The notes under the pieces: generated by a model
What the model saw: the letters and a program-made list of their open reading frames with translations, nothing else
What the model was told of the DNA's origin: nothing
Databases searched by the model: none
Shown here: positions 1 through 64,000 of the stretch, in pieces
Position numbering within the stretch: position 1 is the first letter of the stretch
Layout: each line of letters starts with the position of its first letter
Virus record (IMG/VR): IMGVR_UViG_3300029288_000116
Coordinates: 31,162 to 95,161 of that record
Strand: one strand, 5' to 3'
Source of the DNA: a virus
Taxonomy: Duplodnaviria > Caudoviricetes
Length of the DNA stretch: 64,000 nucleotides
Made by a program: the position numbers and the translations under genes

Positions 1-1168
1 TTATTGACTCTTGAATACCGGCTAGAGCCGAGTTTGTTTTATTTAGAGCTTCGGTAATTGGTTTTTTACCTAATAATGTTGGAGTTCCTCCACTTTGATT
101 CGGTCCCATAGAATTTTTTGCAGCCGGGCCATATGCACTACTACTTCTAAACCCAGCAGTAAAAGAAGACAAAAAACCGAGGCAAGAATGAGATACTGAT
201 CCTTTACCTGAAAATGATTGTGCCCCCCAGACTCCTACATTTTGACTAGCTTTTGCTGAAATGTTTTGTGTAGACCCTGCAGCTAAAGTTTGTCCACCAA
301 TTCCATAACTAATTTGTTTTCCTTGAACTATTTTTGTTTCAGCATCTGTAATAGTTATTCTCTTGGTTCCGCCGATAACCTCATTTTCCTTTCCGGTTAT
401 GTATCTATATGATTCACCCCCGATATATTCGTAGGATTTACCTATAATGAGATTGTATCTATCAGCGTTATTTCTAATTACCATATCTCCAGTAGGAGAT
501 ATTTCTATATAAGAATTTGATGGATGATATAAATGAAACCTTTCTCCAGAAGGAGTATTATCAAGTTCTATTACAAATCCTGCATGTGTTGCTAATATGG
601 TATCATTAGGATATTTGGTAGAATTTAAATAATAATATGGATCTTTTTCTGACCATGTTCCACTCTCTCCATCTGGAACATTTTCTAATTTTCTAGCTTT
701 TCTAGTTTCAACAACAGTTCCTGTAGAATTATCTCTAGCTAACCTATTCCAGTCAGACTCTCCTAACATAGAAGATAATGGATAATTACCAGATGGGTCG
801 TTAAAACCGTCTTTAGGATTAGCTTTTAATTTTGGAATACCTGGAGCTGAAGCAAAGTAGCGAGGCTGAGTCAGGGCCCCATTCTCAAAAAAAATGTATA
901 AATGGCTGCCCTGAAGTGGCACAGAAAACATTCCAAACCCAGAAACTGCTCCCTCAAATATTGAAAGACATGGTTCCGCCCAAGGTAAATTAGCAGTAGG
1001 AATACCCTCAGTTTCAGAAATAGTCTTTACTTGGGTATGAATTCCATAAATTCGTACTTTACATCTGCCTCGTTTCTCGGGATCGTTGTTATCTTCGACA
1101 ACCCCCCTATACACACCATCAAACCGGCCAGAAGAAGGTAATAGATTTTTAACCGAGATGCGACTCAT
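1..1168 (-). CDS. gp5: Baseplate hub/spike protein gp5-like, partial (runs off window start); no lysozyme domain seen
   Basis: Not in the ORF track. Translated by hand from ATG 1168 (ATGA overlap with the upstream gene): MSRISVKNLLPSSGRFDGVYRGVVEDNNDPEKRGRCKVRIYGIHT (OB fold) and YPNDTILATHAGFVIELDNTPSGERFHLYHPSNSYIEI. Confidence 0.9.
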   Translation of the reverse strand, partial: MSRISVKNLLPSSGRFDGVYRGVVEDNNDPEKRGRCKVRIYGIHTQVKTISETEGIPTANLPWAEPCLSIFEGAVSGFGMFSVPLQGSHLYIFFENGALTQPRYFASAPGIPKLKANPKDGFNDPSGNYPLSSMLGESDWNRLARDNSTGTVVETRKARKLENVPDGESGTWSEKDPYYYLNSTKYPNDTILATHAGFVIELDNTPSGERFHLYHPSNSYIEISPTGDMVIRNNADRYNLIIGKSYEYIGGESYRYITGKENEVIGGTKRITITDAETKIVQGKQISYGIGGQTLAAGSTQNISAKASQNVGVWGAQSFSGKGSVSHSCLGFLSSFTAGFRSSSAYGPAAKNSMGPNQSGGTPTLLGKKPITEALNKTNSALAGIQESI

Positions 1169-2421
1169 GCAAATACACTCTTAAAAATGTCTGTTATAGA
1201 ATTCAAAGCAATGGTACCACTACCTTGAATTCTGCCATATGCATTACGAATACAAGTGAGTGTCTGAATAAAGTACGGAGTCTGGAGAGGAGTAAAACGA
1301 TGCAACACAGACTTTACTAAATATGAACCGGAGTCCATACTAGAATAAAGCTGAGTTGCTGTCATAGAAGGCCACTGAATATTGATCTTCTGCCCAGCAT
1401 ATCGTTTGTTATGACCGGAAACAACCAGCTTCACGCAATTTTGTAATGCATAACGCCTTATAAAGTTGTTGTAAAACAAATTTTTCAATACAGTTTTGTC
1501 ACTTTCTCCAGTCAAATCGTAGACATATTGACTATATTGTAAACTATCATTATTATTTGTAAACAAAGAATTACTTCCTAGACTGCTGATTTCTTTAACA
1601 GCTGTTGCATAAACAAAACTTTCATCAGGTTCTATTCCGATCATTGTTTTGGTTTTTGTGTCAAAGCCTAGTAGAGCTCCGCCTCCAAACTCTTTCATTC
1701 CTTGATTATCTACTCCATTTTGCTGCCAAGACAAAACCCTATTATCATTGTTTATTTGGGTAGTTTCCAATACATAAGTATCAGAATCTATGTCAGAGCT
1801 ATTAAACAAACTATCTATGGTGACAAAATTTATATACTTTTTTCCATTAGAGAAAAACAAATATCCATAGTTACATTTGCCCTTAGTACCTTTAGACCTA
1901 TTAGAAATCCATCTTATTGTTTCCATTGGAGTCCAGTATGGCATACAAAAATCTTCTAAATAAGTATCGGATGTCTCTATGTTAATGTCTGTGGAAGTCA
2001 CTTGCAACATATTCTTTACAATATCGGAAATAACAGTTGAAGCTTTTACTTTAGAACCCCAGGCCTTAGAGAATTTTAAACTTGTCAAATTTTTATAATA
2101 GGAATCAGTGAAATAAAGTTCTATGACAGAAGCCTGTCCTTGTTTGAACCCAGTAGTAGAAGAAATCTTACCAATTCTTAGTAATGAAAATTCTCTTTGT
2201 TGAACTGAAGTTTTACCAAAAGCTATTAGAATCTTTTCTGCCCCAGTTAACGGACCCATCTCTTTTAGACCATATTTATCAGTTAGAGTTAATTTACCGA
2301 AACAACAGACACTATAAATATCTTCGCTAAAGTAACAATCAAAAATATCTTTATTATCGATCATAACAGTTTTTAAAGCACCTAATTGAATGATAAGGGT
2401 AAATATTCCCTGCTCTGACAT
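1165..2421 (-). CDS. Baseplate hub protein (gp27-like)
   Basis: 418 aa between gp53 and gp5; PYWTPMETIRWIS and C-terminal SGSYLVKSVLHRF typical of hub proteins. Confidence 0.7.
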   Translation of the reverse strand: MSEQGIFTLIIQLGALKTVMIDNKDIFDCYFSEDIYSVCCFGKLTLTDKYGLKEMGPLTGAEKILIAFGKTSVQQREFSLLRIGKISSTTGFKQGQASVIELYFTDSYYKNLTSLKFSKAWGSKVKASTVISDIVKNMLQVTSTDINIETSDTYLEDFCMPYWTPMETIRWISNRSKGTKGKCNYGYLFFSNGKKYINFVTIDSLFNSSDIDSDTYVLETTQINNDNRVLSWQQNGVDNQGMKEFGGGALLGFDTKTKTMIGIEPDESFVYATAVKEISSLGSNSLFTNNNDSLQYSQYVYDLTGESDKTVLKNLFYNNFIRRYALQNCVKLVVSGHNKRYAGQKINIQWPSMTATQLYSSMDSGSYLVKSVLHRFTPLQTPYFIQTLTCIRNAYGRIQGSGTIALNSITDIFKSVFA

Positions 2422-2436
2422 TATTTAGATCCTATT

Positions 2437-2820
2437 TTATTTGTTAGCAATGGCGTTGATCTCTGCTAACAATTGGTAAAGAAAATTTGGTTTAAGTATT
2501 TTTAGAGTATTTCCTGGAAGTAGATCCTCAAATGGATTCAATATATCATTGAACAAACAAATAACCCACCATAAATACGGGCTGTTATAATACTTCATGC
2601 TTATAGTATCTGGAAAATCAGTATCATCAATATCATGATTAAGAAAATAAAGTACATTTTTATTAGCTTTTTCGTTAATGATATAGTTTCGAAAGAGGTT
2701 CAAAAAATACTCTTTGGATTCAGTATCATAAAGAATATTGAACAAATTTAATTCACTAGTATTACTAAGATAGTGATTAGTTAATGTATAAAAGTCTTTG
2801 TCTGATTTTTCTATAGGCAT
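2437..2820 (-). CDS. gp53: Baseplate wedge subunit gp53-like (LysM-like)
   Basis: PDTISMKYYNSPYLWWVICLFNDILNPF motif. Confidence 0.8.
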   Translation of the reverse strand: MPIEKSDKDFYTLTNHYLSNTSELNLFNILYDTESKEYFLNLFRNYIINEKANKNVLYFLNHDIDDTDFPDTISMKYYNSPYLWWVICLFNDILNPFEDLLPGNTLKILKPNFLYQLLAEINAIANK

Positions 2821-2830
2821 AGTTTATCTC

Positions 2831-3643
2831 TTACATTGCCCTAGGAGCAGCGTCTGATGTCACAGTAACAGAACTTCCAGTTTCAAAAGTACTATCAAAC
2901 AATGGAGTTATATCTTGAAATGTTAGTTGTAATTTACATGAAGTAGGTTTACCTTTAACAAACGGGTAGGAAAGTTCCGGCTGAACAGTCTTTAGCGCTG
3001 CATATTGTAATTTAATAATCCCCTTAGGGATGGATTCTATTTTAAAGATGTGTGGTGGAGTTATAGATAAAACATTATTCACTATTTTTTTAGGGCTAGA
3101 AAATTTCATTAAATCTATTATTGCATTTTCTATTTTTTCATAATCAGAGGCTTGATATACCGCTAGCTCAAAATTAAAATTATATTCCAAATTTTGAGTT
3201 CCTTTATAAACTAAAGGGGCATCAACTCTGTAATTTATAACATCCCCTGACAACATACTACTAAGTTTGCCGGATAAGGTATCCATCCCCGTTTTTTTAC
3301 TATCCCAGTTACCACTAAGTAGATTTTTTACATCTGCCCATGGAGAAAAATTTCCAGCAGCATTTTTAAGATCTTGCCATGGAATCATCCAGTTAGATAT
3401 TACATTTGCCATTCTGGAAGTAATATTCTCATAGTTTTCCCAACTATGATCTAAATTTAATTGGATATCGTTGGGTGCTAAAAATTTAAATACCCCTTCT
3501 GTTGCGCCCACTCTTACTTGGGCGTCGGAGCTTCTTATATTTGAAGTTTGTCCTTCGTACTTACATGCTGATATTTTTATCCAAAGGCAATCTTGTGGAT
3601 TACTTGCCCAAGGACCAAAATCTGGAAATTGATATTCTGCCAT
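2831..3643 (-). CDS. Baseplate tail-tube cap/initiator (gp48/gp54-like)
   Basis: Tube-like C-terminus GKPTSCKLQLTFQDI; position after tape measure. Confidence 0.6.
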   Translation of the reverse strand: MAEYQFPDFGPWASNPQDCLWIKISACKYEGQTSNIRSSDAQVRVGATEGVFKFLAPNDIQLNLDHSWENYENITSRMANVISNWMIPWQDLKNAAGNFSPWADVKNLLSGNWDSKKTGMDTLSGKLSSMLSGDVINYRVDAPLVYKGTQNLEYNFNFELAVYQASDYEKIENAIIDLMKFSSPKKIVNNVLSITPPHIFKIESIPKGIIKLQYAALKTVQPELSYPFVKGKPTSCKLQLTFQDITPLFDSTFETGSSVTVTSDAAPRAM

Positions 3644-3652
3644 TGTTTTTCC

Positions 3653-6600
3653 TTATGGATTAAGAATTGATAATGCTAATCCCATAGTTCCCAGAACATA
3701 CATATCATCAATCTCAAATGCATTAACTTGTTGCCCCTGCTGTTTACCGCCGGAACTCATTGTTTGAGAAATGATGTTATTTGTTTGGGTAGCATTTTTA
3801 CTCATTTCTCCGGGTAAATTTGAAGCGGCTTGAGCGGTGGCCTGTAAAGCTGCAGTATTAGTTGCTTGTATTTGTGCTGTATTTAATCCTTTTTGTCGTT
3901 CCAGATCTGCAATTTGAGAAGTTGTCGTTAATCCAGTTAATGGAGATATTTTAGCCATGTTATTCTGTTGTGCCTTACGTATATACTCTTCTGTAGATAT
4001 ACCACTTTTTACTGTATGCCCGGAACCATAGTCTGGGTTGTAAGACGTTTCTGCCATAAGGGTTTTTCCAGTAGTAGGATCATAATATGCAATAGCTCCA
4101 TGTCCTAGGCCCACAATAGAGTCCCCAGGCTTAATGTCTGATGCTCCATACTGCCCAGATTTTAAAAGAGTTCCAGCGTTTTTTCTAAGAAGTTCAGCAG
4201 AACCCCCGGTTGTTAGGTCTTTATATTTGGCCATTTGTTCAGGAGATAGCTGACCCGCCATAGAATCTAGTAAAGTTCTATACCCATAATTTACTAAACC
4301 AGTGCAGTCTATTTTCTTCGTTACGTTAGGATCTACTCCATGTCCACCGCCATATTCATAACCAAAGTTTTTAGAAGCATATTGTATTCCATTAAACATT
4401 GCGGTTAGAGGATCAGTACCTAGTTGAGGTCCTGTAGATTTAACACTAGGACCTCCGTATGTTTCCATTAAAAACTTTTTTGTTTCCATTGGGAGTTTAC
4501 TTCTATCCATAGGGGCATTTGCTCCACCTAAAGCTCTATCTAATTTACCCTCTCCCCAATTATAAGCAGCCAGTGCTTTTTCTTTATCTCCTCCATATTT
4601 CTTCAATAGCCCAGCATAATAACTAACTCCTTTGTTAATATTTTGTTCCGGGTCATATGCGTTTATATTACCCGCTGTACCGGGCATAAGTTGCATAAGA
4701 CCCATTGCACCTTTTGGAGAAGTTACACTAGGGTTCCAATTTGATTCTGTTTGAATTAGTCTAGCTATATCTGCTGGGGTTATATCAGTTCTACCTGTAG
4801 CTTTAATAGCCTGATCTATAAATGGTGCATATGCTGGGTTTCTTATTATATCTGATGCATTTGCAGGGATAGATGGTGTTCCAATCCCACCTACAATTCC
4901 ACTACCCCCGCTTATAGCACCTACTGTTTGCGGAGAATTACCGCCGCCCAAAGTATTAGTTACTTTTCCTAATACTCCCTTCCATATCTCATTTAACCAT
5001 CCTACAACATCACTTCCAATACCTAAATACTTGTCTCTATTTTTATCATCGAATTTGTTTAGGTCTTTGGTCTGAACCAAATTGGCTTTGACTATGGCCT
5101 CATACATTGCATTTTCTGCACTTCCGGCTGAAGGAGATTCGCCCTTTTTTATATCTTCTTCAATCATATCTCCAACGTTTTTACCGATCCAGCCACCTAT
5201 AAAGCCACCAATCATTTCTCCAGCAAAAACCCCGGCAGCAGCCCCAGCAGGGCCGCCTAGTAAAAAACCAAGACCGCCGCCAATGAGAGCCCCCGCGCCT
5301 TGCCCAGCAAAAGAACCGCCAACTGCTCCTGCAGTACCACCAACACCTTGTCCCTGAGCTGCAGCAAGTCCACCACTTAATAGAGCGCTTCCACCTCTAG
5401 TAGTAAATAACTTTTTACCGAGATTTAAACCTCCTTTTGCAATTGAACCGATTTTACCTTTTAAATAGTCTAAACCTAAATATGAACCAATAAGAGCCGC
5501 TATATCACCAAAGTCGATTCCTCCGTCTTCTCCTGGAGGCTGGGCGCCAACAGAACCAACCTGATTACCAAAAATTCCTTTTTTGAACTTAGCCTTTAAT
5601 GTTGCTTTTGTTCTAGCATTTCTTTCGTTTTTGGCTTGTTGGGCTTCTCTATCTTTAGCCTCACGTTTTTTAATCTTTTTTAATTGATTATGTAATCTAG
5701 CTTCATCTCTTATGGAGGTATACTTAGCTAAAATAGAGTCCTTCATAGACTTTACAAAACTAAATATCTTATCTTTAAGAGACTTGTTACCTTTACCAAA
5801 AGTCTCAGCTAGGGCCTTTAAACCTCCCTTAAGTTTGCTAGCGTATTCTGAAATCGTTTTTGCTAATTTTGATTCTCCAAGTTTTTCGAAAAGGGCTTTA
5901 ATTTTTTGAAATCTTTCAGAGTTGACAATACCTAAGAACTTTTCTTTAAAGAGGTCTATTTTATCTAAAACTTTAGATTTAAAATTTTTACTAAGAAACC
6001 CAGAAACCATAACAACATCTTTTATATAACCTAAAAACTTTCCAAATAGTTTAAAATATAGAGGAAATCTAAAGAACTTACTCATGAAAAATTTTATCGG
6101 CCTAGTCATAGCAACTGCCTGTTCTCTACTAAATCCTCCGTATTTGGTTAAAACTGTTCTAGCGGCGAATCTTATTAGAAAAAACTTTATCCACCAACTA
6201 AAAATCTTTTTAACCCAACCAAAAAGTCCCTTGGCTGCATCCCACACAGCTCCTAACTTATCTCCTAAAATTTCATGAAAATCATTCTTAACCAATTCTA
6301 TCATTGAAGCAAACTTAGTTTTAATAAACTCTAAAGCTTTACCGAACACATTATACATAGCCACTCTAGCTGTACCAAAAACGTCGCTTTTTACTTTTCC
6401 TATAGTTTTACTAACCATTTTTTTGTATAAAGATCTACCTACATAAACCCCGATACCAGTAGCAACAGCACCAACAAGAGTAACACCTAGATATTTTAGA
6501 AAGGATCTCTCTTGCTTTATTTTTTTGGTATAATAGACTTTTTGACTACCAGAAATAGCGTTTTGTAGTTTTAGTAGATCTTTAGACGAAATTGTAGCAG

Positions 6601-6706
6601 GTAAAGATCCGGCTGCGATCTTTACATTTACTGCGTCAGCGGCCTTATTTGAAACCCGAACTGGAACAAGAAGGTTTCGATTTTTCACTGCGTCGACAAT
6701 TGGCAT
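3653..6706 (-). CDS. Tape measure protein with SLT lytic transglycosylase and NlpC/P60-like domain
   Basis: 1017 aa helical/Gly-rich; ESNWNPSVTSPKGAMGLMQLMP...ALAAYNWG (SLT); IDCTGLV...GHGAIA (Cys/His peptidase-like). Confidence 0.8.
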   Translation of the reverse strand: MPIVDAVKNRNLLVPVRVSNKAADAVNVKIAAGSLPATISSKDLLKLQNAISGSQKVYYTKKIKQERSFLKYLGVTLVGAVATGIGVYVGRSLYKKMVSKTIGKVKSDVFGTARVAMYNVFGKALEFIKTKFASMIELVKNDFHEILGDKLGAVWDAAKGLFGWVKKIFSWWIKFFLIRFAARTVLTKYGGFSREQAVAMTRPIKFFMSKFFRFPLYFKLFGKFLGYIKDVVMVSGFLSKNFKSKVLDKIDLFKEKFLGIVNSERFQKIKALFEKLGESKLAKTISEYASKLKGGLKALAETFGKGNKSLKDKIFSFVKSMKDSILAKYTSIRDEARLHNQLKKIKKREAKDREAQQAKNERNARTKATLKAKFKKGIFGNQVGSVGAQPPGEDGGIDFGDIAALIGSYLGLDYLKGKIGSIAKGGLNLGKKLFTTRGGSALLSGGLAAAQGQGVGGTAGAVGGSFAGQGAGALIGGGLGFLLGGPAGAAAGVFAGEMIGGFIGGWIGKNVGDMIEEDIKKGESPSAGSAENAMYEAIVKANLVQTKDLNKFDDKNRDKYLGIGSDVVGWLNEIWKGVLGKVTNTLGGGNSPQTVGAISGGSGIVGGIGTPSIPANASDIIRNPAYAPFIDQAIKATGRTDITPADIARLIQTESNWNPSVTSPKGAMGLMQLMPGTAGNINAYDPEQNINKGVSYYAGLLKKYGGDKEKALAAYNWGEGKLDRALGGANAPMDRSKLPMETKKFLMETYGGPSVKSTGPQLGTDPLTAMFNGIQYASKNFGYEYGGGHGVDPNVTKKIDCTGLVNYGYRTLLDSMAGQLSPEQMAKYKDLTTGGSAELLRKNAGTLLKSGQYGASDIKPGDSIVGLGHGAIAYYDPTTGKTLMAETSYNPDYGSGHTVKSGISTEEYIRKAQQNNMAKISPLTGLTTTSQIADLERQKGLNTAQIQATNTAALQATAQAASNLPGEMSKNATQTNNIISQTMSSGGKQQGQQVNAFEIDDMYVLGTMGLALSILNP

Positions 6707-6721
6707 TTTAGTTATAACTCC

Positions 6722-6769
6722 AAAAATAAAAAGGTCTTAAGGATATTTATACAATATCTCCTTAAGACC
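6722..6769 (-). terminator. Rho-independent terminator whose loop contains a late promoter
   Basis: Arms GGTCTTAAGG 6733-6742 and CCTTAAGACC 6760-6769, followed by a U-tract on the minus strand. Confidence 0.7.
6744..6751 (-). promoter_or_regulatory. T4-type late promoter TATAAATA for the tape measure gene
   Basis: Exact TATAAATA about 38 nt upstream of the start codon. Confidence 0.75.
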
Positions 6770-6805
6770 CGAAGATCCGTTCCTTTTAAAGGAAGCGGAG
6801 GAAAA

Positions 6806-7012
6806 TTATTGAGCTGTTTTTATGTTACTTTGTGCTTGTATTTCCTCTTTAAGCTGTTTGATTACGAGATTTAGAAAAGCCTCTCTTTCAAAGTCGCTCA
6901 GCATTGCACTTTCGGTTAGTGAAATTCCGGCGTATTTACTCAAATAATATTGTTCTTCTACCAATGCCTCTATCGTTGCACCTTCCGTAACGATAGATTT
7001 TAGAATAAAAAA
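6806..7012 (-). CDS. gp51-like ORF, probably entered by -1 frameshift from the gp26-like gene
   Basis: Not in the ORF track. ILKSIVTEGATIEALVEEQYYLSKYAGISLTESAMLSDFEREAFLNLVIKQLKEEIQAQSNIKTAQ*; no upstream ATG; slippery T TTT TTA at 7012-7006. Confidence 0.7.
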   Translation of the reverse strand, partial: FFILKSIVTEGATIEALVEEQYYLSKYAGISLTESAMLSDFEREAFLNLVIKQLKEEIQAQSNIKTAQ

Positions 7013-7728
7013 CTTTCTAAAGATATGTTGATCTCTTCCTCAGATTTGCACCCATCGCACTTCATCTTATACTTAAATTCAACTCCAAAATTAAGATTAT
7101 CGAACCAATCTCTAATCTTTTCATAAAGTCCTTCGGGAATCATATTAACGAATTCATATGCATCTTCAGCAGTTGGTACTGATTCTCCATCTGGGGTTAC
7201 TATCTTTTTAATACATAGCGCGTGCGACCATAAGGCCTGATCAATCATTCTCTGTTGATATTCAAGATCTTTATTTACTTTGGTTGCTGCAACCTTCTGA
7301 ACTCCACGAGTTAAAATTTGCAATTCAACCGCAATATTATCATCTAATTTTACAGAAGTATCATATTTTCCTAGCTTTTTTGTATGTAACTTACTAAGAT
7401 CGATACTTTGCATTGTTTGTGAAGAACACTTGGGACAATTATATACAAATTTGTAAAGATTGCCTTTAGTTCTCCGTCTTATAGCTACAAGTAAAAAGAA
7501 CCGATCTTCTAGGTATAACTCGTCAATGTTAAAACCTTCATCTACAACAGATCCAACAATTAGATCATCTAAAGCCGTTTCTGAATCATCATCCCCAGTA
7601 CCGTAGGACAAAAGCCTTTTAAGTTGAAAAGTGTTAAACGGTTTTATTTTAACTTTCTTTCCAGATCCAGGTAAAGTTTCAGAAAACTCATAACAATTTA
7701 AATACTTTTGGACATTTTCTAATGACAC
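7000..7728 (-). CDS. gp26: Baseplate hub assembly protein gp26-like (tail assembly chaperone)
   Basis: LPGSGKKVKIKPF, DRFFLLVAIRRRTKG, two CxxC pairs, C-terminal SFLF. Confidence 0.8.
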   Translation of the reverse strand: MSLENVQKYLNCYEFSETLPGSGKKVKIKPFNTFQLKRLLSYGTGDDDSETALDDLIVGSVVDEGFNIDELYLEDRFFLLVAIRRRTKGNLYKFVYNCPKCSSQTMQSIDLSKLHTKKLGKYDTSVKLDDNIAVELQILTRGVQKVAATKVNKDLEYQQRMIDQALWSHALCIKKIVTPDGESVPTAEDAYEFVNMIPEGLYEKIRDWFDNLNFGVEFKYKMKCDGCKSEEEINISLESFLF

Positions 7729-7762
7729 AATCTATTTCTCCTTAGTCTATTCTAACATAAAA

Positions 7763-7791
7763 ATTATATCATACTACTTAATATTGTAAAC
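7763..7791 (-). promoter_or_regulatory. Early-type promoter GTTTAC-N17-TATAAT for gp26-like gene
   Basis: Minus strand tagtttacaatattaagtagtatgatataat. Confidence 0.7.
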
Positions 7792-7794
7792 TAT

Positions 7795-8325
7795 TTACAC
7801 ATAAGTGAAGTATGTATAGCTGAAAGTAACATCAAAGGTAGCAAAATCAGTGGTCTGACTCATATCCAATTGCAGATCGCCAACTTCTGACGGCCATGCA
7901 AATTGAAGATTATATACTAGAGAAGTAGTAAAAGTCTTCGGATTTAATAAATAGAGACTTTGTTCTCTAAAATATTCACTAGGCATTGCGTGTTTATTTG
8001 TCTTAGGATTTAAAATAAAATCCTGCCAAGCTAAAAATGCTTTTCTAATATAAGCATTTACGTCTACATTAAATGTACACGTTAGATTATTATAAGTCCT
8101 CTTTCCTGCTGTCTTATAATCGAAACCTTGCCACTGAGTTATGTTCTCATCAATTGTGCTGGACGGTAGGTTAGCAGTCTTTACCAAGAACCTTGCGTTC
8201 GGAACCAAAGAAATTTCGGCAGGAAAGTTAGGTTCAAAATAAAATAGATAAGCTCTTGCCCCAGTTTCAAAATTACTTTTAAAAGCGTCAATGTTAAGCT
8301 CATTAGCATTAGGTGTATTTGCCAT
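7795..8325 (-). CDS. gp19: Tail tube protein
   Basis: AGKRTYNNLTCTF, AWPSEVGDLQL, FDVTFSY; follows the sheath gene. Confidence 0.9.
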   Translation of the reverse strand: MANTPNANELNIDAFKSNFETGARAYLFYFEPNFPAEISLVPNARFLVKTANLPSSTIDENITQWQGFDYKTAGKRTYNNLTCTFNVDVNAYIRKAFLAWQDFILNPKTNKHAMPSEYFREQSLYLLNPKTFTTSLVYNLQFAWPSEVGDLQLDMSQTTDFATFDVTFSYTYFTYV

Positions 8326-8346
8326 AATATATCTCCTTCAAGATGC

Positions 8347-8370
8347 GGAGCTGAGCCTTAACTCAGCTCC
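8347..8370 (-). other. Intergenic stem-loop between gp18 and gp19 (terminator or mRNA stabiliser)
   Basis: GGAGCTGAG-ccttaa-CTCAGCTCC 9-bp stem; no strong U-tract. Confidence 0.5.
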
Positions 8371-8387
8371 CAAGTAGTTGTTATTGT

Positions 8388-10154
8388 TTAGACTTCTGCG
8401 AAACTAGTCCCGGTTTTCGTGCCCACAAAGTGCAAGCGAATGTAGGTGATAGCGTAAACGGGTTTAACGTAAAAGTCTCCTCTTAGTTCTCCCTTTGCAA
8501 TAGTTTCTGCTGTGTTATTGCTATCATCGCAAACAAGCTTGTAATCTTCAATGAGACCCTTACCTTTAGCGTCCGCAAAAATTGGGGTTACGTCACTAAG
8601 GAACTGTTGACGCTTAATCGCGGTATTAGGTTCCTGTAAATAATACTTAGAAACGTCAGACACTTTCTTTTCAAGAATTAGAAAAGTTAGTCTACCATGT
8701 ACATACCCGAAAATAGACTCTTTTTGTAACATGGTTTTCTGAGTCCAAATATATTTACCTTGCCCAGCTAGACTTACAACGCTGTTAACATTATGCTTAT
8801 AAATTTCGTCTCTTTCAGCTAAAGAAGGATTCCATGCTAGTCTACGAATGCCGTCTAATTTAGCTCTGTTCAAACCTGCTGGGGCTAATCCGCCTGCATC
8901 AACACACTTAACATATACGCCGGCTGCATAACCAGAGAACGGAACCCAACGATAACGATTAGCATACTTATCTTTAATATCTATCCATGTACCATAAGCT
9001 GCAGCGTAACTAGAATTAAAGTCTGAGTAGGCTGCATAAAGACCTACACTCCAAGTTACCAAATCGTCGGCTTCATTTCCGACATTATTGATTACACTGG
9101 CACTTAGACAGTCTGGAATGAACATACAATCTTTACGAGTATTACATACCTGCATCATTGTGAGCTTAGATGCATTAGGTTTATCACCATCAATAAATAC
9201 ATTGATGGTGTTATCTTCTGCATTAGCGTAGAGGTTAATTGCGGCATCCATTACTGTAGTAGAAGGAGCTTCGTTCCCATCAATGCCTGCGCCTACATTA
9301 TCAGTATTTGTTCCGCCCCCAAGAACTTGCCAAGAAGAGGTTGCAAAATTAGCAAGAGCCTGGTTCTTATAAGTAGGATTGAGAGTAACTCTAATATAAT
9401 CAGAATTTTCATTAATCTTACTTTCTACATACATTGCTTGAGAAAGGTCATCAACCTTTGTTTCATCTGTAGACACATTAAAAGCTTCTACAAAGGCCCA
9501 ATTACTTTCTACAGTAGTGTCAGAACTTTGTAGACATTCTTGGACTATAACTAAGAATTCCTTAGTAGATTCTAGTTGAGAATCTACACTACGAATAGCA
9601 GCATAAGTATCCCAAGATGCGTGAAGTTTTTGGCGAATTAAATCATAATTAGTTTTATCACACACAGCAACTCTTAGATAATTACCAGAGTAGCCTCTAT
9701 ATGCAGCGATAATATACATTACATAAGGATCAGGACAAGCTACTTCATCAGCAAAAGCATCCGGATCAGAAATAGCCCCAACACCAGTACCCAATGTATA
9801 GGCTGTTGCTGAGGTCATTTCGCTAAAGGTAGCCGATGTTCCTACAGTTGCTTTTGTCCCAGAGAAAGTTGAAGAAGTTGGCATAACTCTTGTACAATAA
9901 AGATTATTAGAACTCTTTAAAAATCCTATAGCCGAAAACATATCACAGTAACACGGAGCATATGTGGTCGGGGTTCCAAACTTAGTTACTAAGTCTGTTT
10001 CATTTATTACTAAAATTGTGTCGTTTTCTCTACCTCTCCATGTATTCCTGAGAATAATGGCACCAGCAGGCCCAGTTACTTCTTCGTTATACTGAGTTTG
10101 ATCTTCCTCAGTTATAGAAATTTGCGGTGAAATTAAATCTACTAGTTCTGGCAT
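8388..10154 (-). CDS. gp18: Tail sheath protein
   Basis: SPQISITEED, WVPFSGYAAG, APAGLNR, CDDSNNT, YVKPVYAITYIRLHFV. Confidence 0.95.
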   Translation of the reverse strand: MPELVDLISPQISITEEDQTQYNEEVTGPAGAIILRNTWRGRENDTILVINETDLVTKFGTPTTYAPCYCDMFSAIGFLKSSNNLYCTRVMPTSSTFSGTKATVGTSATFSEMTSATAYTLGTGVGAISDPDAFADEVACPDPYVMYIIAAYRGYSGNYLRVAVCDKTNYDLIRQKLHASWDTYAAIRSVDSQLESTKEFLVIVQECLQSSDTTVESNWAFVEAFNVSTDETKVDDLSQAMYVESKINENSDYIRVTLNPTYKNQALANFATSSWQVLGGGTNTDNVGAGIDGNEAPSTTVMDAAINLYANAEDNTINVFIDGDKPNASKLTMMQVCNTRKDCMFIPDCLSASVINNVGNEADDLVTWSVGLYAAYSDFNSSYAAAYGTWIDIKDKYANRYRWVPFSGYAAGVYVKCVDAGGLAPAGLNRAKLDGIRRLAWNPSLAERDEIYKHNVNSVVSLAGQGKYIWTQKTMLQKESIFGYVHGRLTFLILEKKVSDVSKYYLQEPNTAIKRQQFLSDVTPIFADAKGKGLIEDYKLVCDDSNNTAETIAKGELRGDFYVKPVYAITYIRLHFVGTKTGTSFAEV

Positions 10155-10314
10155 TGTTCAAATCTCCTTTGTCGGTGAACCGAAGGATCGTTCAGCTCAC
10201 TCTTGTTTGGGTTATATGGTATAGACAACACATATTTAAAATTTTGTTTTGGGTCTAAAGGTCGGTAATTCGTACTAGAATGTTCGTCGTTAGTAGTCGT
10301 CGTTTGTATATAAG

Positions 10315-10323
10315 TATTTATTA
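10315..10323 (-). promoter_or_regulatory. Late promoter TAATAAATA upstream of gp18
   Basis: NATAAATA consensus about 160 nt upstream of the sheath start. Confidence 0.65.
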
Positions 10324-10351
10324 AAAAATTTCAGATTTTATCAAAAAATTA

Positions 10352-10399
10352 GTTTCAGGGGCTTGATGAGTATGATATAATAAACTAAAAGCTTGGAGG
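10352..10399 (+). promoter_or_regulatory. Repeated early promoter-leader unit (GTTTCAG-N17-TATAAT-AAACTAAAA-GGAGG)
   Basis: Consensus shared with six other sites in the window. Confidence 0.8.
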
Positions 10400-10409
10400 A
10401 AAGGAAAAC

Positions 10410-10706
10410 ATGAGTAAATGGGTAAAGATGTGGAAATCATATAACAGTGGTCCTGGAGAACCTGTTTATTTTGAATTTGAAAAAAATGAAGATATTAAAA
10501 ATCTAATAGAGTATTGGGAGGAAGAAGAGTATTGGGATGAAGGTTATTATGATATTCTATGGGAACAAATTGATAAACCTCCAAAGGAATGGCTTGAAAA
10601 GGAAATTAAAGAATACGCTAAAAAATCTAAAAATTTATACAAAAATTATCGCAGAGCCAAAATTGCTATAGAAGATACCATTAAAAATTATAAACTTCTT
10701 CTATGA
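10410..10706 (+). CDS. Hypothetical protein, paralogue of 11063-11356
   Basis: SD; shared WE.IDKPP.EWL.KEI. Confidence 0.7.
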   Translation: MSKWVKMWKSYNSGPGEPVYFEFEKNEDIKNLIEYWEEEEYWDEGYYDILWEQIDKPPKEWLEKEIKEYAKKSKNLYKNYRRAKIAIEDTIKNYKLLL

Positions 10707-10723
10707 TAAGGAGGTAGAGAAAT

Positions 10724-10909
10724 ATGAACCAGAAATTGCCTATGAGATATGATGTGGAATATGAGGGTGTACTTACTACGATCTATGAGGATATTTCCGG
10801 GGAATTTGAAACCTTAGTGGAAGCTAAGGAGGCGGCAATAAAACATTTACACGGCATAATTGAAATGGCCGTATATCAAATAACCCACATTGCAGCAATG
10901 CAAAAATAA
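10724..10909 (+). CDS. Hypothetical protein
   Basis: Strong SD AGGAGGT. Confidence 0.6.
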   Translation: MNQKLPMRYDVEYEGVLTTIYEDISGEFETLVEAKEAAIKHLHGIIEMAVYQITHIAAMQK

Positions 10910-11062
10910 ATTCTAGGAGGAAACTCTGATGGATAAGGAGCCTTTTGAAATTTGCGATTGGTGCGGAGAAGGGGTACATTGGATCAATTCTCTGGGCTAC
11001 TGTAAAAAATGTGTGGAGTGGCACATCAAGCAACACCATAAAGAAAATAAGGAGAAAGAAAA

Positions 11063-11356
11063 ATGTGGTTAAAAATATGGAGAGATAGTAGTGCAATGGC
11101 CGGGAGACCTCACTACGCCGAGTATGAAACTGAAAATGATATTGAGGGATTAATAGATTATTTCGACGAAATGATTTATGGCGATGGCTACCATTATATT
11201 GAATGGGAAAAAATAGATAAACCCCCAATCGAATGGTTAAAGAAAGAAATACAGAGAAAAGCAGAAACACTAAAGAATTTATATGCTAACTATAAAGAGA
11301 ACCGCCATAATTTACAAGAGTTTATTAAGCATTATAAATCTTTAATTAAATCATAG
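11063..11356 (+). CDS. Hypothetical protein, paralogue of 10410-10706
   Basis: SD; similarity to upstream ORF. Confidence 0.7.
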   Translation: MWLKIWRDSSAMAGRPHYAEYETENDIEGLIDYFDEMIYGDGYHYIEWEKIDKPPIEWLKKEIQRKAETLKNLYANYKENRHNLQEFIKHYKSLIKS

Positions 11357-11533
11357 GAGGTAAGAAAAATGGCTAAAAAGGCAAAAGGTTCTGCAGGGAA
11401 TGGCAAGTCTGTTCGTAAAGTATTTTACTCTGTGTGGGACTACGAAAAGAAGGCCGAAATAAAAGTTTCTGAGCCTTCTAGGTCTGAACGTAATCGACGT
11501 ATTAGACTAGGTTCTATAGTATAAGGAGGTAAA

Positions 11534-11716
11534 ATGGACATTTTTAATCCGTTTCCGTCTTTGGATAAAAATATAGAGGAGATTAAAAAATTGAGAGAGG
11601 CTTATGATCTTCTGGTTTCTATTCATCTTGAAATTGGGTCATATGGGCAAGGGAAACTGTCTCAAGAACTTCTGTTTAAAATGAATGATTTCTTTGAGTT
11701 TGACGACTCTGAATAA
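11534..11716 (+). CDS. Hypothetical protein
   Basis: SD AAGGAGGT. Confidence 0.6.
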   Translation: MDIFNPFPSLDKNIEEIKKLREAYDLLVSIHLEIGSYGQGKLSQELLFKMNDFFEFDDSE

Positions 11717-11728
11717 AGGAGATAGTAC

Positions 11729-11932
11729 ATGTCTAGTCCCAATATACAGTTACTAAAGGCCACTTTAGAAAATCTTGCAAAAGAACTAAAATCTAATAGA
11801 CCAATGATTTACGGAATAGATGGTGCATGGGCTCAAGGATACCAAGGGGGCCAATGGGATGCCGGATTTCATATTGAGGAATTACTAAAAGACTTTTTTG
11901 ATTATGAAAAACCTGTTTCAGAAACCTCTTAG
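11729..11932 (+). CDS. Hypothetical protein
   Basis: SD AAGGAG. Confidence 0.6.
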   Translation: MSSPNIQLLKATLENLAKELKSNRPMIYGIDGAWAQGYQGGQWDAGFHIEELLKDFFDYEKPVSETS

Positions 11933-11962
11933 GTATGTTATAATAAACTAAAACTTTGGAGG
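11915..11962 (+). promoter_or_regulatory. Repeated early promoter-leader unit
   Basis: gtttcag 11915, tataat 11939, aaactaaaa, ggagg. Confidence 0.8.
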
Positions 11963-11969
11963 TAAAAGG

Positions 11970-12263
11970 GTGATTAAAGTTTATCATAATAAAAATTTCC
12001 TTAATATTCCTTCATGGAAATGGGGTACTGAAGTTAAACCTGAAATCGTAGATTTAAAATGGGTGGCAACAGTCGATACGGACGATCTTAATGCGGCTTT
12101 TGAAAAAACGAACCATATTGATTGCGCATGGGAATATAATGAAGAAGTAAGTTCTTGTCTTATTAAACAAAGGTCTACTTCTTGTGGAGATGTCCTTATA
12201 CATGGAGATAAAGCGTATGTGGTTGCGGCTGTAGGGTTTGTCGAGATTGATAACCTTTATTAG
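11970..12263 (+). CDS. Hypothetical protein (YodL-like RSTSCGDV motif)
   Basis: AFEKTN...RSTSCGDVL...YVVAAVGF. Confidence 0.6.
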   Translation: MIKVYHNKNFLNIPSWKWGTEVKPEIVDLKWVATVDTDDLNAAFEKTNHIDCAWEYNEEVSSCLIKQRSTSCGDVLIHGDKAYVVAAVGFVEIDNLY

Positions 12264-12271
12264 GTTATTTA

Positions 12272-12316
12272 GTTTCAGAATTTAGGTTAATGTATTATAA
12301 ACTAAAACTTTGGAGG
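12272..12316 (+). promoter_or_regulatory. Repeated early promoter-leader unit (variant -10 TATAAA)
   Basis: gtttcag-N17-tataaa-ctaaaa-ggagg. Confidence 0.65.
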
Positions 12317-12321
12317 TTGCC

Positions 12322-12570
12322 GTGAACCGAAAACAATTTATAGAACTTGTTAAAGAAGCCGAAAAAGGCTCGGTTTACAAAGATGAAGCAGATCTTTGGG
12401 AATCTTTGCGGCCGTTTGATGGACTGGCTCTCCATAAAGAAAGAAGGATGGCAACCAAAAAAGCGGTAATTAATTTCATTCGTTATCAAGCCCTCCAAAT
12501 GAACGGTAATTGGGACTGGGATGAACTTGAAACCCTTCAATATTGTTTTCGTAGAGTGGATCTAATTTAG
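12322..12570 (+). CDS. Hypothetical protein
   Basis: GTG start after GGAGG. Confidence 0.6.
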   Translation: MNRKQFIELVKEAEKGSVYKDEADLWESLRPFDGLALHKERRMATKKAVINFIRYQALQMNGNWDWDELETLQYCFRRVDLI

Positions 12571-12580
12571 AGGAGGTATT

Positions 12581-12829
12581 ATGTTAATCACCAAAAAATA
12601 TGTTGACAAAATCGCACCATTTCACGGAAGGACTTCCTGTGACGATATTAATAGAAATAATGCTTATGGTGGGTGGGATAAAACATATAATTCAAAAACC
12701 GGAGCAAAAAATATTATACTTCCTCGTTGTGCTCGATGTTATCTTCTTGATTCTATTGGGTGTGATACTATGGACTTAGAATTTGAACCTGTAGTTGAAG
12801 TTTGGTTGAAGTATAAAGGAGAACGGTAA
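12581..12829 (+). CDS. Hypothetical protein (His/Cys metal-binding motif)
   Basis: HGRTSCDD...CARC; SD. Confidence 0.6.
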   Translation: MLITKKYVDKIAPFHGRTSCDDINRNNAYGGWDKTYNSKTGAKNIILPRCARCYLLDSIGCDTMDLEFEPVVEVWLKYKGER

Positions 12830-12831
12830 TC

Positions 12832-13131
12832 ATGAATAAAGTGGTCATTCCCAACTACAGATTTTCCAATTGGAGCCGAGGTCAAAGCAAACCAGGTTCT
12901 TGGAAAATAGTATTGGAATATGACCCAAAAGATGTACCTAAGGATATTGTCTTAACAGAAAAAGCGAAAGAAGTTTGGAAAAAGGAAAAGAGTATTTTTG
13001 GATATGCAAACTTTCGAGGACTTAAAACTGGAGACATATTATCTATAATCTCAGCAGCAAGGCGATCCGAGGTAAATTTAGGCGCTTCAAGAATGGGTTG
13101 GGTATGTTCATATAAAATTAAGGATCGTTAA
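12832..13131 (+). CDS. Hypothetical protein
   Basis: Tightly packed ORF in operon. Confidence 0.55.
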   Translation: MNKVVIPNYRFSNWSRGQSKPGSWKIVLEYDPKDVPKDIVLTEKAKEVWKKEKSIFGYANFRGLKTGDILSIISAARRSEVNLGASRMGWVCSYKIKDR

Positions 13132-13697
13132 TATGGAAAAATGGCAAAAAAGAATGCAAATGCTTAAAAGGTTTAAAAAAGCTAGACTGAAAAAGAAACT
13201 TATTAAGAGATGTCTGTTATGTGGTCAAATAATTTCAGAGGAGAGATAAAATGAACCATAAAATAAATAAAATATTTGTTGCGTTGAACGATACAGCCAA
13301 AAAGAGACACATCAAAATCCGAGATCTTCAATATGAAGAGATTTCCCAAATAGTAAAAACTTATTCTGCTAGTGAAGAAGATTTTTATTTTTTATGGGAA
13401 AGTATTATGAAAACCGGACTTGTAAAATAATTTTTGGAGGATCACTATGGAAGACAAAGAATACGCAAAAAATCAAATTGTAATTCATTCTCTATTAGCT
13501 CAATGGTGGATGACCAGAGCACTTAGCTGAGAGGTTAAACGGATGGATTTATATCACGTTGAGGGAAGTTATGGAGAGTATCCTAGAGATGAGTTCGCCA
13601 ATGAAGAAAAGGTTTCTTATGCTGTTGATGCAGCCAAAAGGCAGATAGACATTATAAAAGATATTAATGATAAGGTTTTTGGGAGGGATGGTAGTTT

Positions 13698-14216
13698 ATG
13701 AAATTATTATTTTGTGAAAAATGCGGAGAAATTATTCCTATACCGGCCCCTAAAAATAAAATAATATATTGTTCATGTGGTAATATTGGAGGAATATATC
13801 AAGATAATTGCGTTTATGCAAATATATATCTGAGGGATGAAGAATCGTTTCATACATCCAAAGTTTTGGGTTTGAATAATTCAATATTATTAGGACTAGA
13901 AAAACAAATAGTTTGTAATGTAGGTGAATGGAATGACAGTCAACTATCAATATTTGTTGATGGGACTCCTATCAAATATGAGGAAATTAAATGGCCTACA
14001 TACACTGGTTCGGATTTGGGATCAGCCTTTAATTATTTGTTAAAAGAGATAGGTAAAGAATTAAAAGATATAAGTTTCATAAAGGATCAAAAAATAAAGT
14101 TTAAGGATGGAGGATATGTACTATTAGCTGAACAACCGGCAAACAAGGATTTTATTTATGTTTCCGTACAGAAAAAAGACGGATATTTGATAGAAACTAA
14201 GCTTTTAAGATATTAA
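13698..14216 (+). CDS. Hypothetical Zn-binding protein
   Basis: CEKC...CSCG N-terminus. Confidence 0.6.
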   Translation: MKLLFCEKCGEIIPIPAPKNKIIYCSCGNIGGIYQDNCVYANIYLRDEESFHTSKVLGLNNSILLGLEKQIVCNVGEWNDSQLSIFVDGTPIKYEEIKWPTYTGSDLGSAFNYLLKEIGKELKDISFIKDQKIKFKDGGYVLLAEQPANKDFIYVSVQKKDGYLIETKLLRY

Positions 14217-14231
14217 GGAGAAGAAAAAAAA

Positions 14232-15056
14232 GTGATATGCTATTTTCATGAAGACTTGGATGGGATATGTTCAGCGGCCATTATAAAACACAAATATCCA
14301 TGGGTGGAACTTATTCCTTTAAATTATGGAGATGATTACGATGAAAAAATCTTCTCTAGAAATTTTAAAAATGAAACTATTTTTTTTGTAGATATAACCA
14401 CACAACCGGTATCCATAATGAGTGAGTTGACTATATTAAACCGAGTGATTATTCTCGATCACCACATCACCGCCATTAATAATATTAAAGCTTTGAATTG
14501 GGAGCCTGAAGGTATTTTAGACACATCAAAAGCTGGTTGCGAGTTAGCTTGGCAATATTGTTTTCCATATCAAGAACTTCCACTTCCTGTTTATTATCTT
14601 GGAAGGTATGATGTTTGGGATCATAGTAACGAATTAACTTTACCGTTTCAGTATGGTATGAGACTATTAAATTTGGCACCAGATTCACATTATTGGAAAT
14701 ATCTTTTTGCTGGGCATAAAGACTCCTATGCCCTAATCATCGAAGACGGAGAACTTGTTATTGAGTGGGAAAAAACTCAAAATGCTAAAAGGGCAGCAAA
14801 CGCCTTTGAAGCAGAGTTTGAAGGCTTAAGAGCTATCGTTTGTAATGGGGATAGTGGTTCACCTTTGTTTGATTCAGTATATAATGAAGATAAACATGAT
14901 ATTATGGTTAGTTTTATATACACGAAAAATAAAGTTTGGACCTATGGTCTTTATTCTACAAAGCCAGATGTGAATTGCGGAGAAATAGCTAAGAGGCGTG
15001 GGGGTGGGGGCCATTTTTCAGCGTCAGGATTTCAAAGTAAAAAATTCTTGTTTTGA
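14232..15056 (+). CDS. DHH-family phosphoesterase
   Basis: HEDLDG, VD, LDHH and GGGGH motifs. Confidence 0.9.
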   Translation: MICYFHEDLDGICSAAIIKHKYPWVELIPLNYGDDYDEKIFSRNFKNETIFFVDITTQPVSIMSELTILNRVIILDHHITAINNIKALNWEPEGILDTSKAGCELAWQYCFPYQELPLPVYYLGRYDVWDHSNELTLPFQYGMRLLNLAPDSHYWKYLFAGHKDSYALIIEDGELVIEWEKTQNAKRAANAFEAEFEGLRAIVCNGDSGSPLFDSVYNEDKHDIMVSFIYTKNKVWTYGLYSTKPDVNCGEIAKRRGGGGHFSASGFQSKKFLF

Positions 15057-15068
15057 AGGAGTTAACAA

Positions 15069-15275
15069 ATGAAACTGGGTAAAATTCAATCATGTGGAAA
15101 CATATGTTATGTATCTACCTCAATCGATGAAGTAACTTTAACGTTTGGTAGAGGTGAACTTGATGAGTGGGGGTTTTGGGAAATTCCATGCGAAATATGT
15201 GCTCAGAACCATAAAAAAGCTTATCCTAATGATTTGGTTTGGCCGGATAAAGATATATGTGATGAGCCTAGTTAA
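15069..15275 (+). CDS. Hypothetical protein
   Basis: SD AGGAG. Confidence 0.55.
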   Translation: MKLGKIQSCGNICYVSTSIDEVTLTFGRGELDEWGFWEIPCEICAQNHKKAYPNDLVWPDKDICDEPS

Positions 15276-15473
15276 AGGAGAATATTAATGAGATTCCCAA
15301 GTAAAAAATCTTCAGGAAAATTTCCTAACAAACTAATATTTGCGTTTTTGCCGCGTAGGTGTACGAAGTGTAGAGACACTATATGGTTGGAAGGTATTAT
15401 TAAATCTTGGTATTATGGACTTAATAGATTTACATGTCTAAAATGTTATAGTAATGAATAGAGGAGTTATTAA

Positions 15474-15689
15474 ATGAAATATGAGCCGGAATGTGATATG
15501 ATGTGGGACAAAAATGGGTACATAGCTCGTAGATATTGGGATAATGTATTTTGTAAATTCTGTGGAGCTCCATTAAGCCCTAATGAGAGTTATGGTGAAG
15601 GTCCAGGCGATGGACCTGGAATGTGTATAGAATGTGTAAGAATTATTTTTAATGAAGTAGAGGAGGAGATGACAAATGCAGAAACTTAG
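15474..15689 (+). CDS. Hypothetical Zn-finger protein
   Basis: CKFC...CIEC; SD. Confidence 0.55.
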   Translation: MKYEPECDMMWDKNGYIARRYWDNVFCKFCGAPLSPNESYGEGPGDGPGMCIECVRIIFNEVEEEMTNAET

Positions 15690-16137
15690 AGATTTTTGCG
15701 CTATAGAAATTATGGAATGGGTTCCTCCAAAACAATTACCGGAAGGAAGATATTATGATGTTAAAGAAAATGAAGAACTAGGTATTGGATATACTATAGG
15801 CTGGAGACATGAAGATGGCACTTTTTACTCCAATAAAGAACTAGAACCCTACGAATATTGGAGAACAAAAAATGGGGAAATTGTTAAGGCCCCATGGGGT
15901 GGGTATCTTACTAGGGGACAATATACAAGATGGCAACCAGATAATATTTATAATGGGCAAGCTTTTCTATTAATTGATAAGATCAGAGAAACTAGAAGTG
16001 TAGAAATTTATTTTCATAAGAGCAATGGTCTTGATGATGGAGTTTCTGTAAGAATAGATGATGGGTCATGGTGGTGGGATAAAAGTCTATTTTTAGTTTT
16101 GATTAATGCCTATACGGGGATGACATATGGATATTAA
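15676..16137 (+). CDS. Hypothetical protein
   Basis: SD AGGAGG. Confidence 0.6.
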   Translation: MQKLRDFCAIEIMEWVPPKQLPEGRYYDVKENEELGIGYTIGWRHEDGTFYSNKELEPYEYWRTKNGEIVKAPWGGYLTRGQYTRWQPDNIYNGQAFLLIDKIRETRSVEIYFHKSNGLDDGVSVRIDDGSWWWDKSLFLVLINAYTGMTYGY

Positions 16138-16289
16138 AAAAGTTCAAAATGCTTTGTTAGGACTAGCTTTATCTGAACATAAGGGAGAAGTAAATGACGA
16201 AATTCCGATTTTATGTGAGGCTTTAGGTATTTTGTGTAAATGGTCAGATAAATGGGAAAGATACATATTCTCATGGGAGTCAATATGGT

Positions 16290-16556
16290 ATGAATCAGAA
16301 GACTAAGAACATAATTAAAGGAATTCTTCTCATAGCTGTTCCTTTAATTATAATTATTGTGATAGGATACTATTATGTTCAAAACACTTTTAATTCCACT
16401 ATGTCGCCAATAACAAAAGGATTTGGAGGAATTACAATAAACAATCCTCCAGTAGGGCTATTTGATAGTTTAGCACAAATACTTATAGGACTAGGTATTT
16501 GTCTTTCAAGTGTTTGTTGGGGTGTAGCTAAAGTTATTAAAGCATTGAGAACTTAG
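16290..16556 (+). CDS. Hypothetical membrane protein
   Basis: Two hydrophobic segments. Confidence 0.55.
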   Translation: MNQKTKNIIKGILLIAVPLIIIIVIGYYYVQNTFNSTMSPITKGFGGITINNPPVGLFDSLAQILIGLGICLSSVCWGVAKVIKALRT

Positions 16557-16565
16557 GAGATTAAA

Positions 16566-16781
16566 ATGGCTGGATATATTGGAAAAGTAAAATTGGATAA
16601 GGAAATTGTAGAAGGGTTTTTATTAATAGAACAAGATGAGCGTTACGATGAATATTATGCAATGAAAATAGATGATGAATTATATCACGTTTATGGGGTT
16701 AATTTGCCTCGGTTTATTACAAGACTTGACAATTATAATTTAGAACAGTATATAGAAAAAGTGCCTAATGGCCTACTATAG
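16566..16781 (+). CDS. Hypothetical protein
   Basis: SD AGGAG. Confidence 0.55.
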   Translation: MAGYIGKVKLDKEIVEGFLLIEQDERYDEYYAMKIDDELYHVYGVNLPRFITRLDNYNLEQYIEKVPNGLL

Positions 16782-17406
16782 TTCAAAAGGCTCTCAGCTT
16801 CCCTCAGTCACAACTTTAATAGGGAGATATATTAATAAACCTTATTTAGCTAAGTGGGCTAGAGACTTAATGAGAGATTATTCTCTAGATTTTGAAAAAG
16901 AGTCCAGAATAGCCACAGAAATTGGTACAATAGCTCATGAAATGGTAGAATTAGACCTTTTAGGACTACCATTAAAAGTATATCCTAAGAAATCTAAGGA
17001 CCATATTAAACATGCTTTAATTGCCTATTCCGCTTGGGAGAAGTGGAAAGAATATCATAAAATTGATAAGTTGCTAGGAACAGAAATAAAATTGACTTCA
17101 GAAGAGTATGGATTTGGGGGAACTATTGATATTCCTGCGGTAATTAATTCAAAAAATACTATATTAGATCTTAAAACATCTAAGTCTATTAGTATAGAGT
17201 ATCAGATTCAAATTGCCGCGTATGGTAAATTATGGGATGAAAATAATCCAGATACTAAAATTGAGAGATACGAAATTTTAAGACTTGATAAGTATTCTGG
17301 AGAATATGAATACGTAGGATGGGATGAATTAGAAAAACCTTGGAAGATTTTTAAATATTTTCTAGAAATAGACAAATTATTAAAAGAACTTGGGTATCAA
17401 TTTTAG
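16768..17406 (+). CDS. PD-(D/E)xK exonuclease (Cas4/lambda-exonuclease-like)
   Basis: PSVTT, GTIAH, GTID...LDLKTS...QIAAY. Confidence 0.85.
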   Translation: MAYYSSKGSQLPSVTTLIGRYINKPYLAKWARDLMRDYSLDFEKESRIATEIGTIAHEMVELDLLGLPLKVYPKKSKDHIKHALIAYSAWEKWKEYHKIDKLLGTEIKLTSEEYGFGGTIDIPAVINSKNTILDLKTSKSISIEYQIQIAAYGKLWDENNPDTKIERYEILRLDKYSGEYEYVGWDELEKPWKIFKYFLEIDKLLKELGYQF

Positions 17407-17455
17407 TTTCAGAAATTATCTAAACATGTTATAATAAACTAAAACTCTTTGGAGG
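17406..17455 (+). promoter_or_regulatory. Repeated early promoter-leader unit
   Basis: gtttcag 17406, tataat 17430, aaactaaaa, ggagg. Confidence 0.8.
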
Positions 17456-17460
17456 CTATT

Positions 17461-17766
17461 ATGAGTTATATGAGTGACAATATCCGAGAAGGTAAATATG
17501 ATAATAAGCTTCCATTTGTATCTAGGAAAAAAGATCCAGAAGCGTACAAAGAATATAATCAGGAGACTTCTCGTCTTCTAGACCTTTTTATTGATGACCT
17601 TGAAAAAGAGTATGATACCTCTAAACTCAAAGGAAAAGATAAGATTTTTGCATACGCTTGGGAACAAGGTCATGCGTACGGGTTTAGCGAAGTTGTAATT
17701 CACTATGAGGAAATTGCCGCTCTTGTTGTTGAAGTGATGTTGGCAAATCTTCCAGACAAGAAATAA
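17461..17766 (+). CDS. Hypothetical protein
   Basis: ATG after GGAGG; AWEQGHAYG motif. Confidence 0.65.
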   Translation: MSYMSDNIREGKYDNKLPFVSRKKDPEAYKEYNQETSRLLDLFIDDLEKEYDTSKLKGKDKIFAYAWEQGHAYGFSEVVIHYEEIAALVVEVMLANLPDKK

Positions 17767-17792
17767 ACTAGAATTCTTTGGAGGAACCGATA

Positions 17793-19016
17793 ATGTCTTT
17801 AAAAAATGTTTATTTTGCTTTAGAGGAAATTGCCGCGGAACCTTCCACAAACGCTAAACAAATTTTAATTCAAAAATATCTGAATACTCCGTACTTTAAA
17901 GAAGTGGTTTATTTTACATATAATCCATTTTTAAAATATAAAATCTCTGAAGTTACGTATACTGCATATAACCCATCTGGGTCTCCTGCAGATATTTTCA
18001 GTGTGTTAAGGCGCTTATCTGAGCAACGTGGAGCAAATAATCAAGATCGCAATGGACTATCTAGAATAGCGTCTATTGATCCAGAAACAGTATCTGTGGT
18101 AAATAGAATTCTCAAGAGTGATTTGCGCTGTGGAGCTGGAACAACTTTATTTAGGAAGTTTATACCAGAAATTCCTAAACACGAGACAATGCTTTGTGGT
18201 AAAGATTTTGATAAATTCATGAAGTTAGCAGGGTCTTATGATAATGTAGTTGGATCTATAAAACAAGATGGTGTAAGAACTTGGGCCATCGTAGATAAAC
18301 TTAGACAAAATGTAAAATACTTATCTCGTAACGGGAAAGAGTTTATTAATTTTGATGTCTTTGACGAAGTTTTTATCGAATTTGCAAAGAAAGTCTATGA
18401 TAATCAAGACGATTATGTTATTCTTGATGGAGAAGTCGTTACTAAAGACAAAAACTTTCAAAAAGTACTAACACAATTTAGTAGACATACTGGAGTCCAA
18501 AAAGATCTTTTTGAATTCAGAATCTTTGATATTGTTAATGATTTACCGTTTTATGCTAGATACGAACTATTAACTAAGCATTTTGAACTCGATACTAATC
18601 CAGATCATCCTCCTGTATGTTTGGTTCACCACTTTAGAAACTTCAAATCTAAAAAAGAAATTTATGATCTTCTTGATAAAGTTGCAGGAGAAGGTGAAGA
18701 AGGTTTAGTAATTAAAACCTTTAATGGCCCCTATGAGATGAAAAGATCTAATCATTGGTGTAAACTGAAATTAACTTACACTGAAGATTTACCAGTCTTA
18801 CGTTTTGAATATGGCACTGGTAAGTATAAGAATTTACTTGGGGCTCTTATTTGCGACAGAAATGGTGTAGAAGTACGGGTAGGCTCTGGGTATGATGACC
18901 AAGAAAGAGTTGATCTACTTAATATACCTTCTATGATAGAAGTCAAATTCAAAAATGTTACAGATGATGGTTCACTAAGAGAACCTATCTTTGTTAGGGT
19001 AAGAGAGGACAAATGA
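17793..19016 (+). CDS. gp30: ATP-dependent DNA ligase
   Basis: KQDGVR, LDGEV, FDIV, EGLVIK, WCKLK, VGSG, SLREPIF. Confidence 0.95.
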   Translation: MSLKNVYFALEEIAAEPSTNAKQILIQKYLNTPYFKEVVYFTYNPFLKYKISEVTYTAYNPSGSPADIFSVLRRLSEQRGANNQDRNGLSRIASIDPETVSVVNRILKSDLRCGAGTTLFRKFIPEIPKHETMLCGKDFDKFMKLAGSYDNVVGSIKQDGVRTWAIVDKLRQNVKYLSRNGKEFINFDVFDEVFIEFAKKVYDNQDDYVILDGEVVTKDKNFQKVLTQFSRHTGVQKDLFEFRIFDIVNDLPFYARYELLTKHFELDTNPDHPPVCLVHHFRNFKSKKEIYDLLDKVAGEGEEGLVIKTFNGPYEMKRSNHWCKLKLTYTEDLPVLRFEYGTGKYKNLLGALICDRNGVEVRVGSGYDDQERVDLLNIPSMIEVKFKNVTDDGSLREPIFVRVREDK

Positions 19017-19326
19017 TCTGGATACTATGTCCTATAGTCTCATTAATTTATTTCTTTTATATTTTTAGTTACAAAGAATCTGCTCCAGCAAGTTGGGAGA
19101 AATAAATTAATAGCCGAGAACTTAAATCTTCTGAGGAATGGCAAAAACAATTTGAACATTTAATTTATGTTATGGACCCTGATGGATGGGATCGGCATAA
19201 CTATGATTATTCTTGGTATGACGAGAAAATTACAAAAGATGAATTCTTTGGTAGAGTTACTTCTTCTACATGTATATTTAAGGTATCTCCTATGGAACTT
19301 TATGATATGTTAACTTCTGGTGAAAT

Positions 19327-19917
19327 ATGAAAATTGGATTCGATTTTGACGCAGTGCTTGTAAACTCAGCTTTGGTTCTCTGTGATATATTATCGCAGAC
19401 ACTTAATAGATTAGTGTTACCTGAAGAAATATGTCTCTACGACATCCAAAAAGGTTTTCCGCAGTTATCAGACAAAGACATTATTCATGTAATAGACTCC
19501 TTAGTAAATATGGACAACACATTTAAAATTCCTCCATATCCTGGGGCCTTAGATTTTCTTAGGTGGTATGGAAAATCAAACCTAGAAATTATAATCATCA
19601 CTAATAGAGTAGACCTAACTCCGGTATCTGTATATCTAGAATCTAACTTAGATAAAAAGACTTTTGAAAAAATTAGACTCTTTTATTCTAAAGAAAAAGG
19701 TCCATTATCCAGAGCGTTGGGTCTAAAATATTTCATTGAGGATAGATTTCAAAACATTGTAAATTTAGCTAATCATGGCGTAGTTCCCATAATCTTTAAA
19801 CAAAATTGGAATAAAAATCGAATCTCCCAAAAAAGTAATTTATTTGATTTGTGTGTATTTGTTGATTCATGGGAGGACATATATAATTTTGTTGGGTGTG
19901 AGTTTTTTGGGTATTAG
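19327..19917 (+). CDS. HAD-family 5'(3')-nucleotidase
   Basis: DFDAVL, ITNR, FIEDR, WN, VDSWEDI. Confidence 0.8.
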   Translation: MKIGFDFDAVLVNSALVLCDILSQTLNRLVLPEEICLYDIQKGFPQLSDKDIIHVIDSLVNMDNTFKIPPYPGALDFLRWYGKSNLEIIIITNRVDLTPVSVYLESNLDKKTFEKIRLFYSKEKGPLSRALGLKYFIEDRFQNIVNLANHGVVPIIFKQNWNKNRISQKSNLFDLCVFVDSWEDIYNFVGCEFFGY

Positions 19918-19919
19918 CG

Positions 19920-19967
19920 GTTTCAGAAATCTTCTAAGCATGTTATAATAAATTAAAACCTTGGAGG
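19920..19967 (+). promoter_or_regulatory. Repeated early promoter-leader unit
   Basis: gtttcag 19920, tataat 19944, aaattaaaa, ggagg. Confidence 0.8.
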
Positions 19968-19974
19968 TATAGTC

Positions 19975-20415
19975 ATGGGTTACTGTATGGATCAAAAAGA
20001 TGCTCAATTTTATATCCCCAAAAGAAATTATAATAAAGTTATTGAAGCCATTAAAGCTACAGCCAATGATACTTCTAAAATGGGAGGCGGATCTTACCAG
20101 GGCGGCAGAACCATTTCCAAATGGTTTGGTTTTGTTGATATGAATTATGTTAACCTCGGCAATCTTAAAGAAATTTTTGAGTGTTGGCGGTGGATAATTA
20201 AGGAAGATGTGCTTGGAATATGCGGAATAGAGTTTATGGGAGAAAAGGCCGGAGATGATAAAGTTTTATTCCAAGCAATTGCCCCGTATGTTAAATCTGG
20301 AAGCAACATTCAAATGGTAGGAGAGGATGGGGCTGCTTGGAGATGGTATTTTAATGGAACTGATTGTGTTTATCAACATGGTAAAGTAACCTATATGAGG
20401 AGGTATAAATCATGA
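19975..20415 (+). CDS. Hypothetical phage protein
   Basis: IAPYV...GEDGAAWRWYF; promoter and SD. Confidence 0.7.
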   Translation: MGYCMDQKDAQFYIPKRNYNKVIEAIKATANDTSKMGGGSYQGGRTISKWFGFVDMNYVNLGNLKEIFECWRWIIKEDVLGICGIEFMGEKAGDDKVLFQAIAPYVKSGSNIQMVGEDGAAWRWYFNGTDCVYQHGKVTYMRRYKS

Positions 20416-20597
20416 AAAAGGTAAAACTTAAGGTGACTATAACTTTTGAGTTTGATGCAAATCCTAAATACTATGGCACAGATGTTCCTGCAGAAATGGC
20501 AAAAATTGATCAAGAACAATTTTATGAAAACCCAGATATTCTGTCGGAAATGATTATCACCGATGAGTACATGGTAAAAGTAGAACCTATAGAATAA
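20412..20597 (+). CDS. Hypothetical protein
   Basis: SD; ATGA coupling. Confidence 0.6.
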   Translation: MKKVKLKVTITFEFDANPKYYGTDVPAEMAKIDQEQFYENPDILSEMIITDEYMVKVEPIE

Positions 20598-20606
20598 GGG
20601 GGTTAA

Positions 20607-20825
20607 TTGATGTCTTTAGATACTGTTAAAACTATTATGTGGTGGAGTTTTTGGATAGTGTTTTTTAATTTAATAATTTTCATAGGAACTGTGCTCGGTG
20701 CAATATATTGTCATAAAGCTCTTACGTGGTTGTGCGCGTTTGAGAGTTCTATCTTTTTATTCGCTGGAGGTATTTTTTATGTTTGCCAAAATTATATTGT
20801 GAAAAAGGCGGAGAAAAATTTATGA
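20607..20825 (+). CDS. Hypothetical membrane protein
   Basis: Two hydrophobic segments. Confidence 0.5.
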   Translation: MMSLDTVKTIMWWSFWIVFFNLIIFIGTVLGAIYCHKALTWLCAFESSIFLFAGGIFYVCQNYIVKKAEKNL

Positions 20826-21043
20826 CCCCTTGGGAATATCTTAAGTTACCTTATTCATTTTGTTTTGTATATGATAATGGAAACTATACTAGCTATGTTA
20901 GGGAGTTTCCAGGTTGCGTAGCTGAAGGAGATGGATTAGAGGAAACCTGGATTGCTCTTCATGGAGCTGCTTACGATTGTATTGAAGCTACTTTAGACTT
21001 GGGACAAGAAATACCTGAACCTTTAACTACGGTGTGGAAATGA
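20822..21043 (+). CDS. HicB-like antitoxin
   Basis: YTSYVREFPGCVAEGDGLEE...GQEIPEP. Confidence 0.8.
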   Translation: MTPWEYLKLPYSFCFVYDNGNYTSYVREFPGCVAEGDGLEETWIALHGAAYDCIEATLDLGQEIPEPLTTVWK

Positions 21044-21179
21044 AAATGACTTGTCCAAATTGTAAAGAAAGGCGAATATCTAAAGCCGAAACTAGCAAAT
21101 TCATTGTTTTCCAATGTGATGACTGTGGAGCTAAGTGGGCTACAGAGCGAAAGTAAAAATAATTAAGGAGAAACAAATT

Positions 21180-21449
21180 ATGTTAATGACACCTGAAAAT
21201 GAAAATTGGGATGAATTTTGCGCCATTCTAGAAGGCCCAGAAGGCTGTGATTTTAAAGAGGATGAAAATGGCAAAATTACATGGAAATGCGATAGTAGTA
21301 TGAGTAGGCCGCTAGCTATTAAAATTCTTGCAGAATATTTTCCGGAAATAAACATTAAAGGTTCATTAGAATATTTCAATGAACACGGCGGTCTTTGTGA
21401 TTGCGAAATTCTGTTTAATGTGGAAAACCATGGACTTTATTTCCTCTAA
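21180..21449 (+). CDS. DUF2695-like protein
   Basis: HGGLCDCEILFNV motif. Confidence 0.65.
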   Translation: MLMTPENENWDEFCAILEGPEGCDFKEDENGKITWKCDSSMSRPLAIKILAEYFPEINIKGSLEYFNEHGGLCDCEILFNVENHGLYFL

Positions 21450-21561
21450 CAGAATTAGGTAAATTAGATAACAAAGTAGTTGCTTTAGAATATTCCTTGC
21501 TTAAATGGAGGATATGTTGTGTTGCTCTTGTAATATCCTTGACTATCTATTTGGGGGTTAA

Positions 21562-21756
21562 ATGTTGATGAGAAAAGACCCTGTATTTAATTATTATTGT
21601 TATGGCGGGACCATGGTTAAACGAATAGATCTTAAACTGGCGGAACAAACATATCAATGTCCTCACGCTTGGGATACAGAAGGTGGATTTCCGGCTTGTA
21701 AAACTTGTAACGGTAAATTAGAGGGAACAGTTCCTATAACAATAAAATATGTGTAG
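21562..21756 (+). CDS. Hypothetical protein
   Basis: Cys-containing small ORF. Confidence 0.5.
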   Translation: MLMRKDPVFNYYCYGGTMVKRIDLKLAEQTYQCPHAWDTEGGFPACKTCNGKLEGTVPITIKYV

Positions 21757-21876
21757 AGGAGATAGAATGATGAACAGGAAAGCTGCTACAAAGTTTGACA
21801 TCATTTCAGGACAAGCCAACACCCCCGCCAAAGCAATCCTAACCGCAGCGTGGGCGGCGTTGGAAGGAGGGAAGTG

Positions 21877-22320
21877 ATGGAACCCTGTAGAATTTGCGGT
21901 GCAGCGGAATATACAGCCAGTTATGGCGGGCCAGGTATATGCCCTAAGTGTGACTGCGGTGTATTCGATGCAAATGTTATGGCATGGAACAATAACAAGT
22001 TATCAACCGAACTCGCCGCCCTCAAAGAAGTTTTAGATGATAAAAGGCGGTTAACCAGAGAAATTGACGTTATTTTGAATGGAGAAAATGCGGCTAAACA
22101 GGCAAGCCTTTGTGACCTGATAGGCCAAATAAAAGAACTAGCCACTCTCCAGGGTCTGGTGCGGGAGATGGGAGCGGTTCTTGATAAAGTGGCAAATCAT
22201 AAATGTTGTGAAATAGTAACGGTTGCTAATGGAGAAACTAAAGTTTCAAGGTATGCAAGAATAGCTACACAAATCCTCAACCGCCCCGAAGTTAAGGCGG
22301 TTCTTGAAGGAGGGAAGTAA
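21877..22320 (+). CDS. Hypothetical Zn-finger/coiled-coil protein (GC-richer block)
   Basis: CRIC...CPKC; AKQASLCDL; SD AGGAGG. Confidence 0.6.
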   Translation: MEPCRICGAAEYTASYGGPGICPKCDCGVFDANVMAWNNNKLSTELAALKEVLDDKRRLTREIDVILNGENAAKQASLCDLIGQIKELATLQGLVREMGAVLDKVANHKCCEIVTVANGETKVSRYARIATQILNRPEVKAVLEGGK

Positions 22321-22705
22321 TGCTTCCAACCCTAAATGCTGCTCTTCTTGCTGGGTCAGTCTTATTTTTTGGGATATTTTTAGCAGGAATGAAGACATCT
22401 AAAAGTGCCCCAATCGGTAATTTATTCTTATTATTAGCCTACCTATGCTTATTTTTTGGGTTGGCATCGAAATAAAAAGGAGGGTGAGTGATGGATGATA
22501 AGTGTCCGTTTTGTGGGGCTGAGGCCCAATCATTGAGTGATCAAATAAAGCCACGGTTTGAACGCTCCGCCCTCAAGAAACTAGTCAAGGAGATGGGGAA
22601 GTGACTGTGCTTTATTTATTAGGGGGTTTATTTTTATTAGGACTAGCCATAATGATCCTAGATTTTACAAACCATTATAATGGTGGTAGATAAGGAAAAT
22701 TCGAA

Positions 22706-22969
22706 ATGAGTGAATGCCTATCCTGCGGAAGCTGTTGTAATGAAATCTCTCCGTTTGGAAATCCTTGTCCATATGTTAAGGAAGTAGAACCTGGATTATT
22801 TTTGTGTTCAATCTATTCCAAAAAACCTAAGGTCTGTAGAGACCATACTTTTGATGGAAGATGGTGTCCTATTGGGTTGTCTATTTTAAAGCCTGAACGG
22901 CTGTCAGATTTACACAGAAGAAGTGACAGGATTTATAAATTAGTTACTAAACAATTTAAGGAGTTTTAA
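22706..22969 (+). CDS. YkgJ-family Cys-cluster protein
   Basis: CLSCGSCC...CPY...CSIYSKKPKVCR. Confidence 0.75.
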   Translation: MSECLSCGSCCNEISPFGNPCPYVKEVEPGLFLCSIYSKKPKVCRDHTFDGRWCPIGLSILKPERLSDLHRRSDRIYKLVTKQFKEF

Positions 22970-22970
22970 A

Positions 22971-23195
22971 ATGGGCGTAGATTGGGATTATTCTAAAGAA
23001 GGCGGCGGAAAAAAATTTAAAGATAGATATGTACTTGGCGAAGGAATACCTAATTTTACATCAAACGGCAAAGGTATATCACTATATAACTATGAAAAAT
23101 ATGGAAGTTTAATAAACCTATCAGTGCCAAAAGGATTAGCTCTACCGCGTATTAACGGACTAATCTATAGATTAGTTCTTGAAAGAGTACGTTAA
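22971..23195 (+). CDS. Hypothetical protein
   Basis: SD AAGGAG. Confidence 0.55.
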   Translation: MGVDWDYSKEGGGKKFKDRYVLGEGIPNFTSNGKGISLYNYEKYGSLINLSVPKGLALPRINGLIYRLVLERVR

Positions 23196-23196
23196 G

Positions 23197-23781
23197 ATGG
23201 AACACAAATTATACATAGAAATCAAACCTTCAAAGCATATAAAATATGATCCTGACCAGTTATTTGAAACGATATTGTATTTCTGTTGGCAGAAATTAAA
23301 ACACTTTGATCATGAAGACCTCCCAGAAATCTATATTGAAATTGGAACTAAGGACGCAGAGAAACTTAAACACAATGGATACTTTGATGTAGTTGGTGAT
23401 GACTTAACTTATATCTGTTTATCTACTAAGAAATTGAAGACTGATAAATACCGGTATAAGGACGGTTTAAAGAGTTTACTCCAAATGTTTCTTCATGAAT
23501 TTTACCATATGCGTACATGCATAGAAACTTATTTGGAAAGTGATAGATCCATATCATTATATGATTGGCAACATGAAAGGTATGTTAATTGCCAACAGGA
23601 ATGCGATGATATGCTTAAGTTGGGAATAGATGAAGATTTAGTATATTGGTATTCTAAAGAGGAGATGGAGGCAGAAGCCTTCTCATTTGAAAATTTAGCA
23701 TATATAGAAAATTTATACGGATACGGTGGATTGGTCATACCGCCGGATGCATTTGAAATGATACCAAAAATAATTAAATAG
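23197..23781 (+). CDS. Putative zinc metallopeptidase
   Basis: HEFYH plus downstream EMEA. Confidence 0.65.
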   Translation: MEHKLYIEIKPSKHIKYDPDQLFETILYFCWQKLKHFDHEDLPEIYIEIGTKDAEKLKHNGYFDVVGDDLTYICLSTKKLKTDKYRYKDGLKSLLQMFLHEFYHMRTCIETYLESDRSISLYDWQHERYVNCQQECDDMLKLGIDEDLVYWYSKEEMEAEAFSFENLAYIENLYGYGGLVIPPDAFEMIPKIIK

Positions 23782-23795
23782 TAAAGGGGAGAAAA

Positions 23796-24383
23796 ATGAC
23801 AGCCTTTACCATAGATAAAATAGGAAAAGAACAAGATAAGATATTAATGAATATTGAAAAAGGGTCAGAACCTTATTTAACAGAAAAGAAACTCGGTAAT
23901 ATACTTCAAGTTCTATTTCCACATAGCACCATAATATACGATCGGCTATTAAGTAAAGAGATAAAACTAAGACCTGATTATTTGATAAAAGAAGAAAGAT
24001 TAATTGTAGAATTTCAGGGGAGTCAGCATTATACTAAAGGATTTCAAGTATTTAAAGACTCTGAAAGAATTACTATTTTTGAGTCTTTAGGTTTTAAGGT
24101 TATTGAAATTCCATATTTTATTCAGCCAACAAAAGATATTTTAAGTCTCTTATTTGGTGATTATACTGGTGTTGAACCAGAGGATATGTCTAATGAGTAT
24201 GAATGTGGCTTTATCCACCCACTATCTTTGTCTTTTGGAGATTTTTGTAGTTCAGGCTTAAATAAAGCAGAAAATTTTATAAAATCACTTCCAGTAAAAG
24301 AACATAATGACATCTTAAGAAGCATGGAAAAAAGAGCGGAAATAAACAAAATACCTATTGAATTCTATAATCCCCTATCTTAG
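23796..24383 (+). CDS. Vsr/DUF559-like PD-(D/E)xK endonuclease
   Basis: RPDY...IVEFQGSQHY...GFKVIEIPY. Confidence 0.7.
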   Translation: MTAFTIDKIGKEQDKILMNIEKGSEPYLTEKKLGNILQVLFPHSTIIYDRLLSKEIKLRPDYLIKEERLIVEFQGSQHYTKGFQVFKDSERITIFESLGFKVIEIPYFIQPTKDILSLLFGDYTGVEPEDMSNEYECGFIHPLSLSFGDFCSSGLNKAENFIKSLPVKEHNDILRSMEKRAEINKIPIEFYNPLS

Positions 24384-24396
24384 CAATCTATATTCT

Positions 24397-25017
24397 TTAA
24401 TCGCCTCTAAGACACCCTCTTTCAATCCTAGTTTTACTTATTTTTGCTCTAGTTTCTGTGGTTACTTCATGCCCCATTTTAGATTCAGACATTTTTTTGA
24501 TGCTTTCTGGACTATGGACCCTAGTTCTACATTTAGAACAGGGTTCTTTCCTTGTATTAAATTTATGTATATTAGTTTCATATGAATGACCATTAGGACA
24601 TTTAACATTAAAAGATATTCCGTCATATTCATTATCCAAGAGAATAGATCCGGTTTGCTCTACGAGTAGTTTTAATTTTTCATAGGTTACAGTATTATGG
24701 ACAACACGTTCTTCTACAGGTATTTTATCCCAAGCAGCTTTCCTAGCTTTTGATAAGGACTTACCAGTTTTTTCTCTATATTCAGGATTTTGCCAATTTT
24801 TCTTGCTATTAGCTGAATGTTTAGCTTTGGTCTCAGGTAAATTGGCTGAGCGTTTATTTCTGCAAGTTCTACAAAGTTTCAAATCACCTTGTTTAATATA
24901 ATTTTTATATACTTGTAAAACCTCAATTTCACAATGTTCACAAGTAAACCAGACCTTCTTACCACTACCTCTGGTCAATTTTTCTAATGGTGTACCGTCT
25001 TCAGTTCTAAGTAACAT
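24397..25017 (-). CDS. Homing-endonuclease-like DNA-binding protein (Zn ribbon plus NUMOD3-like), nuclease domain missing
   Basis: GSGKKVWFTCEHC, HSPESIKKMSES, ETRAKISKTR; ends where the 57316-57930 protein continues into its HNH domain. Confidence 0.6.
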   Translation of the reverse strand: MLLRTEDGTPLEKLTRGSGKKVWFTCEHCEIEVLQVYKNYIKQGDLKLCRTCRNKRSANLPETKAKHSANSKKNWQNPEYREKTGKSLSKARKAAWDKIPVEERVVHNTVTYEKLKLLVEQTGSILLDNEYDGISFNVKCPNGHSYETNIHKFNTRKEPCSKCRTRVHSPESIKKMSESKMGHEVTTETRAKISKTRIERGCLRGD

Positions 25018-25038
25018 GTTATGTACCTCCTTATAGTC

Positions 25039-25069
25039 TATTTATAACATATCTATGGAAAATGTAAAC
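25039..25069 (-). promoter_or_regulatory. Overlapping late (TATAAATA) and early (GTTTAC-N17-TATAAA) promoter
   Basis: Minus strand gtttacattttccatagatatgttataaata. Confidence 0.6.
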
Positions 25070-25087
25070 TAAGGAATATGAACAAAG

Positions 25088-25131
25088 AAAAAGCCTCCAG
25101 GTGAACTTTTCTTAACTCACTTAGAGGCTTA
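25088..25131 (-). terminator. Terminator after the major capsid gene
   Basis: AAGCCTC...GAGGCTT stem followed by a U-run on the minus strand. Confidence 0.65.
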
Positions 25132-25160
25132 GGGTGCTTGTAACTAGTTAATATTAAACG

Positions 25161-26366
25161 CTAATCGGTAAAGTTATCGACCTTAACCCATCTGTAATAG
25201 AGCGCTGAGCCAAAGATATGTTCATGGATCCCATATCTCGACATAAGCCCGATAGTAGGATTGAAGGAATCTTCGAAAGTAGCTCTACTTGCCATTAGAG
25301 AAATATAAGGCAGATAGATAATACCAGTGTCATATGCGGAAGGACCCTTGTAACCTACCAAGAAGCCGACTTCATCAGCAAATGTATCACGATAAACAGA
25401 GATTCTACCGTCTAGAGTACCAAGTCTTGCGACCCCAGTGGGGGCAGTATTTACGTCACCGGCAACGGGCCAAATAGTAAAGGCGGAAGTTGCTTCGAAA
25501 ATGGCGCAAACAGTAGGATGACAGACGACCCAATTACCAGCCCCTCTACGAGTAGTAATGGCAATGTCATTAGACCTACGGATAAGCATATTGAACAAGG
25601 AACGATAACGTTCTCCATCCCATCTGCCATCAGCAGTTAGGTAATTCCAACCAGAGCTTGTAGTAGCAGAAGCAGTGGCTGAGGTATGAATAGCCGCGAT
25701 AAGTTCACGATCGATTTCCTGAGTAATTTCATAACTCAGAATATCCATCATTTCACCTTCAAGATCTAGACCGTGCATGGCTTTAAGATCTTGTGCTACT
25801 TCCTGAGACCAACGAGCACGAAGCTTACGAGTCTTGGCTTCTACTTGGGCCTTTTCAAGAGTCATGTTGACTTCTTTGATATGAGACCCAGTACCGATAC
25901 CAATACCATAATCACTTCCTACGCCAGAACCAGCCTTAGAACCAAGAGCTTCCTGAGCTGAAGTAGTAGCAGAATAGGTGTAATCCTTATCTACTGTGTT
26001 ATAGCCGATTTCCTGACCATGGGCCACGGAATTATAAGTCTGGCCAGCACGATAGCGCAGTGCAAAAGCTAGGCCTACGGGGCCGGTCATTGGTTGTACG
26101 CCAACTAGATCATGGGCAACCAATTCAGGAAAGGTTCTACGTACCATAGGAATAGCGATTTGATAAAAATCGCCATTGGTGGAATAAGAACCACTGCGAT
26201 TAAAAGTAGCTTCAATGTTGGAACCAGATTCGTTTAATTGTGTGGTCATCCATTTTTCCTGGTTTTCCAGCATAATGGCAGTAGCATTTTTAACTTTCTG
26301 GGATTTAATGGGATTGCCTTCGTTAAGAATTTCTTCCCACTTTTTAACGGTTTCTTTAATGTTCAT
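25161..26366 (-). CDS. gp23: Major capsid protein
   Basis: IPMVRRTFPELVAHDLVGVQPMTGPVGLAFALR, AKTRKLRARWSQEVAQDLKAMHGLD. Confidence 0.97.
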   Translation of the reverse strand: MNIKETVKKWEEILNEGNPIKSQKVKNATAIMLENQEKWMTTQLNESGSNIEATFNRSGSYSTNGDFYQIAIPMVRRTFPELVAHDLVGVQPMTGPVGLAFALRYRAGQTYNSVAHGQEIGYNTVDKDYTYSATTSAQEALGSKAGSGVGSDYGIGIGTGSHIKEVNMTLEKAQVEAKTRKLRARWSQEVAQDLKAMHGLDLEGEMMDILSYEITQEIDRELIAAIHTSATASATTSSGWNYLTADGRWDGERYRSLFNMLIRRSNDIAITTRRGAGNWVVCHPTVCAIFEATSAFTIWPVAGDVNTAPTGVARLGTLDGRISVYRDTFADEVGFLVGYKGPSAYDTGIIYLPYISLMASRATFEDSFNPTIGLMSRYGIHEHIFGSALYYRWVKVDNFTD

Positions 26367-26378
26367 TAAGTTCTCTCC

Positions 26379-27236
26379 TTAACTTTTGAGAATTTCTTTC
26401 CATCTTTCTACCATACTTGAGCGGTAGGTTTCAAATGGAGACTTTTCTTCTTTGATTAAATCTTTTTTAGGTTTATCTTCTACAGTTATTTTGCCCTTGC
26501 CCTCAGATACTTCTGCGTTTTTCATTTTCTTTGAGTCGCATTCAGGACACATGGTTATGTTGCAGGCTTTATCCGATTTTCCTTCATAACCACATTCAGG
26601 ACATACACAGTCATTAGACTTTGCATCTTCGGCCTCATGTAGTTTATTTTCTACAATAAGATCAAATTTACGATCGATTTCTTTTACGTTTGTTACGCCT
26701 TCTAACAGACCCATAACTCGTTTGCGAGCGGGAGTAGTTAGTCCATCAGTTTTTCTTACTTTATATAGTTCAGCTGCCAGATCTTGAGCATCAGATTCTA
26801 ATACAAACTTTTCTTCCATTAGGCCGTTAACGTCTTCATTTAACTTAAGAATTTCGTCTCTAGCTTCATTCAGAAGCTCTCTGGCTTCGTCGTCGAGCAC
26901 GCCTTCATCAATACCAATACGTACTTTAAACTGGTCAATTAGGTCGGAGTATAGTTCGCCTTTGCGAGCATACTCCATAATATTCTCGGGAATAATCATC
27001 TCTTCTTCTAAGATGTCATCTACGAAATTAGAAAACTTAGAGGTGATATCTTTCTTATAGTCTTCAAATTTTTCTTCATAGTGCTCTAAAAGTTTTTCCT
27101 TTTCAACTTCAAGGGCCTCGTTTACTTTTTCCTGAACTTTTAGGTCAACAATATCATTAAGCTTTTCAGTTATAGCAGCTTGCTGGTCTTCGTTCAAAGA
27201 CTCGGCTTTTAGCATTTTTAAAATTTCATCAAACAT
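26379..27236 (-). CDS. gp22: Prohead core scaffold protein with a CxxC insertion
   Basis: Acidic coiled coil directly upstream of gp23. Confidence 0.8.
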   Translation of the reverse strand: MFDEILKMLKAESLNEDQQAAITEKLNDIVDLKVQEKVNEALEVEKEKLLEHYEEKFEDYKKDITSKFSNFVDDILEEEMIIPENIMEYARKGELYSDLIDQFKVRIGIDEGVLDDEARELLNEARDEILKLNEDVNGLMEEKFVLESDAQDLAAELYKVRKTDGLTTPARKRVMGLLEGVTNVKEIDRKFDLIVENKLHEAEDAKSNDCVCPECGYEGKSDKACNITMCPECDSKKMKNAEVSEGKGKITVEDKPKKDLIKEEKSPFETYRSSMVERWKEILKS

Positions 27237-27250
27237 TTATCTTCTCCTTC

Positions 27251-27664
27251 TTAGCGCTGTTTGGTAAGACCAAGTTTTTTACCAGAAAGACCTTTACCCA
27301 TTTTTTCCATACGAGCAATTTTAGGTTTTAGCTTTCTTATTCTAGCTTTGATCTTAGCTTTATTTTTACGATAATACATCTTAGACTTTCTACGATTTTT
27401 AGCGTTAGTCTTTTTTAACAGACGCACTTCGCTGACTTCACCCTCGTCCTCATTTTCGGTATCCTCTTCGTCACCCTCATCACCAGAATCAAGTTCGTTG
27501 AGAATATCATGTAAACGAACAACCATTTCATCTGATAAATTTTCGTCGTCAAGTTCTAGTAAAAATTCTACCATGTTATTGACAAGTTCATCATCAGACA
27601 TTTGTTCGTTTAGAGGTTCGATGTCAGTACCGAGATATTTTCTCAGTTTTTCATCTATGTTCAT
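27251..27664 (-). CDS. Prohead core protein (gp68-like)
   Basis: Acidic N-half, very basic C-terminus; head operon. Confidence 0.55.
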   Translation of the reverse strand: MNIDEKLRKYLGTDIEPLNEQMSDDELVNNMVEFLLELDDENLSDEMVVRLHDILNELDSGDEGDEEDTENEDEGEVSEVRLLKKTNAKNRRKSKMYYRKNKAKIKARIRKLKPKIARMEKMGKGLSGKKLGLTKQR

Positions 27665-27703
27665 ATATTATTGCCCTCCTATTGAGTTGTAATTCCTATA
27701 GAG

Positions 27704-27711
27704 TATTTATA
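27704..27711 (-). promoter_or_regulatory. Late promoter TATAAATA
   Basis: Exact consensus upstream of core/scaffold/capsid genes. Confidence 0.75.
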
Positions 27712-27734
27712 CAAATTTGCATTTTTGTTACAAA

Positions 27735-27893
27735 TTACTTATGAATTAAAGATTTTATCTTCTTTTCTATCTTATATACAACATTACCAACAGGCCCCCG
27801 TTTTTTTCTAGAATCGGCGCTAGCTTTTCTAGCGGCCTCAGACCAAGCTTCGCCTAAAAGCAATTCTATTCTATTTAGTAGTTTTGTATTCAT
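27735..27893 (-). CDS. Small putative internal head protein (52 aa)
   Basis: Not in the ORF track. MNTKLLNRIELLLGEAWSEAARKASADSRKKRGPVGNVVYKIEKKIKSLIHK; leader resembles MSKDLVKRIDLLLAE. Confidence 0.6.
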   Translation of the reverse strand: MNTKLLNRIELLLGEAWSEAARKASADSRKKRGPVGNVVYKIEKKIKSLIHK

Positions 27894-27894
27894 T

Positions 27895-28179
27895 CTATCC
27901 CCCAAAAGTTTTCTTGATATTATTTCCTACTGACTGAAATCCCTTTACCGCGATATTTTTTAACACCTCTAGTGGAAGCATTTTAAGATCTGAGTAGGCG
28001 GATTTAAGTTTTGTTTGAGCGCCTATCAGTCGTTTAAGATTTCTAGCTTCTTCACTTTCTTCTATTATGGCCTCTATTACTTGAAGGGCTGTGTCTACAC
28101 TATTAAGCATAGATACATATAAAGCTGCTGCAGAATCCTCATTTAATGTTTTATCTGAAAAATACTCTTTTAGTTCCAT
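27895..28179 (-). CDS. Putative internal head protein
   Basis: MELKEYFSDKTLNE leader; head operon. Confidence 0.55.
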   Translation of the reverse strand: MELKEYFSDKTLNEDSAAALYVSMLNSVDTALQVIEAIIEESEEARNLKRLIGAQTKLKSAYSDLKMLPLEVLKNIAVKGFQSVGNNIKKTFGG

Positions 28180-28191
28180 GAATTTATGGCC

Positions 28192-28635
28192 TTATAAGAA
28201 TTTTATGCCGGTATAAACCGCGTTCTTATTTCTTTTTCTATATGAAGGTAGGTCTATAGAATGAATCTCTGTACCTTTGGTTATTGTTATCCTGACTGGA
28301 TTATAATTGTCAAAATGTACTTTAATATCTAATGGAGTTTGGGCACTTTTAAATACCACAGTATCTCCATGTCCGGGGTTATCAGGATCGCTTTTTATAA
28401 CTCTATCGAAAGCAAAGCCTTTAGATTTTAGAGCAAAATCTATTTTGTCTCTTAGGTCTCGATAATAGTTTTTACTATCTTCTGTATTTGTTAGTTTTCC
28501 TACAAGTTTAGTGATTAAGCTAACAACGAATTTAAGAAGAACTGGAGTAGCAACAACCGCAGCAGTTTTAGCTAAAGTTGCAGTTAAGTTTTCAGCCAAA
28601 AGTAAATCTATTCTTTTTACGAGATCTTTAGACAT
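28192..28635 (-). CDS. Putative internal head protein
   Basis: MSKDLVKRIDLLLAE leader; head operon. Confidence 0.55.
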   Translation of the reverse strand: MSKDLVKRIDLLLAENLTATLAKTAAVVATPVLLKFVVSLITKLVGKLTNTEDSKNYYRDLRDKIDFALKSKGFAFDRVIKSDPDNPGHGDTVVFKSAQTPLDIKVHFDNYNPVRITITKGTEIHSIDLPSYRKRNKNAVYTGIKFL

Positions 28636-28637
28636 TT

Positions 28638-29435
28638 CTACCTTCCTACGATTTTAATAAGTTTACCGTAAGCCTGTTCTAATAGAGCTCTTGTAGCTAC
28701 TAACTCAGAATATTTTATCTTATCCCCCGATTCTTTCATTACTTTTTCCATAGTCTTTAAAGGAAAATAAGTATCAAAAGTATCAATAGTTTTGGCTAAT
28801 CCACGAACTATTACAGAACCGTTGCCCTCATCTAGTCGAGAAAGCTGATTCATTAAGAACTTGAAATACTCTTCTTTAAGTTCTTCTACATTAGGCTCGA
28901 CTTTATCTTCAGAATCATAAGTAGCAAATGTAGTACCTTCATAAATACCATTAACCCAAGATGGGTTATTTGATGGACTCGAAACTAGATCCCAAAGGAT
29001 GAGTTTATATTCGTCATTTACAACTCCAGACTCATTGACCGAGCCTAGACCTCTAGAGCTAATACCTATGGGCCCCTCTTTTAAAAGAGTCTTAGCTATC
29101 TGTCCGTTTGGGGTATCTAGAATTTTAGCCTTACCATATAAATCATCCCCCTTCCATTCAAGTTGCATTGTTCTAATAGCAACTTTGTCTAGATTGGGTT
29201 CTGGGTTTGATGGATGGCCGAGCTCTCCCCATAGAGGAATGCCCTTTTTTAGATAAGCCTCTTGGAGTTTAGTAACTTCTCTTTCTAAAATAGGTTTCTT
29301 GTAAATTCTACCATTAGCATTCTTCTTTTCGGCTGAAGAGAAGATCCCGACTACATATAGACTTTTGTCCTTAGCGTCTTCCTCAAGAACAACGTCGTAA
29401 CTGCATTCTGTTATCAGTTTTAATCTCTGGTTCAT
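28638..29435 (-). CDS. gp21: Prohead core protease
   Basis: NANGRIY, GELGHP, GKAKILDTPNG, GISSRGLGS, DLVSSPS. Confidence 0.95.
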   Translation of the reverse strand: MNQRLKLITECSYDVVLEEDAKDKSLYVVGIFSSAEKKNANGRIYKKPILEREVTKLQEAYLKKGIPLWGELGHPSNPEPNLDKVAIRTMQLEWKGDDLYGKAKILDTPNGQIAKTLLKEGPIGISSRGLGSVNESGVVNDEYKLILWDLVSSPSNNPSWVNGIYEGTTFATYDSEDKVEPNVEELKEEYFKFLMNQLSRLDEGNGSVIVRGLAKTIDTFDTYFPLKTMEKVMKESGDKIKYSELVATRALLEQAYGKLIKIVGR

Positions 29436-29455
29436 AATAGCTTCCTTTTTATTAC

Positions 29456-29647
29456 TTATTCTTTTTCGCCTTCCTCTTCCTTCTCTACTTTTACCGGATC
29501 TACTTCTTTTTCAAGGCCCACCGTGTCTTTTAAATAACTGTTCTTTGCTGCTTGAATTTCTTTTTTGAGAATTTCTTTGGCAGTCACATAATCATCTTTA
29601 CTAAATGCGTCTAGAGCATCTTTTACTTTTTCGGTGTCAACAGGCAT
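29456..29647 (-). CDS. Prohead core protein (gp67-like)
   Basis: Small acidic ORF between portal and protease. Confidence 0.55.
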   Translation of the reverse strand: MPVDTEKVKDALDAFSKDDYVTAKEILKKEIQAAKNSYLKDTVGLEKEVDPVKVEKEEEGEKE

Positions 29648-29667
29648 ATGTTATTCTCCTTATAGTT

Positions 29668-29676
29668 TATTTATTA
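29668..29676 (-). promoter_or_regulatory. Late promoter TAATAAATA
   Basis: Consensus upstream of the gp67-like gene. Confidence 0.7.
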
Positions 29677-29683
29677 AAAATTT

Positions 29684-31246
29684 CTAATATCCACCACTTT
29701 GCTGTTGTTCAAGTTTTGGATCAGGTCTGAATCCTAGTTTTATGTCTTCAGCAAACGAGGCAGCATTCGCCTTAATATCATTTTCGTCCCATTCTAAATA
29801 TTTTCTCATTAAGAAGGACTTTCCCATTTCTGGCAAATTTGCGAGTGTGAGATAATTATTGAACTTTACTTCTCTCATTATTTGTTCTTGCTTGTCCTTA
29901 TAGAAAGAAGGCTGAATCATCTTAATGGCTATATTGTCTCTAGTTAATTCGTATTCAGCTTTAAGACCCTTGAATTCTAGATGAAGTAAAAATAGATTAA
30001 GCCACTCATTACAAAAACGATTTTGCTGCCGAGAAAGAAATGTCGCCCATTTGATCTCATCTCTGCTAATTTCTCCAGCCGGGCTTCTTGAAAATAAAAT
30101 CTCTGACTCTCTATCACTTTGCATAGCAGAAACCCTAGACATAGGATATTTAAGAGACTGATACAGCTTTCTTTGAAAGTACTTAATATCTGAGAGTTCT
30201 GTAAACCCAGCTGTAGAAGATCCACCAACAGTAGAAATATCTGAACCTCTTCCCTCGCTCGACGTACTAAGAAAAAAATTGTCCTGTATAGATAAAACAT
30301 CAGGATTTTGAGTTAATCTACCAGTACTTGGATCATAACTCTGTTTCTTCATCATAGAAGACTTTACTTTTTCAACATATTTCATGGCCTTATCTCTGGG
30401 CATATTTCCTACGTCTACCTTAAATACTAGTCTCTCGGGGGCCCTCACAATTCGGTAAATAATGATAGAAGTTTCAAGTAGTTTCAGTGTATTATACGGA
30501 ACTTTTACCTTTTCCAAATACCCAAAAATCTCAGATTTAAGTCTTCCATAAATACCATAGTCTACAAGTCCTATTTGGGCTGGTTCAAATTCAATAACAT
30601 CTTTTTCTGATGGATTTACTTTTTTACCGGAATCTGGATTAAGATATTGTCTAAACTTCTTTATTTTACCTGTTATATGATCGTATTCAAAATCCATAGT
30701 TTCTGACGGAAGTTTCTTAATTCCGATAATTCCGTTTTTTTGGTTCTTTTCATCTATTATTCTTTCATAGTAAAATCTACCATCAATAAAATAGCTTCTA
30801 AAATAATCATAACAGTTTTCATGGAGTTTAAGTTTATTATAGAATAAATCGTCGAATTCCTCTTGAAGTTTATCTATAATATTCTTATTCTTTTTAAGAT
30901 CTTCCTCTTGAATATCGAGCACTAAAACTTTGCCTTCTAGATCTTCTTGGGTAGATTCTATACAAGCATCTTCAATAACGTCTGCGATTTCTGGCATTTC
31001 AGCGATGTTTCTATAGTTTAAAATTTTTGCTCTTTCATTATCGAAAGTTTTATTTATGTAGTGGGCGTAGAACAAATTAAAACTTGAAGTTGACAAAGCC
31101 GAAAATTGTGGTAGAAACTCTAACCCCTCACCTGACATATTCTTGGCAATTTTCGGTGTTAGCGTAGTTCCGCCCTTGTTTTTAAAGGCTGCTATTGACT
31201 CATCCAACTTACTTACATAATTTTTTACGCCAGATAATATTCCCAT
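29684..31246 (-). CDS. gp20: Portal vertex protein
   Basis: IIYRIVRAPERLVFKVDVGNMP, DIKYFQRKLY, EISRDEIK. Confidence 0.97.
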   Translation of the reverse strand: MGILSGVKNYVSKLDESIAAFKNKGGTTLTPKIAKNMSGEGLEFLPQFSALSTSSFNLFYAHYINKTFDNERAKILNYRNIAEMPEIADVIEDACIESTQEDLEGKVLVLDIQEEDLKKNKNIIDKLQEEFDDLFYNKLKLHENCYDYFRSYFIDGRFYYERIIDEKNQKNGIIGIKKLPSETMDFEYDHITGKIKKFRQYLNPDSGKKVNPSEKDVIEFEPAQIGLVDYGIYGRLKSEIFGYLEKVKVPYNTLKLLETSIIIYRIVRAPERLVFKVDVGNMPRDKAMKYVEKVKSSMMKKQSYDPSTGRLTQNPDVLSIQDNFFLSTSSEGRGSDISTVGGSSTAGFTELSDIKYFQRKLYQSLKYPMSRVSAMQSDRESEILFSRSPAGEISRDEIKWATFLSRQQNRFCNEWLNLFLLHLEFKGLKAEYELTRDNIAIKMIQPSFYKDKQEQIMREVKFNNYLTLANLPEMGKSFLMRKYLEWDENDIKANAASFAEDIKLGFRPDPKLEQQQSGGY

Positions 31247-31403
31247 TTTATACTCCTAAGTATTTTGTACAGTTTATTTTACACATAATAATCAAAAATC
31301 AACAAATTCCAAACTTGATAAGTACGAACGGTTTCACGAATATGCCGGTCTATATACTCTCGATTAATAATGTTATGTTCTAATAATAAATAGCTAAGAA
31401 ATT

Positions 31404-31856
31404 TCATTTTATTCCTAAACTTTTTTCAGTCAGTATCTTAAATTCTATTCCATTCTTTTTACAATATTCATCTGCTGCTTTCCATTTAGCCAAATTCCTA
31501 GTATAAGTAACCCATTCTTTTAAATAGTATGAGTCGTTTTTTTTTCTCGCCGGAACCTTACATTCTTTTTCTGGTTTGATTTCTATAATGTAGTTGTTAA
31601 TATTGCCGTCTTTTGTTTTAATTCTTACCATAAAATCTGGATAATAAGATCTAGATTTCTTTTTAACAACATCGTAGTATAAAATCCTAATTGATTCACT
31701 AGACCATAGTATTATAGAAGATGTCTTGTCACAATATTCACAAAATTTACGTTCCCATGAAGATCTACAAACAGCATGAGTCCCTACGAACTTATCTAGA
31801 TTCTTTGGAACAAATATTGTATGACCTTTACCAACTTTATTTTTTATCCAACTCAT
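31404..31856 (-). CDS. gp4: Head completion nuclease (TnsA-like)
   Basis: RSSWERKF, WSSE, YYPDF, IEIKP, NLAKWKAA. Confidence 0.9.
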   Translation of the reverse strand: MSWIKNKVGKGHTIFVPKNLDKFVGTHAVCRSSWERKFCEYCDKTSSIILWSSESIRILYYDVVKKKSRSYYPDFMVRIKTKDGNINNYIIEIKPEKECKVPARKKNDSYYLKEWVTYTRNLAKWKAADEYCKKNGIEFKILTEKSLGIK

Positions 31857-32872
31857 GTTTTTATAATATAATTAATTACCAAATATGGTTGTAAATTATT
31901 ATGCGCAGTCCCGCCGCCGGTAGAAGAAGTTTGATTTTCACCAAGAAAACATGTAAAACCGCTGCCAGCGGGAACAATATTTCCTCCAGTAAGCATTACT
32001 GCGGTATGTGTATGCGAAGGTATTTCATTAGTGATTAAGGTGTGTGTAGCTGCTCCACCTGTTTGACCTAAAGAAGTAAAATTAGCATCTAAAGAATTTT
32101 TGCCTACTGGAATAATACCTCTTAAATCTGGAACATTAAATGTTGTTGTACCGTCTCCAACACCATATGTTGTATTCGTAATAGCGAATAAATCAGCATA
32201 TGTAGTTCTTGATACAGCAGAACCATCACAAAGCAAAAATCCTGTAGGAGCAGAAAGCCCAGCATATGGAAATATAGAACCCTTAGGAATCAAATCTGTA
32301 ACATCATCAACATACTTCTTATTAGCGACTTGATAGTCTTCAGTAGGAGCTTCGCTCGGGGTTAAAGGAAATGCTTGAAAAGTTATTGTGTTTCCTGCTG
32401 TACCATCCCATTCAGAATACACCAAAACCGTAGTAGCTCCTACTGTTATAGTTCCAGAACCCGTAAATATTTGATATGGACCTGCGATAACCGGCCCGCT
32501 AAATGTTATTGAAGACCCAGATGCTACACTAATAGTAGCCCCGGCCATAACATAAACTGACACATTAGTAGGAATGCTAATACTTCCAGAAATTGTCCAT
32601 ATTCCTGGTACTAATACTAAAGTTCTGGTATTTGGAGACATAAGAGCGATAGCGGCTATAGCAGCAGCTATTGTAACCTGGTCTTTCGATGTTCCATATA
32701 TCCTAGCATCTACCCATGGGCCCATAGATATGATGTCTGCTGGCTTTATCGCTGTTATATTGTAGCTACCATCAAAAAGTTCTTGAATATATTCCCCAGA
32801 GACACCAGTAGGGATTTGAACTATATCAGCGTCTGAATATCCATTGATTATGTTGGTTTTTAATTCTGACAT
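31853..32872 (-). CDS. Tail fibre/collar-domain protein
   Basis: PTGFLLCDGSAVSRTTYADLFA...FNVPDLRG; HNNLQPYLVINYIIK. Confidence 0.85.
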   Translation of the reverse strand: MSELKTNIINGYSDADIVQIPTGVSGEYIQELFDGSYNITAIKPADIISMGPWVDARIYGTSKDQVTIAAAIAAIALMSPNTRTLVLVPGIWTISGSISIPTNVSVYVMAGATISVASGSSITFSGPVIAGPYQIFTGSGTITVGATTVLVYSEWDGTAGNTITFQAFPLTPSEAPTEDYQVANKKYVDDVTDLIPKGSIFPYAGLSAPTGFLLCDGSAVSRTTYADLFAITNTTYGVGDGTTTFNVPDLRGIIPVGKNSLDANFTSLGQTGGAATHTLITNEIPSHTHTAVMLTGGNIVPAGSGFTCFLGENQTSSTGGGTAHNNLQPYLVINYIIKT

Positions 32873-32884
32873 CTATTTAAGCTC

Positions 32885-34438
32885 CTATATTATTGAAGGG
32901 GTATTTAACCATGTCCAATCTGCGAGATCTGTTGAATCTGTGAGGATACCCCATACATCATCTTCCTCTTCTTTCTTACCAAACTCAAAACTTTCATCCA
33001 ATATATCTAATGTTAAAGCATATGTTGCCCAATATAGAGCTGATACTAAATCATCATTGAGATTATTACAAGTAAATTTTCCGCTTTTCTCTGAATAGTC
33101 ATTCAACTGCTCTAACGTATCACGATCCAGAAGTTCAAGACTGTAATCCTCAATCAGCTTTTTCATTAACAAAACAGCCTTAGGTTTTGTATTTCTTGTT
33201 GCTCTTATTCCTAGATCTGTGGTCTTTGATCCGCAATTATAAAGTTTTGAATATTCTAGTTCCCACCAAAGTTGATTTACCACAGCAGAACCTTCTGCAT
33301 TATTTTCACAAATAATCCAAGCCCCATTATAATAAACGCCAAGACGATTAAGTATCTCTGCATATTTATATACATCCACCATATTATCGTTAAATACTGC
33401 TACCTGTTTTAACTTAATAGGTTTTAAACTTATAACCTTTAAAATTTGGGTGCTGGAATAATGTTCTCCGGTTCCTTTAGCTGTATCAGCTCCAATAACA
33501 TATACACAACCATCTATAGGCTTCTCATATACAAAAAGTTTACCATTTAAGTCCTTTGTAATTGGCTGTATATATTTATTAGAAATTTGCTTTAAAACTT
33601 CTGGATCAATTACTGTAGAGATAGAGCCGACGAAGGAACATTCAAATTCTTGATTAAAGAGGACCATATCATTATTCATATTCTTAAGTTGGTCTTCTTT
33701 CCACTTCTCGTCTCTTCCTTCTACATCACTCCAGATAGTTTTATAATACTTAAATTCATTTCTGTTATTTACAGCCCCATCCCATAGTTGGCCAAATAAA
33801 TTAAACAGGCCTTTTGGAGTAGAAGCTATGATAATTTTAGCATCTTTTGAAGCAGAAACAGCTGGATAGTTAGACGCCCAAAACTCAGCGGCCAGCTTAT
33901 CACTGGTCAAGTGAGCGAACTCATCTAATATTAGCAGTGTAATTGTTCTCCCCCTGAAGGCTGCTTTAGAAGTTGCTGCTGTTTGTATTGTACTTCCGTT
34001 CTCAAACGTTATTGAGGTCTCGTTATACTTAGTAATTCCAGGTTTTAGTTTTTCATCAAGTTCCTCGTACATTAGTTTTATGCGCTGGAGGAAGTCTTGA
34101 GCTGATCTTGCAGAGTTTGATCCTATAGCGACATATGAATCTGGCCTAAATATTGCATACCAAAGAGAATAGGATCCCATAGAAACCGTTTTTCCTTGTT
34201 GGCGCCCTGAGCAAATTATTACTCTATTGTTATTTAAAACTAAATCGAAAATATCTCTTTGATATTTTCTAGGAATAAATTCTACTCTACCGTCATCAGG
34301 GTGAAGAATGGTTACATGAGATAAGAAATAGTAAAAGTCTTCAGAACATCTAGTAAGTCGATCTATATCTTCCTTAGAATATTCGAGTTCAGTATTTGGT
34401 TTTTTTATAAAACCGAATTCATCGTATTTTATTGTCAT
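32885..34438 (-). CDS. gp17: Terminase large subunit
   Basis: GRQQGKT, LILDEFAH, ASTPKG, FNQEFEC, DDLVSAL. Confidence 0.97.
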   Translation of the reverse strand: MTIKYDEFGFIKKPNTELEYSKEDIDRLTRCSEDFYYFLSHVTILHPDDGRVEFIPRKYQRDIFDLVLNNNRVIICSGRQQGKTVSMGSYSLWYAIFRPDSYVAIGSNSARSAQDFLQRIKLMYEELDEKLKPGITKYNETSITFENGSTIQTAATSKAAFRGRTITLLILDEFAHLTSDKLAAEFWASNYPAVSASKDAKIIIASTPKGLFNLFGQLWDGAVNNRNEFKYYKTIWSDVEGRDEKWKEDQLKNMNNDMVLFNQEFECSFVGSISTVIDPEVLKQISNKYIQPITKDLNGKLFVYEKPIDGCVYVIGADTAKGTGEHYSSTQILKVISLKPIKLKQVAVFNDNMVDVYKYAEILNRLGVYYNGAWIICENNAEGSAVVNQLWWELEYSKLYNCGSKTTDLGIRATRNTKPKAVLLMKKLIEDYSLELLDRDTLEQLNDYSEKSGKFTCNNLNDDLVSALYWATYALTLDILDESFEFGKKEEEDDVWGILTDSTDLADWTWLNTPSII

Positions 34439-34441
34439 AAA

Positions 34442-35995
34442 TTATTTACTCTTTATGTAATTATAAATTTCTTGCCCACTGTTTACAATAATTTCTATTC
34501 CATCCTTTTTATAATTAAGTTTAGAATAATTAATTTCTTTGGAGTGGTAAGGGGGTTCTTCTAAAGACATGAGAATTTCGCGCTCATAGTCTACTAATTC
34601 AAACTCAAATGTATTAGGATCAAATTTAGATTTAAAATAGAGACCTTCATATTTAATTATTCCTTTGTCCCAAGTTCCGCCTTCCCACCTACCGTTTTCC
34701 CAAATTCCTTTAGTCCAATGCCCTCCTTTCCAAATACCATTAGACCAAATACCATTAGACCAAATACCATTAGACCAAATACCTCGTTCCCATGTACCAT
34801 TAGTCCAAACTCCTTTGTCCCAAGTGCCGTTTTTCCAGGTACCTCGTTCCCATGTACCATTTAACCATAGACCATTTAACCATAGACCATTGTGCCACGT
34901 GCCGCTAGCCCACGTGCCGCTAACCCAAGTTCCATCTTCCCACCTACCATTTTTCCATATACCATTATTAAAAATACCTTTTTTCCAAACACCATCTTCC
35001 CAAACACCATCTTCCCAAACACCATCTTCCCAAACACCACGAAAAAACCATTTTCCATGAGATTTTGTTAATTCTAATCTACCTTTAAGATCTTTAGCTT
35101 TTAAAATCCATAGTTCGTCTTTAAGAACCTGATCCCATGTAGTTCCATTGGTCAATGTAATATATTTCTTAAGTTCTTCCACCCTAGCGGGCAGTCTTAC
35201 GATAGTTGTTTTATCAACTTCATGATAAACTCTGTCAGACAATTTAAATATACCCTGTATCTTTGATTGAACACTTTCTAACCATTTTTCTACAGCCTCT
35301 TTAAATCCTGTAAGAGTTTCTAAGGGATATGTTCTAGAAGCTATTCCTAAATAGACTCTCTTTGTTTTATCAAAGTATGGTTTAATCATTATTCTAGCTA
35401 TAGGCCTTTTAATATTCTTGTCATCATCCTTAATTAAATATGCTATAATACTTCCCTCTGCAATTTCTTTTGGAACATATTTTTGATACTCTCCACCATT
35501 AGGGCCCAAAGTCATACATGACTCCCAGTCTCTACCTGTGGACATTCCTGCTATATCATACGGATGTCTAGAAATAGCTATTAAAAGTTTATTAGAAGTT
35601 CCTGCCATCCTACCATAATCATTATTAAATTTGTTTAAGAGATCTTTTATATCTCCTTTAGCAAATCCCATTTCTTCGGGTTTCAATTTTTGTAAAACTT
35701 TTCCTATTTTCTGTTCGCGTATTTCACCTTTCTTTTTACAAAGACCTTTTAAATAATCGGTAATTTCATACCCAAAAACATTTAAAAATCTGTTTAGCGC
35801 GTGGGCAATAGGATTATTGAGACCACTATCTATATTAATTTTAGGGGGCGTAAATGGTATGTAGATCCTATATTTACCGCCAAATAGAGAGTCGTATCGC
35901 GACTTGTTCCAATTTCGAGAAAGTTCTTTAGCTGTTGATAAAGGTAAAGTTTCATTTATCAAAGTTATGAAATATATTAATTTCTCTAAAATCAT
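34442..35995 (-). CDS. Hypothetical protein with WxxGx pentapeptide repeats
   Basis: ISRHPYDIAGMSTGRDWESCM domain plus about 25 W-x-x-G-x repeats. Confidence 0.75.
   Translation of the reverse strand: MILEKLIYFITLINETLPLSTAKELSRNWNKSRYDSLFGGKYRIYIPFTPPKINIDSGLNNPIAHALNRFLNVFGYEITDYLKGLCKKKGEIREQKIGKVLQKLKPEEMGFAKGDIKDLLNKFNNDYGRMAGTSNKLLIAISRHPYDIAGMSTGRDWESCMTLGPNGGEYQKYVPKEIAEGSIIAYLIKDDDKNIKRPIARIMIKPYFDKTKRVYLGIASRTYPLETLTGFKEAVEKWLESVQSKIQGIFKLSDRVYHEVDKTTIVRLPARVEELKKYITLTNGTTWDQVLKDELWILKAKDLKGRLELTKSHGKWFFRGVWEDGVWEDGVWEDGVWKKGIFNNGIWKNGRWEDGTWVSGTWASGTWHNGLWLNGLWLNGTWERGTWKNGTWDKGVWTNGTWERGIWSNGIWSNGIWSNGIWKGGHWTKGIWENGRWEGGTWDKGIIKYEGLYFKSKFDPNTFEFELVDYEREILMSLEEPPYHSKEINYSKLNYKKDGIEIIVNSGQEIYNYIKSK
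34665..35040 (-). repeat. 15-bp period coding tandem repeat (WxxGx)
   Basis: e.g. caaataccattagac x3 and caaacaccatcttcc x3. Confidence 0.85.
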
Positions 35996-36802
35996 TTACT
36001 TTATCCTTGTATATACACCGCAATGGTCAGAGACAAAAGGGCCATTAGCGCCATTAAATATAATCTTCGTTTCCAGTATTTTAAACTCTGAACCTATAAA
36101 AATGTAATCTATTTTGTAATCATTTCTGCCTACATAATCACAATATGGGTTGTTCCGAGCGCCATATGTACTGCCCTCTATTTCACAATCTATATATTTA
36201 ATATTCAATAACCTATATGCCTGAGAGTCAGAAAGATAATTAAAATCTCCACCAAATATAACAAGATCCTCTAAATATTTACGTAGCATAAAGGATTGAA
36301 CATATAAGTCATAATTGCCTAGATGAGTAGAATAGAAGTTAATATCCCCCATTAGTGGAATATTAATTTTAGCTTTTACAATAGGTCTTTTGGAAAACAT
36401 TACATAATTAGTAGCGAATTCTATAGCCCATTCTTTCCAAGTAGTCGATTCTTTTAACTTAAATTTGGTTAAAAGTCTTTCATAATCTTTTTCAAGTATA
36501 GGGTGTTCTGAAATTATTCCAACCTTAAAATCTGCGAACGGTCTTACATACCATACTGAACAAGATTTAGAGTAATAATAAAATTTCTTACCTAATTTCT
36601 TTTCTAGTTTTTTGGCTAGTAGTCTTATAGAATTAAATGTTAGGTTAACTAACCCTCCGCAACCTTCTTGAATAAGAAAAACTTCTGGCCTTTCATCCAT
36701 AATACTTATATATTCTACAATATCATTAAGTCTAGATCTCATAGAAGACCCTGGAGCCTTTTGCATAAGGTTTAAAGTAAGAATATTTAACATAGCGTTC
36801 AC
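35996..36802 (-). CDS. Endonuclease/exonuclease/phosphatase-family protein
   Basis: TLN, IQE, STHL, GGDFN, IDYIF, SDH. Confidence 0.9.
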   Translation of the reverse strand: MNAMLNILTLNLMQKAPGSSMRSRLNDIVEYISIMDERPEVFLIQEGCGGLVNLTFNSIRLLAKKLEKKLGKKFYYYSKSCSVWYVRPFADFKVGIISEHPILEKDYERLLTKFKLKESTTWKEWAIEFATNYVMFSKRPIVKAKINIPLMGDINFYSTHLGNYDLYVQSFMLRKYLEDLVIFGGDFNYLSDSQAYRLLNIKYIDCEIEGSTYGARNNPYCDYVGRNDYKIDYIFIGSEFKILETKIIFNGANGPFVSDHCGVYTRIK

Positions 36803-36813
36803 CTCATTTAATA

Positions 36814-36828
36814 TATTTATTATAAATA
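36814..36828. promoter_or_regulatory. Back-to-back divergent late promoters
   Basis: TAATAAATA on minus (36814-36822) overlapping TATAAATA on plus (36821-36828). Confidence 0.7.
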
Positions 36829-36846
36829 GCTATAAATGGAGGTTAA

Positions 36847-37245
36847 ATGATGTCTGAATATACTTTTCCAAAAGTAAATTTTGCCAATACAAACCCAACA
36901 GTTAATAGCGATTTGACTAAGGGATATATTAAGGGCTGTTTATTAATTAACGAAGCTACTGGGGATGCATTTAGATGTATAGATGATACCACTGGTGCAG
37001 CTAGATGGCTTAAGCTTGTAGAATATTTAGATCCTTTAGAGGCCATAACCACAAGTTACCAAACAGAAATAGACAATGGATATGCTGCTGGGGATGTGTT
37101 TATCACCCCACAGATATACCATCAAAAAAATACTGTAGATTATGATGTAACGATTCCTGGAAATGCTATGAGCTCTGGTCCTATTACTATAGCAGTAGGC
37201 AAAACTGTCACGGTTGGGACTAATGGAGTTTGGACAATAGTCTAA
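36847..37245 (+). CDS. Putative virion structural protein
   Basis: Late promoter; NAMSSGPITIAVGKTVTVGTNGVWTIV beta-rich tail. Confidence 0.55.
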   Translation: MMSEYTFPKVNFANTNPTVNSDLTKGYIKGCLLINEATGDAFRCIDDTTGAARWLKLVEYLDPLEAITTSYQTEIDNGYAAGDVFITPQIYHQKNTVDYDVTIPGNAMSSGPITIAVGKTVTVGTNGVWTIV

Positions 37246-37694
37246 TGAAATTCCTTAATTATTTATCTGAAGAATGGGTTACTTCTGTTAAAAACTTCAA
37301 AAGAGTTTCAGATATTTTTGTAAATCCTAATTCTAAAGAATTAAAAGAGATAGAGAGGAAGAGTTGGGGTGGGCAAGTTAGATTTTTAGCAGATTTTAAA
37401 GAAAAGAAATTATATGTATGGTCAAGTGAACTAATACATTATCTTGCTATAGTAGCATTAGCAGATGAGAACCTATTATCTTCAGAAGACTTTGATCTTG
37501 TTGGTAAATATTGTGTTCCTGGAATTGGTGTTATTATAGGTAATAAAATAAAATTTGAAGAATTTTATGATGGGGCTACACAAAGACAATTGAAGAATGT
37601 TGATTGGAGAAAAAAAGACGGGAAATGGCTCGATAGGAATTTTATCGAGCCATTTCTTAAAACTGCAGAAAAACTTATTAGTGAACTACCTTAG
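37245..37694 (+). CDS. Putative internal head protein
   Basis: MKFLNYLSEE leader. Confidence 0.55.
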   Translation: MKFLNYLSEEWVTSVKNFKRVSDIFVNPNSKELKEIERKSWGGQVRFLADFKEKKLYVWSSELIHYLAIVALADENLLSSEDFDLVGKYCVPGIGVIIGNKIKFEEFYDGATQRQLKNVDWRKKDGKWLDRNFIEPFLKTAEKLISELP

Positions 37695-37918
37695 AGATAT
37701 AGTTTCGGAAAACCCTTCATTCCTCCTTTAAACCAAATATCCCAAGCTTCTGCCCAATCTTCTCTGTAATCTTCTGGGAAAAGCAAAGGATCTTCTCCTC
37801 TACAATTTAATACTGGGCATCTAAGGCACAAAGCATCTTGTCCGTATAGCATAATATCATTTTTTAAACTACAATTTTCTGGGCACTTATCTGGAAGTTC
37901 TATTTTCCCTATTTTCAT
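37691..37918 (-). CDS. Hypothetical Cys-rich protein
   Basis: MKIGKIELPDKCPENC...CLRCP. Confidence 0.5.
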   Translation of the reverse strand: MKIGKIELPDKCPENCSLKNDIMLYGQDALCLRCPVLNCRGEDPLLFPEDYREDWAEAWDIWFKGGMKGFPKLYL

Positions 37919-37919
37919 A

Positions 37920-38348
37920 TTAGCACCACATACTCGAAAGCCACCATTTCGGCTCTTCATAAGGAAGTTCCATAATTTTGCAAAAATCTTCTAATAAAGA
38001 GTTCCAATTTTCTCCAACATCCAAAGACTCTACTATAGTTGGGCATCCTCTCGATGCATGCTTAACAGACTCTTTAATACATACATAGTAAATAGGATAA
38101 TCACAAGAACAATGAGAATCAACTTCACATTTACATTCTTTTATTAACACTCGTTTTTTATCCCAATACTCTTTATATATTGACTTTGTATTCTCATCAT
38201 ACTCTTCAATAGGGTGAAATACTCCCATTTCATTAGCATAAAAGTCTTCCCAATATAACTCCTCATCTATCTCTTTTTGCCATGGAAGTTCATACCCTTC
38301 TTCAAGTTGTATGCCATAATACAGATATGCATCAGTTGACTGTCCCAT
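37920..38348 (-). CDS. Hypothetical protein
   Basis: MGQSTDAYLYYG N-terminus; SD. Confidence 0.6.
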   Translation of the reverse strand: MGQSTDAYLYYGIQLEEGYELPWQKEIDEELYWEDFYANEMGVFHPIEEYDENTKSIYKEYWDKKRVLIKECKCEVDSHCSCDYPIYYVCIKESVKHASRGCPTIVESLDVGENWNSLLEDFCKIMELPYEEPKWWLSSMWC

Positions 38349-38350
38349 AT

Positions 38351-38758
38351 TTAGTCTCCTTTAGGCCATATATATTCTATTTTAGGTTCTTCTTTCCAAT
38401 TAAATTTCAAATAATACCCAAAATCTTTAGCTAACAAAGCTGCTCTGTGTGCAGAATGAAAGTCCTCATTTCCAAACCACTTAGGATAAACAATTTTAGA
38501 TTCATCTAGATTCCATACTTCCATGGTATTCTTATACCCTCGTCTCTTCCACTCCTCTATACAAATATTCATGTACAACTTTAAGCTTTCTTCGTGTCCC
38601 TTAAACATGTGAACGGCTGGATGATTTTTCCAACCAATCTTTATTCCATAAAGTGCATCTAGGATTTGAGAATTTTCGACTCGTTGTTTTCCCAGGCGCC
38701 TATAGTCTAGACACCTAGCAGACTCAACAAAATCAGGATATGGAAGAAAAACTTGCAT
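38351..38758 (-). CDS. denV: Pyrimidine dimer DNA glycosylase/endonuclease V-family protein
   Basis: MQVFLPY, LDYRRLGKQRVE, NHPAVHM, FHSAHRAALLAKD. Confidence 0.85.
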   Translation of the reverse strand: MQVFLPYPDFVESARCLDYRRLGKQRVENSQILDALYGIKIGWKNHPAVHMFKGHEESLKLYMNICIEEWKRRGYKNTMEVWNLDESKIVYPKWFGNEDFHSAHRAALLAKDFGYYLKFNWKEEPKIEYIWPKGD

Positions 38759-38763
38759 AATTA

Positions 38764-38793
38764 ATTATAACTTAAAAGCGGAACTAAGTAAAC
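38764..38793 (-). promoter_or_regulatory. Hybrid early promoter for denV-like gene (-10 from phage flank, -35 from TnpB element)
   Basis: GTTTAC(38793-38788)-N18-TATAAT(38769-38764), 5 nt before ATG (leaderless). Confidence 0.7.
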
Positions 38794-40023
38794 TAATTAT
38801 TTTTAATAAATAAATACAAATGATAAGATCTTCCAAACATATTCTTAAGTTCCAGACAGACTTTAAAACAAGTCAACTTGAACAAATAGAAAAAGATGTC
38901 ATAGAGACTATGCAGCTTTATATTGATTTGATTTGTAAAGGTGAATTGCCTTTAGATAAGTTTTTGTCTAGTGCTTTACTCCCAGATACTAATATTACTC
39001 ATAGTCAATGGAAAGCTTGTATATATAAAGAAGTTTCGGGTATGCTAAGAGCCCAAATTAGAAGGGCTAAGAACAAGAGATACAATGCATATAAAAAGCT
39101 TTATGCTAAATGCAAGAAAGATAATAAACATGAGACTTTTACTTCAAAAAGATTCTCAGAACTTAGGCTTAAGTATATTTTAGGTTCTAAATACTTTAAG
39201 AAACCAGCTATTAAGAATTTTTCCCTCAATCTAAACTACACAGTTTTTAATTTACAGTTCGGTAACTATTTTGATAAGTGGGTTAAGATTTCTATGCCTT
39301 ATTATATGGGAAAAGATAAAAATGCGCAAACTCTTAATTTGCCTATTAATCAACATAGCCAAAACCTTAAGTATAATAAATGGAATCAAAAGAAAAGCAT
39401 TAGGTTGCTTAAGAAGAATGGTAAATATTTTCTGGTTTTTTTCTATGAAAAGGAAGACTTAAACCTAAGAAAATCTGGTTCTTCCTTAGGCATAGACCAA
39501 GGCTACAAAGCTTTGGTTACTTGTTCTGATGGCCAAATACAAGGCCAAGATTTAGAGCAACTATATAAAAGAATCAGTAACAAGAAACAGGGGTCTAAGG
39601 CCTTCAAAAGGCTGCTTGTTCATAGAGACAATGAAATTAACAGAGCTTGTAACAACCTAAACCTAAATGGAATTAAGGAACTTGTCTTAGAAGACCTTAA
39701 GTATCTTAAACATAAGACAAATTTATCAACAAAAACCATGAACACTTTACAAAGATGGTCATACCCAAAGACCATTGCAAAGTTGGAAAGTCTTGGCCAA
39801 ACGAATGGTATTCTAGTCAGCAAGGTCAATCCTGCTTATACAAGTCAAAGGTGTTCAGTTTGTGGACATATAAACAAAGGGAATAGGAAGGGTCTTGAGT
39901 TCCTTTGTTTAGAATGTGGCAATAAGTCTAATGCAGACTATAATGCTGCTAGGAATATAGCCAACTTGGGAGTGCATAGTCTCCAAGGTCCTGAGAAAGT
40001 TTAAGAAATTGACGAACTATAAC
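38772..40023 (+). mobile_element. Non-autonomous tnpB-only element (IS200/IS605-like) bounded by TATAAC
   Basis: TATAAC at 38766-38771 and 40018-40023; removing the element restores a consensus promoter; no tnpA in window. Confidence 0.75.
38820..40004 (+). CDS. tnpB: RNA-guided endonuclease TnpB
   Basis: RuvC-I GIDQG, RuvC-II LEDL, TSQRCSVC...CLEC Zn finger, RuvC-III NADYNAARNI; catalytic D-E-D intact. Confidence 0.92.
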   Translation: MIRSSKHILKFQTDFKTSQLEQIEKDVIETMQLYIDLICKGELPLDKFLSSALLPDTNITHSQWKACIYKEVSGMLRAQIRRAKNKRYNAYKKLYAKCKKDNKHETFTSKRFSELRLKYILGSKYFKKPAIKNFSLNLNYTVFNLQFGNYFDKWVKISMPYYMGKDKNAQTLNLPINQHSQNLKYNKWNQKKSIRLLKKNGKYFLVFFYEKEDLNLRKSGSSLGIDQGYKALVTCSDGQIQGQDLEQLYKRISNKKQGSKAFKRLLVHRDNEINRACNNLNLNGIKELVLEDLKYLKHKTNLSTKTMNTLQRWSYPKTIAKLESLGQTNGILVSKVNPAYTSQRCSVCGHINKGNRKGLEFLCLECGNKSNADYNAARNIANLGVHSLQGPEKV

Positions 40024-40043
40024 CTATTTTTCTTGATGTGTAA
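39880..40043 (+). ncRNA. Predicted omegaRNA (scaffold overlapping tnpB 3' end, guide from about 40024); 5' boundary uncertain
   Basis: Hairpin CTTGGGAG-tgcatagt-CTCCAAG 39965-39987 and right-end position; inferred from known TnpB architecture. Confidence 0.45.
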
Positions 40044-40237
40044 ACTTATTTTGCTCTACTCCACCCCTTCATAGCAAAAATAACTGGAGCTTTTAACCAA
40101 AAACAAGGTTCACAAATCTGAAAACCTAAAATATTGTAAACTGTGTCGTTCTTTTTAGCCTCGTGTCCACAAGGACAAATCCAAGATTTACCTAAAATTT
40201 TCTTTTTCGCCTTTTTTAACATAATTTAAATTCCTCA

Positions 40238-40528
40238 TTACGCAGCTTCAGGTTTAAACCCTAGAATTTTTAAAGCCTCAAAAGTAACTTCATCTGGAGA
40301 TTCAGATACCCTCTCATCCCTTTTATAGAAAATTATAATGTCATTATCTACTAGTGTCCTTACATATCCGTGTTTCATAATTTTTAATAAAAATGACCTA
40401 GAATTTTTAATCCTTTTAACTTCTTTCTCAAAATCTATTAGAGTATTTTGCCATGCTTCAACATCAGGAGTATTAGCGGCTTTTATTAGATCTTCAGCTT
40501 TTTTGAGTAGTTTACGCATAATCCACAA
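40238..40528 (-). CDS. Hypothetical protein
   Basis: Packed minus-strand operon. Confidence 0.5.
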   Translation of the reverse strand: MWIMRKLLKKAEDLIKAANTPDVEAWQNTLIDFEKEVKRIKNSRSFLLKIMKHGYVRTLVDNDIIIFYKRDERVSESPDEVTFEALKILGFKPEAA

Positions 40529-40703
40529 TTAACTTTCCTTCATCGTACCCCTCGTCCCTTGCCTTTTCAAGACACCGTTCGCATGGTTCTATTACAACTT
40601 GGGAAAGTCCTTTTTTATACTTAGATTCTACTATCTCTGTTTGGTTACAGAGTGGATTACCACATGAACAATATACATCAAATTCTACTTCCAAAATTGG
40701 CAT
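40512..40703 (-). CDS. Hypothetical Zn-binding protein
   Basis: CSCG...CERC; SD GGAGGT. Confidence 0.55.
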   Translation of the reverse strand: MPILEVEFDVYCSCGNPLCNQTEIVESKYKKGLSQVVIEPCERCLEKARDEGYDEGKLIVDYA

Positions 40704-40982
40704 AAATTACCTCCCAGACTTAAAAGCTAGCCCTTTCTTTGCGCGATATTTGCTCGCTTGACGTGAAGTAGGTTTTATCCCAACTTTTTCACAGGCAGAA
40801 ATAAAAGCTTTATCAACCTCTACAAATTTCTTGTTTGTTACTCTGGGTTCTGCTACCATTATTTATCGTCTCCTTTGCTTTGCACTTGTCACATAGATCC
40901 CAAACTACTTCTTTGTTACATGCCATACATCTACATTGACTAATAATTTCAAGACATTTTTCGCACACGATTATTTTATGTG

Positions 40983-41873
40983 TCATTTTGTAGCCCCATC
41001 AAAAATAACCTGTACTAAGTTATCATTATAAACAATTTCACAATCATTGTAAACATCCCAAATAAGTTGTTTTGTAATTTGAGTAGGATTTCCCAAAGGG
41101 GTCACTAAATCTTTTTTTAATGGAGGAAGCGAATCTTCAACAAAATCAGACTTTAACATCTCTTCTACTAGATCAAAATGCTTTTCATATAAATGTAGTG
41201 AATGAACACAATGTGTATAGGAGCCTAATTCAAGCTCTGGATAAATCTGCTTTAAATGGCTAAATATTTGCTGTTGTAGTACAGAAAACCAAGCAAAATC
41301 CGCCGGTAAACCGAAAATTATATCTTGACTCCTCATTACAACAGTCATGAATAATTTATTTTCTCTTATGTGGAAGATAGTTGTTAAGGTACAGACAAAA
41401 TCTTTTACCCCAAAATATTGACAATCTCCCATAGCATTAAAATGAATTATAGCTTGGCGAGAATCTTTATCTTCTTTTAATGTTTTAAATGCCCAATAAA
41501 ATTGGGAGAAAGACCAATTATTGTACTTATCATAGACTTTTTTTCTGAACGCTAAATATCCATAATTAGAATTTGCATCATTAGAGTCAGGATTTGTGAT
41601 CTTTCCCCAAAGGGTTGCGTGTTTTTCAATATACGACACATCCTGATTCCCATCTAAATACCACACAAGCTCTTTGCAAATATATTCTACAGGAGAAGAC
41701 CTTACATCGTTCCTGTATAAATTACTCAGAGGGTTTTTTACTTCAATGATATAGTTTAAAGTCTCCTTAATCTTCATCCCCCTGGGACTTGAGACATATT
41801 CTGGGGTTGTAGATATGTCTAATAATGCAGCTGAATATGCATCGGAAAAATGTTCTCCACTCATAGTTTTCAT
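40983..41873 (-). CDS. Thymidylate-synthase-fold dCMP hydroxymethylase-like enzyme (gp42-like)
   Basis: NSNYG, DSRQAII, DFVCT, MRSQDIIFGLPADFAW (Asp at the cytosine-specificity position), SLHLYEKHF. Confidence 0.8.
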   Translation of the reverse strand: MKTMSGEHFSDAYSAALLDISTTPEYVSSPRGMKIKETLNYIIEVKNPLSNLYRNDVRSSPVEYICKELVWYLDGNQDVSYIEKHATLWGKITNPDSNDANSNYGYLAFRKKVYDKYNNWSFSQFYWAFKTLKEDKDSRQAIIHFNAMGDCQYFGVKDFVCTLTTIFHIRENKLFMTVVMRSQDIIFGLPADFAWFSVLQQQIFSHLKQIYPELELGSYTHCVHSLHLYEKHFDLVEEMLKSDFVEDSLPPLKKDLVTPLGNPTQITKQLIWDVYNDCEIVYNDNLVQVIFDGATK

Positions 41874-41884
41874 AATGTTCTCCC

Positions 41885-42643
41885 TTATTTTATTTCACCC
41901 GACCATAGAACCTCAGCCCTAGGCCCACCATGTAACCTCCAAATCTTACCATCGAAGCTTGGTACTAAGCCCATTTCCCAAAGTTTGGTACAAGGACTAA
42001 AGCCATGTTTATATTCTATGTCGAAAAAAGAAGAAGTGTAGGCCCCTACAGAATCCCAAACAGAACCCTGGACAGAATTCCCTACAGAATCCCAAACAGA
42101 AGCTTTGACAGAATCCCAAACAGAAACCCGAACAGAATCCCAGATAGAAGTCCAAACAGAATTCCGGACAGAATCCCAAACAGAACCCTGGACAGAATTC
42201 CCTACAGAATCCCAAACAGAAGCTTTGACAGAATCCCAAACAGAAACCCAGACAGAATCCCATTTTCTTAATAAGGCCAGAATCTCTGGGCCTATTTCCG
42301 GAGGCTTAACTTCGAATGGATGGATAATAGGCTTAATGATCAAAGGCTTAACTATTTGGCTGAAGTCTAAAGCCTTTACCCAAGCTTTGGCTTTTACTGA
42401 GTCGTCGGGTCCATTAATCTGGTCTATTTTAAAGACTTTGGTCAAAGGATCATACTCATACTTATTGAGCTTGTCCTCTTCCTTGGCTTTATAGCCAAAG
42501 TAATGGGCTATGGAGGTATGGCTATCAGGTTCATAGTCCTTAAGGTCTTTGTCTTCGAACATGACCTTTTGCCTAAGATCCCAGTCAAAATACAGGAACT
42601 TAGATTTGGTAGGATCAGAAACAAAGCTGAAGAATTCGCACAT
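41885..42643 (-). CDS. Hypothetical protein with WDSV tetrapeptide repeats
   Basis: About 18 xxSV repeats; GC3-richer codons. Confidence 0.7.
   Translation of the reverse strand: MCEFFSFVSDPTKSKFLYFDWDLRQKVMFEDKDLKDYEPDSHTSIAHYFGYKAKEEDKLNKYEYDPLTKVFKIDQINGPDDSVKAKAWVKALDFSQIVKPLIIKPIIHPFEVKPPEIGPEILALLRKWDSVWVSVWDSVKASVWDSVGNSVQGSVWDSVRNSVWTSIWDSVRVSVWDSVKASVWDSVGNSVQGSVWDSVGAYTSSFFDIEYKHGFSPCTKLWEMGLVPSFDGKIWRLHGGPRAEVLWSGEIK
42048..42260 (-). repeat. 12-bp period coding repeat with a 120-bp higher-order duplication
   Basis: cagaatcccaaacagaaccctggacagaattccctac... at 42049 and 42169. Confidence 0.85.
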
Positions 42644-42657
42644 GGTATCGGGACCTC

Positions 42658-43353
42658 CTAGAGAATGGAAACAACGTCCACATAATTTTCTGCGTCGTCT
42701 TTTATATTATCGATAATTTGTTTGCCTCTTTTACCGTTCTTCTTCGCGAGTACTTCTTTCGCTTTAGTGTTTACTGTTCTGATAAAATATGGGGGTTTAA
42801 TTTCACATTTTTCTTTTACCTTTTTGGCTGTATCAACCTTTATAGAATCAGCCAATTCACAAACAATTCGCTGTATTCCTAAGGTTTTATCTAACAACTT
42901 TTCCATAAGCTTTTTGGTAGTATTAAACTCTTCAATTGGTTCATCAAAAATGATATTCCAGTTTTTCATAATTTCTTCTAATTCTTCTGGGCCTTTTTCA
43001 CCGAGAAAAATTTTTCTGTCTTCTTTTTTATTATTATCAGCTAGAGTTATGCCTGATTCTGAGAGATATGAATTAATTTCTTCTTCTCTATTTAAAAGGC
43101 CGAACCATTTAACCAAAACTATAAACCTATCCAAAAATTCATTTAGTCTTGGAGGGGAATTTTCTGAAGGATACCCACCCTCATAATAAATCATGTCGTG
43201 AATTAATTTATAAAATTTCTTTTCTAGACCTAATACTAATTCACCAACCTTTTTGGCTGGATATATTCCTCGGCGATATAAATCTTCATTTATTTCTGTC
43301 CTAACTTCAACACAAGTATCCACACTCTCTTTGTAAAATTCTTCATTTTTCAT
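42658..43353 (-). CDS. Hypothetical early protein
   Basis: ATG 43353 after GGAGGT and promoter. Confidence 0.6.
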   Translation of the reverse strand: MKNEEFYKESVDTCVEVRTEINEDLYRRGIYPAKKVGELVLGLEKKFYKLIHDMIYYEGGYPSENSPPRLNEFLDRFIVLVKWFGLLNREEEINSYLSESGITLADNNKKEDRKIFLGEKGPEELEEIMKNWNIIFDEPIEEFNTTKKLMEKLLDKTLGIQRIVCELADSIKVDTAKKVKEKCEIKPPYFIRTVNTKAKEVLAKKNGKRGKQIIDNIKDDAENYVDVVSIL

Positions 43354-43358
43354 AAATA

Positions 43359-43406
43359 CCTCCACAATTTTAATTTATTATAACATGTTTAGAGGTTTTC
43401 TGAAAC
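43359..43406 (-). promoter_or_regulatory. Repeated early promoter-leader unit
   Basis: Minus strand gtttcagaaaacctctaaacatgttataataaattaaaattgtggagg. Confidence 0.8.
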
Positions 43407-43573
43407 CAATTATTAGACTAAATTCTTCCTAATAGGATAAGGCAACCTATAATCACCATTTATAATCATATACAGCAAACTATTAAAGGCTATTGAAAAA
43501 TCAAGAAGTCGACGATTAAAGCACTTAAAGGAAAAGAAGTCAATAATTTGTCTATTTAACCAAAACAATAATC

Positions 43574-43870
43574 TCATACGGTTCTCCTATCAACAAATCT
43601 AATAATCGATCCATCTTTTCCTAAATCGGCACCTATAAACCCCCATCCTTCAGAATCAACACCGAAAAGGCCATTAATAATTCCCAATATTCCCACAGAA
43701 TATCCGGTTTCTTTTGAAGCTTCATGGTATGTACCAACCTGAACAGATTCGTGTTCTGCAAGAGCTTTATTACAAGGAACTCTATAATTAATTAATGCCC
43801 TCATAGCTAGTTCGTCTGCTGCAACAACCTCATTTAAAACTCGTATCGCCTCTGTCACAGAATCGCACAT
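43574..43870 (-). CDS. Hypothetical phage protein
   Basis: RVPCNKALAEH...VGILGIINGLFG. Confidence 0.6.
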   Translation of the reverse strand: MCDSVTEAIRVLNEVVAADELAMRALINYRVPCNKALAEHESVQVGTYHEASKETGYSVGILGIINGLFGVDSEGWGFIGADLGKDGSIIRFVDRRTV

Positions 43871-43882
43871 TATATATTTCTC

Positions 43883-45001
43883 CTAATTTAAATACTTAAT
43901 TAAATTACCCATTTCTCTTATGTACATATTTTTAAAGTCTATTGGCTCTAGCTCTTCATAGAATTTGCAAATTTCCTTGAACCTATGATAATCACTAAAG
44001 GTCAAAGAATCTGGAAACTTTCCTTTATAGCTTATCGGAATTGATCCAAAAACACAGGCTTCTGATATCCTAGCCGGCCAAAATCCTGCGTCAACATATA
44101 GATCTTTTGAGATATTGACATTAAGCTTGCTCTTTGATAGTATTTTGCCTATTTCTATTCTATCATATCTCTTTGTGTTTGGTAACATAAGAAATGAAGA
44201 TTCTTCAATTTTTCCAATCACATTTACACTAAAGTCTGTGTCTTCCCGGATTTTTAGTAAATAATTCAATATCTTAATGTTTTTTGTGTGACCGACTTTA
44301 TAATTAGCAGAGGCTATATTACCGTAATAAGCTAATAGGTTCTCTTTTTGCCTAAAAAAGAGCTCTGATTTAGAATGGGTCCTATATATTTCGGTAATAT
44401 CAGACAAAGTCTTTGCCGTTATACCCCTTAGAGTTTTAGGAAATATTTTTTTTGGGTTAAGATTAGGATATGCTTTACATGGATTTCCTAAGCTTATAAT
44501 ATGAACATTATTCATATTGTTAATTTTGTCTATAAATTTTGACGGTAATGATAGGTCTGTATCAACTATAAAAGTTGGAATATTTGATTTATGTCCTTTA
44601 TCAAGAGTAAACTCAAAAAATGCTGTGTCATAGTATTTTTTAGCAAAAGTAGAAGGATTTCTGAACCTAGCTTTTAAGATTAAGACACTATAATTATCAA
44701 CATTAGGTATTATCCACTCACCATCATTATAATCTCCGATCATGTTAGCAAGTTTATCATATATGTAATTTTGTAGTAGAGTTGGATACCCAGCCACAAG
44801 CTTACTAGAAAATTTATAACATGCATCTTTAGATTTTATTCTATATGGGAGATATGAAAAGAAATCTACCTCGTTCTTTTCTTCCATGCCCAGCATAACC
44901 AAAATTTCTTCTAATAAAAACGGTTGATAAAATGTGTGCCCAGGAATATCTATGTCATGAGGACCAAGTAAACCAAAATAAGCATAAAGAGCCTTTTTCA
45001 T
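43883..45001 (-). CDS. GT-B glycosyltransferase (putative DNA glycosyltransferase)
   Basis: YYGN, SKLNVNISK...ARISEACVFGSIPI C-terminal GT-B motif; context. Confidence 0.6.
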   Translation of the reverse strand: MKKALYAYFGLLGPHDIDIPGHTFYQPFLLEEILVMLGMEEKNEVDFFSYLPYRIKSKDACYKFSSKLVAGYPTLLQNYIYDKLANMIGDYNDGEWIIPNVDNYSVLILKARFRNPSTFAKKYYDTAFFEFTLDKGHKSNIPTFIVDTDLSLPSKFIDKINNMNNVHIISLGNPCKAYPNLNPKKIFPKTLRGITAKTLSDITEIYRTHSKSELFFRQKENLLAYYGNIASANYKVGHTKNIKILNYLLKIREDTDFSVNVIGKIEESSFLMLPNTKRYDRIEIGKILSKSKLNVNISKDLYVDAGFWPARISEACVFGSIPISYKGKFPDSLTFSDYHRFKEICKFYEELEPIDFKNMYIREMGNLIKYLN

Positions 45002-46065
45002 TTTATAACCTCTAACTTATATACATTATTCAACAAATTAAATCTGCCAGAACTTATTTTAATATTTCTGTCATCTTCAAATAAGTTCAGTGCTGTGATA
45101 TAAGAATTGCTAATATATGAAAAGCAATCATCTAGATAGATAAACTTAAAATTCTTTTTTTCATTATACAAATATTCCAATGTTTTGTAAACAATATAGG
45201 GTTTATACAGGGCACCAGATAGTAAAGTATTCGGTGACATAATATTCCAAATAAAATTAAAAAACTTTAAATTGAAGTTATTCCTTATAGCGGCTTCCAT
45301 ATTAGGCTGAGAACACCTAGCTGAAAAGAAGAAAAGATCATGAAAAGAGTAGTCCCTAAGGAGTAAATGAAGATAACTTAAATTTGCTCTTCTTACTTTT
45401 TCTGCACAATATTCATACGTCGGATTTATTGAAAAAGCGAATTCCTTGTCATACGGTATTGCCACTCCATCTATATCCATAAAAATATAATTGTCTTGAA
45501 ACTTGAGCTTTGGTTTTACAGATTTTTCGAAATAGTCATCTAACATGTCGAAAATGTTCAAAGACGACTTACATGTAAAGCTGTGTGTATTTTTGAAAAA
45601 CGTTTCTTTTACATAGTCGTAATGGGGCTTGTAGATACTTTGTTCTCTTTTTATTTCTTCTAGAGTTCTTTTGCCTATAAGCTTTGTCATCATTTCCTGA
45701 TCACTTACTTCGAGGTCATGATATAAAAATAACCATTCCCACTCTTTATAATTATTGTCTATCCAACTGTAAACATAATCTCTATGCACCGGAGATTCAA
45801 ATTTCCGGCCGTAAAATTCATTAGCTACTAGCTCAGTTATCGGAGAACGATACACTACAATATTTCTGGAAGTATTGATATTTGCTGAATAAGCATGAGT
45901 ATTATACGTTACTTCCCAAACATATTTTCTACTTTCTAAATCTGCTACGGCATTTAGATTATCGGCAGGAGAATAGAGCACTACTAGATCGTGAATATAT
46001 TTTTGAAGCTCTCTTATTAAGAGATCTTTTCCTGTTTTTGTGGGCCCTTCTAGAATAAGTTTCAT
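44998..46065 (-). CDS. dNMP kinase (P-loop) fused to a HAD-like domain
   Basis: ILEGPTKTGK; FMDIDGV, FSAR, YLDD. Confidence 0.7.
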   Translation of the reverse strand: MKLILEGPTKTGKDLLIRELQKYIHDLVVLYSPADNLNAVADLESRKYVWEVTYNTHAYSANINTSRNIVVYRSPITELVANEFYGRKFESPVHRDYVYSWIDNNYKEWEWLFLYHDLEVSDQEMMTKLIGKRTLEEIKREQSIYKPHYDYVKETFFKNTHSFTCKSSLNIFDMLDDYFEKSVKPKLKFQDNYIFMDIDGVAIPYDKEFAFSINPTYEYCAEKVRRANLSYLHLLLRDYSFHDLFFFSARCSQPNMEAAIRNNFNLKFFNFIWNIMSPNTLLSGALYKPYIVYKTLEYLYNEKKNFKFIYLDDCFSYISNSYITALNLFEDDRNIKISSGRFNLLNNVYKLEVIK

Positions 46066-46781
46066 AGTGCTCCCTCCAGTCTTAGTTTTATACTTTCCAT
46101 CTCATCAACTACTTTGTACGATGTTTCGTTCATTCCGTTCCTTATGTAGTATTGCGGATGGTATGTGTTAATGAACCTAAGTTTACTTCTTATATTGCTT
46201 CCATCTATGAAATCTTTGAATTCATTATATTCATCGTACCTACCTAAGGTGATGACGTTAATATAATTATAATCTGCCCAGAGGTGATTGTAAATTACAG
46301 AAAACTCGTTTTCTAATAAATTAAATGAATTAATTTGGTCGGCCGAATTAATTTTATTTTTGATAAATGGATTTTTGTACAAATTTGTAAAATAAGGGTA
46401 AATATTTAATACTGTTAACATTTTATGTAGTAGTTTAGAAGATGGACCTAAGAGCCACTTTGGCTCCCCTTTAGAAAATTCTGAATATCCAGGAGCTAAG
46501 CCGCATACAATAACAGGAATAGAACTTTGTTTAATCAGTAAATTTCCTCGTGGGGCTGTTGTCTTATTCTTTAGATTATCTGAATAGAATTTTGCGTATT
46601 TCTTAAATTTCTCTTCATCGTCAGAAACAAATCCAGGAAATTTAAGAAAGGATTCAACATCTAGGTCTTTATAATTATTTAAAAAGAGGACTTTGCTTTT
46701 GTAGTAGTTTATTTTCTCCCAGTCGTCTGAAGACAAGGCCTTAAGATTGTATGATGGTATTACCCACTCAGAAGGTTTCAT
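46062..46781 (-). CDS. Uracil-DNA-glycosylase-superfamily protein
   Basis: GLAPG, GPSSKLL, YFTNLYK, TLGR, TYHPQY. Confidence 0.75.
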   Translation of the reverse strand: MKPSEWVIPSYNLKALSSDDWEKINYYKSKVLFLNNYKDLDVESFLKFPGFVSDDEEKFKKYAKFYSDNLKNKTTAPRGNLLIKQSSIPVIVCGLAPGYSEFSKGEPKWLLGPSSKLLHKMLTVLNIYPYFTNLYKNPFIKNKINSADQINSFNLLENEFSVIYNHLWADYNYINVITLGRYDEYNEFKDFIDGSNIRSKLRFINTYHPQYYIRNGMNETSYKVVDEMESIKLRLEGAL

Positions 46782-46927
46782 TCTTTCTGTACTCTATAAT
46801 TTTTTTTCTCAATTTTAGGGCCAAATAAATCCATTGTATACGACTAAATACTGCGTATCCATCGGTTTTTATCTCTACAAGTACTCCCTTTTGTGGATGA
46901 ATATATCCCAGTTTCATAATTGCTCCA

Positions 46928-47200
46928 TTAGTCTTCCAGAAATTCCAGAGGATTAATTCCGGAGATACTTCGTGTTTTAAAAATTTCACACAACTTTTTA
47001 ATAAATGCCTGGTCTTCAGAGACGATTTTGATATTTTCTGGAATAATTTCAGTTGTAATCTCTGAATGTTTGCCTAAAATTTCTCCAAAGTAAACTTCTT
47101 TTCCCATAATTTTAGCTACTTCTGATTCTTTGGCTACAAAAATTCCCTCAAGAGTTCCCATACGCCCAAAGTCTTCACTATACTGAAATAGTTTTAACAT
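46928..47200 (-). CDS. Hypothetical phage protein
   Basis: GRMGTLEGIFVA, YFGEILGKHSE. Confidence 0.65.
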   Translation of the reverse strand: MLKLFQYSEDFGRMGTLEGIFVAKESEVAKIMGKEVYFGEILGKHSEITTEIIPENIKIVSEDQAFIKKLCEIFKTRSISGINPLEFLED

Positions 47201-48125
47201 TCATTTCTCCTTTTTCTTCTTAGGTTTCTTTTCCGGTTTTGGGGTGAAAAAACTCTCTATCATATCTGCTTTTCCCATTGGCTCCAGCAAAAATGAAATC
47301 TTGTGTAAATACGTCTTATCTACCATTTTATTATAATCTATCTCTATTCCAGCTTCATCGAATTCCTTAACCCATCTTAAGAAGGACATAGTATCAAATT
47401 CCCATTTATTGGGCTTAAGATATACAACCTTAACCTTCATTCCGCTACCAAGCTCTGGGACTCTCCCTTCTAGATCCAAAGACTTAACCAGTTTCCGATA
47501 ATTTAATAAACCTTTAACGTGGTATGGACAGCCCTTTAAAGCTTCTCCTTTATCATTATGTTTAGATACCGAAGTTATTCCTATGTTTAACGCTATTTCT
47601 TCAGGAAGAGAAGTTTTTATGGCTTCTATATCCCCTTCCATTTGTTGCATTAGAGCTGTGTCGTCAGAGTCTTTAAGGAGTAGTGAAATAATGTTCTTGA
47701 GTCTACTTCTTATTATTTGAGGACAAGAAGATTGGATAATTTCTAGGCCTTTTGTGTGAGTTTTATCTTTTGGGATACCCTCTTCGTCAATTACCCATAA
47801 AGTATATTTCTTTTTTGCTACAAATATACCAGACCTTGCTACTATTTCTTGTTTGAAACTTATTTTAAAATCGTGTTCTTGGCTATTATACTCGTTTAAT
47901 TGTACTTCATTATAGGCTCTATCATTAATATTATCAATGATAGTTTTAGAAATTCTTTTACAATATTTTAGCCTTTCGTCCTCGGATAAAGCGTTCCATT
48001 TTTCTAGCCCACAATGGTGCTCCACAATATTTTGGATAGATAAAAATATGGAATCGGTGTCGTCTTCAACCGTAGATAACAAAATCAGAATCTTTGTTAT
48101 CTACGTTATTTACCTCCTTATTCAT
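47201..48125 (-). CDS. gp43: DNA polymerase B, C-terminal subunit; frame interrupted at YG/DTDS
   Basis: Mini-ORF MNKEVNNVDNKDSDFVIYG* (48125-48066), then DTDSIF...AKKKY...KGLEIIQS in the +1 frame. Confidence 0.85.
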
Positions 48126-49840
48126 GATTTTAGCTCCTTTAGTATAGAGACAAGTTCTTCATTAGGAGTATTACCGAGATCATTAACAAATTTCATTCCT
48201 CTACGTAATGTATGTCTTCCACAAGATGTAATAGCCTCAGCAATATCAAGATTAAAATAGCGAGAAAAAATTACGGAAAAAGCACCGTAAATACCGTTTA
48301 GAGTTGTCTTTACTGCTATTTGGGAATTTTTCATTTGTATAGCTTTAATTTTTTTTCCGGCTTTAGAGTATTCCATCATCTTGTCTTTTATTTCCTTTCG
48401 GTGTGCAAATAGGGCTCGTTCTACGTCTGCAAAACATCCAGACGGTCTACTCTTAAATATAACACCTATGGGAGATATTGTTAACAAACCAGCTCTAACA
48501 GAATTATTAAAGGCTTTAAGATATTTTCCTGAAACCCATTTTTCTGCTTTTGTATCAAAACACCTCATAGTGAATTCTGGAAATTCTTTTTTTATAGTAA
48601 AATTAATAATTTCGTCTTCTGAAAAATTCATTATCCTTCCATAATATGATTCATTAGACATATTTAATGTGATAATATGGCTAGGATAACTTGAGGTAAT
48701 ATCGGCGTCGATTACCCACTCATATTTTCCTACTAAAGGTTCTTTTACAATTGCAGCTTCAAAGTCTCTTGTGGACCCTTTGGGCATCGCTGGGGCGCAA
48801 AGGTTATGACGTCTAAGATAGGTTAACATCGCCGCTTCGATTAGTGGGGTCTGTTTATCGCAGAACTTCATGGGACATTTACTGAATAATGAAATACCTT
48901 GTACGAGTTTGATAAAACCCTTCTTTTCTTCTAGCTGTTGTACTCGCCTCACATCTATTTTATTATATTCTACATAAGCATTCCAGTCTTTATCATAAAG
49001 TTCCTTAAGATCTTCAGCGATTTTACTATAATCAAATTTTCCGGCTCCTAACTCAAAGTTTGAGACGAATTGAAGAGAATACGATTCAAGATTTTCTGCA
49101 GAATATAGCTTATAAAGTTCCATGTAATCAAGAATTGATATTCCGGCAAGATCTATGTTTAGGTCTCCTCCTGTTTTTGTCCAAACATTTACATTTCCTG
49201 CCGGAGACATAGCATTATAAATTCTTGTATTTTTACCAAAAAGATTTATAATACGATTGTATAAATACGGAAGATCAAATCCTCTAATATTCCAACCACT
49301 TAATACATCACAAGGATACCTTTTCATAAAGCCTAAAAACTTTTGTAGTAGTTCTTTTTCAGTAGCACAATAATAGTAACTATCTTCAAGGTTGGATTTG
49401 AAAGGCTTAAGACCGAATGTTGTTATTTTTCCTGAGGAATGATCGCAAATAGAAATTAATGATACTGGGTCTTCTGCTACACTGGGTTTTGGAAACCCCA
49501 ACTGAGGACGGTGGATTTCCAAATCCAAATAGTATATTTTAAGAGTTGGGGCTCTTTCAGCCATTTCGTCATCAGATATTCCATAATACCTATCAACTAG
49601 GAATTGGATTTCAGGTTTTATTTTGTCTTCAAAAGCGCTTTGTTGTTTAGTAAAATCTTTGTAGTCTTTATATGTCTTGAAGGTCTTTTTTACTACAAAA
49701 TCTCCATACATAGACTTAATATCTGATTTGTTTGTTTTAAGAAACACGTATGGAACCCAATCTATGGGTTCTACAGGAAGATCTACTCCATCAACCTGTT
49801 CCCATAAATGTATTTGTCCCTTAAAATAATCGAACCACAC
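48122..49840 (-). CDS. gp43: DNA polymerase B, N-terminal subunit (exonuclease plus motifs A and B)
   Basis: DLE, GWNIRGFDLPY, YNKIDV, DITSSYP, KTTLNGIYG. Confidence 0.95.
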   Translation of the reverse strand: MWFDYFKGQIHLWEQVDGVDLPVEPIDWVPYVFLKTNKSDIKSMYGDFVVKKTFKTYKDYKDFTKQQSAFEDKIKPEIQFLVDRYYGISDDEMAERAPTLKIYYLDLEIHRPQLGFPKPSVAEDPVSLISICDHSSGKITTFGLKPFKSNLEDSYYYCATEKELLQKFLGFMKRYPCDVLSGWNIRGFDLPYLYNRIINLFGKNTRIYNAMSPAGNVNVWTKTGGDLNIDLAGISILDYMELYKLYSAENLESYSLQFVSNFELGAGKFDYSKIAEDLKELYDKDWNAYVEYNKIDVRRVQQLEEKKGFIKLVQGISLFSKCPMKFCDKQTPLIEAAMLTYLRRHNLCAPAMPKGSTRDFEAAIVKEPLVGKYEWVIDADITSSYPSHIITLNMSNESYYGRIMNFSEDEIINFTIKKEFPEFTMRCFDTKAEKWVSGKYLKAFNNSVRAGLLTISPIGVIFKSRPSGCFADVERALFAHRKEIKDKMMEYSKAGKKIKAIQMKNSQIAVKTTLNGIYGAFSVIFSRYFNLDIAEAITSCGRHTLRRGMKFVNDLGNTPNEELVSILKELKS

Positions 49841-49856
49841 ATTTTTAAAAATTGTA

Positions 49857-50102
49857 TTACTCCTCTCTAGACAAAAAATCCCTACGTTCAGAGAAAATTG
49901 TTCTGTGCCTATTCTGCATCCGCTCTAAAATACATTTTATATTATTTCTGCTTCCTTGTAAATCACCTTGGAGAGCTAATTTTATTTCCTCAATCCAAAA
50001 ATTTAATTGCTCTTGCTCCTTAATAAGAAGCTTTTCTTGAATTAGAAGATTTAGATTTCGAATTGTCTTTCCATCTAAGTTCTTAGTATTATCTGGGATC
50101 AA
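49857..50102 (-). CDS. Hypothetical protein
   Basis: Operon ORF. Confidence 0.5.
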   Translation of the reverse strand: MIPDNTKNLDGKTIRNLNLLIQEKLLIKEQEQLNFWIEEIKLALQGDLQGSRNNIKCILERMQNRHRTIFSERRDFLSREE

Positions 50103-50518
50103 GGGTTTGCTCCCTCTTTTAGCACGATAATCGCAGCAGCAATATAGTTTATAGCTCCTAGCAGCTCAGCAATTCCATGCTCAGTTTCTAATCTAATTGA
50201 CTCTTCAATTTTCTTCATAGCCTGGCCCAATGGAAATCCGATTCCCACCTTTCTGGCTATAGAGCAACATGGTTGCTTATCATAAGAATCATTTGAAGCG
50301 TGTCTTTCTTTTCCTTTACCATATGCTGCTTGGTTAAAAGCTTCGATAAGTGTCTGTAAAAGAACTTCATAATTCTTTTTGGTTTCCTCATGTAAATATA
50401 CCATCGGAATTATCTTGTCGCCAGGCTTTATGTAGAGGCTCTTGGAAACAGTACAAAATTCCAGTTCACATTCTCTGCAGTCAGACTCTTCATCACAATG
50501 GAACTTTGGTACTGACAT
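50099..50518 (-). CDS. Hypothetical protein, possibly all-alpha NTP pyrophosphatase-like
   Basis: GKGKERHA...GQAMKKIEES...ELLGAINY. Confidence 0.45.
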   Translation of the reverse strand: MSVPKFHCDEESDCRECELEFCTVSKSLYIKPGDKIIPMVYLHEETKKNYEVLLQTLIEAFNQAAYGKGKERHASNDSYDKQPCCSIARKVGIGFPLGQAMKKIEESIRLETEHGIAELLGAINYIAAAIIVLKEGANP

Positions 50519-50807
50519 TTTTGTTTTTCTCCCCTATTTTATAGATTTCAAAGTAATAATGACCACCTCGCTCAGACTTCTGCCAATAGAGATGCCAAAA
50601 CATATTTTTGGCTAAAGAGTCAATTATAGACTCAGCCCCCGACCATCCCCCACAGTGCAAGGCTAATTTATTACCTTCCAACACAAAATAATTATCCCAG
50701 GGCCATAATTTCCTAATATATAATACAAGTACCATAGGATCATTTCTTACAGCATCGTATGTTTCAATGAATTCCAAATCTTCTTCAGTTGGGTAGGTGT
50801 TGTCCAT
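50493..50807 (-). CDS. Hypothetical phage protein
   Basis: YPTEEDL, GGWSGAESII, RGGHYYF. Confidence 0.6.
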   Translation of the reverse strand: MDNTYPTEEDLEFIETYDAVRNDPMVLVLYIRKLWPWDNYFVLEGNKLALHCGGWSGAESIIDSLAKNMFWHLYWQKSERGGHYYFEIYKIGEKNKNVSTKVPL

Positions 50808-50808
50808 T

Positions 50809-51114
50809 CTATACACGCTCATATATGATTGTTTTTACTTCCCTAGGAACAACTTCACAAATAGTGGCAGGGTCGAATTCCCAGCCCTTATCATAAGCTG
50901 AGTCGTCCCCTGTAGTACGACCTTGTAAAAATCCTATATACACACTGTCAATTTCTACTACTTCAAAATATTCCGACCACCAACGATGTTCTGAATATAG
51001 TTTTGAATAAATAACATCTGACTCCATTAAGGTTTCTATTAAATCGGCCTCTGAAGTTCCATATCCGTTTTTAAGATTATACTGCGTTAGATGCTCCTTA
51101 ATTCTGTTGTCCAT
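50809..51114 (-). CDS. Hypothetical protein
   Basis: HRWW...EVVPREVKTIIYE; SD. Confidence 0.6.
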   Translation of the reverse strand: MDNRIKEHLTQYNLKNGYGTSEADLIETLMESDVIYSKLYSEHRWWSEYFEVVEIDSVYIGFLQGRTTGDDSAYDKGWEFDPATICEVVPREVKTIIYERV

Positions 51115-51240
51115 TATTTACCGTCCTTATGATACCAGATAGCCATAATAATTCCATTCATTAACATAACAGTAGCTAATACTTGAGAATTAATAATTAT
51201 TGCAACCAGGCCCCCAAACACACACACAATACCAGCAATC

Positions 51241-51612
51241 TTATTCATTGTTAGCCTCCTTTATCTCTACAAATTCCCACTCAAAGTCGTAATCCCCCTC
51301 GAATGTTTGCCAACTATGACCCACAGGCCTATATAATTTTCCATCTTTTAAAATATTAGAGCACGGAATTCCATTTTCCTTAAAAAGATCTATTTCTTCT
51401 CCGAACAAATCAAACCAAAAAGAACAAGTTTCACATTCTCTGAGAAGTTTACAAGATTTCTTTTTTAAAAGTCTTAATCTCGTAACTTCAGTGATATCTT
51501 CATTTCCTGATATGAAGGCTGAACGTTGGCATCTAAACACTAAACCTTTACAATCATGCGTACCATCTCGTTCTTGCTTTATGTTTTCCAAAATAGAGTC
51601 TAAGTTTAACAT
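51241..51612 (-). CDS. Hypothetical protein
   Basis: SD GAGGAGGT. Confidence 0.6.
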   Translation of the reverse strand: MLNLDSILENIKQERDGTHDCKGLVFRCQRSAFISGNEDITEVTRLRLLKKKSCKLLRECETCSFWFDLFGEEIDLFKENGIPCSNILKDGKLYRPVGHSWQTFEGDYDFEWEFVEIKEANNE

Positions 51613-51614
51613 TT

Positions 51615-51824
51615 TTATTCTACCTCCTCAAACTCAATTTTTAATACACAACCAAGTTTTTTGGCTATCTTTTCCATTATTTCAAGAGTTAAATTTACTT
51701 CTCCATTTCTGAGTCTTTCTATAAAAATTTGATTAGTACCGATCTTTCTTTTAAGATCGGCATTAGAAATGCCCTTCTTTTCTATAAGAGCATTTAACGT
51801 CTTAGTGAAATTTATCTTCGGCAT
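51615..51824 (-). CDS. XRE-family helix-turn-helix protein
   Basis: GISNADLKRKIGTNQ...NLTLEIMEKIAKKLG. Confidence 0.8.
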   Translation of the reverse strand: MPKINFTKTLNALIEKKGISNADLKRKIGTNQIFIERLRNGEVNLTLEIMEKIAKKLGCVLKIEFEEVE

Positions 51825-52030
51825 TAATCCTCCTTAGTTTCGTATGAAAGGGTCCATTCATTATCTACTGAGTTATATAGCGCGATAACCGTCATGTCTT
51901 TTCCGCCCATCCTGATATAATCATTACCTCCATCAACGAAGGTTTGATTATCACAAGAACACATAACAAAATCATGTCTGTACTTAGACTCAAGAACTTC
52001 ACCACATTTTAGACATTTGACTTTAGACAT
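51824..52030 (-). CDS. Small Zn-binding phage protein
   Basis: CLKCGEVLESKYRHDFVMCSC...VDGG. Confidence 0.7.
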   Translation of the reverse strand: MSKVKCLKCGEVLESKYRHDFVMCSCDNQTFVDGGNDYIRMGGKDMTVIALYNSVDNEWTLSYETKED

Positions 52031-52221
52031 TAAACCCTTCTTAATTTATTCTAACTATTTTATATTGTTCATAAATTTCTGTAATGTCTTCCCGAATAAC
52101 TTCCCGTGTTCTATAGTTAGGATCTTCATGAAAATTTTCCACAGCACAATCTAAATCTCCATGCTCCTTTAAAATCTCTTGTAGCTTATTAATAACTTCG
52201 GTAATTTTCATATTAAACCTC

Positions 52222-53166
52222 CTATGAGAACATCCGATCAATGATTTCGATCAGATAAGCGGAGTTAACTTTTACAGGGTCTTTTTCCTTAATCTTATCA
52301 ATAACTTGCAGGAAATACGCGCAATCTACACCCGTGAGTTGATCTTGTAGAACCTCTATGTTAGTAAGATCTAGTTCGTTAATTTGCATCAAAATCTTAA
52401 GTATTTGTCCTGCATTTATGGTCCACCCACGTCTAATGAACTTTCTTAAACGAAAAATTGAACATACAGGGTATTTACTTCCGACATAGACTAATTCTCT
52501 AGACAAAAGAGCTTCCAAAGCCTCTTTTTTGAGTTCTAGTTTTTTGTCCCAAGATGTCCAAAATTGAGTACAATGGACGAAGTCGTAATTTTTATGAATT
52601 TCCTCCGGTTCTCCAAAGAATCGTAAAACTAATTGAATTTTCCCAGATAAGGTTATCGCGTTTGTCGAAAGAAAAACAGGTCTATATTTGTTTTTGCCTT
52701 CGTCCTCAGTTTCTAGTGCTAGATTTTCTGTTTCTTCATATCTATCCTCGATTTCTCCAGGATCTGTCATTACTTCGCCAACATAAGCTTCAGCTTCTTC
52801 CTCTGGCCTAGCTTCGAAATATTCATATGGCTTATCAGCTCCGTCTTCACTAGCAATCCCAGCCGACTGAATAACTACTTTAACTCTATCAAACTCTTCC
52901 ACAACACGGATTTTGCATGGAATGCCGTTTCGGTTTTTAGGCTTAAATCTCTCTACATAGTATTTAGCTATTGTTAGTGTTGCATCTTTTGTTCTAAAAT
53001 AAATATCAAAATCATTAACCTTCTCATTAAGAAGCATAGAAGCTATACAACCACCTGTTACAATTGTGTTGTCTTCTGCTAGTTTCTTAACAACAGGATC
53101 TTCAATTGTTTCAGTCCAGCTTTTTATTTTTTTTGAAATTATAGCCTTGATTGTTTTAGCTTTCAT
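52222..53166 (-). CDS. Pol-beta-superfamily nucleotidyltransferase (CCA/poly(A)-polymerase head-like)
   Basis: VTGGCIASMLLNEKVNDFDIYF (GG...DxD), YDFVH, RLRKFIRRGW. Confidence 0.65.
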   Translation of the reverse strand: MKAKTIKAIISKKIKSWTETIEDPVVKKLAEDNTIVTGGCIASMLLNEKVNDFDIYFRTKDATLTIAKYYVERFKPKNRNGIPCKIRVVEEFDRVKVVIQSAGIASEDGADKPYEYFEARPEEEAEAYVGEVMTDPGEIEDRYEETENLALETEDEGKNKYRPVFLSTNAITLSGKIQLVLRFFGEPEEIHKNYDFVHCTQFWTSWDKKLELKKEALEALLSRELVYVGSKYPVCSIFRLRKFIRRGWTINAGQILKILMQINELDLTNIEVLQDQLTGVDCAYFLQVIDKIKEKDPVKVNSAYLIEIIDRMFS

Positions 53167-53188
53167 TTATAAACTCCTTAGAATTTGG

Positions 53189-53259
53189 TGGAGCGGGGGC
53201 CGGTGATGAAACCGGATTTCCAGTCGGGAAGACCGTATTTTACTTTAAATTACCCCCGC
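53189..53259 (-). tRNA. Atypical tRNA-Gly-like gene (anticodon TCC or CCC ambiguous)
   Basis: Acceptor GCGGGGG/CCCCCGC, U73, CCA followed by a second CCA; aberrant D, anticodon and T loops. Confidence 0.6.
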
Positions 53260-53269
53260 ATCTGAATAG

Positions 53270-53299
53270 ATTATATCACTTTGGCGGGATGAAGTAAAC
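53270..53299 (-). promoter_or_regulatory. Early promoter GTTTAC-N18-TATAAT for the tRNA/nucleotidyltransferase operon
   Basis: Minus strand gtttacttcatcccgccaaagtgatataat. Confidence 0.7.
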
Positions 53300-53799
53300 T
53301 AAAGAATTTGGCAATAATCACCTTTAATGTAATTATTTATATCATAAACTCCTTCTAAAACAGTAAAAGTATTGTTTTCGTCGTGGAGAAATTGGATAAC
53401 ATATTCTGATACCCCAAAGCGTTTAAGATGGTCCTCAAGACTTTTTTTAGTTTCGTAATGTCCTACATATAAAGAATTTTTTACTTCAAAATGAGTATCT
53501 ATGGGCCTAATGTATAGATCATGTGCTTTTTTTGAAGATAGTTCAAAAAAAGAAAACTTTGATAAGCATATCCATTGACAATAAAGCCCAAGCTTATGTT
53601 GGAATTCTATTACAGAATCTTCTCTCTGGCCGTCTTTATACTTCTTTTTTTCAGACCCCCTAATTCTCGATAACTCTGATAAAATTAAGGGGTCTTTTAA
53701 AAAAGATTTAAAATCATCATTTTCAAAATTGAAATAAGATTTTATCCCAATTAATTCATTGATGGTTTTTATGTAATTATTAGTTTTTATATTCTTCAT
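53299..53799 (-). CDS. Hypothetical protein (possible PD-(D/E)xK-like)
   Basis: HDL...FEVKN. Confidence 0.5.
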   Translation of the reverse strand: MKNIKTNNYIKTINELIGIKSYFNFENDDFKSFLKDPLILSELSRIRGSEKKKYKDGQREDSVIEFQHKLGLYCQWICLSKFSFFELSSKKAHDLYIRPIDTHFEVKNSLYVGHYETKKSLEDHLKRFGVSEYVIQFLHDENNTFTVLEGVYDINNYIKGDYCQIL

Positions 53800-54196
53800 A
53801 TCTATGACAATTTAAAGCTAAAGCATTGTATAATACTTCTTCAAACCTCAATGTTAGTTCTTCATATTCTCTCATATCTTCTGTTGCACCAAATAGAAGG
53901 GCATACATTCCACAAACAGCACCATGAACACAATTAATACAGGTTTCTCTGCCTTCATTTTCTTTTAATAGTTGATCATAATTGACATACATTTTACTTT
54001 TCTCCTTTATGGATGTATTTGTTTTTCTGTTGGAACACATTCTACAGCAAAAGGCCTGCCGAGGACATTAGAATATATCTTTACATTCATACCTTGTTCT
54101 TCACACTTCTTGCATTTCTCAATTATTACTTTAGGGGAAAGGCCGGGATCTGAACACCCAAATAAGACCACAAAAGCTAATATCATGAGACTATAT

Positions 54197-54400
54197 TTAA
54201 TCATTTTTTAATATAGTCCCCCCAACAATAGGATGTATATCACCACGGCCATACCAAGTTTCTCTTTGTTGTACAGCTACATTAAAGGCTTCTAAACACG
54301 ATAACATATACTGTGCTAAGCACCAATCCGGGGTGTTAGATGCGTTTTCTGCACTAGCGCAATTCAATACTCTTGCTAATTCTCTTTCTAAAGATTCCAT
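54197..54400 (-). CDS. Hypothetical phage protein
   Basis: ENASNTPDWCLAQYM. Confidence 0.6.
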   Translation of the reverse strand: MESLERELARVLNCASAENASNTPDWCLAQYMLSCLEAFNVAVQQRETWYGRGDIHPIVGGTILKND

Positions 54401-54462
54401 CTACTTCTCCTTTATGTTAATGATGTCGACCCAAATCCACCAACATAGAATATGTTTTAACA

Positions 54463-54657
54463 TTATTGCAGCCTCTCTAGTCCTTCTTCGTATTCTTTTA
54501 TAGACCTTTTAGCCCAAGTCAAAATCTCTTCTGAAGGAGGCTCTTGAGGAATGACTACACTGGCTATCACAACAAAGAATGATGTATCATTTAAAATCCC
54601 TCGTTGTCTATCCCTTACCGCTTCGGCAATTAAATCTAGTTTTTCTTTATCATTCAT
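54463..54657 (-). CDS. Hypothetical protein
   Basis: Coupled to dUTPase stop. Confidence 0.5.
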   Translation of the reverse strand: MNDKEKLDLIAEAVRDRQRGILNDTSFFVVIASVVIPQEPPSEEILTWAKRSIKEYEEGLERLQ

Positions 54658-55169
54658 TATTTTACCCCAGTTGAACCGAATCCACCAGACCCTCTATCAC
54701 TATCACTAAGCTCTTCAACTTGTTCTGGAACCCCAGTCCAACAAGGCAAAACTAACATTTGAGCTATTTTTTCGCCTTTAGGAATATAGATCCAGTCGTC
54801 CGCGTCCGACTTCATTACAACATGACAAATCCCTCGATATGCCGCATCGATGATATTACCCTTAGTTTGGTATCCGGTATTATATGCCCTACCACTTTTA
54901 TCTTGTACTATTAATACATAGCCTTCTGGGAATTCTACAGAAAATCCAAGAGAAATTTTAATCGTAGACCTACTAGGAATATTGACATTTTCAATAGAAT
55001 AGACATCCATTCCAGCATCCCCAGAAAAAGCCCTTGTTGGCATTTTTGCGTCTGGGTGTTCAAGTTTTACTTTAAGATAGAAGTTCTTCCATAAAAATGT
55101 ATCTGTTACTCTGTCCAGTTCTCTTTTTGCTTTAATCAACTTTCCCATTTCTTCTAGATCTACTGACAT
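54657..55169 (-). CDS. dut: Trimeric dUTPase
   Basis: DAGMD, KSG, IIDAAYRG, KIAQ, RGSGGFGSTG. Confidence 0.92.
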   Translation of the reverse strand: MSVDLEEMGKLIKAKRELDRVTDTFLWKNFYLKVKLEHPDAKMPTRAFSGDAGMDVYSIENVNIPSRSTIKISLGFSVEFPEGYVLIVQDKSGRAYNTGYQTKGNIIDAAYRGICHVVMKSDADDWIYIPKGEKIAQMLVLPCWTGVPEQVEELSDSDRGSGGFGSTGVK

Positions 55170-55179
55170 ATCTATCTCC

Positions 55180-55467
55180 TTAGTCTATTATCCCCAATCT
55201 CTTTAACCCAGATTCTACTTTTTCGTCAATGGATTCTTTATCTAATTGATATAATGCTAATAAGCTTATAGCGGCAACTTCTTTATCGTCGTATTTTGTA
55301 ATTGATTCTTTATGGAATTTTATTGCGGCTTCTCTTTTAGAGCATTCTGAACATTCAACTTCGTACTCTTCTTCTACAATATTTTCCATAAAGAAATCAA
55401 GAAGTATTTGACCTAATTCTTGTGGTGTACGATCATTAAACCATTGTTCAAAATCTTCAGAAGTCAT
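55180..55467 (-). CDS. Hypothetical protein
   Basis: ATGA-coupled to uvsW. Confidence 0.55.
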   Translation of the reverse strand: MTSEDFEQWFNDRTPQELGQILLDFFMENIVEEEYEVECSECSKREAAIKFHKESITKYDDKEVAAISLLALYQLDKESIDEKVESGLKRLGIID

Positions 55468-56945
55468 GTTATCTCCCTTATTAAGGAATCTATATTATAT
55501 CGATCCTCGTATATATCAAATTCTCTTATATTAAACTCTTCATTTACATAATGCTTAAGTCGATCAACTGATTGTTTTTTAAAATATTTTGTGTGATCAA
55601 TTATATCTATAATTTCAGCTCCAGTATCTTTTGTATCATGCTTTCTTAACGTTCTTCCGATACTTTGAAGTATTCGTATTTTAGACTTATACGGAGCTGC
55701 AAAAATCAAATATTTTAAAGAAGGTATATTAATTCCTTGTTGGAATATTGGATAAGTGGCTATGAGAACTAAATCTGAATCCTTATCCATGTTCTTACGC
55801 CATATCTCTCTTTCTTCTGAAGGATCCTTACCAGATAAAAATATTACTTCTTTATTTGGAAGTTGTTCTTTCAAATATTCCAGAAGAACTTGTCCTTCTT
55901 TTCTTACCATCCCTACTAAAATTAAAAAATTAGAGTCTACCTTCTCTACGATTTCTTTGATAAAATTTAATCTGAATGGAATATTGAAAATCTTTTCTTT
56001 CATTTCGGCATATGTACCACCATACTTGTTACTATAATGCATGTTAACTTGATTTACATTGCAATAGCTCACGTATCCTTCGTCTGCGAGCTTTGCTGAT
56101 GATATATCTAAAAGTACAGGACCTAAAAACGACATAATATTCCAGAGATCTAGTTTATTATCAGGCAAAGTTCCAGTAAATCCAAATCTATATCTCGCTC
56201 TAGGCATCTGAGATAAGAGAGTCCTCACCACGAGAGCTTTTACAGAATGCGTTTCGTCGCAGATTACTGTGTCATATAGATCCAACTTATCTAAATTATT
56301 AGCCAAAGTCTGCCAAGTACTTATTACGATTTTCTTATCGAATTCTAAATTTCCATCTCCTACTTTTCCTATTTTCGCAGGATCTATACCATATTCTATC
56401 ATATCTGAATGAAATTGTTCTATTAAAGAGATGTTTGGAACTATAATTAGTTGTTGTCTGGTTATTTTCTCTAAGTTGTTGATAATAAAGGAAACCCCGA
56501 GTGATTTCCCAGACGCTGTAGCCGAACGTATTATACCTCTACCGTATTTTAATGCTTTTTCTACAATCTCTTTTTGATACGGTCTAGGCTCTAAATTCAA
56601 ATCGTACTTAATATCTACATTTGCCCCGCTGAACAATAACTTAAGTCCTGGGTCTAGGTCTAATTCTCTACCAGCAAATTCACTTTTATGAAACCTAAGG
56701 AATTCAGGCAATACACCATACGGCAAAGTTCTTTCTCTTCCGTTAAATATACTTACCCTCCCATCCCATATTCCTGACCTAAATCTTGGGTCAAATATAT
56801 ATCCTGGAGTATGGTCAGAAAAATACTCCTTCAAGGCCCTTAGATAGTCTAAGTCCTTAGTATGGAACTTAAGATATAATTGATTATGGAGAGTAACCTT
56901 AATCAAAGTAACTTCCCCGCGTCGAGGTAGTTTTTTATCGACCAC
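55464..56945 (-). CDS. uvsW: SF2 DNA helicase UvsW (start uncertain)
   Basis: WDGRVSIF, RPYQ, SATASGKS, DETH, GFTGT, QSIGR. Confidence 0.92.
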   Translation of the reverse strand: MVDKKLPRRGEVTLIKVTLHNQLYLKFHTKDLDYLRALKEYFSDHTPGYIFDPRFRSGIWDGRVSIFNGRERTLPYGVLPEFLRFHKSEFAGRELDLDPGLKLLFSGANVDIKYDLNLEPRPYQKEIVEKALKYGRGIIRSATASGKSLGVSFIINNLEKITRQQLIIVPNISLIEQFHSDMIEYGIDPAKIGKVGDGNLEFDKKIVISTWQTLANNLDKLDLYDTVICDETHSVKALVVRTLLSQMPRARYRFGFTGTLPDNKLDLWNIMSFLGPVLLDISSAKLADEGYVSYCNVNQVNMHYSNKYGGTYAEMKEKIFNIPFRLNFIKEIVEKVDSNFLILVGMVRKEGQVLLEYLKEQLPNKEVIFLSGKDPSEEREIWRKNMDKDSDLVLIATYPIFQQGINIPSLKYLIFAAPYKSKIRILQSIGRTLRKHDTKDTGAEIIDIIDHTKYFKKQSVDRLKHYVNEEFNIREFDIYEDRYNIDSLIREIT

Positions 56946-57319
56946 GACTGTTTATCTAAGGCTTTTGCTGCTATTTCAAAAAAACCTACCCGAACTTTTT
57001 GTTTTGCAATTAATTTTTCAATTTCTATCATTTTTTCATCATTCGGAATATAATATTTTTCAATTTCTTGTTTATTCAAGTTTCTTTCGTCATTAAATTT
57101 GAATTTATCATATAATTTACACATTAATCTATCTTTTAATGATGAAAGATAATCTAATTGACTTTTTTCTTTATAATACAAATCTTGATATTGAAGAAAC
57201 AAAAATGCATTTTTTTCAATTTTGTTTTGAAGATCAAATTCATTAAAAGCTATTTGGTCCTCTATAGGATAATCTTTTTTAAGATCTTCTATTATTTTTT
57301 TATATTCTTCCGTTTTCAT
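56903..57319 (-). CDS. uvsY: Recombination mediator UvsY-like
   Basis: Helical protein ending SWSIKNYLD; adjacent to uvsW. Confidence 0.7.
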   Translation of the reverse strand: MKTEEYKKIIEDLKKDYPIEDQIAFNEFDLQNKIEKNAFLFLQYQDLYYKEKSQLDYLSSLKDRLMCKLYDKFKFNDERNLNKQEIEKYYIPNDEKMIEIEKLIAKQKVRVGFFEIAAKALDKQSWSIKNYLDAGKLL

Positions 57320-57930
57320 ATATATTTTCTTCTTATAATTTCGTTGTACCAAGCCTCCCACCACTCTCTATCGCCATTTGCTACACCATTACACGACATA
57401 CAAACAGTAATCAAATTTACAGGTCTACAATCTTTTTTATCATAATTTATATGATGTAGACACAATAATGTAAATTTCCCACTACAACAAGGATTTTGAC
57501 ATTTACCTCGATCTCTTTCATATTTTAGCCACCTTTTATATTCTACATCTGACCATTGAGTACAATACGGTTCACAACTTATACCGCCCTTCCACATAGG
57601 GTTATTTTCACCTTTTGCTACTCCCCTTTTAATTCTTGTTTTACTAATTTTTTGTTTGGTTTCTCCAGTAAATATTATTCCTATTCTTGCTTCACCCATT
57701 TTTTTCTTGGTTTCTTCTGAATGTTTATTCCCAGTATTTCGTTTCCATTTTTTTGATGTGTGATGACAATTATGAGAACAAAATACACTATTTTTATATC
57801 TACCTAAAAAATTTTCACCACACTCTAAACAAGACTCAAAAAAGTGAAAAGTCATTCCCCACGCCGCGCGAAATGTACCTCTTTTTTTATTATATTTCAT
57901 CCCTTCTAAATTATCCCAACAAATCTTCAT
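57316..57930 (-). CDS. HNH homing endonuclease with NUMOD3-like domain
   Basis: HSEETKKKM, GENNPMWKGG, LHHINYDKKDCRPVNLITVCMSC. Confidence 0.85.
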   Translation of the reverse strand: MKICWDNLEGMKYNKKRGTFRAAWGMTFHFFESCLECGENFLGRYKNSVFCSHNCHHTSKKWKRNTGNKHSEETKKKMGEARIGIIFTGETKQKISKTRIKRGVAKGENNPMWKGGISCEPYCTQWSDVEYKRWLKYERDRGKCQNPCCSGKFTLLCLHHINYDKKDCRPVNLITVCMSCNGVANGDREWWEAWYNEIIRRKYI

Positions 57931-57936
57931 GAATTA

Positions 57937-57983
57937 ATTATATCACCTCCACATATGTATGTAAATCTTCAAAAGTATTTATT
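57937..57983 (-). promoter_or_regulatory. Early (ATTTAC-N18-TATAAT, leaderless) and late (AATAAATA) promoters for the HNH-uvsY-uvsW operon
   Basis: -10 at 57942-57937, 6 nt from ATG; late box 57983-57976. Confidence 0.6.
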
Positions 57984-57987
57984 TTTA

Positions 57988-58035
57988 GTTTCAGAAAACC
58001 TCTGAACATGTTATAATAAACTAAAACCTTGGAGG
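57988..58035 (+). promoter_or_regulatory. Repeated early promoter-leader unit
   Basis: gtttcag 57988, tataat 58012, aaactaaaa, ggagg. Confidence 0.8.
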
Positions 58036-58294
58036 TAAACTATGAAATTATGGAGACTTATAAAAAGTGGAAAGGTGCAGAAAGATGAACATGTTTGTTT
58101 ATTAATACGGGCAAAATCTGAAAAGTCGGCTAGAATCGTCGCTCGCACATTTGCAGATGAATATGATGAACCTAATCTCGCAGATAGTTGGTTAGACCCA
58201 AAACAGGTTATTTGTCAAAAAATAAAAATGGAAGGACTAGAAGAAGTTTTAATAGAACAAATATAAACTAAAACCTTGGAGGTAAACTATGAAA
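58016..58294 (+). repeat. 32-bp perfect direct repeat flanking one gene
   Basis: ataaactaaaaccttggaggtaaactatgaaa at 58016-58047 and 58263-58294. Confidence 0.9.
58042..58266 (+). CDS. Hypothetical protein
   Basis: Promoter and SD. Confidence 0.65.
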   Translation: MKLWRLIKSGKVQKDEHVCLLIRAKSEKSARIVARTFADEYDEPNLADSWLDPKQVICQKIKMEGLEEVLIEQI

Positions 58295-58690
58295 GTTGTC
58301 GCGTATTCTAAAAAGACTGGGTGGTTTACCGGCGAACTCAGTCTTGAAAAAATGAAGATCTCTAAGAAAAAAAGTATAAATAAACTGTCTGAGGGGAAGG
58401 CAGAAGATACCATAACCATCAAGAGATATATCAAAATCAATAAGTTGGACACTACCGAAGAGGTATTTTACAAAGCCCTCAAGGTCGATAGGCTGTATAT
58501 TGATCTTAAATTCGAAGAAAAAAAGAAAAAGAACGAAGAAAAAGAGCCTGAAACTGAAGAGGTTGCTAGTGAAGCAGAAAAGAAGTGGTGGAAGAAATTA
58601 AACAAATTCTGTTTAGGATGTTTAAAAACCTGTAAACAGTCGTCTATGGTTACGGTAATTAAATGTCCTTCGTATGAAAAAGTAGCGTAA
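58289..58690 (+). CDS. Hypothetical basic protein with C-terminal Cys4 motif
   Basis: CLGCLKTCKQS...CPSY; SD. Confidence 0.65.
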   Translation: MKVVAYSKKTGWFTGELSLEKMKISKKKSINKLSEGKAEDTITIKRYIKINKLDTTEEVFYKALKVDRLYIDLKFEEKKKKNEEKEPETEEVASEAEKKWWKKLNKFCLGCLKTCKQSSMVTVIKCPSYEKVA

Positions 58691-58716
58691 AAATACGTTA
58701 TGGGATTTACAAAATT

Positions 58717-59004
58717 ATGTTTGAATGGTCTAAAAACTTAAATGGCTGGCTTTCTCCCTCAGGAGAATTTTTTGAGTGCGCCCCACTGCATCATGTTGTA
58801 ATTATAGAACATATTATTAGAAAGCCTTCATATGAAGCTGAGAAAACCGGATGGCTTAAAATCGTTGATGGTCATGTGCTTAACGTTGATAGACCCCCGA
58901 ATGAGTATCAATTAATTGCTCTAAATAACGCCGGGTTTCTTTGTGATGTAGAAGCAGACTATTTTGGTTCGCCTTTTCATCATGATGGAAGGCTTATTGT
59001 ATAA
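58717..59004 (+). CDS. Hypothetical phage protein
   Basis: GWLSPSGEF...H...GWLKI. Confidence 0.6.
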   Translation: MFEWSKNLNGWLSPSGEFFECAPLHHVVIIEHIIRKPSYEAEKTGWLKIVDGHVLNVDRPPNEYQLIALNNAGFLCDVEADYFGSPFHHDGRLIV

Positions 59005-59009
59005 AATAT

Positions 59010-59096
59010 GCTCATGTCGCCTAGTCTGGTTGATGGCACCGGATTTGTAATCCGGTAGGAGAAATCCTCGCGGGGGTCCAAATCCCTCCATGAGCT
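59010..59096 (+). tRNA. tRNA-Thr(TGT) with long variable arm; CCA not encoded
   Basis: Acceptor GCTCATG/CATGAGC; anticodon arm CCGGA-TTTGTAA-TCCGG; V-arm AGGA-GAAA-TCCT; T-arm GGGGG-TCCAAAT-CCCTC. Confidence 0.8.
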
Positions 59097-59283
59097 CAAA
59101 AATGAAATTTACATTTTAGGAGGCATTATGAAAAGTAAACTGTATTTGTTGATTTTGTCAGTCCTGCTTTCTGGATGTGACGGAGCTCTGGGTAATGTCA
59201 CAGCTACAGACCCAGCTGAAAGAGGATTATCATATATCGCAGCAGCAATAATAACCCACGCACTTATATCTCTATTTAGAAGT

Positions 59284-59562
59284 TAAATTTAGGGAATTAT
59301 ATACTTAACTCCCGAAGGAGCTACTTCGATGGAAGAACCAAATTATTCAACGGCCTGTTTTAACTGCGGAGCAACCAATCTGGGGACCAACCTAATGCCT
59401 CATCGCAACAAGCGTGGTGCAATGGTGGGGATGATTTTCTCTTGCGAGTATTGCTGGAAAAAATTGGCCGATGCCGAATTGATTATATCAATCAAAGGAG
59501 AAATGCCACGCCCACAGAATCAAGGCGGTTAAGGGACTAAAGTATATAATTCCCTAAATTTA
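59284..59562. repeat. 23-bp perfect inverted repeat enclosing a small gene
   Basis: taaatttagggaattatatactt 59284-59306; aagtatataattccctaaattta 59540-59562. Confidence 0.9.
59329..59532 (+). CDS. Small Zn-finger protein inside the inverted-repeat cassette
   Basis: CFNC...CEYC; SD AAGGAG. Confidence 0.6.
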   Translation: MEEPNYSTACFNCGATNLGTNLMPHRNKRGAMVGMIFSCEYCWKKLADAELIISIKGEMPRPQNQGG

Positions 59563-59585
59563 CATTTGATTTTAGGAGACATAAT

Positions 59586-59774
59586 ATGAAATTATCAGAT
59601 GCCGTTTTACATATTGTTAATATGCAGAAAGAAGCACAACAAACACTAGATCATATACAAAAAAATATTATGTCTAACGGGATATATGATACTCTCGAAA
59701 CAATAAGACTTGACGGTCTAATTCTAGGATACAAAAGAGCCATCTCAATAATGCATATGATTGATAAAAACTAA
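59586..59774 (+). CDS. Hypothetical protein
   Basis: SD AGGAG. Confidence 0.55.
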   Translation: MKLSDAVLHIVNMQKEAQQTLDHIQKNIMSNGIYDTLETIRLDGLILGYKRAISIMHMIDKN

Positions 59775-59923
59775 GTTTACATCTTAGGAGGTTACTGTAT
59801 TGTTAGCTCTATTAACGTTGGTATTTATGTGTGTACTTAAAGTAAGTTCGTTAAATGCTTCTTTTCCTCACTGGTTATGGGTAACTATTTTTTGCTGGTT
59901 ACTTGTAGATTTGGTGTTTGGGG

Positions 59924-61258
59924 ATGGAATTAATGGAAAAACCTGATCCGCAATACCTTGAAACATGTATATTGCAATACATGCTTATAGATAAGCATTA
60001 TGCTGGGATATGTTCAAATTCCTTCGTTCCAGAGTATTTCGACTTTCCAGATACCAGAAAATCCTTTGAATTCATATCTAGTTATCTAAAAGAATATAAT
60101 AAAGTACCATCTCCTGAGATAGTTATGAATTCTGTAGAAGGCTCTGAAGATTTGATAGCTGAACCTAATATGGAACTGTCAAAAGATTATGATTGGCTTT
60201 TAGACCAAACAGATGCTTACTTAAAAGAAAAAGCTATGAAGGCAGCTATTCTTGGGGCGGTAAATTTACTTGAAGCCGGAAAAGATACTAACCAAATAAG
60301 ATCTTTAATAGAAGATGCTTTATGTAAAAACCTCAAAATAGATCTAGGAATAAATTATTGGGAAGACCTAGGAGAACGACTAAAGTATATTCTGAGTACA
60401 AACGATGATAGAATTAAAACCTGGTTTCCAACTTTTGACGATATTTTGGCTGGAGGGTTTCCAAGAAGAGGGATATTAGGGTGTTTAGTTGGAGGAACTT
60501 TCTCTGGGAAGTCGTTAGGAGCAATTAACCTAGGAGCCAGACAAGCTCAACACGGAGAAAATGTAGTAATTTTTACCTTAGAAATGGATGAATATTCTTA
60601 TTGTAATAGAGCAGATGGAATATTTTCTGGTTTAGATGTAAATAGAATGTATTTAAACAAAGATTCGATAAAGAGCCTATTAACTGAATTAAAGAAGACT
60701 AAACAAGAAAATAATTTTGGTAACCTAATTATAAAGGACTTCCCTACTGGAAAGGCTTCAGTAGGAGACCTTATAATATTTATCAGAGAACTTGAAGTTA
60801 GAGGAATTAAACCTAGTATCATCTATGTAGATTATATTAACTTAATGGCAGGAAAATATAAAGAGAACAGTTATCTTAACATTAAGACCTTGGCTGAAGA
60901 ATTAAGGGCTATGGCGGCTTTATTCGGAATTCCGATAATTACTTTTTCGCAATTAAACCGTGAAGGTGGTAGAATTTCTCTTCAGGATTTAGGATTAGGA
61001 TATGTTAGTGAGTCTAAGGCGTTAGAAGATACCGTTGATTTTATGGCTATTATTGGAATAGACGAAGACTCAATAACTTACGAAAATATGTTATTTTGGA
61101 AGATTGTGAAGAACAGAATTAGTGGAAGAAAGGACACATTGCCTTTATATGTAGACTTTAGGTCTTTAAAAATGTATGACGAAACAGAAATTGATTTGTG
61201 GATAGCTGATTCAGCAAAATCTGGAGATACTAGGAATATTTATGAAAGAAGAGAGTAA
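59924..61258 (+). CDS. gp41: Replicative DnaB-like helicase
   Basis: GGTFSGKS, TLEM, IKDFPTG, VDYINLM, AEELRAMA, SQLNR, VKNR. Confidence 0.93.
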   Translation: MELMEKPDPQYLETCILQYMLIDKHYAGICSNSFVPEYFDFPDTRKSFEFISSYLKEYNKVPSPEIVMNSVEGSEDLIAEPNMELSKDYDWLLDQTDAYLKEKAMKAAILGAVNLLEAGKDTNQIRSLIEDALCKNLKIDLGINYWEDLGERLKYILSTNDDRIKTWFPTFDDILAGGFPRRGILGCLVGGTFSGKSLGAINLGARQAQHGENVVIFTLEMDEYSYCNRADGIFSGLDVNRMYLNKDSIKSLLTELKKTKQENNFGNLIIKDFPTGKASVGDLIIFIRELEVRGIKPSIIYVDYINLMAGKYKENSYLNIKTLAEELRAMAALFGIPIITFSQLNREGGRISLQDLGLGYVSESKALEDTVDFMAIIGIDEDSITYENMLFWKIVKNRISGRKDTLPLYVDFRSLKMYDETEIDLWIADSAKSGDTRNIYERRE

Positions 61259-62794
61259 CTATTCTTTCTCATTAAGGAAGTTGAAAACTGCTTGTGAAAT
61301 ACTGGTCCATATCTTTACTGCCCTTTCCCTTTCAGGGGTCATAGGGCCGCCCGGAGCAAAATCATGATAGAAATGATTAAATACAACCTTTCTTATGTTG
61401 TTTGATTCTGACTGCGGCAAGATCCACAATATTTCATTAAGCCCATTTAGGCTGTGTTCAAAAAACTCTGCAGGATAGCGTATCGAAGCAAATCTAGGCT
61501 CTACGTCTATAGTGGAGTAGTCAATGGGTAAAATATATTCATCAATAAAAGTGTGTATTTCTTTACTAAGAAGTCTAACCCACCTATAATTTTTAACTTT
61601 GTCCTTTAACTCTGGATTAATTCTTAGTAAAGTATGAATTTTACGTAAAAGTTCGATGTGTATATCGTTATATGCTAACGGAAAATACCCATAACGACTT
61701 CCAATTTTGATTTTAGGGTCTGGAAGAGTTTTTAATAGGTCTGTAATTACCTTGGGCTCGATTTTAATGTTCATGTCCCTAAGTATTTTTACTGAAATAC
61801 CCAAATCTTTACCCTTATAAACCACGGTGTAGGTGTTATCATTTCCGATAACAAGATATTTTTTAAGGAATTGTAATACTTTAGGGTAATCTTTAGCTTT
61901 CTTAAGGTTTTCCCAAGTTCCATTAGTTAAAAGAATGTACTCTGCAAAATCATCTGGATCTGTAGGAGGATTTTCTGGGTCATATATTCTACCCATAGCA
62001 TGAATTAGTCCTATGTTGCCTAAATTGCGTACTTCTTTGAAATTTATTCCTTTAATTGGATTTAATACAAAATCCTTACAGTACTTTATATATTTTTCGT
62101 CTACAGCCCTATTTCCCTTTCCCTTAATTTGATTAATGGTATTTTCTCTATGTTCTATGGTACAATGAGGCTCGTTCTTTTTGTCCCTAAGACTATAAAT
62201 CTTGGTATTTCCAGATGAAACTCTATCATAATAAGACCCTACACAATGGCCCATAATTTTGCCTTCTCTATCTAGAGACAATTTACTTGTAACCTCTACC
62301 CACCTAAACCCATCCGGGTATTTTCTTAAGGTTTTAGTTCCTGTGTTGTCTTCAACATCTAATGCCTTTTTATTTAAATTCTTAGTCCATTCGTCAGATT
62401 GCCTTATAGCTTCAGGAACCGAAATTCTAGAAATGTTAATATTAGGATTTTCTGCGAAATAATCGAGAACATGAGTTATTTGATTCAAAAATCCTGTAGA
62501 TATGGCAATCCTAAATAGTTCGTCTCCTCTATCCATAGCTTTTTGTATCCAAGGTTTTTCTTTTTTATGATGAGCTATTACTTGTTGAGAGTAAGCTTGA
62601 GTATATTTTTGTACATCAGGATATTCTCTTAATAGATAGTTCTTAAGATTAGAATCAACCCATTTTACAATCTTATTTCTATGTACATCTGGAATACCAC
62701 GAACAACGTCATTTTTTAGAGATCTGAGAAAAAAATCTACATCCTCAGTATTAACTATATTTCTTTCTAAAAGTAGGTAGTCTAAGAACTTCAT
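61259..62794 (-). CDS. PcfJ-like domain protein with capsid-targeting-like leader
   Basis: LDREGKIMGHCVGSY...YSLRD...PHCTIE; MKFLDYLLLE. Confidence 0.7.
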   Translation of the reverse strand: MKFLDYLLLERNIVNTEDVDFFLRSLKNDVVRGIPDVHRNKIVKWVDSNLKNYLLREYPDVQKYTQAYSQQVIAHHKKEKPWIQKAMDRGDELFRIAISTGFLNQITHVLDYFAENPNINISRISVPEAIRQSDEWTKNLNKKALDVEDNTGTKTLRKYPDGFRWVEVTSKLSLDREGKIMGHCVGSYYDRVSSGNTKIYSLRDKKNEPHCTIEHRENTINQIKGKGNRAVDEKYIKYCKDFVLNPIKGINFKEVRNLGNIGLIHAMGRIYDPENPPTDPDDFAEYILLTNGTWENLKKAKDYPKVLQFLKKYLVIGNDNTYTVVYKGKDLGISVKILRDMNIKIEPKVITDLLKTLPDPKIKIGSRYGYFPLAYNDIHIELLRKIHTLLRINPELKDKVKNYRWVRLLSKEIHTFIDEYILPIDYSTIDVEPRFASIRYPAEFFEHSLNGLNEILWILPQSESNNIRKVVFNHFYHDFAPGGPMTPERERAVKIWTSISQAVFNFLNEKE

Positions 62795-62798
62795 ATGA

Positions 62799-63728
62799 TT
62801 ATATCCAATTACTAGGGATTTTTTCCCAAAATTCTCTTATTTGCTTAGCAGTAAGTTTTCTAATATATGAATTTAGAATTTTTCTACCACCCTTAAAGTC
62901 TCTTAAATATTTTTTCCAAAACTCTTCATAGGTATATTCTAATCCTTGTTTTCTAAGTTCTGTAAATATACTATTTTGCAAAAATGCTTGTCCTATATTT
63001 GTAGGTTCAGGTTCAAATAAAACAGTTAATATTTCTATCATAATATCTTTGACTTTAGGATTACTTTCAGCGTCTTCACTTTTATATACTTTTCCGTCAT
63101 CTACTTGTATAACATTTTCGATATTTTGTAAATCATAAATTTTACCAAACTTTTTGCTATTAAGAAAGTCTATTACATAGTCTCTATACTTTTTATCTAC
63201 AGAACCATTAGCCTTGCCCTTAATTTGGTGAACTTCATTACCGCTTACCTCTATTGTACAGTGAGGTTCATTCTTTTTATCTCTCAAACTAAAAATTTTA
63301 GTATTTCCGCCTTGCACTTCATCACAATAAGACCCAACACAATGTTTCATTAACTTGCCTTCTCTATCTAAGGCTTGTTTACTAATTACATCAACCCATT
63401 TAAATCCGTCTGGATATTTTTTTATTATTTTAATTCCACCAGCATCTTCTTGATCAGAGGCCTTTTTGTTTAGTTGCTCAGTCCATTGTCTACTTTGTTG
63501 TATAGCTTCTCTAACCGAGATCCTAGAGATATTAAGGTCTGGGTTTGCTTGAAAATAGTCTAAGACGTGATCTATTTGATTTTTAAACGCGTAGGGTATT
63601 TCTATATTAAGAAGTTCGTCTCCTCTATTTTTAGCTTTAGCAACCCAAGGTTTTTCTAATACAGCTAACTGCAGTTGAGCCGAAGAGAGTTTTGTTACCA
63701 TATGGTATTCTCTAAGGAGAAAATTTTT
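62799..63728 (-). pseudogene. N-terminally truncated PcfJ-like paralogue
   Basis: Frame extends upstream of ATG 63701 as *KNFLLREYH, matching KNYLLREYP of the paralogue; first ~50 aa absent. Confidence 0.6.
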
Positions 63729-64000
63729 CTATCAATTTAGATCAGGGAATTTTTAACATAGAATATGGTAATCATTTTGATAATTGGATCAAGATTTCTT
63801 TACCATATAAAGAACTAAATAAAAATGCCCCAGTTCTTAAACTTCCGATTAATCAACATAGTCAAAGTTTAAAGTATAGTAAATGGGATAGAAAACAAAG
63901 TATTAGAATATTTAAGACAGATGATAAATATTTTTTACAGTTTGTCTATGAAAAAGAAACCCCAAAACTCAGGGCCAAAGGTTCTTCCTTAGGCATAGAC
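63719..64000 (+). pseudogene. tnpB: Second tnpB, 5'-truncated, continues beyond window
   Basis: ENFSINLDQGIFNIEYGNHFDNWIKISLPY...LPINQHSQ...GSSLGID aligns to the middle of TnpB 38820-40004; in-frame TAA at 63713 upstream. Confidence 0.8.

Follow-up and report, generated by a model that had tools for sequence, protein, structure and literature searches.

How can a nuclease gene sit in the promoter region of a phage gene while that gene has a complete early promoter directly before it? The question is raised by a locus within a 64,000-nucleotide stretch of phage DNA (the window), where a tnpB gene separates a denV-like gene from a 58-aa gene (Table 1). The original prediction held that the element had inserted in the -10 box of the denV promoter and repaired the damage with an outward -35 box carried in its own left end. 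The analysis presented here favours another answer, namely that positions ~38801-40020 of the plus strand are a homing-like TnpB-omegaRNA cassette without TnpA, and that the denV promoter is most likely native phage DNA. Taken as a whole, this explanation is probable rather than secure.

The phage and its early promoters

The cassette is carried by a phage whose genome measures at least 187 kb and has early promoters of T4-like type; it is spread over at least four contigs that were mis-binned together with a small-genome bacterium from a landfill source. Six tnpB copies were found, all within four phage contigs of the bin, and these contigs alone hold the phage promoter motif, with every one of the 13 perfect matches in the bin. 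In the window, the motif is found 5 times against 0.16 expected, a strong enrichment that confirms the early promoter type as first described. The claim that most early promoters carry an extended -10 of the form GTTATA did not survive, as GTTATAAT is present in just 3 of the 13 perfect promoters and occurs 7 times against 6.1 expected. TATAAC is likewise not enriched (47 against 56 expected).

Ahead of denV, the minus strand reads GTTTAC, 18 nt, TATAAT, TAATT and ATG, a perfect match, so the denV-like gene does have the full promoter ascribed to it. The TATAAT-N4-7-ATG layout recurs at further promoters of the same phage, and CCGC in the spacer has the same offset as in the promoter at 53270-53299. 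Joining the two flanks of the element at TATAAC also gives GTTTAC-N18-TATAAT, as had been stated, with the -35 at the stop codon of the 58-aa gene, which adjoins GTAAAC at 40040-40045.

One public DNA run holds the denV locus (a landfill metagenome, as contigs), with the occupied allele alone and no joint spanning the cassette; no RNA run is listed as holding it. Closer relatives of the locus were looked for and not found: phage records gave no match, and a metagenome scan gave the bin's own contigs alone. Relatives of the denV-like gene in IMG/VR are at most 48% identical, the flank proteins looked up are all singletons at 90% identity, and a search of 400 genomes of the host phylum did not find denV.

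Table 1. Features of the tnpB locus and of a second tnpB copy, by position in the window
Feature	Position	Strand	Remarks
denV-like pyrimidine dimer DNA glycosylase gene	38351-38758	-	135 aa; Pfam PF03013 (Pyr_excise), E 1.8e-23
Complete early-type promoter, GTTTAC-18-TATAAT	38764-38793	-	Most likely native; leaderless layout, 5 nt ahead of the denV ATG
Second TAATTAT	38794-38800	+	First at 38762-38768; adjoins the conserved leader; candidate TAM-side junction (ATTAT)
Cassette leader	38801-38819	+	Conserved with L049 and L048; T4-late-promoter-like TAATAAATA; without Shine-Dalgarno
tnpB	38820-40004	+	394 aa; RuvC D-E-D and zinc finger intact
omegaRNA scaffold (predicted)	39790-40020	+	Overlaps the tnpB 3' end; terminates in conserved ...GAC(G)AACTAT
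Native -35 (40040-40045), 18-nt spacer and TATAGT	40016-40045	-	Near-consensus promoter, antisense into tnpB
Predicted guide, AACCTATTTTTCTTGATGTG	40021-40040	+	First flank bases past the right end; spacer of the interrupted upstream promoter
58-aa gene, upstream of the promoter region	40046-40222	-	84% DNA identity in L053, where denV follows directly
Second tnpB copy	63719-64000	+	5'-truncated, begins near residue 132; ends with the contig

The nuclease, its RNA and the right end

The intact tnpB gene lies, as originally described, between TATAAC copies at 38766-38771 and 40018-40023. The C-terminal domain of its product is a Cas12f1-like TNB domain (PF07282, E 3e-18), and profile matches in the PDB are to TnpB and Cas12f. 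The catalytic residues D226, E291 and D373, along with C345/C348/C363/C366 of both CxxC pairs, are unchanged in 29 relatives; with RuvC intact, the protein is therefore no TldR-type repressor.

The last 260 nt have a mean column identity of 90% in seven copies, against 78-81% across the whole gene, a degree of conservation that exceeds coding needs. Compensatory changes are found in 14 of the 39 predicted omegaRNA pairs (13 sequences). No Rfam model matched the omegaRNA, and its single-sequence fold is no better than shuffles (z -0.5). The right end is sharp at ACTAT (40020) in 13 sequences, copies and relatives taken together, with divergence immediately beyond A(C/T)TAT. The comparison supports reading the element as a TnpB whose omegaRNA region is conserved and whose guide comes from the flank.

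Since the right end is ACTAT, the guide would begin at 40021. The guide had been predicted to derive from the right flank, which stands; its boundary shifts to the junction of ACTAT with AACC (40020/40021), 3 nt before the TATAAC junction. Nowhere else in the bin does the predicted guide recur, even with 3 mismatches allowed. The right TATAAC is in part the element's own conserved ACTAT, completed by AAC of the flank, and the two hexamers are therefore no clean target duplication. At the right junction there is also a promoter-like arrangement: the T that opens TATAGT comes from the flank (40021) and the remaining ATAGT complements ACTAT of the element (40016-40020), and the -35 at 40040-40045 matches in position the -35 of the single promoter in the related phage contig L053. 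The further proposal that insertions target promoters fails elsewhere, as none of the six other right flanks read looks promoter-like.

Empty alleles and the left junctions

The contig L053 carries the empty allele of the present site (L001), with the same two genes, its denV-like relative being 85% identical, and between them a 39-nt spacer that holds one promoter, of which the -35 adjoins the stop codon and the -10 adjoins the ATG. With this empty allele as reference, the cassette did go into an early-promoter region. The expectation of empty alleles in related phages, joined at TATAAC, is thus borne out by L053 as regards a single promoter between the same genes, but other homologues join elsewhere. 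A reverse-complement likeness of the L053 spacer to 38775-38792 (13/18) was judged to be chance.

Empty alleles are also available for four other sites: in L137 for L003, in the L049 contig for L002, and in own contigs C12 and C2 for L049 and L048, respectively. Both states of the cassette, present and absent, thereby occur at five loci among related phages. Bounded by the four other empty alleles, the element-borne left leaders measure 0-24 nt. Relative to the empty alleles, the left junctions show duplications of 11-13 nt at the L049 and L002 sites, and deletions of 13 and 59 nt at the L003 and L048 sites. The junctions do not follow the IS200/IS605 pattern of insertion directly 3' of a TAM without duplication.

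At the present site, homology to the nearest relative, L049, starts exactly at 38801, directly after the second TAATTAT. More distant relatives have TATAAATA at the position of the leader. Because this T4-type late box occurs no more often in the window than expected (10 against 13), the late-promoter reading of the leader draws solely on conservation among copies.

The adjacent motif is less sharply defined. Left boundaries of the more distant relatives point to A(A/T)TAT as a candidate, and the present site has ATTAT; within 60 nt upstream, ATTAT is found in 6 of 9 loci, three of these at 51-53 nt. The bases 5' of the target in the four other empty alleles are TTGAC, TTTGT, GAAAT and TTAAG, and have no motif in common with ATTAT. 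The idea that left flanks reveal ATTAT to be a general TAM was rejected, since at L003 and L048 it is native coding sequence, as judged from empty alleles and full-length homologues. Two related candidates were also discarded: a stop-free joined ORF at L048 is attributed to chance, and L003 joined at ATTAT was not accepted as a fused gene in view of glycosyltransferase homologues of ~366 aa.

Origin of the denV promoter

It is most likely that the -35 at 38788-38793 belongs to native phage DNA and not to element cargo, because homology begins at 38801 and the other left leaders are so short. A native denV promoter could be the second of two tandem promoters, or a later replacement on the phage side. 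A scan of the phage contigs for other tandem TATAAT-N0-8-GTTTAC arrangements found none in promoter context and two bare matches, which counts against a native tandem promoter. Against it, too, the sole empty allele of this site has one promoter, which fits a junction at the first ATTAT better. The sequence TAAGTAAAC is also found at the left end of L050, a distant relative, and there is a loose likeness between the L051 leader and the bases that follow the first ATTAT, both of which argue against a native origin.

The last three observations favour the original model, in which insertion occurred after the first ATTAT (38764-38768) in the -10, and a 51-nt left end with an outward GTTTAC created a hybrid promoter. 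The model implies an empty join of TAATTAT to AACCTATTT, with a 35-nt spacer and with 38769-38800 as element-borne DNA, and the architecture of L053 suits it. The TAAGTAAAC shared with L050 has 7 independent sites in ~138 loci, and the similarity to the L051 leader is weak. The left-end alignments are AT-rich. Weighing against the model are the left ends of 0-24 nt in four relatives with empty alleles, the start of homology to L049 past the second TAATTAT, the CCGC shared at the same spacer offset with the native promoter at 53270-53299, and the chance of a perfect hexamer at the exact spacing, which is about 1 in 1000. Moreover, left ends had been expected to carry GTAAAC inside a TATAAC junction, and none of the seven others read shows either one. 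An element-borne outward -35 is thus quite unlikely at this site; the idea of promoter repair by the element is probably wrong and is not upheld as a family trait.

Alternatively, the cassette may have split a single promoter, as L053 would suggest, after which the phage may have copied another early promoter and so acquired a -35 and spacer anew, with TAATTAT as the microhomology for an ectopic recombination or a duplication. The 32-nt unit is bracketed by the 7-nt direct repeat TAATTAT (10 nt, TAATTATAAC, with the flank joined), and its spacer is similar to the one in the promoter at 53270-53299. Repair of this kind is nonetheless unlikely, as the bin holds no donor of the 25-nt unit at up to 3 mismatches and a 19-nt core of that unit has no exact match in IMG/VR; by sequence it is indistinguishable from native tandem promoters.

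A probable homing-like cassette

With a native denV promoter, the cassette comprises a short leader with a late-promoter-like box, a nuclease gene, and a predicted omegaRNA scaffold that ends at ACTAT. It lies antisense between the two conserved genes, within an early-promoter region, and its guide would be copied from the flank, here the spacer of the interrupted promoter. Such a cassette would act like a free-standing homing endonuclease gene, presumably expressed late. When related phages infect the same cell, TnpB and omegaRNA would cut those of their alleles that lack the cassette, and recombination by the phage would then copy it in.

For the Y1 transposase, no PF01797 match was found in the bin, in which controls respond; as the phage genome occupies at least four contigs, one may have been missed. 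In relatives of ~53% identity, related stem-loop sequences lie close to the two ends. The right-end stem-loop falls in an alignment gap for the L001 group, and nothing corresponding to the left-end one was seen in the short leaders of that group. Identity between copies is 76-81% for the four full-length ones and 88% across the C27 fragment. Decay is evident in one 5'-truncated copy, in a frameshift in L135 and in a premature stop in L134.

A more extended account is possible, and is offered tentatively. TnpA-type transposition would have been abandoned in favour of RNA-guided free-standing homing among lytic T4-like phages, with entry by break repair. Such repair would leave the right junction sharp and the left one ragged, with the first 11-13 target bases duplicated or small deletions, and copies would survive where their ends keep neighbouring genes expressed. 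For instance, the right end would supply an in-frame start codon at two loci and the ATGA of tnpB a stop codon at two loci, and at the denV locus ACTAT would convert the struck -10 into TATAGT.

A domesticated TnpB, one that no longer homes and instead serves the phage, for example through cleavage of competing phages at sites that have diverged or through action on promoter DNA, would account for the missing TnpA, the lost right-end hairpin, the late-promoter-like leaders and the retention of six diverged copies with intact catalytic residues. This is very unlikely given the frequent decay just described, the variable presence of the cassette at five loci, and guides that each match their own flank only (checked for L001).

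In bacteria, homing by TnpB has been shown in combination with TnpA; for plasmids it is a proposal. Its spread between phages was considered theoretical in a 2026 review (PMC13565253), and no paper in the literature that was searched describes a TnpB that acts in lytic phages as a free-standing homing gene. The homing-like cassettes described here make this question directly testable, since in this phage group five loci occur in both occupied and empty form, the right end is defined, and the guides can be read from sequence. The junction scars, in which guide-proximal target bases are duplicated, are at odds with the IS605 rule of scarless insertion and may reflect the route by which an element with a nuclease alone gets into DNA.

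Comparison with known systems

The cassette resembles the TnpB-omegaRNA modules of IS200/IS605 elements, such as ISDra2 and the Geobacillus ISGst (PMC8612924, PMC10055086), in its RuvC and zinc-finger nuclease, in an omegaRNA over the 3' end of the gene with a right-flank guide, and in a terminal ACTAT that resembles, yet differs from, the likely adjacent motif (ATTAT or AATAT). Unlike these elements, it resides in a lytic-type phage, in a bin without TnpA; its right-end hairpin is deleted, no left-end hairpin is seen, and its left end is cut down to 0-24 nt. IS605 insertion causes no target duplication (PMC10055086), whereas at two cassette loci the first 11-13 nt of the target are duplicated.

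Hybrid promoters formed by insertion sequences, in which an outward -35 in the element end is combined with a native -10, are the arrangement first proposed for the left junction. There the -35 is probably native, and no other copy has an outward one. At the right junction, the element's ACTAT joined to a native -35 and spacer does yield GTTTAC-N18-TATAGT. In the nuclease-dead TnpB repressors known as TldR (PMC10705468), a TnpB relative likewise has a guide matching promoter DNA, but the D-E-D of the cassette is intact and its guide matches the cassette's own flank.

The free-standing homing endonuclease genes of T4-like phages, seg and mob (reviewed in PMC13565253), share with the cassette the form of a single gene wedged between conserved phage genes, present in some related phages and absent from others, often several per genome with some copies decaying, and with a late-type promoter or translational coupling to neighbours. 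The cassette would differ in that its target would be recognized by an RNA guide rather than a protein, and self would be distinguished from non-self by the presence or absence of the cassette beside the target.

The phage and its early promoters

The large genes of the window are those of a phage (tail sheath, portal, large terminase, DNA polymerase, helicases and ligase). The window (G000:C2:31162-95161) belongs to a bin of 56 contigs totalling 1.16 Mb, where the perfect promoter GTTTAC-N16-19-TATAAT occurs 13 times and is confined to contigs C2, C7, C12 and C27; five occurrences are in the window, compared with 0.16 expected. With one mismatch, the motif is present at 2.7 per 10 kb in these four contigs versus 0.37 per 10 kb in the remaining 52, and all six tnpB matches of the bin lie on the same four. 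The four contigs therefore belong to a single phage with T4-like early promoters, at least 187 kb in size, which ended up in the bin of a small bacterial genome. The phage contigs are similar in G+C content (0.34-0.35) to the 1.16 Mb bin genome, and the locus is present in one public landfill metagenome run.

The original prediction also held that most early promoters carry the extended -10 GTTATAAT and that TATAAC is a recurrent promoter motif, but the former is found in only three of the 13 perfect promoters, and neither is enriched. At several other phage promoters TATAAT lies 4-7 nt from an ATG, and the leaderless layout upstream of denV is thus ordinary in this phage. Early-type promoters with this spacing and no Shine-Dalgarno sequence are found at window 38764-38758, C7:1914, C7:37227 and C12:6636. 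This arrangement suggests that the phage makes leaderless early mRNAs. At window 53190-53299 (minus strand), the promoter GTTTAC-18-TATAAT precedes ~75 nt of G+C-rich, self-complementary sequence that ends in CCACCA, for which there was no ARAGORN or Rfam match. In addition, a family of ~50-nt repeats, 80-90% alike, is dispersed over C2, C7 and C12.

Features of the window and of related loci
Feature	Position	Strand	Description
tnpB	38820-40004		394 aa; Cas12f1-like TNB domain
denV-like gene	38351-38758	minus	Pyr_excise glycosylase, left of tnpB
Promoter	38764-38793	minus	GTTTAC, 18 nt, TATAAT, then TAATT and ATG
Second tnpB copy	63719-64000		5'-truncated, starts near residue 132; cut by contig end
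~50-nt repeats	11915-11966, 17406-17455, 19920-19969, 43356-43407, 57988-58037
Duplication comparison, L049 site	L049 8410-8475 and 9636-9712 vs L002:205-292:-
Duplication comparison, L002 site	L002 junctions vs L049:7190-7262
Start/stop donation sites	L002:1428-1500:-; L003:1400-1530:-; L003:2640-2760:-; L134 220-340

The tnpB cassette and its right end

The coordinates and sequence strings first reported for the tnpB locus proved correct. TnpB retains residues D226, E291 and D373 and both CxxC pairs, with no variation among 29 relatives, and it matches solved TnpB and Cas12f chains. The right end was compared among four full paralogues, the C27 fragment, two close relatives from an ENA assembly (L048 and L049, 80% identical) and six more distant relatives. 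Homology runs beyond the tnpB stop codon to ...GAC(A/G)ACTAT, with divergence from the very next base, placing the right end of the window cassette at 40020; in the distant relatives the right end is A(C/T)TAT. Mean column identity over the last 260 nt is 90% (seven copies), versus 78-81% for whole genes, and compensatory changes affect 14 of 39 predicted pairs (13 sequences). For instance, one pair is C-G in seven sequences, U-A in six, and broken in none. Such conservation and covariation are the expected footprint of a putative omegaRNA scaffold. As originally proposed, a guide is predicted from the right flank, although it would start at 40021 (AACCTATTTTTCTTGATGTG), three bases earlier than suggested; this 20-mer has a single occurrence in the bin at up to three mismatches.

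Empty alleles at five loci

The site of paralogue L003 is empty in contig L137, where a 96-aa gene comes immediately after a glycosyltransferase gene (87% identical, 366 aa); in the occupied allele ~13 native bases are gone, and the stop codon of the upstream gene is provided by the ATGA of tnpB, as it also is in L134, a decaying copy in a related phage. At both L002 and L003, the cassette right end gives the downstream gene an in-frame start codon (TTG ACA ACT ATT... and ATG CAG ACA ACT ATG...). In the case of the L048 site, the empty allele in C2 has an orthologous gene (90% identical) with the same TAG end, then 59 nt that are missing from the occupied allele. The L049 site is empty in C12, with ACTTGGAGAAAGT present once, and occupied with ACTTGGAGAAAGT on either side of the cassette; likewise, TTAAAAGAGATT occurs once in the empty L002 site of the L049 contig and twice in the window phage.

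The duplications at the L049 and L002 sites are 11-13 nt long and correspond to the first bases of each cassette's own guide target. They are at odds with IS605-type insertion, because IS605 insertion is scarless and leaves no duplication (PMC10055086). We conjecture that during break repair the cut left end would retain ~12 target bases and be joined early to the cassette copy. From these four empty alleles it follows that element-borne left ends are 0-24 nt, with ragged left junctions. At the position expected for a TAM, 5' of the targets, the bases are TTGAC, TTTGT, GAAAT and TTAAG, and the targets differ from the guides by 1-3 or more mismatches, which may be the reason that the four alleles are still empty.

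The fifth empty allele is that of the window site, in L053, a 2.4 kb ENA contig that carries the closest denV relative (85% identity) and matches both window flanks at 76-84% DNA identity. Here, denV directly follows a 58-aa gene, with a 39-nt spacer consisting of TAG, GG, GTTTAT, 18 nt, TATAAT, 7 nt and ATG. The cassette thus inserted into a promoter region. The empty allele anticipated in a related phage exists in kind, but its exact join is illegible, the spacer being too diverged.

Origin of the denV promoter

A perfect promoter results from a join at either of two ATTAT copies, and promoter arithmetic therefore cannot decide which marks the junction. The original prediction placed it after the first (38764-38768), such that a 51-nt left end brings GTAAAC and the -35 at 38788-38793 is element cargo. 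In keeping with this, L053 has one promoter, its -35 abutting the stop codon and its -10 abutting the ATG, TAAGTAAAC is also found in the left end of the distant relative L050 (seven independent sites in ~138 loci), and there is a loose resemblance to the leader of the L051 cassette. However, the left ends that the empty alleles delimit span only 0-24 nt, and cargo of this kind is quite improbable.

The short left ends instead favor a junction after the second ATTAT (38796-38800), which is the most likely arrangement, with a 19-nt leader as the entire left end and 38764-38793 as a native tandem promoter. The cassette would then have interrupted another promoter, further upstream, at its -10, leaving the -35 and spacer of that promoter at 40022-40045. 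Consistent with this arrangement, L001-L049 homology (L001 being the window cassette) begins exactly after the second TAATTAT, CCGC occurs at the same spacer offset in the native promoter at 53270-53299, and a perfect hexamer at the exact spacing is improbable by chance. Later phage-side repair via the TAATTAT repeat is the remaining alternative for this -35 and an unlikely one; these gradings are a rough weighing of evidence that includes AT-rich alignments.

Homology among the paralogues begins no more than 4 nt 5' of the tnpB ATG. The L001 leader has a further 19 nt common only to L049 and partly to L048 (TTTTAATAAATAA..., with TAATAAATA inside); distant relatives have TATAAATA at the leader position of TAATAAATA, but this late-type box shows no enrichment within the window. 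None of the seven other left ends read carries GTAAAC, and not one of the six other right flanks read resembles a promoter; the L004 copy has a sense promoter 5' of tnpB. As a family-level mechanism, promoter repair is refuted on its own terms, with homologous elements having other boundaries and non-promoter sites. A smaller version of promoter reconstruction does hold at the right junction: because the element's ACTAT is one base off ATTAT, the interrupted -10 becomes TATAGT and keeps the proper 18-nt distance to the native GTTTAC, and a near-consensus candidate early promoter persists there, antisense into tnpB.

Comparison with IS605 elements and homing endonucleases

The ~53%-identity relatives of the cassette are in T4-like phage contigs. 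Two TnpB relatives of 53-57% identity, L050 (4001-5179) and L052 (4001-5182), are on contigs requiring TGA=W; the former, in a T4-like phage with a TGA=W genome, has the prohead protease gene on one side and the scaffold and major capsid genes on the other. The ~53%-identity relatives have left ends of >100 nt, left boundaries after A(A/T)TAT and, like TnpA-mobilised IS605 elements, related stem-loop sequences near both ends. In the L001 group, by contrast, the right-end hairpin is an alignment gap, no left-end counterpart was seen in the short leaders, and no Y1 transposase was found in the bin.

Decay is evident in related phages, where tnpB is frameshifted and split in L135 (2501-3708) and has a premature stop near its C-terminus in L134 (1440-1480), the 3' RNA region of the latter being intact. 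Another decayed copy is the truncated second one of the window, with only 18 nt between it and the beginning of the adjoining minus-strand gene; since this copy is cut by the contig end, and C27 starts inside another copy, the assembly breaks at tnpB repeats.

While the underlying object is real and fairly interesting, repair of the denV promoter by the element is probably not what happened. The sequence comparisons better support a TnpA-less TnpB cassette family that would home among related phages; one copy has entered a promoter region, and denV has probably retained its own promoter there. Decay of copies and five loci with both occupied and empty alleles are how the free-standing homing endonuclease genes of T4-like phages behave, with the difference that those rely on protein recognition, whereas the cassette family would use an RNA guide.

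Follow-up and report, generated by a model that had tools for sequence, protein, structure and literature searches.

Programmed translational bypassing in phages is known only from gene 60 of T4 and its topoisomerase homologues (PMC5009743). The gene 60 bypass lies in the cassette of the homing endonuclease mobA, and cassettes homologous to it have been reported only in topoisomerase genes (PMC5009743; bioRxiv 10.1101/2022.08.31.505936, Manning and Atkins). The mobA/gene 60 loci form a decay series with endonuclease and gap, gap alone or split alone, and endonuclease families have been swapped among them (bioRxiv 10.1101/2022.08.31.505936). Stop-hops and shifts of +2, +5 and +6 have been described in synthetic E. 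coli constructs (Weiss et al. 1987, as cited in PMC5009743), and natural counterparts of such short bypasses have long been presumed yet were not known according to a 2016 recoding review (PMC5009743). Two further systems are relevant here, the byp elements of Magnusiomyces capitatus mitochondria (Lang 2014 and Nosek 2015, as cited in PMC5009743) and the split gene 43 (43A/43B) of the Aeromonas phages 25 and 44RR (Petrov et al. 2010, via PMC2988022). Our full-text literature search found no report of bypassing in a DNA polymerase.

The locus studied here belongs to an uncultured T4-like phage. On the minus strand of its contig, of which a stretch of 64 kb (the window) was analysed, a T4 gp43-like family-B DNA polymerase is encoded in pieces, namely polA, a mini-ORF and polB. 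The N-terminal subunit polA (48122..49840; 572 aa; Pfam PF03104 and PF00136) ends with KELKS and the stop TGA (48124-48122), which is overlapped as ATGA by the ATG of the mini-ORF at 48125. A Shine-Dalgarno (SD) sequence, AAGGAG (48134..48139), lies 8 nt 5' of this ATG, and an equivalent one precedes the mini-ORF in every gapped lineage examined. The mini-ORF (48066..48125) has 19 codons, translated as MNKEVNNVDNKDSDFVIYG, and a TGA stop (48068-48066); its last six codons, ...DFVIYG, are the conserved strand D-x-[VI]-x-Y-x of motif C. The C-terminal subunit polB (47201..48061; 286 aa plus stop) begins with the catalytic DTDS (GAC ACC GAT TCC, 48061-48050), which lies in the +1 frame relative to the mini-ORF. 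polA and DTDS share one frame and are separated by TGA, TAA and TAG; the 19-codon mini-ORF alone uses the other frame. One cistron carries the exonuclease domain together with motifs A and B and the next one motif C and the thumb, in a two-subunit layout of a protein with intact homologues elsewhere. The first residue of polB aligns with motif C, at D621 of RB69 gp43 chains and at residue 618 of 9e5y, the best-scoring chain (898 aa), and tblastn with polB gave matches to 2432 phage DNA polymerases. The locus is the sole family-B polymerase match in the 1.16-Mb assembly, where no match to a family-A polymerase was found and a bacterial-type DnaE gene is located on another contig.

Between the mini-ORF and DTDS lie seven bases, TGAAGAC (48062..48068), that open with the stop codon. 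The proposed take-off codon is GGT (48069..48071), the last sense codon of the mini-ORF, which encodes the Gly of YG and thereby the residue directly before DTDS in relatives; the proposed landing codon is GAC, the last three bases of the gap (48064-48062). Deletion of 48068-48062 in silico yields DFVIYGDTDSIF. A hairpin (48071..48105) with its 5' arm at 48105-48093, its loop at 48092-48084 and its 3' arm at 48083-48071 ends at the take-off codon. The stem is a perfect 13 bp (14 bp by RNAfold) with -15.8 kcal/mol and z = -4.4, and the 3' arm consists of the codons for FVIY and the first base of the Gly codon. The SD-like AAGGAGGT (48112..48119), within mini-ORF codons 3-5, is found 6 nt 5' of the hairpin; TAAGGAGGT is located at 48120-48112. 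The initial annotation of this DNA had pointed out the YG codon pair followed by a stop, DTDS in the +1 frame, the restoration of the motif by removal of 7 nt, the 13-bp stem and the SD-like element, and all of this held when sequence and translation were re-examined.

The presence of a stop and extra bases before the catalytic aspartates is real and conserved. The closest relative, L002 from a different sample (ENA sample ERZ27247773), shows 83% amino acid identity in polA and 78% nucleotide identity and retains the order ATG-leader-GGT-TGAAGAC-GAC exactly, with 7/7 gap bases identical. Its stem carries one compensatory change from G-C to A-T, with GTA replaced by ATA in the 5' arm and TAC by TAT in the 3' arm. 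A comparison of the two phages shows nearly saturated synonymous sites (pS 0.69 for polA, 0.84 for polB) and few replacement changes (dN/dS 0.05 for polA, pN 0.13 for polB), rates that indicate strong purifying selection on both genes. From this and the unchanged 7-nt gap it follows that polA and polB are functional genes, and the claim in the initial annotation that both subunits are otherwise intact agrees with it. The window holds only two perfect hairpins of at least 13 bp with separated arms, the other being an intrinsic terminator, and a scan of the 95-kb contig found no second hairpin-plus-stop in a broken gene but only terminators and out-of-frame coincidences. Because of this rarity and the recurrence of the arrangement in independent assemblies, a chance origin of gap and hairpin is excluded.

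We classified the junction in about 470 loci from IMG/VR, JGI metagenomes, GTDB genomes, ENA, NCBI and Logan. Among 120 polA homologues 64 are full length, and 56 have about 550-594 aa and end at the same point. A clean split was seen in many lineages, for example in L003, where ATGA is followed by MKDFVIAGDTDS. The gapped design of leader, stop, gap and DTDS occurs in 14 lineages (15 sequences, with the window and L002 counted as one lineage) that originate from ENA, NCBI, JGI, Logan and IMG/VR. Their leaders have 13-26 codons and end in the family strand D-x-[VI]-x-Y-[G/I/S/C] (14/14), and a TGA, TAG or TAA directly follows the take-off codon (14/14). Right after the codon preceding DTDS there are 2, 5, 7, 8, 10 or 11 nt. 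Besides TGAAGAC of the window and L002, the 7-nt gaps are TGAAATA (L050), TGAATTT and TGAAGGC; the shortest are TA (L070) and TAGGT (L005), three have 8 nt (TGACGTTT, TGACGATT and TGAAGATA), two have 10 nt (TGAGTGGCTT and TGACGGAGTT) and three have 11 nt (TGACGGAAGTT, TAAAAAAAAGC and TGAATAAATTT). The window itself is remote from known phages: megablast of the gene against 50,697 phage records returned no match, and the nearest cultured phages are about 30% identical at the protein level. In IMG/VR, an exact-peptide scan for close polB relatives and a DNA pattern for the gap type of the window both gave no hit. A word-based polB search recovered only 19 proteins, and the odd ones among its results (L328-L332) were rejected as they turned out to be other things. 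Matches to the pattern TACATTTGA-N(0-11)-GAYACNGAYTC were dominated by an unrelated gene with an in-frame GTFDLDTDS; when limited to longer gaps, the pattern scan returned three further real variants and no polymerase gap of 9 or 12 nt.

A hairpin accompanies the gap in 13 of the 14 lineages, with 9-17 bp and -12.5 to -21.6 kcal/mol for the 48 nt ending at the take-off codon, and wherever it is strong the stem ends 0-3 nt from the end of this codon. L070 with its 2-nt gap folds weakly (-8.2). The same region of 76 distinct ungapped alleles gave -4.4 +/- 2.2 kcal/mol with a minimum of -10.5; the strong hairpin is restricted to gapped alleles. RNAalifold predicted no pairs for 11 hairpins in an ungapped MAFFT alignment, since unequal loop lengths shift the 5' arms out of register, and for this reason folds were computed per sequence and indexed from the take-off codon, with the ungapped alleles as controls. 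Indexed in this way, several stem positions show 3-5 pair types. The sense strand has 198 Watson-Crick and 15 G-U pairs across lineages, which is more in keeping with an RNA than with a DNA structure. The conserved coding strand forms the 3' arm. The 5' arm falls within the N-terminal extension of the leader, which is not conserved otherwise, so that conservation there concerns the RNA; the variable N-terminal part of the leader tracks the 5' arm. Thirteen of the 15 gapped sequences, or 12 of the 14 lineages, have an SD-like element (GGAG, GAGG or AGGA) no more than 24 nt behind the ATG; it lies 4-9 nt 5' of the hairpin where the spacing was measured and is additional to the ordinary SD before the ATG. 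Rfam had no match in the 46-55 kb region. The initial annotation had proposed a translational bypass, and this proposal is supported by a gap that is identical in L002 and recurs together with the stop at the same spot in 13 more lineages, and by a hairpin that covaries through the compensatory change in L002 and through differing sequences across the 13 further lineages.

The codons for take-off and landing are less uniform. In the window GGT and GAC share one of three bases (two of three for GGC and GAC), and no GGN is present downstream. The reservation in the initial annotation that a matched landing codon is absent here was justified, and landing on GAC would need something other than cognate re-pairing. 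Across the 14 lineages the two codons match exactly in four, at two of three bases in seven and at one of three in three, which amounts to 30 of 45 bases over the 15 gapped sequences. In a test with 10 lineages 20 of 30 bases were identical compared to 8.7 +/- 2.5 under the null (0 of 20,000 shuffles). The exact pairs are ATA/ATA at +2 in L070, GGT/GGT at +5 in L005 (GGT TA GGT), ATA/ATA at +7 in L050 and ATT/ATT at +8 in L458. L050 regains homology to L027, its sister with a clean split, at about the landing codon (3 nt before DTDS), and the resemblance of the landing codon may therefore in part be a remnant of the resident codon, i.e. reflect ancestry.

Many relatives carry free-standing endonuclease genes between polA and the leader or polB, and these belong to three families. 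GIY-YIG enzymes are found at the junction of L070, which has a gap, and of L080, which has a clean split; an HNH enzyme is found at the clean split of L008. The third family is PD-(D/E)xK-like with treble-clef and CapR modules and occurs at the clean splits of L014 and L030 and at the gaps of L072, L100 and L334, with only a faint match to it at the clean split of L336. In the window and in L002, where ATGA overlaps the genes, there is no endonuclease gene at the junction. In a quick tree of polA, gapped alleles are interspersed with intact and clean-split ones, and well-supported branches force at least five changes. In L048 a segment of 258 nt, which comprises the polA end, the leader, the gap and the polB start, is replaced relative to an intact allele of 85% identity. 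A homing-endonuclease cassette has probably split the polymerase gene just 5' of motif C, leaving a short leader ORF that re-encodes DFVIYG, a stop and then seven untranslated bases before the resident DTDS, and the endonuclease gene would since have been lost in the lineage of the window. By analogy, the gap may protect its allele from cleavage by the endonuclease.

The parallels to gene 60 are considerable. In both cases a replication gene that is essential has been split, in gene 60 by a homing-endonuclease cassette and in the polymerase probably by one, the loci form a like decay series and endonuclease families are swapped, including VSR-like/PD-(D/E)xK and GIY-YIG enzymes. In both, a leader, which in the polymerase would likewise be cassette-borne, re-encodes the displaced conserved residues of the downstream ORF start, a stop directly follows the take-off codon, and after a gap that is untranslated, or in the polymerase would be, decoding resumes or would resume at a catalytic metal-binding motif; the protein is contiguous in homologues and encoded by disjoint or out-of-frame ORFs. 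Of the features of T4 gene 60, a likeness to which had been noted initially, the Gly take-off codon with its stop and the split protein are shared, whereas the matched landing codon (GGT/GAC share one base in three), the take-off stem-loop and the SD inside the gap are not. In gene 60 the take-off codon forms the stem-loop together with the gap's 5' part, and a mini-SD sits within the gap about 6 nt 5' of the landing codon. The polymerase gaps of 2-11 nt, in contrast to 50 nt in gene 60 (20 in one clade), have no room for either; here the sole conserved structure lies 5' of the 7-nt gap, and AAGGAGGT is about 41 nt upstream. The polymerase hairpin, which extends from the 5' side up to the take-off codon, is conserved; the 5' stem-loop of gene 60 is not. 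Moreover, a long nascent-peptide signal as in gene 60 is not expected in a leader of only 13-26 codons, and the landing codons are often near-matches only, unlike in gene 60. The genes differ as well, a DNA polymerase here and a topoisomerase there, and we saw no resemblance to the gene 60 cassette in an informal comparison. As several defining features of gene 60 fail, the polymerase element is better described as a variant of translational bypassing outside the gene 60 family.

The other systems each share part of this design. As in the stop-hops of Weiss et al., as far as they are described in PMC5009743, peptidyl-tRNA would move from the codon before the stop to a matching codon a few bases 3', and the geometry is exactly given in L070 (+2), L005 (+5), L050 (+7) and L458 (+8). 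However, those events were of low efficiency and unprogrammed, whereas an essential enzyme would depend on the polymerase hop, and a conserved hairpin and an SD-like element accompany it. Going by the same review, the byp elements resemble the polymerase gaps as many short mobile inserts in essential genes that ribosomes skip with mismatches between take-off and landing tolerated, but they measure 27-55 nt, are mitochondrial and are described there without a link to homing endonucleases or SD sequences. According to PMC2988022, 43A and 43B likewise are two cistrons of a T4-type family-B polymerase that assemble into an active enzyme, and the split of phage 25 has a seg-type endonuclease associated with it. 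In 44RR, by contrast, the gene is split at another site, after residue 498, with a 49-nt intercistronic spacer and an ordinary SD and ATG for 43B. We therefore rejected 44RR 43A/43B as an instance of the same split, given the other site and no gap in a motif.

How could a polymerase be made from such a locus? We consider it very probable that programmed recoding joins the leader to polB, and a ribosome hop over all 7 nt is the best single reading and probably the correct one. Initiation at ATG 48125 would be coupled to the termination of polA, and the ribosome would unwind the hairpin until GGT occupies the P site and UGA the A site. During slow termination the 5' arm, then outside the ribosome, could re-pair with the 3' arm and pull mRNA from the exit channel; the peptidyl-tRNA-Gly would detach from GGT, the mRNA would slide by 7 nt and decoding would restart at GAC 48061, so that one polB chain with ...DFVIYG-DTDSIF... 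is obtained. The predicted tryptic peptide across the junction of the 7-nt hop is DSDFVIYGDTDSIFLSIQNIVEHHCGLEK. The pulling model is a conjecture, since the 3' arm is inside the ribosome at take-off. A single polypeptide, the skipping of the whole 7 nt and a role of hairpin and SD-like element in driving or positioning the slide are what we infer from the conserved anatomy.

The principal alternative to a hop is a programmed +1 frameshift at GGT-UGA (+2 where the gap is 2 mod 3) with the rest of the gap decoded, which we regard as unlikely. It would yield ...VIYG-ED-DTDS here, or YG-D-DTDS if landing occurred at +4. The classic context for +1 frameshifting, as in prfB (RF2), is a short leader with a stop in the A site behind it (PMC5009743), and the window shares with prfB this stop, an upstream SD-like element and the need for a +1 frame change. 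The DTDS frame is free of stops inside every gap of the 14 lineages, and the poor re-pairing of tRNA-Gly on GAC counts against a hop. Multiples of 3 are missing among the 14 gap lengths, for which the probability would be (2/3)^14 = 0.003 with independent lineages; the lineages are not independent, however, as several gaps are evidently related. The lack of multiples of 3 is predicted by frameshifting and left unexplained by a hop that is blind to length. On the other hand, a frameshift would insert 0-3 unconserved residues (ED, EWL, EI, TEV, DGV, TF, KKS, G) before the catalytic Asp, where the 76 ungapped alleles have none and D-x-[VI]-x-Y-x is joined directly to DTDS in 62 of 62 full-length relatives, so that only skipping of the whole gap restores the canonical motif. 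The gaps TGACGATT, TGACGGAGTT and TGACGGAAGTT are related and differ by 1-3 nt, and the frame change they require switches between +1 and +2. This argues that the gap is not read in triplets; were it decoded, the type of shift and the inserted residues would change with each of these small differences. Half of the related gaps need +2, and the motif would not be regained by a simple shift as in prfB. Another point against a frameshift is that in four lineages the take-off codon is copied exactly in the three bases 5' of DTDS. Furthermore, prfB has a slippery codon of the CUU-U type with the SD 3 nt upstream, whereas the polymerase has neither, with re-pairing from GGU to GUU also poor (two of three bases) and the SD-like element about 41 nt from the shift site.

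Readings that dispense with recoding fare worse. The 19-aa peptide could simply be released and polB be made by termination-reinitiation or internal initiation, for example at TTG 48082 (MLSTVEDDTDS), leaving an enzyme in three pieces or one without the conserved strand. This TTG is in frame with DTDS, 21 nt ahead of D; a TTG or ATG in that frame is present in 11 of the 14 lineages, gene callers annotate polB from such starts, and the SD-like element and hairpin could in principle serve as a split ribosome-binding site. However, the DTDS frame lacks a canonical start codon in L005, L070 and L100, and where TTG or ATG exists it sits within the 3' arm and replaces the conserved DFVIYG with out-of-frame residues; the initial annotation was right that the MLSTVEDDTDS start loses the VIYG strand. 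In addition, the mini-ORF retains the family consensus D-x-[VI]-x-Y-[GISC] in 14 of 14 lineages, and we hold synthesis of polB without recoding to be improbable. The split ribosome-binding site was rejected because no in-frame start codon exists 3' of the hairpin. Reading of TGA as Trp was rejected too, as on the sequence it does not restore the motif. A dead or mis-assembled gene, be it through sequencing error, collapsed insertion or pseudogene formation, might be suspected given that the source is a single metagenome-derived contig. It is highly improbable in view of the identical gap in an independent assembly at 78% nucleotide identity, the same design in lineages from five data sources, the strong purifying selection on both subunits and the fact that this is the only polymerase on the phage contig; the earlier reservation about an assembly error or collapsed insertion is now excluded by the gap in L002 and the 13 further lineages. 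Least probable of all is that the 7 nt are removed from the RNA by a mini-intron, archaeal-type bulge-helix-bulge splicing or editing, or are skipped through polymerase slippage. We found nothing specific in favour of this: no self-splicing intron comes anywhere near as small as 2-11 nt, the gap is located 3' of the hairpin and not in a bulge-helix-bulge, most gaps have no homopolymer runs, Rfam matches are absent from the region and the DnaE of the assembly is of the bacterial type.

Overall, we lean towards the view that these polymerases constitute a second natural bypass family besides gene 60. Its members would be mobile cassettes borne by homing endonucleases that place a stop and 2-11 untranslated bases in the catalytic motif of a polymerase, with a hairpin driving a short, defined slide even without a matching landing codon and an SD-like element 4-9 nt before the hairpin. 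If this holds true, it would be the long-presumed natural case of short-distance bypassing, with a new geometry of the stimulator. The family of gaps would then provide small natural variants for dissecting how mRNA structure drives ribosome movement without decoding, and an example of selfish endonuclease cassettes that protect their insertion site without harm to a catalytic motif. The findings also carry a warning for annotation pipelines, in which such polymerases are at present called truncated, started at a false TTG or ATG, or read through by a switched genetic code.

A tRNA-like RNA lies on the minus strand of the window (53185-53258) with a glycine-type acceptor stem, the anticodon UCC and a CCACCA end, and its counterpart is conserved in L002 (1455-1530), the closest relative of the phage. 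Between the two copies the acceptor stem, the anticodon stem and the T stem all show compensatory changes, and the anticodon loop is invariant. This loop (TCTTCCCGA in the window) carries UCC with a C at position 37 and could form as a 5-nt loop. Neither ARAGORN nor Rfam called the RNA at 53185-53258. Both carriers have the Gly codon GGT as take-off codon of the ribosomal bypass proposed to lead across the 7-nt gap to the DTDS motif, and a connection between this UCC-bearing RNA and the hop at GGT is speculation.

The polymerase junction of the window phage is without an endonuclease gene. Other parts of the phage contig, and one further contig, carry homologues of the HNH endonuclease of the cleanly split locus L008 and a sequence that weakly matches the endonuclease of the gapped locus L100 in its N-terminal module (G000 C2:433-1074, C7:41782-42393; window about 24457-24690), so the window phage still has free-standing endonuclease genes. 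In some relatives an insertion immediately follows DTDS, as in the clean split L014 (5257-6603; DTDS-VAGKSIIV...) and in protein P0126 (DTDS-VVGNSII...), for which a precomputed match to the Pfam intein family PF14890 exists. The L014 insertion is read as a putative intein solely by resemblance. Inteins thus target motif C, as endonuclease cassettes do.

The loci L329 (480-560), L330 (200-280) and L332 (1300-1370) encode a small ORF with an intein C-terminal motif (...HNFFANGILVHNS), followed in the +1 frame by the C-extein of polB, the C-terminal polymerase part (GFVD/GxQKFIED...). The junction reads CAT AAT TCT C GGA TTT GTT, and its 1-nt offset is identical across two diverged contigs; at these loci the gene caller required TGA to be read as tryptophan. 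The arrangement may represent a further recoding site or a split intein. At L328 (640-700), polB starts cleanly (MSIYDTPEIKEDYVLYIDTDS...) and changes to the +1 frame after FLENN, with neither a stop nor a hairpin at this position. The gene caller used TAG as glutamine there, and in this low-coverage contig the frame change probably stems from misassembly. Pattern searches aimed at gapped DTDS motifs can be misled by a very common phage gene encoding ...GTFDLDTDSNGRWSVEKFKGL... (IMG/VR loci L337-L416), whose out-of-frame DNA mimics TAC ATT TGA NNNN GAY ACN GAY TC.

The assembly G000 (1.16 Mb, rated 99.7% complete) contained no match to the family-A polymerase PF00476, and DnaE is encoded on its contig C4. 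Its 95-kb T4-like contig C2 may belong to a phage that was binned with the cell, and not to the cellular genome.

On the minus strand, another hairpin of the window (37622-37656), a perfect 14-bp stem with a run of T after it, is an intrinsic terminator of the gene at 37960-37691. It lies inside the convergent plus-strand ORF 37230-37694, at the 3' end of that frame.
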